A DNA stretch of 15,375 nucleotides from an uncultured Methanosarcinales archaeon. Its GTDB lineage: Archaea; Nanobdellota; Nanobdellia; Woesearchaeales; JAGVZT01. The notes beneath the pieces are model-generated. The model was not told where the DNA came from. It did no database searches and worked only from the letters and a program-made list of their open reading frames with translations. The stretch lies in the NCBI GenBank assembly GCA_964419615.1, contig CAYQPU010000031.1:1-15375 (forward strand). Direction: 5' to 3'. Below are positions 1 through 15,375 of this stretch, piece by piece (position 1 is the stretch's first letter; every line of letters begins with the position of its first letter). Position numbers and translations under genes: made by a program.

Positions 1-2
1 TC

Positions 3-1223
3 AAGGATGAACCATCCGCAACACTAAATGATGGCAATTTAATCAAAAAAGGATACAATCAAGAGTTAGATGAAATCATTAAAATTAGATCAAGTGGAAA
101 AACCTATCTTAAGGAATTGGAACGACAAGAACGAGAAAAAACAGGAATAAAAAATCTCAAAGTCAAATACAATAAAATATTTGGATACTTTATTGAAATA
201 ACAAAATCAAACCTACAACTTGTACCCGAAAACTACATTCGAAAACAAACACTAGTTAATTGTGAAAGATTCATCACACAAGAACTCAAAGAAAAAGAAG
301 AGCAAATTCTAAATGCAGAAGAAATCATAATTAAAAAAGAAAGAGAACTATTCCTGCAAATAGTAAAAGATGTCGCCCAACACACAGAAAAAGTACAGGA
401 CACAGCAATGAAAATAGGAGTACTTGATTCATTGTGTAGTCTTGCTCATGTTGCAACAAACAACAATTACTACAGGCCCCAAATCAATGAATCTTTACAA
501 TTGGCAATTGAGGCGGGAAGGCATCCTGTGCTAGAACTTACCTGTAACTTTGTCCCAAATGAATGTAATCTAACAGTTTCGGAAATGATGATAATAACTG
601 GACCAAACATGGCAGGTAAATCAACATACATGAGACAAATAGCATTAATAGCGATTCTCGCACAAATTGGGAGTTTTGTTCCTGCATCAAAGGCTAAGAT
701 CGGCTTGGTTGATAGAATCTTTACAAGAGTTGGTGCATTCGATGATCTCACACATGGCCAATCAACATTTATGGTTGAAATGAAAGAAACCGCAAACATT
801 GTTAATAATGCCACATCAAAATCCCTAATTATTCTTGATGAAATTGGCAGAGGTACCTCAACATTTGATGGCGTAAGCCTTGCTTGGAGCGTTGCAGAAT
901 ACATCTACAAAAACATCAAAGCAAAAACATTATTTGCTACTCATTATCATATTCTAAACAAACTTGCTGATAGCTTTGAAAACATCAACAACTATAACAT
1001 AGCTGTCAAAGAAAAAGAAGGAGATGTAATATTCTTAAGAAAGATAATCAAAGGCGGAACAGACAAAAGCTATGGGATTCATGTTGCAAAACTTGCAGGA
1101 ATGCCAAAACAAGTACTAAAAAGAGCAAATGAAATCCAAGCTAGACTTGAGCAAGAAGACAAAATGATCAAAAAGATCAAAGCAGACAAAGATATAAAAC
1201 AGACCTTTCTAACGGACTTATAG
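3..1223 (+). CDS. mutS: DNA mismatch repair protein MutS (MutS1), 5'-partial; frame is open to the window edge
   Basis: The frame is open from position 3 (KDEPSATLNDGNLIKKGYNQELDEI...). It contains the clamp/lever segment (LKVKYNKIFGYFIEITK, YIRKQTLVNCERF) and MutS ATPase motifs: GRHPVLE, Walker A ITGPNMAGKSTYMRQ, DRIFTRVGAFDDL, STFMVEM, Walker B IILDEIGRGTST, FATHYH, and KSYGIHVAKLAGMP. Confidence 0.96.
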   Translation, partial: KDEPSATLNDGNLIKKGYNQELDEIIKIRSSGKTYLKELERQEREKTGIKNLKVKYNKIFGYFIEITKSNLQLVPENYIRKQTLVNCERFITQELKEKEEQILNAEEIIIKKERELFLQIVKDVAQHTEKVQDTAMKIGVLDSLCSLAHVATNNNYYRPQINESLQLAIEAGRHPVLELTCNFVPNECNLTVSEMMIITGPNMAGKSTYMRQIALIAILAQIGSFVPASKAKIGLVDRIFTRVGAFDDLTHGQSTFMVEMKETANIVNNATSKSLIILDEIGRGTSTFDGVSLAWSVAEYIYKNIKAKTLFATHYHILNKLADSFENINNYNIAVKEKEGDVIFLRKIIKGGTDKSYGIHVAKLAGMPKQVLKRANEIQARLEQEDKMIKKIKADKDIKQTFLTDL

Positions 1224-1244
1224 GCAAACTTCACAAAAGAAATA

Positions 1245-1283
1245 TTTATATACCTAAAAACTAAGAATTGCTCTAAGAGGTGA
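1245..1283 (+). promoter_or_regulatory. Archaeal-type TATA box (TTTATATA, 1245-1252) and SD (GAGGTGA, 1277-1283) for the small ORF at 1288
   Basis: An A-rich BRE-like stretch (CAAAAGAAA) precedes TTTATATA. GAGGTGA ends 4 nt before a TTG start, the same spacing as at the Lrp gene. Confidence 0.6.
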
Positions 1284-1287
1284 TTTA

Positions 1288-1461
1288 TTGGCCAAAAAAA
1301 AGAAATGTGACTGCCACAAATGGATTGGTGTTGCTGTTTTATTGGTTGGATTTTGGTTTTTACTAGCAGACTTGGGCTATGTGGAAAACACTATCAACTG
1401 GTGGACCGCAGTATTCCTTATACTGGGTGGTAAAAAAGTCTACAGTGCATTTTTCGAATGA
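1288..1461 (+). CDS. Small membrane protein, 57 aa (not in the ORF track)
   Basis: TTG start with SD. Translation: MAKKKKCDCHKWIGVAVLLVGFWFLLADLGYVENTINWWTAVFLILGGKKVYSAFFE, a basic N-terminus followed by two hydrophobic segments. The stop overlaps the next ATG (ATGA). Confidence 0.7.
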   Translation: MAKKKKCDCHKWIGVAVLLVGFWFLLADLGYVENTINWWTAVFLILGGKKVYSAFFE

Positions 1462-1580
1462 AATGTCCCCTTTGTAATAAAGGAAATTACATAAAAAAGA
1501 GAACAAAGAAAATAGGTGAAACCCTCTACACATTCTATAAATGTGATCAATGCAATCATCAAGTTGCTAAATCATCTTAG
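1458..1580 (+). CDS. Small zinc-ribbon protein, 40 aa (not in the ORF track)
   Basis: MKCPLCNKGNYIKKRTKKIGETLYTFYKCDQCNHQVAKSS has CxxC-x22-CxxC. It overlaps the upstream ORF by ATGA and ends 8 nt before the convergent stop at 1589. Confidence 0.7.
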   Translation: MKCPLCNKGNYIKKRTKKIGETLYTFYKCDQCNHQVAKSS

Positions 1581-1588
1581 CATTCTAC

Positions 1589-2245
1589 TTAACCAAAAGA
1601 ATTCTTAATAGTTTTTCTAATATAATTAAATTGGTACTTAAAAATATGTGCTGAGCCAGACAATGTGGCTAAGAATCCAATCTTGCAATCTAGTTTTTGT
1701 GCTACATACTCTTGTAAAGAAAAACTTTGATACAACGAAGCAGGCCAGCCGAACCATAAATCATTACTTCTGATGTGAGATGTAATATTCAACTTGTTAT
1801 TTCTAAGTTTAAAATCAATTGAAACCCAACCCGGGACCATCTTATTATTTGGATTCCCATCAATCTTTGGATGCCACAAAATTACAATTCCTCTTCTGCT
1901 CATCTTGTTTTTTTTGAATAAAGGTATTAAAAAATCATCAATCTGATTCAAATTTTGATAATTAAAAATTCTGGGTCCATACAAATACATATGACCTGGG
2001 CTAGCTTTTTTTCTAAGCACAATGTTATGTAGCTCATCAAGAGGAGGATAAATCCATTTTTGAAATCCACCTAAAGTTGTGATTGGTTTTGTAATGTCCT
2101 TTGTTGGTTCTTCAATAACAGAAAGCAAATTAATTACCTCTCTGCAAATCTTGCCATTCTCATCCTTAAAATCAACTCCATTATCCAGTACATACCTTAA
2201 TGAAGCATGCCATGCATCCAATGTTGTATTACATTTAATTTCCAT
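1589..2245 (-). CDS. Thymidylate synthase-fold protein (archaeal ThyA-like), probably catalytically inactive or repurposed
   Basis: ThyA motifs run along the whole length: YGPRIFNY, NQID, SRRGIVILWHPKID, VPGW (normally VPC), RSNDLWFGWPAS (normally PxN), SAHIF (normally HIY). The likely start is the ATG at 2245, 1 nt after the upstream stop; the track's TTG at 2254 is an alternative. No symbol is given because the nucleophile is missing. Confidence 0.85.
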   Translation of the reverse strand: MEIKCNTTLDAWHASLRYVLDNGVDFKDENGKICREVINLLSVIEEPTKDITKPITTLGGFQKWIYPPLDELHNIVLRKKASPGHMYLYGPRIFNYQNLNQIDDFLIPLFKKNKMSRRGIVILWHPKIDGNPNNKMVPGWVSIDFKLRNNKLNITSHIRSNDLWFGWPASLYQSFSLQEYVAQKLDCKIGFLATLSGSAHIFKYQFNYIRKTIKNSFG

Positions 2246-2246
2246 C

Positions 2247-3827
2247 TCAAACAAACTCTGTTAATTTTATATTTTTATGACTCTTACTAAAATCATAACA
2301 AAAAAATGGGATTTTGTAACTAGTAAAAATTGTATTAATCTCTCTCCAAACATCATCTGCTCTTGGGGAGCCTAATCTAATAAATCGAATTCTGTCTCCT
2401 CCTAAAAACAACTCAAACAATTTTTCCTTATCAGACAACATTTTTTTTGTTTCTTCAGAATGTAGAGCTTCACTGTTACTTATTTTCAATTTTCCAAATC
2501 TTGGTTTGCTAAGCTGAGGATTTTGGACACCAAAATCACAAGAAAAGCAAACTTTAAATCTGGTTGGAATCCCGCAGCTCAAATAAATTGTTTCTTGGGA
2601 TGAAGAAAAATTTTGTACTTCTTGATCTAGCTTTTTAATTAAGGACATTGTATCTTCTGGATCTATCCCAGTTTGTCTCCAACCATAATTCCAAAACCTT
2701 ATGTAACTTCTACTAAGACTTAAAAACTGAGAACTTAGTTTAGTTGAAACATTAAAATATTCTGCGCTCTTTCTTCTCTGCATTGAGTTAGCAGTAAGAA
2801 GTGCTTTAACAACAGCCATTAGCATTGACCTAAATTGACTTGCACTTTTGTTCTCAGTCCAGAACCTATAAACATCAATTGTTACTGATGTCTGTGCACA
2901 AGCTATCCCCTGAGAATCTTTCCTAACATCCTTAATATAATTTACCCACTCATCAGGATTAAAGGTGTATGGTCCTGCAGCTCCAATCATGTATGGTGCT
3001 GCATGTAAATCTTGATTTTTAAAATATAATATGGAATTACTTTTTGAAACAGCTTCTACTGCCTTTTCAATAAACTGTCTATTGTCTCTAAGCTCACCAA
3101 CCCTCAGATCAAAAATAAAATTAATATTTTCAAACTTTGATCTTAATAGATTATAAATATCAAACTTTTGATCAATATTAGTCATATCAATAATACATGA
3201 AATAGTTTTTCCATAATCCTCACACATCTTGTCAAGTTTTGACAAAAATCTCTTAACACTACCACTAGTATTATTAATAAACAAGCTCTCAAAATCATTT
3301 AGTGAAACAACATCATTTACATCAGAAAAGCAATCAATTATCTTTTTATAATAATCTTTTAGATTGTCAAATCTTTCTGATTCGAGTAAAATTGCATTAA
3401 GCCTTTCAACCCAGGTCTCAGGATTTTGCCTATGAACAAAACTCTTTTGCTCATAACCTTCAATCGGAACAGCTGGCATAATTGGTTTTTCAATCACAAT
3501 CCTTCTTTTGTATTTATCAATAATATAACGCTCATCATCATTAATACCTAATTCAAAGAATTTCTCACCCTTACTACCCTCTCTTTTTAATTCAACAATA
3601 CCTTCTCCTATTAATTTGTTTAAATAATATAGTACTCTTCTGTGAAGTTTAGCCTTACTATTCTTCGCCAATTTAAGCTGTTCTTGAGAAGAAATCTTGC
3701 TTTTTATAATATCATCAAGCTCAATGCTTTTGCTGGGAAATACATTCATTACAATGTCTGAAGTTGAGAATTCGTTGTTTGGTTTTTTTTTAAAAAAACT
3801 CAATATTTCATACTCAGTTTTTCTCAT
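2247..3827 (-). CDS. Hypothetical 526-aa protein with an N-terminal winged helix-turn-helix domain
   Basis: Long ORF with an ATG start. The N-terminus (EILSFFKKKPNNEFSTSDIV...LHRRVLYYLNKLIGEGIVELKREGSKGEKFFEL) matches the wHTH pattern of recognition helix, LxxLxxxGxV and a wing. I do not recognise the remaining ~430 aa. Confidence 0.75.
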   Translation of the reverse strand: MRKTEYEILSFFKKKPNNEFSTSDIVMNVFPSKSIELDDIIKSKISSQEQLKLAKNSKAKLHRRVLYYLNKLIGEGIVELKREGSKGEKFFELGINDDERYIIDKYKRRIVIEKPIMPAVPIEGYEQKSFVHRQNPETWVERLNAILLESERFDNLKDYYKKIIDCFSDVNDVVSLNDFESLFINNTSGSVKRFLSKLDKMCEDYGKTISCIIDMTNIDQKFDIYNLLRSKFENINFIFDLRVGELRDNRQFIEKAVEAVSKSNSILYFKNQDLHAAPYMIGAAGPYTFNPDEWVNYIKDVRKDSQGIACAQTSVTIDVYRFWTENKSASQFRSMLMAVVKALLTANSMQRRKSAEYFNVSTKLSSQFLSLSRSYIRFWNYGWRQTGIDPEDTMSLIKKLDQEVQNFSSSQETIYLSCGIPTRFKVCFSCDFGVQNPQLSKPRFGKLKISNSEALHSEETKKMLSDKEKLFELFLGGDRIRFIRLGSPRADDVWREINTIFTSYKIPFFCYDFSKSHKNIKLTEFV

Positions 3828-3850
3828 TAAGTGGGGAGTATGATGAAGTA

Positions 3851-3868
3851 ATATATATATTTTTGTGT
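3851..3868 (-). promoter_or_regulatory. Probable TATA box ((AT)5) with an A-rich BRE-like element for the wHTH/ThyA-like unit
   Basis: The minus strand reads ACACAAAAATATATATAT, ending 23 nt before the ATG at 3827, which fits a leaderless or very short-leader transcript. Confidence 0.5.
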
Positions 3869-3924
3869 TTCAGGAAAACCTTTCAAAAACAATATGTTTC
3901 AGGAAATTTCTGAACCATTCAGAA
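3866..3924. repeat. Direct and inverted repeats in the divergent promoter (candidate operator)
   Basis: Direct repeat TGTTTCAGGAAA at 3866-3877 and 3895-3906. Perfect 7-3-7 inverted repeat TTCTGAA-CCA-TTCAGAA at 3908-3924. Near-palindrome TTCAGGAAATTTCTGAA at 3898-3914. Confidence 0.7.
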
Positions 3925-3987
3925 AATAATGGCTGGGAATATATTTATTTTGACATTGTTTAAGTAGATTGAACGTGAGGTGATTGA

Positions 3988-4464
3988 ATGGTATCAACTA
4001 AAATCAAGGCAAAAGACTTAGTTATACTAAGTCATTTGAGAGAAAATGGTCGGACCACATTAACCAAAATAAGCCGGAAGACATCAATACCTGTAACAAC
4101 AATATACGAACGACTAAAACACCATGAAAAAGGAATAATACAAAGACATACACTGTTGTTAGATTTCAATAAATTGGGATATAACATAGTGACAAAAATG
4201 CTATTTGGTGTGAACGTGGAAAACAAAAGAGATTTGGGAGAATTTCTAACCCAAAGCCAACAAGTAAACTCGGTTTACAGAATAAACAATGGATATGACT
4301 TCATTGTTGAAGGAATATTCAGACAAGTAAGAGAAGTAGAGCGGTTTATTGAAGATGTTGAATCCAAATTTGACATCACTACAAAAAAATATTATTTTGT
4401 ATTAGAAGATCTTAAACGAGAAGGATTCATGAGTGCCCCTCAGAATCCAATGAAATTAGTTTAG
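3988..4464 (+). CDS. Lrp/AsnC family transcriptional regulator
   Basis: N-terminal HTH (KDLVILSHLRENGRTTLTKISRKTSIPVTTIYERLKHHEKGII), linker LDFNKLGY, and a C-terminal RAM-type domain (VYRINNGYDFIVEG). SD GAGGTGA at 3977-3983. Confidence 0.92.
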   Translation: MVSTKIKAKDLVILSHLRENGRTTLTKISRKTSIPVTTIYERLKHHEKGIIQRHTLLLDFNKLGYNIVTKMLFGVNVENKRDLGEFLTQSQQVNSVYRINNGYDFIVEGIFRQVREVERFIEDVESKFDITTKKYYFVLEDLKREGFMSAPQNPMKLV

Positions 4465-4480
4465 ACTGCAAAATAATATG

Positions 4481-4489
4481 AAAAAAAAA
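4481..4489 (-). terminator. Possible oligo-U terminator for the minus-strand racemase cluster
   Basis: A9 on + (T9 on -) about 65 nt downstream of the stop at 4554, between convergent genes. Archaeal intrinsic terminators are U-tracts. Confidence 0.3.
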
Positions 4490-4553
4490 TATTTAGCAAC
4501 AGCCCTCATTTCAAATAATAGATTCCAATAACACTTAATTCTCAGAAAGGTTA

Positions 4554-5279
4554 TCAGTAATGCAGTTTTGGTGTACATTTAATAGGTGCCTCTTTATCCA
4601 TAAGAATATTAATCATCTCTTCTGATGGCTCAAAAAGTTTTGCGTCAGTTTCTACCGCTAACTGTTCATAAAAATATGGGAAATGAGTGCAACCCAAAAT
4701 AATAATTTCAGCTCCACTTTTACCCAAATAATTACATATCTTATGAAGTGAGTGCTTTTTAATTATCTTGTCAGGTGAAATCTTGTTTTCAACATCATAA
4801 ACAATATTTATATTACCATAGCCGATAACAAAGGCATTCTTATTTTTCTTAAGAATTCTTTTTTCAATATTACCAACGCTCTGTCCATTAGCTGCAAGTA
4901 GACCAAATTGACTATGACTTAAAGCTAGTTTCTCATAAACCTCTATTGGAGTAGCAATTGTAGCATTTGTTTTGTTCAGCACTAGAGGCAAGTCAATTGC
5001 ACCTGATAGGGAATTACAGTATATCATTACTTTTCTTATTCCTTGACTTTCAAGTAATTTCACTGCTTTGATTACAATTTTTGTAAGCTCAGGTTTATTT
5101 AATGCCTGCAGCCTTGTTTGCTCCTGCGGAGTATTTGATATTGAAACACCTGTTGCAGGAATATTTTTCTGCTTAAGTAATTCTAAACCAAGTTCAGTAT
5201 CCACAGTAGTTGCTGCAATAACTCCAATAGCTTCCACATCAAAATTTATCACATTATTTTCCACAATTTTTATTTTCAT
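4554..5279 (-). CDS. Aspartate/glutamate racemase family protein (cofactor-independent, two-cysteine)
   Basis: Both catalytic motifs are present: IYCNSLS and ILGCTHFP. Likely ATG at 5279 with a purine-rich SD (GTAGAGGG); the track uses the TTG at 5285. It lacks the MurI GxFDSGxGG N-terminal motif, so it is not called murI. Confidence 0.85.
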   Translation of the reverse strand: MKIKIVENNVINFDVEAIGVIAATTVDTELGLELLKQKNIPATGVSISNTPQEQTRLQALNKPELTKIVIKAVKLLESQGIRKVMIYCNSLSGAIDLPLVLNKTNATIATPIEVYEKLALSHSQFGLLAANGQSVGNIEKRILKKNKNAFVIGYGNINIVYDVENKISPDKIIKKHSLHKICNYLGKSGAEIIILGCTHFPYFYEQLAVETDAKLFEPSEEMINILMDKEAPIKCTPKLHY

Positions 5280-5324
5280 TTCCAATCCCTCTACTTGTTT
5301 AATTAATATATAATTTATTCTTTG

Positions 5325-5340
5325 TATTTAAGTTCTCTTG
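5325..5340 (-). promoter_or_regulatory. Possible internal BRE/TATA for the racemase gene
   Basis: The minus strand reads CAAGAGAA-CTTAAATA in the ~80-nt gap, 46 nt upstream of the ATG at 5279. Confidence 0.35.
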
Positions 5341-5361
5341 AACAATTTATTCCCATAGGAA

Positions 5362-6900
5362 TTATCTTAAGAGCATTCCTTTTCGAGCACCAGTTAACTT
5401 TCCATCATTAACACATAGCTCACCATTAACAAATACATAATCAACTCCCTTTGAAAGCAAAGTGGGCTCCTGAACAGTTGCCCTATCTCTAACTAATTTA
5501 TCAAACACAACAATGTCTGCAAAATATCCTTGATTAAGTTCTCCCCTCATAGGAATATTGTACCTTTTAGCAGGTGCAGTTGTGACCTTATCTATTGCAG
5601 TTTCAATACTAAGTGGATTAGGAGTATATTTTGAAATTAATCTTGGAATGTTTCCATAATTTCTTGGATGACATAGCGTTTTTTCAGAACTATCATAAAT
5701 AAGAGCATCTCCGGCAACAATTGAATTATTATGGGTTAATACTCTAACAACATCCTCTTCAGACATCATATCATCAAGTGTGCACTTGACTAGTGGATCT
5801 TGTAACAATAACTCAACAGCTGTTTGAAAGCATGACAAACCTAATTCATCTGCAATATTAGAAACTGTTTTTCCTGAATATTCAATATTAGAACACAATG
5901 TAATATACACATCAGCCCAATTGTTATTACACCACGAATGAACTCCATGAGCATTAGCTTCTTGTTCTGCTATTTGGTCAAATTGAATATTTTTAAGTAC
6001 ATCCTCAGTAAGACCATCCACACCATAAAGAGACTTTGGCACAATAACTCTCAGAGAAGTATGAGCCCCTCTATACAAATAAACCTCTAGCCCAATGTCC
6101 ATACCTTGATCATTACCTTCATCTATCAATGAAATTGTTCTTTGTGTCAATCCCCAATTATCTCTTCCAGCTGCTTTATGGTGAGCAATTTGAAGTGGAA
6201 CTCCTGCTTGGTCCGCAGTTTTTATAGCTTCCTGCACTGCTTTTACTACCTTTGGTCCTTCATTTCTAAGATGGGTTTTGTAAAGTCCTCCAACCCCATT
6301 TAAAGCCCCCAGTATCTTTATCATCTCTTGTTCTGATGTAAACATACCTGGTGCATAAATAAGTCCAGAAGATACTCCTAGGAATCCAAGCTCACCCACA
6401 TATTCTCTTACGATTTCCTGCATAGCTTTGATTTCTTCAGAAGATGCAGGTTGAGTATCTTGTCCCATAACAGAATATCTAATGGACCCTTGACCAACAA
6501 GGAATCCTGCATTCAACGGTATTCCCTTTTGTTCCAATTCAGTAAAATAATCCTCCGGATTTTTCCATACTCTACTTTCTGTATTCTGAATTATTGCGTC
6601 ATTACCTGAAGTAGGTAGTGCAGAAACACCGCAATTACCAACAACAATTGAAGTAATACCTTGAGTTAATAGATTTGCGCCATCATAACCTCTACTGAGC
6701 AAAATGTCTCCATGATTATGTACATCAATAAAACCAGCAGATACATATTTACCTGATGCGTCAATAACTTCAAATCCTTCTTGCACTGTAATATGATCTG
6801 AAACATGTTCAATCTTATTACCTCTAATAAAGATATCTTTTTGCATTGTTCCATCTTTTGACACAAGACTTCCTCCTTTGATCAAGTACATTTTGTTCAT
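5362..6900 (-). CDS. N-acyl-D-amino-acid deacylase (D-aminoacylase family amidohydrolase)
   Basis: Family motifs: GFIDVHNHGD (HxH), GITSIVVGNCG (Cys ligand), GVSSGLIYAPG, HLRNEG, QIAHHKAAG, AGD (catalytic Asp), HPRNYGNIPR, RGELNQGYFADIVVFD, and GVDYVFVNG. SD GAGGAG upstream. Confidence 0.9.
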   Translation of the reverse strand: MNKMYLIKGGSLVSKDGTMQKDIFIRGNKIEHVSDHITVQEGFEVIDASGKYVSAGFIDVHNHGDILLSRGYDGANLLTQGITSIVVGNCGVSALPTSGNDAIIQNTESRVWKNPEDYFTELEQKGIPLNAGFLVGQGSIRYSVMGQDTQPASSEEIKAMQEIVREYVGELGFLGVSSGLIYAPGMFTSEQEMIKILGALNGVGGLYKTHLRNEGPKVVKAVQEAIKTADQAGVPLQIAHHKAAGRDNWGLTQRTISLIDEGNDQGMDIGLEVYLYRGAHTSLRVIVPKSLYGVDGLTEDVLKNIQFDQIAEQEANAHGVHSWCNNNWADVYITLCSNIEYSGKTVSNIADELGLSCFQTAVELLLQDPLVKCTLDDMMSEEDVVRVLTHNNSIVAGDALIYDSSEKTLCHPRNYGNIPRLISKYTPNPLSIETAIDKVTTAPAKRYNIPMRGELNQGYFADIVVFDKLVRDRATVQEPTLLSKGVDYVFVNGELCVNDGKLTGARKGMLLR

Positions 6901-6916
6901 TCTACTTTTCTCCTCA

Positions 6917-8125
6917 CTATCTATGGTTATTCATCTCAATATCATGCTGCATGCATGCAGCATCTATAACATAAGAACCAATATCCATGGCTTCTCCAAT
7001 GAGAATTTTTCTTAGATTTCTATCACTCATAGTTTCCAAGTATTCAGCAATCAATTTCTTATCAGTAAAATAAGCAAACTTTATCCCATCTTTTCTTACC
7101 TTACCTTCTGGTCGACCATATCGTTCATCATTCAAATAAAAAAATCCAGGCATATAACTAACCGGACAAAAACCGTTTTCAAGCAGTTCACTCTGTGTTG
7201 ACGCCATCTCTGGTGTTGCAGGAATGTCAACTTCAACATACATAATTCCTGGGTGAAGATGATTTGCTGTTCTAACTAAGGATTTAACATCCAGACCAGC
7301 TACTTTGTCTGTGTATACTTTCATCCACCCGCACACAGAAGGATCTGCATAAACAAAATCTTCGTAGTTCTTTAGAGTGACCCTTGTTTTCTTCTTACCA
7401 GAGGAGATACTTTCCCCAAGACTTACGATCTCGCTGGATTCCAGTAAACCAAGCCTTCCTAAGACAATCTCAGCTAAAGGAGTGACTCTCTTGTCAAGAA
7501 CACTTAAACCACATCTTTCTGTACCTGCATAAGTGTCAAGTGAAAGATTATGGCAGACACTTACCCTTCCATTCCAATAAATTATATCAAAGTTACTGAG
7601 TTCTCTCCAATAATCAGCAGATGGAATCTTGTATTTTAAAGGCATAAAGCCAACAATCGGCATATCAAGATTTTCTTCGCAATTTCCTTGCGTTGCCTTA
7701 TGCATTGTATTTGTATCTGCCTCAACAACAAGATCCATACTTTCAAGATCTTTCATCATAAACCTAGAAAGCTGGCCAAATAATCCGTTCTGAGTGTAAC
7801 CCATCTTTGTAACTCCTCTACACTTTTCAACTCGATTATTAGTTTCATCAAACATGAAAGCTCCAGCTGTAGCAATCTCTCCTGATTCCAAATCCTCTCC
7901 AAGATACAATAGTAATTCAGGTAACTCTTGGTTAGCCAGTGAATCTTGTATCTGAATAGCACGTTTGAAAATAGAATCCGGATCATTAAACTCTACAATA
8001 AAATAATCAGCATCATTACCTCTACTCCATCCATCTCTATAGGTATTAACAACCTCATTAGCAATTCTCTTATCTGGTTCCAATAACTTATATTCAATTC
8101 CATCAATTATAGTTGGTTTTAACAT
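6917..8125 (-). CDS. Putative divergent GNAT-fold N-acyltransferase (possibly two GNAT-like domains)
   Basis: RVEKCRGVTKMGYTQNGLFGQL resembles GNAT motif A (b4-a3), followed by EADTNTMHKATQ and GFMP. The C-terminal half has a second YVEVDIP...LLENGFCPVSYMPG unit. The glycine loop is degenerate, so the assignment is tentative. SD GGAGG at 8133-8137. Confidence 0.55.
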   Translation of the reverse strand: MLKPTIIDGIEYKLLEPDKRIANEVVNTYRDGWSRGNDADYFIVEFNDPDSIFKRAIQIQDSLANQELPELLLYLGEDLESGEIATAGAFMFDETNNRVEKCRGVTKMGYTQNGLFGQLSRFMMKDLESMDLVVEADTNTMHKATQGNCEENLDMPIVGFMPLKYKIPSADYWRELSNFDIIYWNGRVSVCHNLSLDTYAGTERCGLSVLDKRVTPLAEIVLGRLGLLESSEIVSLGESISSGKKKTRVTLKNYEDFVYADPSVCGWMKVYTDKVAGLDVKSLVRTANHLHPGIMYVEVDIPATPEMASTQSELLENGFCPVSYMPGFFYLNDERYGRPEGKVRKDGIKFAYFTDKKLIAEYLETMSDRNLRKILIGEAMDIGSYVIDAACMQHDIEMNNHR

Positions 8126-8138
8126 TCTATTTCCTCCT

Positions 8139-9008
8139 TCAGATCCAAATCTGAAACAATATCATTGCCACAAACGACAACACTATGCTTGTCCACTTTG
8201 TAGAGTCAATTCTCTCTCGAAACAATAGTATCGACAATAGCGTCATGAAAATAACATCAAGATTATAGACTGCAACACTAATGATTGACGACATATTTCT
8301 TAATGATGTGAATAAAAGATAATACTGGCTCAAAATAATAAAAGCTAAAACAATAAAAGCAAAGCCCAAGTAGACATTGTGTCCAAAGAAATTTAGTTTT
8401 CTTCTAACCGGAATTAATCTTATTTTTTTCTTCCTAACTATGTTTAATAAAACTGTAATTAAGAGGAAAACCACACCAATACCCCAATACAGAAAAAAGG
8501 GATTGTGCACCGATACTGCACGTTTTAAAAAAGTAAAATAAATTCCCCAAAAAATCATAGCAATAATAACATACAATTTTTTTCTTGAAAATAATGTTCT
8601 GAAAATATTTTTTTCTTTTACATACAACAAACATATTGAAACAATAACTAAAAATATGGCAAAATAAATTTTAATTGGAAATCTCTCGTCCTTATAAAAT
8701 ACAAAGCAAAGCAAGGACGTAACAATAATTGCAATAATTCTTAATGGTGCAACATCTGAAACATCATTTCTTTTTAGACCTTTAAAATAAAGAATGTTTG
8801 AAGCATAACTGAGAATTCCTCCAATTATTGAGTAATATACAAATGACAAATTGATTGTAAAAAAAAGTAATAATGGCAACTGAATCAATGTTACAAAAAA
8901 CATATAAGATTGAGCATATCTAACAACAGTTGTTTTCTCCAAAATCTTCTTAGAAAAATTTGTTTCCATTGCAGAAAAAAAAGCAGCTAGCAATGGAATG
9001 AAGACCAT
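8139..9008 (-). CDS. EamA/DMT (drug/metabolite transporter) family membrane protein
   Basis: About 10 hydrophobic segments in two repeats, with YFKGLKRNDVSDVAPL and LLSILLFRERID motifs. Likely ATG at 9008, 1 nt after the upstream stop; the track's start is 9029. Confidence 0.85.
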   Translation of the reverse strand: MVFIPLLAAFFSAMETNFSKKILEKTTVVRYAQSYMFFVTLIQLPLLLFFTINLSFVYYSIIGGILSYASNILYFKGLKRNDVSDVAPLRIIAIIVTSLLCFVFYKDERFPIKIYFAIFLVIVSICLLYVKEKNIFRTLFSRKKLYVIIAMIFWGIYFTFLKRAVSVHNPFFLYWGIGVVFLLITVLLNIVRKKKIRLIPVRRKLNFFGHNVYLGFAFIVLAFIILSQYYLLFTSLRNMSSIISVAVYNLDVIFMTLLSILLFRERIDSTKWTSIVLSFVAMILFQIWI

Positions 9009-9009
9009 T

Positions 9010-10182
9010 TTAATCACACATCTCCTCAATCATTTGCATGTCAACTTCATAACCAATTCCTGGATCATCTCTTTGGGCAATGAATCCGTCTTTCATTTGA
9101 GCTGGCCGTAAAACAACGTCTTTTTCCCAGTATCTGTCAGAAGAACTTATGTCTCCAACCATAGTAAATCCCTCAAGAGAATTAAGTGCAATATTGTGCG
9201 CTCGTCCCACACCTGTCTCTAACATTCCTCCAACCCAGAGTGGAATTGGATTACTGTAATTATAGTGAGTAAAACTTTTAAGAACATTATTTTTAGCGTA
9301 ATTATGTATTTGTATAGAATTGTATAATCCTCCAACTCTTCCTGGTTTTATATTAATTATCCTGCATGATCTATTGTCAATAGCAAATTGAGCATCATCA
9401 ACAGAATGAATACTCTCATCAAGACAAATTGGAGTACTAAGCTGACGTTGAATTTTTCCATGATTCCATATATCATTATAATGCAAAGGTTGCTCAATCA
9501 TGATCAAATCAAATTCATCAAGTGCTTTAAGAGTCGAAACATCTTCTGGTAAAAGGGTGTAATCAGAATTTGCATCAACCATGAGTGGAATATCACCAAA
9601 GGTTTCTCTAATTGCTCTAACTGGCTCTACATCATAACCTTTCTTAATCTTAATTTTTATTCTTTGATAACCCTCATCTAATCCATACTCAACTCTTTGA
9701 AGTAATGTGTCAATATCACTTTGAATACCAATACTAATCCCGCAAGGAACATGTTCTGTGACACCACCAAGATATTTCCATAATGGAAGATCGGCTTCCT
9801 TTGCAAGTGCATCCCAAATCGCCATCTCAACACCCGCTTTTGCAAATGAATGACCTCTTATTGGTTTGAAAACATCAAGAAAATCAGTTACACTCTTACC
9901 CTTTCGACCAATTAAGTAAGGTATAATAAATTGCTCTTGGATAATTCTATCTGATTGTGTAAAATCCGGAGAATATAATGGAGTTCCAAGACTTGCAGTC
10001 TCCCCCCAGCCTTCAATTCCATTTTCTGTTATTAATCGAACAAGAATAGCGTCTTTTGCTTCAAATTTTCCAAAGCTTGTTTGAAATGGGTGTATTAAAG
10101 GTAACTTAACATGATAAGTTACAATATCTCTAATTTGCATTGGCTTTGAATTTACATTTACACATGCAGGATCGATAGTCAA
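9010..10182 (-). CDS. N-succinyl/N-acylamino acid racemase (NSAR/OSBS subfamily, enolase superfamily)
   Basis: Motifs: PFQTSFG, GWGE, PLYS, KIK (catalytic Lys), metal ligands VDAN, IEQP and LDES, INIKPGRVGG (second Lys plus second-shell Arg), GGMLETGVGRAHN, GDISSSDRYW. The start is uncertain: TTG at 10182 (6 nt after SD GGAGGTG) or ATG at 10140. It would usually be auto-annotated menC, but no menaquinone genes flank it here. Confidence 0.88.
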   Translation of the reverse strand: MTIDPACVNVNSKPMQIRDIVTYHVKLPLIHPFQTSFGKFEAKDAILVRLITENGIEGWGETASLGTPLYSPDFTQSDRIIQEQFIIPYLIGRKGKSVTDFLDVFKPIRGHSFAKAGVEMAIWDALAKEADLPLWKYLGGVTEHVPCGISIGIQSDIDTLLQRVEYGLDEGYQRIKIKIKKGYDVEPVRAIRETFGDIPLMVDANSDYTLLPEDVSTLKALDEFDLIMIEQPLHYNDIWNHGKIQRQLSTPICLDESIHSVDDAQFAIDNRSCRIINIKPGRVGGLYNSIQIHNYAKNNVLKSFTHYNYSNPIPLWVGGMLETGVGRAHNIALNSLEGFTMVGDISSSDRYWEKDVVLRPAQMKDGFIAQRDDPGIGYEVDMQMIEEMCD

Positions 10183-10188
10183 CAACAA

Positions 10189-10220
10189 CACCTCCGTTAA
10201 TTGTTTGAGAATTGGAGGTG
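10189..10220 (-). promoter_or_regulatory. Inverted repeat CACCTCC-N18-GGAGGTG overlapping the SD of the racemase cluster
   Basis: The minus strand reads CACCTCC AATT CTCAAAC AATT AAC GGAGGTG TTG. The 5' arm is the exact complement of the SD, and the inner AATT/AATT extends the stem. Confidence 0.55.
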
Positions 10221-10347
10221 AAATATTCTTAAAGTGACTTTCTTAGAAAAAATAGAAATGCTTTCTGAATAATATGAAATAATTTTGTATAATTTGATTA
10301 TAAACAGAAAGAAATTCAGAATCATATAATAAAATTGCAATTAGAAG

Positions 10348-10354
10348 AAAAAAA
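10348..10354 (-). terminator. Possible oligo-U terminator after the TIM-barrel gene
   Basis: T7 on the minus strand, within TTTGCATTTTTTTCTTCT, 14 nt downstream of the stop at 10368. Confidence 0.35.
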
Positions 10355-10367
10355 TGCAAACAACCAA

Positions 10368-12284
10368 TCATTCAAGTGGAACCTGACTCCACAAAGTAAA
10401 CTCTCTGCTCGGAGAATAATCTCCAAAAACAAAGTAAGGTGTTCTTGCCCTCCCAAAATAAGAATGCTCAACATCAGCCCATCGCTCAGCCTGAGGCGGA
10501 GCTGCACCATAAATTGGTGAACCAAACTCTCTCCATCCTCCAAGAACTGCTCTGTAATCTTGATGTGCAGGTTCAACAATCAAATCTTTCATACCTGCTT
10601 TTTTCATCTTCTCAACAAATTCTTTAATAGGAACAATACCTTGCCCAGGTGTAACGTGCTCATCATTCCATCCAAAGTTATCAGATATGTGCACATGCTT
10701 GATGTATTTTTTCTCATTTAATTCATCAACCTGCTTCATTAGCCATTTATTAAACTCTTTAGAATTCTCCTCATAGCTCTTTTTAGGATCACCTTGATAA
10801 TATTTTCTCCACATATAAGCATGACCAATATCAAACGTTGCATTAATATGATCTTCAGCAAGCTTTTTTGCCTTTGTTTCACCAAATCTACTTTTGTTTC
10901 TTTCAACAAACTTTTCTCTTGATTTTTGAATAAGTATTTTTAACTCTTCAGGATGAGCACCATACATATCAGGATCAATATTCTCCACAGAAACAGACAG
11001 TGGTTCTTTTAGCTGCTTTTTTTCCTTTAGTGTTTTGGACTTCATATAAGCAAACTCGGCAGCTCTTGCAATTGTTGTAACTGATTTATCAATAGCATAC
11101 TTATCAATAGGTATAGCTCGCTCAACAGTCCTTTCATACTCTGCAGCCTGCTGATACTGGGAAACAGCCATTTCCTTGGCATATTTTAAACTTTGGTCAA
11201 ACTGCTCTATTCGTTCTTTAAGATACTCAGTGGGTAATTTAACTTCTGGTGGAACAAGATTGTATTGATCTTGCATGATCATTTTTTCAATTTTCCATCT
11301 TTCTTCTTCGTCCATGGTTTGTTCTAATTTTGTATAGTATTCAAGTGCCTTCTGCCACTTTTCCTTATCCTCTAATGTTTTTCTGTACTGCTCATTATAC
11401 TGGTTTGCCCAACCCTTTGCATACTGAATTCTTGTATCAAGTTGAGCACGATAAAATGCTTGAGCAGGAGTAATATGCTCCCGTTTATCTCCATTGGAGT
11501 CCTTTGGTTGATTTTGATCCAGCCACTTATTGTATGAATCTGCATAGTTTTCAAAATGATTCCATGATGCTGTAGTTGTTCGGAATTGATCTTTTTCAAA
11601 TATTGGAATTGGGTAACCTTTATCGTCAAATTTAATCGATCCATCTTTGTCTGTTTCATATTCAGGCCATTCAACTTTCTGATCCTTTCTAATACCTTCA
11701 ATTAATTTTCCTGTCTGACTATCTACCAAATACATTGTAGCTTCAGTGCCTTCATCCTCAAAAGCCTTGAATTTATGTTTTTGACCCTTTTTAGCATACA
11801 TTTCCCCAATAGCTCTTGGGAACTCACCTGCATGAACAACAATTGTACCTCCTTGAGCAGTATCACCAGCAAAATCAATTGCTCTTTCTATTTCATGTAA
11901 AACTTGTTCTCTAACTTGCGGATCAAACTTACCTTGAGTTAAACCAGACATAGGACCAGCTCCAAAAGAAGCGTGAGTAGACAACTTAACTTCATTAATC
12001 TTGGCAAGCTCCCTTATATCTTGCCTTTCATCAGCACCATACATTTCAGGAGTAGTTTGCCTATTGCCCATTGAGCCTTTACCTCTTCCAGAAAAACCAA
12101 GTTCAACTCTTGAAGCTCCTTGAAAGATCCTAGCCTTAAGCTGCTGAGTCTGATCAGTTGTTGGATTTGTACTAATACCAATATTACCAACACTTAATCC
12201 TGCCAAAGGTTTTTCATCTGTTGAAATTGGACTATAATCATTATCTAATGAATTTCTATAATTTGGGATATCAAATACAACCAT
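10368..12284 (-). CDS. Xylose isomerase-like / endonuclease IV-like (AP endonuclease 2) TIM-barrel metalloprotein with a large insertion
   Basis: Ligand motifs in endonuclease IV order: STH104AS, VVH151AG, VE434NI, FD485IGH488, HVH532ISD, D541EH543, IVE571P. About 235 aa are inserted between H151 and E434. TAATG overlap with the upstream gene. Confidence 0.8.
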   Translation of the reverse strand: MVVFDIPNYRNSLDNDYSPISTDEKPLAGLSVGNIGISTNPTTDQTQQLKARIFQGASRVELGFSGRGKGSMGNRQTTPEMYGADERQDIRELAKINEVKLSTHASFGAGPMSGLTQGKFDPQVREQVLHEIERAIDFAGDTAQGGTIVVHAGEFPRAIGEMYAKKGQKHKFKAFEDEGTEATMYLVDSQTGKLIEGIRKDQKVEWPEYETDKDGSIKFDDKGYPIPIFEKDQFRTTTASWNHFENYADSYNKWLDQNQPKDSNGDKREHITPAQAFYRAQLDTRIQYAKGWANQYNEQYRKTLEDKEKWQKALEYYTKLEQTMDEEERWKIEKMIMQDQYNLVPPEVKLPTEYLKERIEQFDQSLKYAKEMAVSQYQQAAEYERTVERAIPIDKYAIDKSVTTIARAAEFAYMKSKTLKEKKQLKEPLSVSVENIDPDMYGAHPEELKILIQKSREKFVERNKSRFGETKAKKLAEDHINATFDIGHAYMWRKYYQGDPKKSYEENSKEFNKWLMKQVDELNEKKYIKHVHISDNFGWNDEHVTPGQGIVPIKEFVEKMKKAGMKDLIVEPAHQDYRAVLGGWREFGSPIYGAAPPQAERWADVEHSYFGRARTPYFVFGDYSPSREFTLWSQVPLE

Positions 12285-12895
12285 TATAACCTCGCCTGAT
12301 ACAATAAATCTCCTGCTGCTGAAAGTCTATCTTCTTCAGATGGATCTTGTGGTCTGAATCCAGAATCATATAACTCTTCTGCCATGTCTTCATAAGATTT
12401 TAATCTATGTTGTTCTTCCTGATTCATATAAATTCCATTTGAAGCTTTTTCAGCTAATGTCTTGACCGTGTCATAAGCAGCCATTAACTTATTTGCATTG
12501 TCTGCTAATCGCTTTGCCTCTTCAACAGAATCTCCGTACTGTACAACAGCTTGAGCTTGCTGGGGGTGTTCTAAATGAACCGTCTCTTCCAGACTTTGCT
12601 CATCCACAGCAACTTCGTCTTCAGTTTCGCTTTCCTCATTAGGCTGATCAGACATAAACCTTTTAGCTTTAAAAACTTCTTTTGCTTCAGCAGAAAACAA
12701 CGAATCAATATCAACTGCCTTAACCTGAGGAATAGGAATATCTTTTAATTCATCTTCAATTGCAATCTCTTCTTCAGACTGGGAAATTAGATCTTTGGCT
12801 TCTTCTATCTCTTTTCTCTTCTTTTCCTGAATCTCCTTGAGTTTAGCAATTCTTTCTCTAGGATCCAAATCTTTAAATTCATCTATATCAGCCAT
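12284..12895 (-). CDS. Hypothetical acidic protein, 203 aa, with an N-terminal coiled coil
   Basis: ATG 3 nt after the upstream stop, and its own stop overlaps the next ATG. Charged helix ERIAKLKEIQEKKRKEIEEAKDLISQSEEEI and an acidic linker EESETEDEVAVDEQSLEE. Confidence 0.8.
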   Translation of the reverse strand: MADIDEFKDLDPRERIAKLKEIQEKKRKEIEEAKDLISQSEEEIAIEDELKDIPIPQVKAVDIDSLFSAEAKEVFKAKRFMSDQPNEESETEDEVAVDEQSLEETVHLEHPQQAQAVVQYGDSVEEAKRLADNANKLMAAYDTVKTLAEKASNGIYMNQEEQHRLKSYEDMAEELYDSGFRPQDPSEEDRLSAAGDLLYQARL

Positions 12896-12898
12896 TCT

Positions 12899-14425
12899 TT
12901 ACCAAGTAATAATTTTATGTGCTTTTCTATAATTTTTAAATGCTCTCCAACATGCATTCAAAGCATCTCCCTGTGCTCCCTTGTTAGGTTTGCCAGGCCC
13001 TCCTTTTTTATCCTTTTTTAGTAAATCTTTAGTAAAAGAACCCATAATCTCATCAACACCTTTAAACACTGAAGTAAAAGGATCAAAAACACTAGGCAAT
13101 TTTGGTTTCTCCAATTTTGCTTTTCTTTCTTTTTCTTCTTTAGTAAACTGCTTTTCACCAGATTGCTTTAAATATTTCTCAAGCTCTCCTCCAAGAGCAT
13201 CCATTGCATCATTTATGGAAGTATCAATTGTTTTAAGCAAGTCAAGATCTTCTTCATCCCTCATTTTAACATAATCTTCAATCATCTTTTTTGTCCATGC
13301 GTAAGCTCTAATAGTAATCTCTGCTTTACCAGAATGTTTTGGTCCTCGTTGAAAACCTTCTTGTTGAAAACTCATTGCCGGTCTTGTTGTTGCAACAAAA
13401 TTAACAACACCCACAGCATGCCAATCCTTATACTTAGGTAGATTTTTCTCAGCAACAAACTCAACTTCAACAATAGAGCCCTCAAAAGCTCCAACAAGAT
13501 CTGCCGAGTTCATTTTATTCTCATCAAGTGAAAGCCTCTTGATATTTCTAAGGTAAGGTTTAATCCACTGCATATACATCTTAATAATATCATAATGCTG
13601 CCTTAGATACTGCAAAGTAAATCTTCTTCTTGTAAGTAGCTCAGCAAAAGTCATCTTCTTCCATTGAAGATAGGTTCTTAATTTTCTCTTTAGAACTTCC
13701 TTGACTTTTCTATTAAACTCAAGCCTATCTACCTTTGCATCAATATTATGAATCTCACTTTGTACAAGATCTTGTGCTTCTTTATTTGTCAATTCTTGAT
13801 ATGACTTTAAAGTCATCTTCACTCCATAAGTCCTTGTTGCAAAAAATAAATCTGGCAAAGTTGCAAAACCAACCTCTCTTGCTAAACCATAAACCGAACC
13901 CGGATTTTTTGCCCCACCCTCAACAAGATCTACCCAAATTCCTTTTAATGATATATCTGCTGAGTCAGCTCTCCTACCTTTATCTTTGTAACTATCTGTG
14001 TAAAGTTCAAGCCTTTCATCAATAATTCGAAGCTCTCTTACAAACTGAAACAATTCTTTAGTCATCTTACCAATAGCTTGCAAGAATTGACTAGCCTTAT
14101 CTTGCTGCAGTCCAAGTCTTTGTTGTGTAACTCCAAAAAATGCAGAATTCTCAGAAGCAGCAAAAGAATCAATAACCTTATGGAAATTTTGATATCCAAA
14201 ATCTTGTCTATAAGATGTTATCATCCAATAATACATCCCTTCCAAGCTTTCCTCATGATCAATAAGAATTAATCTAAACTTTTGAAGCGGCTCAGGATAA
14301 TCTGCAAGTTGAAAATTATCAATCTGAACCTCACTAAACTCCTGTTTAAGACTGTTATCTTTAAGGAATTTACCTAGAGCAGTATCAGGTTCACTCTTTA
14401 TCTCTTCTTTTTTAAACAATGCCAT
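12899..14425 (-). CDS. Hypothetical 508-aa protein of unknown function
   Basis: Long ORF with an ATG start. Conserved-looking blocks (DSFAASENSAFFG, QQDKASQFL, FVRELRIIDERL, LKGIWVDLVEGGAKNPGSVYGLAREVGFATLPDLFF, YMQWIKPYL), a largely helical character and a basic C-terminus. I recall similar proteins in DPANN genomes but cannot verify this. Confidence 0.8.
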   Translation of the reverse strand: MALFKKEEIKSEPDTALGKFLKDNSLKQEFSEVQIDNFQLADYPEPLQKFRLILIDHEESLEGMYYWMITSYRQDFGYQNFHKVIDSFAASENSAFFGVTQQRLGLQQDKASQFLQAIGKMTKELFQFVRELRIIDERLELYTDSYKDKGRRADSADISLKGIWVDLVEGGAKNPGSVYGLAREVGFATLPDLFFATRTYGVKMTLKSYQELTNKEAQDLVQSEIHNIDAKVDRLEFNRKVKEVLKRKLRTYLQWKKMTFAELLTRRRFTLQYLRQHYDIIKMYMQWIKPYLRNIKRLSLDENKMNSADLVGAFEGSIVEVEFVAEKNLPKYKDWHAVGVVNFVATTRPAMSFQQEGFQRGPKHSGKAEITIRAYAWTKKMIEDYVKMRDEEDLDLLKTIDTSINDAMDALGGELEKYLKQSGEKQFTKEEKERKAKLEKPKLPSVFDPFTSVFKGVDEIMGSFTKDLLKKDKKGGPGKPNKGAQGDALNACWRAFKNYRKAHKIITW

Positions 14426-14458
14426 TTTGGTTATTTGTATTCTATTTATATATTACAT

Positions 14459-14476
14459 TATTTAAATACTTTTTCC
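14459..14476 (-). promoter_or_regulatory. Probable BRE/TATA for the three-gene unit starting at 14425
   Basis: The minus strand reads GGAAAAAG-TA-TTTAAATA, ending 33 nt upstream of the ATG at 14425, inside a 58-nt intergenic gap. Confidence 0.55.
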
Positions 14477-14483
14477 TAAATAT

Positions 14484-15374
14484 TTAATCATGCACTGGAT
14501 GTTCATGACCCAGTTCTTTTCTTGTTTGTAACTCCTCAATATGTTTTAGTCGTGAATGAAGAATATTTGACTTGTTGTTCTCGAAATCTCCAATAACATT
14601 TGCTACATGTTCTCCTCCAAGAAAATGAGGTAGAATCACATAATCTGCTCCAACATGATACAAATAGAGTGCTTCGTCTAGTTGTGATGCTGTAACAACA
14701 ACTATTGCCTTATTGGAAACATGCCTCACCTTTTGTAATATCAAGCAATTATCTGTAACATCTGGCACAGTACTAATAACCATATTAACATTTTGTAAAT
14801 CTAGGTGATTAAGCATTTCAGCATCCCCAACATCACCATAAACACAAGGAACACCTTTGGCAGATAGCTGTTTAATCACATCAGGATCATAATCTACAAC
14901 CAGTGAGCTCTTATTTAAAACATTTAACCTCTTTAGAATATTATATCCAATTCTATTATAGCCACACAGTAAAACCTCATGTTTGGAGTCATGCTTAGGT
15001 TTATCCTCATGTCTATTTCTAATAAACAATTTATATAATTTTACATCAAATTTCAACAAATAAGAACTCATAGTAATAGTGAAAATTGCCAACAAAACTG
15101 TTAATGACAAAACACTCTGACCTATCATTCCTGTGCTATGACCTAAAGCTGCAATAACAAGGGAAAACTCACTAACCTGAGCCAATGAAACAGCTGAAAG
15201 AAAAGCTGTTTTTGATTTGTATTTTAATAGCCTTAATACCCCCATGATAATCAACGGCTTAATAAGAAGTACAATTCCTATCAAAGCAACAGACGCCCAA
15301 GCAATAGTCACAATATCTTGGAATATAATCTGAGTTCCTAAGGTAACAAAAAATATTGTGCTAAAAAAATCCTT
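14484..15374 (-). CDS. CPA2/Kef-type cation:proton (K+/H+) antiporter with a C-terminal TrkA-N (RCK/KTN) domain, 5'-partial
   Basis: The frame is open to the window edge (KDFFSTIFFVTLG). CPA2 motifs LIKPLI and LAQVSEFSLVIA. RCK domain VLLCGYNRIG, VVDYDPD, YGDVGD, LYHVGADYVILP. Confidence 0.9.
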   Translation of the reverse strand, partial: KDFFSTIFFVTLGTQIIFQDIVTIAWASVALIGIVLLIKPLIIMGVLRLLKYKSKTAFLSAVSLAQVSEFSLVIAALGHSTGMIGQSVLSLTVLLAIFTITMSSYLLKFDVKLYKLFIRNRHEDKPKHDSKHEVLLCGYNRIGYNILKRLNVLNKSSLVVDYDPDVIKQLSAKGVPCVYGDVGDAEMLNHLDLQNVNMVISTVPDVTDNCLILQKVRHVSNKAIVVVTASQLDEALYLYHVGADYVILPHFLGGEHVANVIGDFENNKSNILHSRLKHIEELQTRKELGHEHPVHD

Positions 15375-15375
15375 T

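Follow-up and report, generated by a model that had tools for sequence, protein, structure and literature searches.

The window analyzed here, a stretch of DNA of 15,375 nucleotides, carries an operon (10191-5362) encoding an NSAR, an EamA transporter, an orphan protein designated X and a D-aminoacylase homologue. In the reading we tentatively put forward, at a probability somewhat short of even, this operon may interconvert amino-acid enantiomers via N-acyl intermediates with a D-specific exit, forming a reversed L-to-D module that acylates, racemises and D-deacylates. In such a module, X would N-acylate an L-amino acid or L-amino-acid analogue from acyl-CoA, NSAR would equilibrate the N-acyl-L and N-acyl-D forms, the D-aminoacylase homologue would hydrolyze the N-acyl-D form only, yielding a net conversion of L to D at the cost of one thioester, and EamA would remove the free D-product. 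The NSAR, the D-aminoacylase homologue and X all look catalytically competent, judging from conserved residues and, for X, from a predicted fold. We infer the stereopreference of X, the acyl group shared by the enzymes and export; for the substrate we can offer no more than a tentative guess, methionine or some other hydrophobic amino acid.

Layout and borders of the locus

All five open reading frames in the 4,554-10,182 region are on the minus strand (Table 1), as a sequence-only reading of this DNA had placed them. That reading had also described four of the genes as separated by 1-16 nt, which is confirmed for the four genes of the operon, with gaps read from the sequence of 1 nt (NSAR-EamA), 13 nt (EamA-X) and 16 nt (X-D-aminoacylase) and an SD sequence (GAGGAG or AGGAGG) upstream at each of the three. 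The fifth gene, a racemase, is separated from the D-aminoacylase gene by 82 nt. The description of the DNA as archaeon-like was right, a protein of a same-genus relative carrying the NCBI name Candidatus Woesearchaeota archaeon.

Table 1. Features of the locus, with positions in the window, strand and basis of assignment
Feature	Positions	Strand	Basis
NSAR/OSBS-subfamily enolase (N-succinyl/N-acyl-amino-acid racemase), operon's first gene	9010..10191	-	TIGR01928, PDB NAAAR matches
EamA/DMT transporter	8139..9008	-	PF00892, two repeats
X (P0001), an orphan protein of 402 aa with a tandem GNAT fold, presumed amino-acid N-acyltransferase	6917..8125	-	predicted structure
D-aminoacylase homologue	5362..6900	-	1m7j/3gip matches, conserved active site
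Two-cysteine Asp/Glu-type racemase, rare subfamily, a separate, older transcription unit beside the operon	4554..5279	-	PF01177, both cysteines
Racemase upstream region, low-coordinate border of the block	5280..5361	-	alignment to G020
Leader and promoter of the four-gene operon, bounding the block at high coordinates	10192..10367	-	end of G020 similarity, SD
Lrp/AsnC regulator, convergent with the racemase	3988..4464	+	HTH_AsnC and AsnC_trans_reg domains

A same-genus genome without the four-gene block (G020) delimits the block on both sides. The racemase, with an in-frame ATG at 5279 and a TTG at 5285, shares 68% identity with its counterpart at this site in G020, and the stretch upstream of it can be aligned to the DNA between the TIM-barrel and racemase genes of G020 up to the D-aminoacylase stop codon. 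On the high-coordinate side, similarity to G020 stops just past the stop codon of the TIM-barrel gene; the operon leader located there matched no Rfam family. Inclusion of the racemase in the cluster operon, as previously proposed, is contradicted by the 82-nt spacer, by its own conserved upstream DNA and by its occurrence without the block in G020, and sequence comparison identifies the fifth gene as a separate, older unit next to the operon. The Lrp/AsnC gene is likewise found in relatives lacking the four-gene block and is an ancestral neighbour that may act as an amino-acid-responsive regulator; Lrp/AsnC genes are also located directly upstream of X in two other loci (L003 and L008).

When 301 genomes from the order were surveyed, three had an NSAR-subfamily gene, three a D-aminoacylase gene and two had both, these two genomes belonging to different families and carrying the genes adjacently. 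Two co-occurrences, both adjacent, when each gene is present in only 3 of 301 genomes, indicate that the association is not due to chance. The four-gene block itself was found in one of the 301, a rare, patchy and accessory distribution.

Proteins encoded in the operon and beside it

The translation start of the NSAR is ambiguous, with candidates at GTG 10191, at TTG 10188, 10185 and 10182 directly after the SD sequence GGAGGTG, and at ATG 10140, the position at which its homologues begin. The protein scored 317.6 bits against TIGR01928 (cut-off 200.65), fell far under the cut-offs of the dipeptide-epimerase, DgcA and muconate models, and matched PDB NAAARs with E-values of 1e-77 to 1e-86, the best being 2zc8 (1.5e-86). 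The alignment to the Amycolatopsis NSAR 1sja shows K161/K163, D189, E214, D239, K263 and R266 (numbered as in the Amycolatopsis enzyme) to be retained without exception, which covers the KxK motif, the three metal ligands and the second catalytic Lys, and the motifs RIKIKI, VDAN, IEQP, LDES and NIKPGRVGG are common to both. [quoted passage not shown] As neither MenD (TIGR00173) nor MenB (TIGR01929) was found in the 99.4%-complete host genome, in which control models did match, OSBS activity would have no role here, and the gene is neighboured by those for a GNAT-fold protein and a deacylase rather than by a men operon. By these comparisons, the biological function of the enzyme is assigned as NSAR, not OSBS.

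The EamA gene, with its ATG 1 nt past the NSAR stop codon, encodes a protein with two PF00892 repeats (2.8e-24) that is 44% identical to the EamA in the same position of a related operon (L002); no PDB relative was found. The EamA and AlaE transporter families are known mainly as exporters of amino acids or metabolites, and DMT transporters are also capable of import.

Protein X had no Pfam match even at E<=10 when five members of its family were searched, none in NCBIfam and none among PDB sequences. Its AF2 model, of moderate confidence (pLDDT 64.7, pTM 0.66), places residues 5-161 in the GNAT order b1-a1-a2-b2-b3-b4-a3-b5-a4-b6. GNATs alone were present among the 35 Foldseek matches listed, 15 of them at E<=0.001 (best 1e-6), and GNATs made up 47 of 50 VIA-align rows, including tandem GNATs spanning 5-362, all at Z<=8. 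ESM language-model features scored 0.96 to GNAT clusters. Thus the earlier description of X as GNAT-like is upheld by fold and language-model features, though no HMM sees it, and X is, as modelled, a GNAT-fold protein without a match to GNAT sequence models and presumed to be an amino-acid N-acyltransferase. The family is small, with seven cluster representatives among 1.84 billion, and 42 columns of its alignment are invariant, with a high share of polar residues. In the loop between b4 and a3 that binds the acyl-CoA pyrophosphate in GNATs (Q/R-x-x-G-x-G/A), Gly114 is invariant and GxG is present in four of six members, the window protein having QNG. The host does have a source of acyl-CoA in a 2-oxoacid:ferredoxin oxidoreductase (256 bits).

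The D-aminoacylase homologue matched 1m7j in two stretches (E 7.5e-65) and 3gip (1.5e-56), and in the 1m7j alignment it keeps the HxH motif and the equivalents of Cys96, His220, His250, Asp366, Arg377 and Tyr283, so that the metal ligands, the catalytic Asp and the carboxylate-binding Arg and Tyr are all present. It thus shares the active-site residues of the Alcaligenes faecalis DA1 D-aminoacylase (1m7j) and the Bordetella Bb3285 N-acyl-D-Glu deacylase (3gip), but is only about 33-35% identical to them, and residues 285-332, corresponding to the mobile alpha/beta specificity insertion, do not align to solved structures. Against NCBIfam PRK09061 it scored 127.5 bits (cut-off 340), and the family also includes the carbohydrate de-N-acetylase 9kb1 (E 2.5e-47). 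The D-aminoacylases encoded in X operons are most closely related to one another: the two from the remaining X operons share 55% and 37% identity with this one, and beyond them similarity drops to generic homologues, three of which reside beside Opp, DAO or S58 genes without an NSAR. From its sequence, this hydrolase would be D-specific.

The racemase scored 34.8 bits against PF01177 (cut-off 31), with invariant Cys88 and Cys197 (CNS, GCTHF) that line up with the catalytic motifs of MurI. An AlaE-racemase fusion encoded within the X operon of L003 has a racemase domain that shares 51% identity with it, which leaves room for a functional link between this racemase and the X operon. It belongs to the operon's functional neighbourhood and probably has a different substrate or a part in the transport step. 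A free-amino-acid racemase beside an irreversible L-to-D route would undo that route if the substrate were shared. The presence of a racemase of the same subfamily adjacent to the operon here, and within the operon in L003, runs counter to an L-to-D direction.

The succession of D-aminoacylase and racemase is chemically coherent with catabolism of N-acyl-amino acids in which no acylation occurs: imported N-acyl-L and N-acyl-D forms would pass through NSAR to the D-form, be cleaved by the D-aminoacylase and be racemised to L, leaving X to serve in regulation, in binding or as an enzyme that uses a different acceptor, such as an aminoacyl-tRNA-dependent dipeptide-making transferase. The lack of a GNAT sequence motif in HMM searches with X, the incomplete pyrophosphate-loop GxG in two of six members, including that of the window, and the aminoacyl-tRNA synthetase genes adjoining three related clusters all fit this explanation. 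We nonetheless regard it as very improbable: every cluster seen with both D-aminoacylase and NSAR contains a GNAT-fold gene, drawn from two unrelated families, which argues that this component is integral; the route would be roundabout where M20 acylases exist; and no Fem-type or L/F-transferase was among the top structural matches of X.

Recurrence of the gene set and direction of the pathway

Gene neighbourhoods confirmed that the genes are co-conserved, in L002, L003-5 and G168. The order NSAR-EamA-X-D-aminoacylase is retained in L002, a Nanoarchaeota MAG, a third lineage (L003-5) has X-D-aminoacylase-NSAR-AlaE/racemase, and G168 has GNAT-D-aminoacylase-NSAR, with a GNAT-fold protein unrelated in sequence to X (model pLDDT 83.6; Foldseek GNAT matches at 5e-6). 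The triad of GNAT-fold protein, NSAR and D-aminoacylase recurs in four architectures with two unrelated GNAT-fold families, and an L-type hydrolase was absent from every D-aminoacylase cluster seen in these four.

Two genomes of the Woesearchaeal family f60 differ at a comparable locus. G288 encodes a GNAT-like protein (o351), NSAR and an M20, the only M20 of that genome, whereas G168, with the same S6e and aminotransferase neighbours, encodes a different GNAT, a D-aminoacylase and NSAR, and has no M20 peptidase in its 97% complete genome. Acyltransferase and hydrolase both differ between the two while NSAR is retained, and a joint change of this kind matches what a reversal of direction would require. 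The recurrence of the triad, this swap and the lack of an M20 in G168 together favour the reversed, L-to-D direction.

Several observations point the other way. X pairs with M20 peptidases in two other lineages, with no NSAR within 10 kb; P0004, an X-family protein encoded beside an M20, is a 42% identical sister of the D-aminoacylase-linked P0003, and the locus of P0006 reads AsnC-X-MetK-M20-MetRS. An L-specific acyltransferase next to an L-deacylase would be futile. MetRS, MetK and Trp/TyrRS genes neighbour three related loci, and such synthetase and MetK neighbours suggest that the cell wants the L-amino acid. The host genome (G000) also encodes an M20 (C5:21835-22878), unlinked to the operon and adjoining SerRS, which every one of the five genomes in its family has as well and which is 36-38% identical to the X-adjacent M20 of L006 and the NSAR-linked M20 of G288 (38% for the latter), so that a canonical D-to-L route could be completed.

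These observations bear on a serious rival, salvage of D-amino acids, which we consider unlikely on balance but well worth weighing. EamA would bring in N-acyl-D-amino acids or L-Xaa-D-Xaa peptides, and the D-aminoacylase would release D-amino acids from them, to be made usable either by the adjacent racemase or by X, as a D-amino-acid N-acyltransferase, followed by NSAR and the unlinked C5 M20; a futile cycle would be avoided as the D-aminoacylase would refuse the acyl group used by X. The family-wide M20 with its similarity to X-adjacent and NSAR-adjacent enzymes, the X-M20 pairing, the neighbours pointing to L-amino-acid supply and the racemase directly downstream of the operon are all consistent with salvage, as are the auxotrophic, scavenging nature of DPANN archaea and the richness of sediment necromass in D-amino acids (PMC8561730). 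It is less easily reconciled with the D-aminoacylase clusters devoid of L-type hydrolases, with the M20-free G168 carrying the triad, or with the paired change in the kinds of GNAT and hydrolase seen between G288 and G168. In addition, no binding-protein-dependent importer is present, the cluster enzymes have no signal peptides, and the X-M20 loci, without NSAR within 10 kb, do not show a canonical route either.

The MetRS and MetK neighbours could also be would-be protected targets if the same chemistry served to detoxify an L-amino-acid analogue (e.g., of methionine or glutamate) by chiral inversion. X would acylate the toxin, NSAR would invert it, the D-aminoacylase would free a harmless D-form that cellular L-acylases cannot turn back into toxin, and EamA or AlaE would expel it. 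The exporter-type transporter families in the clusters and the accessory distribution of the block agree with this, and alpha-N-acetyltransferases that detoxify L-amino-acid analogues (ArsN, PAT/BAR, MccE, YncA, PA4866) are over-represented in the Foldseek matches to X, but with low TM-scores (0.25-0.32 by query) that generic GNATs equal. As neither a toxin nor a gene for its production nor any setting suggestive of resistance was seen, and the racemase is left unexplained, we give detoxification only a slight chance.

Relation to known systems and biological meaning

To our knowledge, the sole described natural NSAR pathway runs from D to L. In the Geobacillus-type pathway, as described in the literature (bioRxiv 10.1101/2022.03.03.481873; PMC12006748), a GNAT, NSAR and an L-specific M20 desuccinylase are encoded together and convert D- to L-amino acids. 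The archaeal operon resembles this pathway in encoding an acyltransferase-fold protein, an NSAR/OSBS racemase and an N-acyl-amino-acid hydrolase together, with the same acylate-racemise-deacylate logic, and in lacking a menaquinone pathway, which indicates NSAR as the biological activity. It differs in its hydrolase, in that the M20 is replaced, as the sequence-only reading had noted, by an enzyme of the D-specific amidohydrolase (Amidohydro_3) family, and no M20 is encoded with the GNAT-fold protein and NSAR, or elsewhere, in the window. It further differs in its acyltransferase, from an orphan tandem-GNAT family without an HMM match, in the DMT transporter within the operon, in its DPANN archaeal host and in the implied direction, which is the opposite.

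A parallel for the direction proposed here is the industrial "Amidohydrolase process", a dynamic kinetic resolution by D-aminoacylase and NSAR that converts N-acetyl-DL-amino acids to D-amino acids, with methionine as the standard substrate; beyond industrial use, hardly any record of this tandem exists (PMC12149444). The same two enzyme families are involved, with NSAR feeding a D-specific deacylase, and the product of the process is a pure D-amino acid. Unlike the natural operon, with its candidate acylating enzyme and transporter, the process relies on an engineered pair from different organisms and a chemically acylated substrate.

We are not aware of any purpose that D-amino acids would serve in a DPANN archaeon lacking a wall, and both export and action on bacterial walls are pure conjecture. 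We treat as rather improbable the wider picture of an archaeal thioester-driven L-to-D inverter whose D-amino acid, secreted via EamA, or via the AlaE-racemase fusion in a related lineage, acts on bacteria living nearby or serving as hosts, through their cell walls, biofilms or translation, and in which related Woesearchaeota flip between L-to-D and D-to-L by a joint swap of acyltransferase and hydrolase.

The very small orphan family of X, with its GNAT fold, has a function open to testing, and the contrast between G168 and G288 is a natural experiment from which it could be learned what determines the direction of the pathway. The compact set of three enzymes may also serve D-amino-acid biocatalysis. 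If salvage is what the operon performs, it would show auxotrophic DPANN archaea recovering amino acids from D-rich necromass. If instead the L-to-D module is real, cells would be able to drive irreversible L-to-D inversion without a PLP racemase, and D-amino acids would gain a role in wall-less symbiotic archaea.

Operon layout and enzyme families

The genome containing the window contig is 1.48 Mb in size and 99.4% complete. The sequence-only reading had described a cluster of five co-oriented genes, and all five open reading frames do lie on the minus strand. The gaps within the first four genes were read directly as 1, 13 and 16 nt, and GAGGAG or AGGAGG precedes each of these three short junctions, which makes these four genes a single operon. 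Membership of the fifth gene, the small racemase, did not hold, as it follows a spacer of 82 nt and has a conserved upstream region of its own. The start of the enolase gene is ambiguous, with a GGAGGTG Shine-Dalgarno sequence followed by GTG at 10191 and TTG at 10188, 10185 and 10182, and its homologues all begin to align at ATG 10140. A scan of the window with bacterial promoter and terminator models was uninformative, its counts being equal to the shuffled expectation, and no riboswitch or other RNA family was found in the window at Rfam gathering thresholds.

Locations of the features discussed (window positions unless a genome or locus is named)
Feature	Location	Strand	Basis
Enolase-superfamily protein (NSAR)	9010-10191	minus	ORF
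EamA transporter	8139-9008	minus	ORF
X (P0001), 402-aa orphan	6917-8125	minus	ORF
Amidohydrolase (D-aminoacylase homologue)	5362-6900	minus	ORF
Small racemase	4554-5279	minus	ORF
Near-palindrome ATAATTCCTATGGGAATAAAT	5341-5361; L020 about 4270-4290	minus (window)	
NSAR insertion KNNVLKSFTHYN	9256-9291		
MutS match in two pieces, same-genus relative	L020 8479-11028 (G020:C5)		
AlaE-racemase fusion	L003:13905-15137	plus	
P0006 locus	L008:9501-15261		
G168 triad (GNAT-D-acylase-NSAR)	L038 (G168:C7) 5443-9120		gene order
G288 gene set (GNAT-NSAR-M20)	L037 (G288:C53) 2091-5430		gene order
Locus of the unlinked M20 of the window genome (SerRS to MetRS)	G000:C5:20552-28991 (L027 3553-11992)		
Distant MLE-type enolase and nearby M20	G246:C6:41662-45108		

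With a score of 317.6 bits, the enolase-superfamily protein clears the cut-off of TIGR01928, the model for the NSAR/OSBS subfamily (200.65 bits), and it matches solved N-acylamino-acid racemases at E-values of 1e-77 to 1e-86. Alignment to the Amycolatopsis NSAR shows conservation of the KxK motif, the three metal ligands, the second catalytic lysine and Arg266, a residue tied to racemase activity (PMC12006748). As neither MenD nor MenB was found in the 99.4%-complete genome, OSBS activity would be useless to this organism, and the protein probably works as an NSAR-type racemase. The protein also carries a 12-residue insertion (residues about 301-312) that is missing from all four aligned solved homologues.

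The hydrolase had been placed in the D-specific deacylase family instead of M20, and this assignment was borne out by matches to the Alcaligenes D-aminoacylase (E = 7.5e-65) and the Bordetella N-acyl-D-Glu deacylase (E = 1.5e-56), with the HxH motif, the Cys ligand, both histidines, the catalytic Asp and the carboxylate-binding Arg/Tyr all kept in alignments to solved structures. The specificity-setting insertion domain does not align to these structures, and the EamA protein yielded no match among solved structures.

A modelled GNAT fold in the orphan protein

The third gene encodes X, which has no match in Pfam (E<=10), NCBIfam or the PDB (phmmer). Searched exhaustively with HMMER, 1.84 billion cluster representatives yielded a family of only seven members, and a scan of the genome contig collection for further members returned a single Nanoarchaeota MAG (L002), already known. 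The AlphaFold model of X, built from an alignment of six sequences, is of moderate confidence (pLDDT 64.7, pTM 0.66) and has strands and helices arranged as in a GNAT over residues 5-161, followed by a second alpha/beta half. Every Foldseek match listed for this model is a GNAT acetyltransferase, the best at E 1e-6, VIA-align placed GNATs in 47 of the 50 rows listed, including tandem GNATs over residues 5-362, with Z never above 8, and language-model features set X among GNAT clusters with a score of 0.96. The earlier description of X as GNAT-like thus stands at the level of fold and finds no counterpart in sequence models. The family alignment contains 42 invariant columns, and the many polar residues among them (E100, R103, H142, K164, R187 and others) suggest that X is an active enzyme. 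The GxG of the pyrophosphate loop is incomplete in the window's X.

Conservation of the operon and exchange of the hydrolase

Across 301 genomes of the order, matches to X were found in one genome; the NSAR subfamily, D-acylase and the subfamily of the window racemase each occurred in three and an M20 type in 38, a count that includes one unpublished genome (G183). NSAR and D-acylase occur together in the window genome and in G168, a genome of a different family, and are side by side in both. Separately, a Woesearchaeal genome (G246) encodes a distant MLE-type enolase, 29% identical to NSAR and 1.5 kb from an M20 peptidase, which may form a dipeptide-epimerase/peptidase pair.

Survey of gene neighbourhoods for co-occurrence, as proposed from the sequence alone, found X, NSAR and D-acylase together in three settings. 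In the Nanoarchaeota MAG the order NSAR-EamA-X-D-acylase is that of the window, with identities of 60%, 44%, 42% and 55%, respectively. In an abundant archaeal lineage (L003-5) the order is X, D-acylase, NSAR, an AlaE exporter fused to a racemase, and MetRS. Each D-acylase from the three X operons finds the others as its best matches, after which scores fall to generic D-acylases; three of the latter adjoin Opp, DAO/MFS or S58/M20 genes, with NSAR absent there.

The window racemase is a weak yet above-threshold member of PF01177 with both catalytic cysteines present. In the same-genus relative G020, which lacks the four-gene block, a 243-aa racemase sharing 68% identity with that of the window comes directly after a TIM-barrel gene, and Lrp comes next. 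The 82-nt spacer before the window racemase can be aligned with the G020 intergenic region all the way to the D-acylase stop codon, and at the other border similarity to G020 stops after the stop codon of the TIM-barrel gene. The conserved upstream region and the presence of the racemase without the block mark it as an older resident of the site. The block may have been gained by the window genome or lost by G020; GC content gave no transfer signal (0.344 in the block, 0.335 in the genome), and a search for flanking repeats as insertion scars returned short chance-level matches only. The upstream region contains a near-palindrome, ATAATTCCTATGGGAATAAAT, shared with G020; this could be an operator, possibly one bound by the neighbouring Lrp. 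Elsewhere on the G020 contig, the match to MutS falls into two parts about 1.3 kb apart, one covering window residues 1-206 and the other 207-406, suggesting interruption of mutS by an intein or inserted element.

The link between racemase and X operon does not appear accidental, as the window racemase shares 51% identity with the racemase part of the L003 fusion. In this 410-aa protein an AlaE L-alanine-exporter domain, present at full length (86 bits), is joined to an Asp/Glu-type racemase domain; its gene is the last of the operon, with MetRS next. Such an architecture suggests coupling of racemisation to transport.

A comparable locus occurs in two genomes of one family, G168 and G288, with the same S6e and aminotransferase neighbours. 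G168 carries a 346-aa orphan, D-acylase, NSAR and two aaRS-type genes; G288 carries a 351-aa GNAT-like orphan, NSAR and M20. The G168 orphan models confidently as a GNAT (pLDDT 83.6, Foldseek matches at 5e-6), and the Atlas structure of the G288 orphan matches GNAT clusters at a TM of 0.67-0.75 by query. Both were considered as distant X members and rejected, since profile comparison with X gave a probability of 0.1. The G168 orphan shows no sequence kinship to X, and comparison of the G168 and G288 orphans showed no relationship either; these are therefore independent GNAT-fold families. The M20 beside NSAR is the sole M20 of G288, and none was found anywhere in the 97%-complete G168 genome. 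At this comparable locus, then, acyltransferase and hydrolase were exchanged together while NSAR was retained.

Direction of the pathway

The natural pathway summarised in a preprint combines GNAT, NSAR/OSBS and M20 and runs from D to L (bioRxiv 10.1101/2022.03.03.481873), whereas the window operon has a D-type deacylase in place of M20. The sequence-only reading had proposed that the logic is reversed. The GNAT-fold enzyme would acylate the L-form amino acid, NSAR would racemise the N-acyl product, the D-type deacylase would hydrolyse the D-form, and the transporter would remove the product, giving a thioester-driven L-to-D inverter. With GNAT-fold protein, NSAR and D-type deacylase present without an L-type hydrolase, this is the most economical reading, and we hold it tentatively. 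In its favour are the G168/G288 exchange with M20 absent from G168, the fact that the triad recurs with GNATs unrelated to one another, the exporter-type families to which the transporters belong, and a 2-oxoacid oxidoreductase, found in the window genome, as a source of acyl-CoA. A search of that genome for the Succ_CoA_lig domain was negative and thus yielded no succinyl-CoA or acetyl-CoA synthetase of this kind, leaving the oxidoreductase as the only source found.

Against L-to-D inversion, other evidence supports a D-to-L salvage route fed by the D-acylase, which we regard as somewhat less likely but a serious rival. X pairs with M20 at other loci: P0004 adjoins an M20 peptidase, and P0006 lies in a tightly overlapping AsnC-X-MetK-M20-MetRS array (L008, also L009-L011). 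An M20 is encoded in the window genome away from the operon; it shares 38% identity with the M20 beside NSAR in G288, lies directly after SerRS and 4 kb upstream of MetRS and is the closest homologue (36-38%) of M20s adjoining X or NSAR in other genomes. The racemase would reverse an L-to-D conversion if it shared the substrate, and the aaRS and MetK neighbours suggest supply of L-amino acids. Chiral-inversion detoxification of L-analogues and acylation-independent catabolism are minor alternatives. The MetRS and MetK neighbours, with the known preferences of both enzyme families (PMC12149444), allow a weak guess that the substrate is methionine. The L008 contig also carries a bacterial sigma-70 gene, and the MetRS of L008-L011, for which two ORFs are predicted (203+203 aa, but 247+166 aa in L011), may be split, frameshifted or interrupted.

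In total, the operon is real and co-conserved; the L-to-D direction is possible, if short of probable, and salvage is a somewhat less likely but serious rival. None of the literature searched describes a naturally occurring cluster of NSAR and D-acylase genes. New here are the archaeal (DPANN) host, an orphan tandem-GNAT family, an EamA transporter inside the operon, the AlaE-racemase fusion and a natural exchange of M20 and D-acylase.
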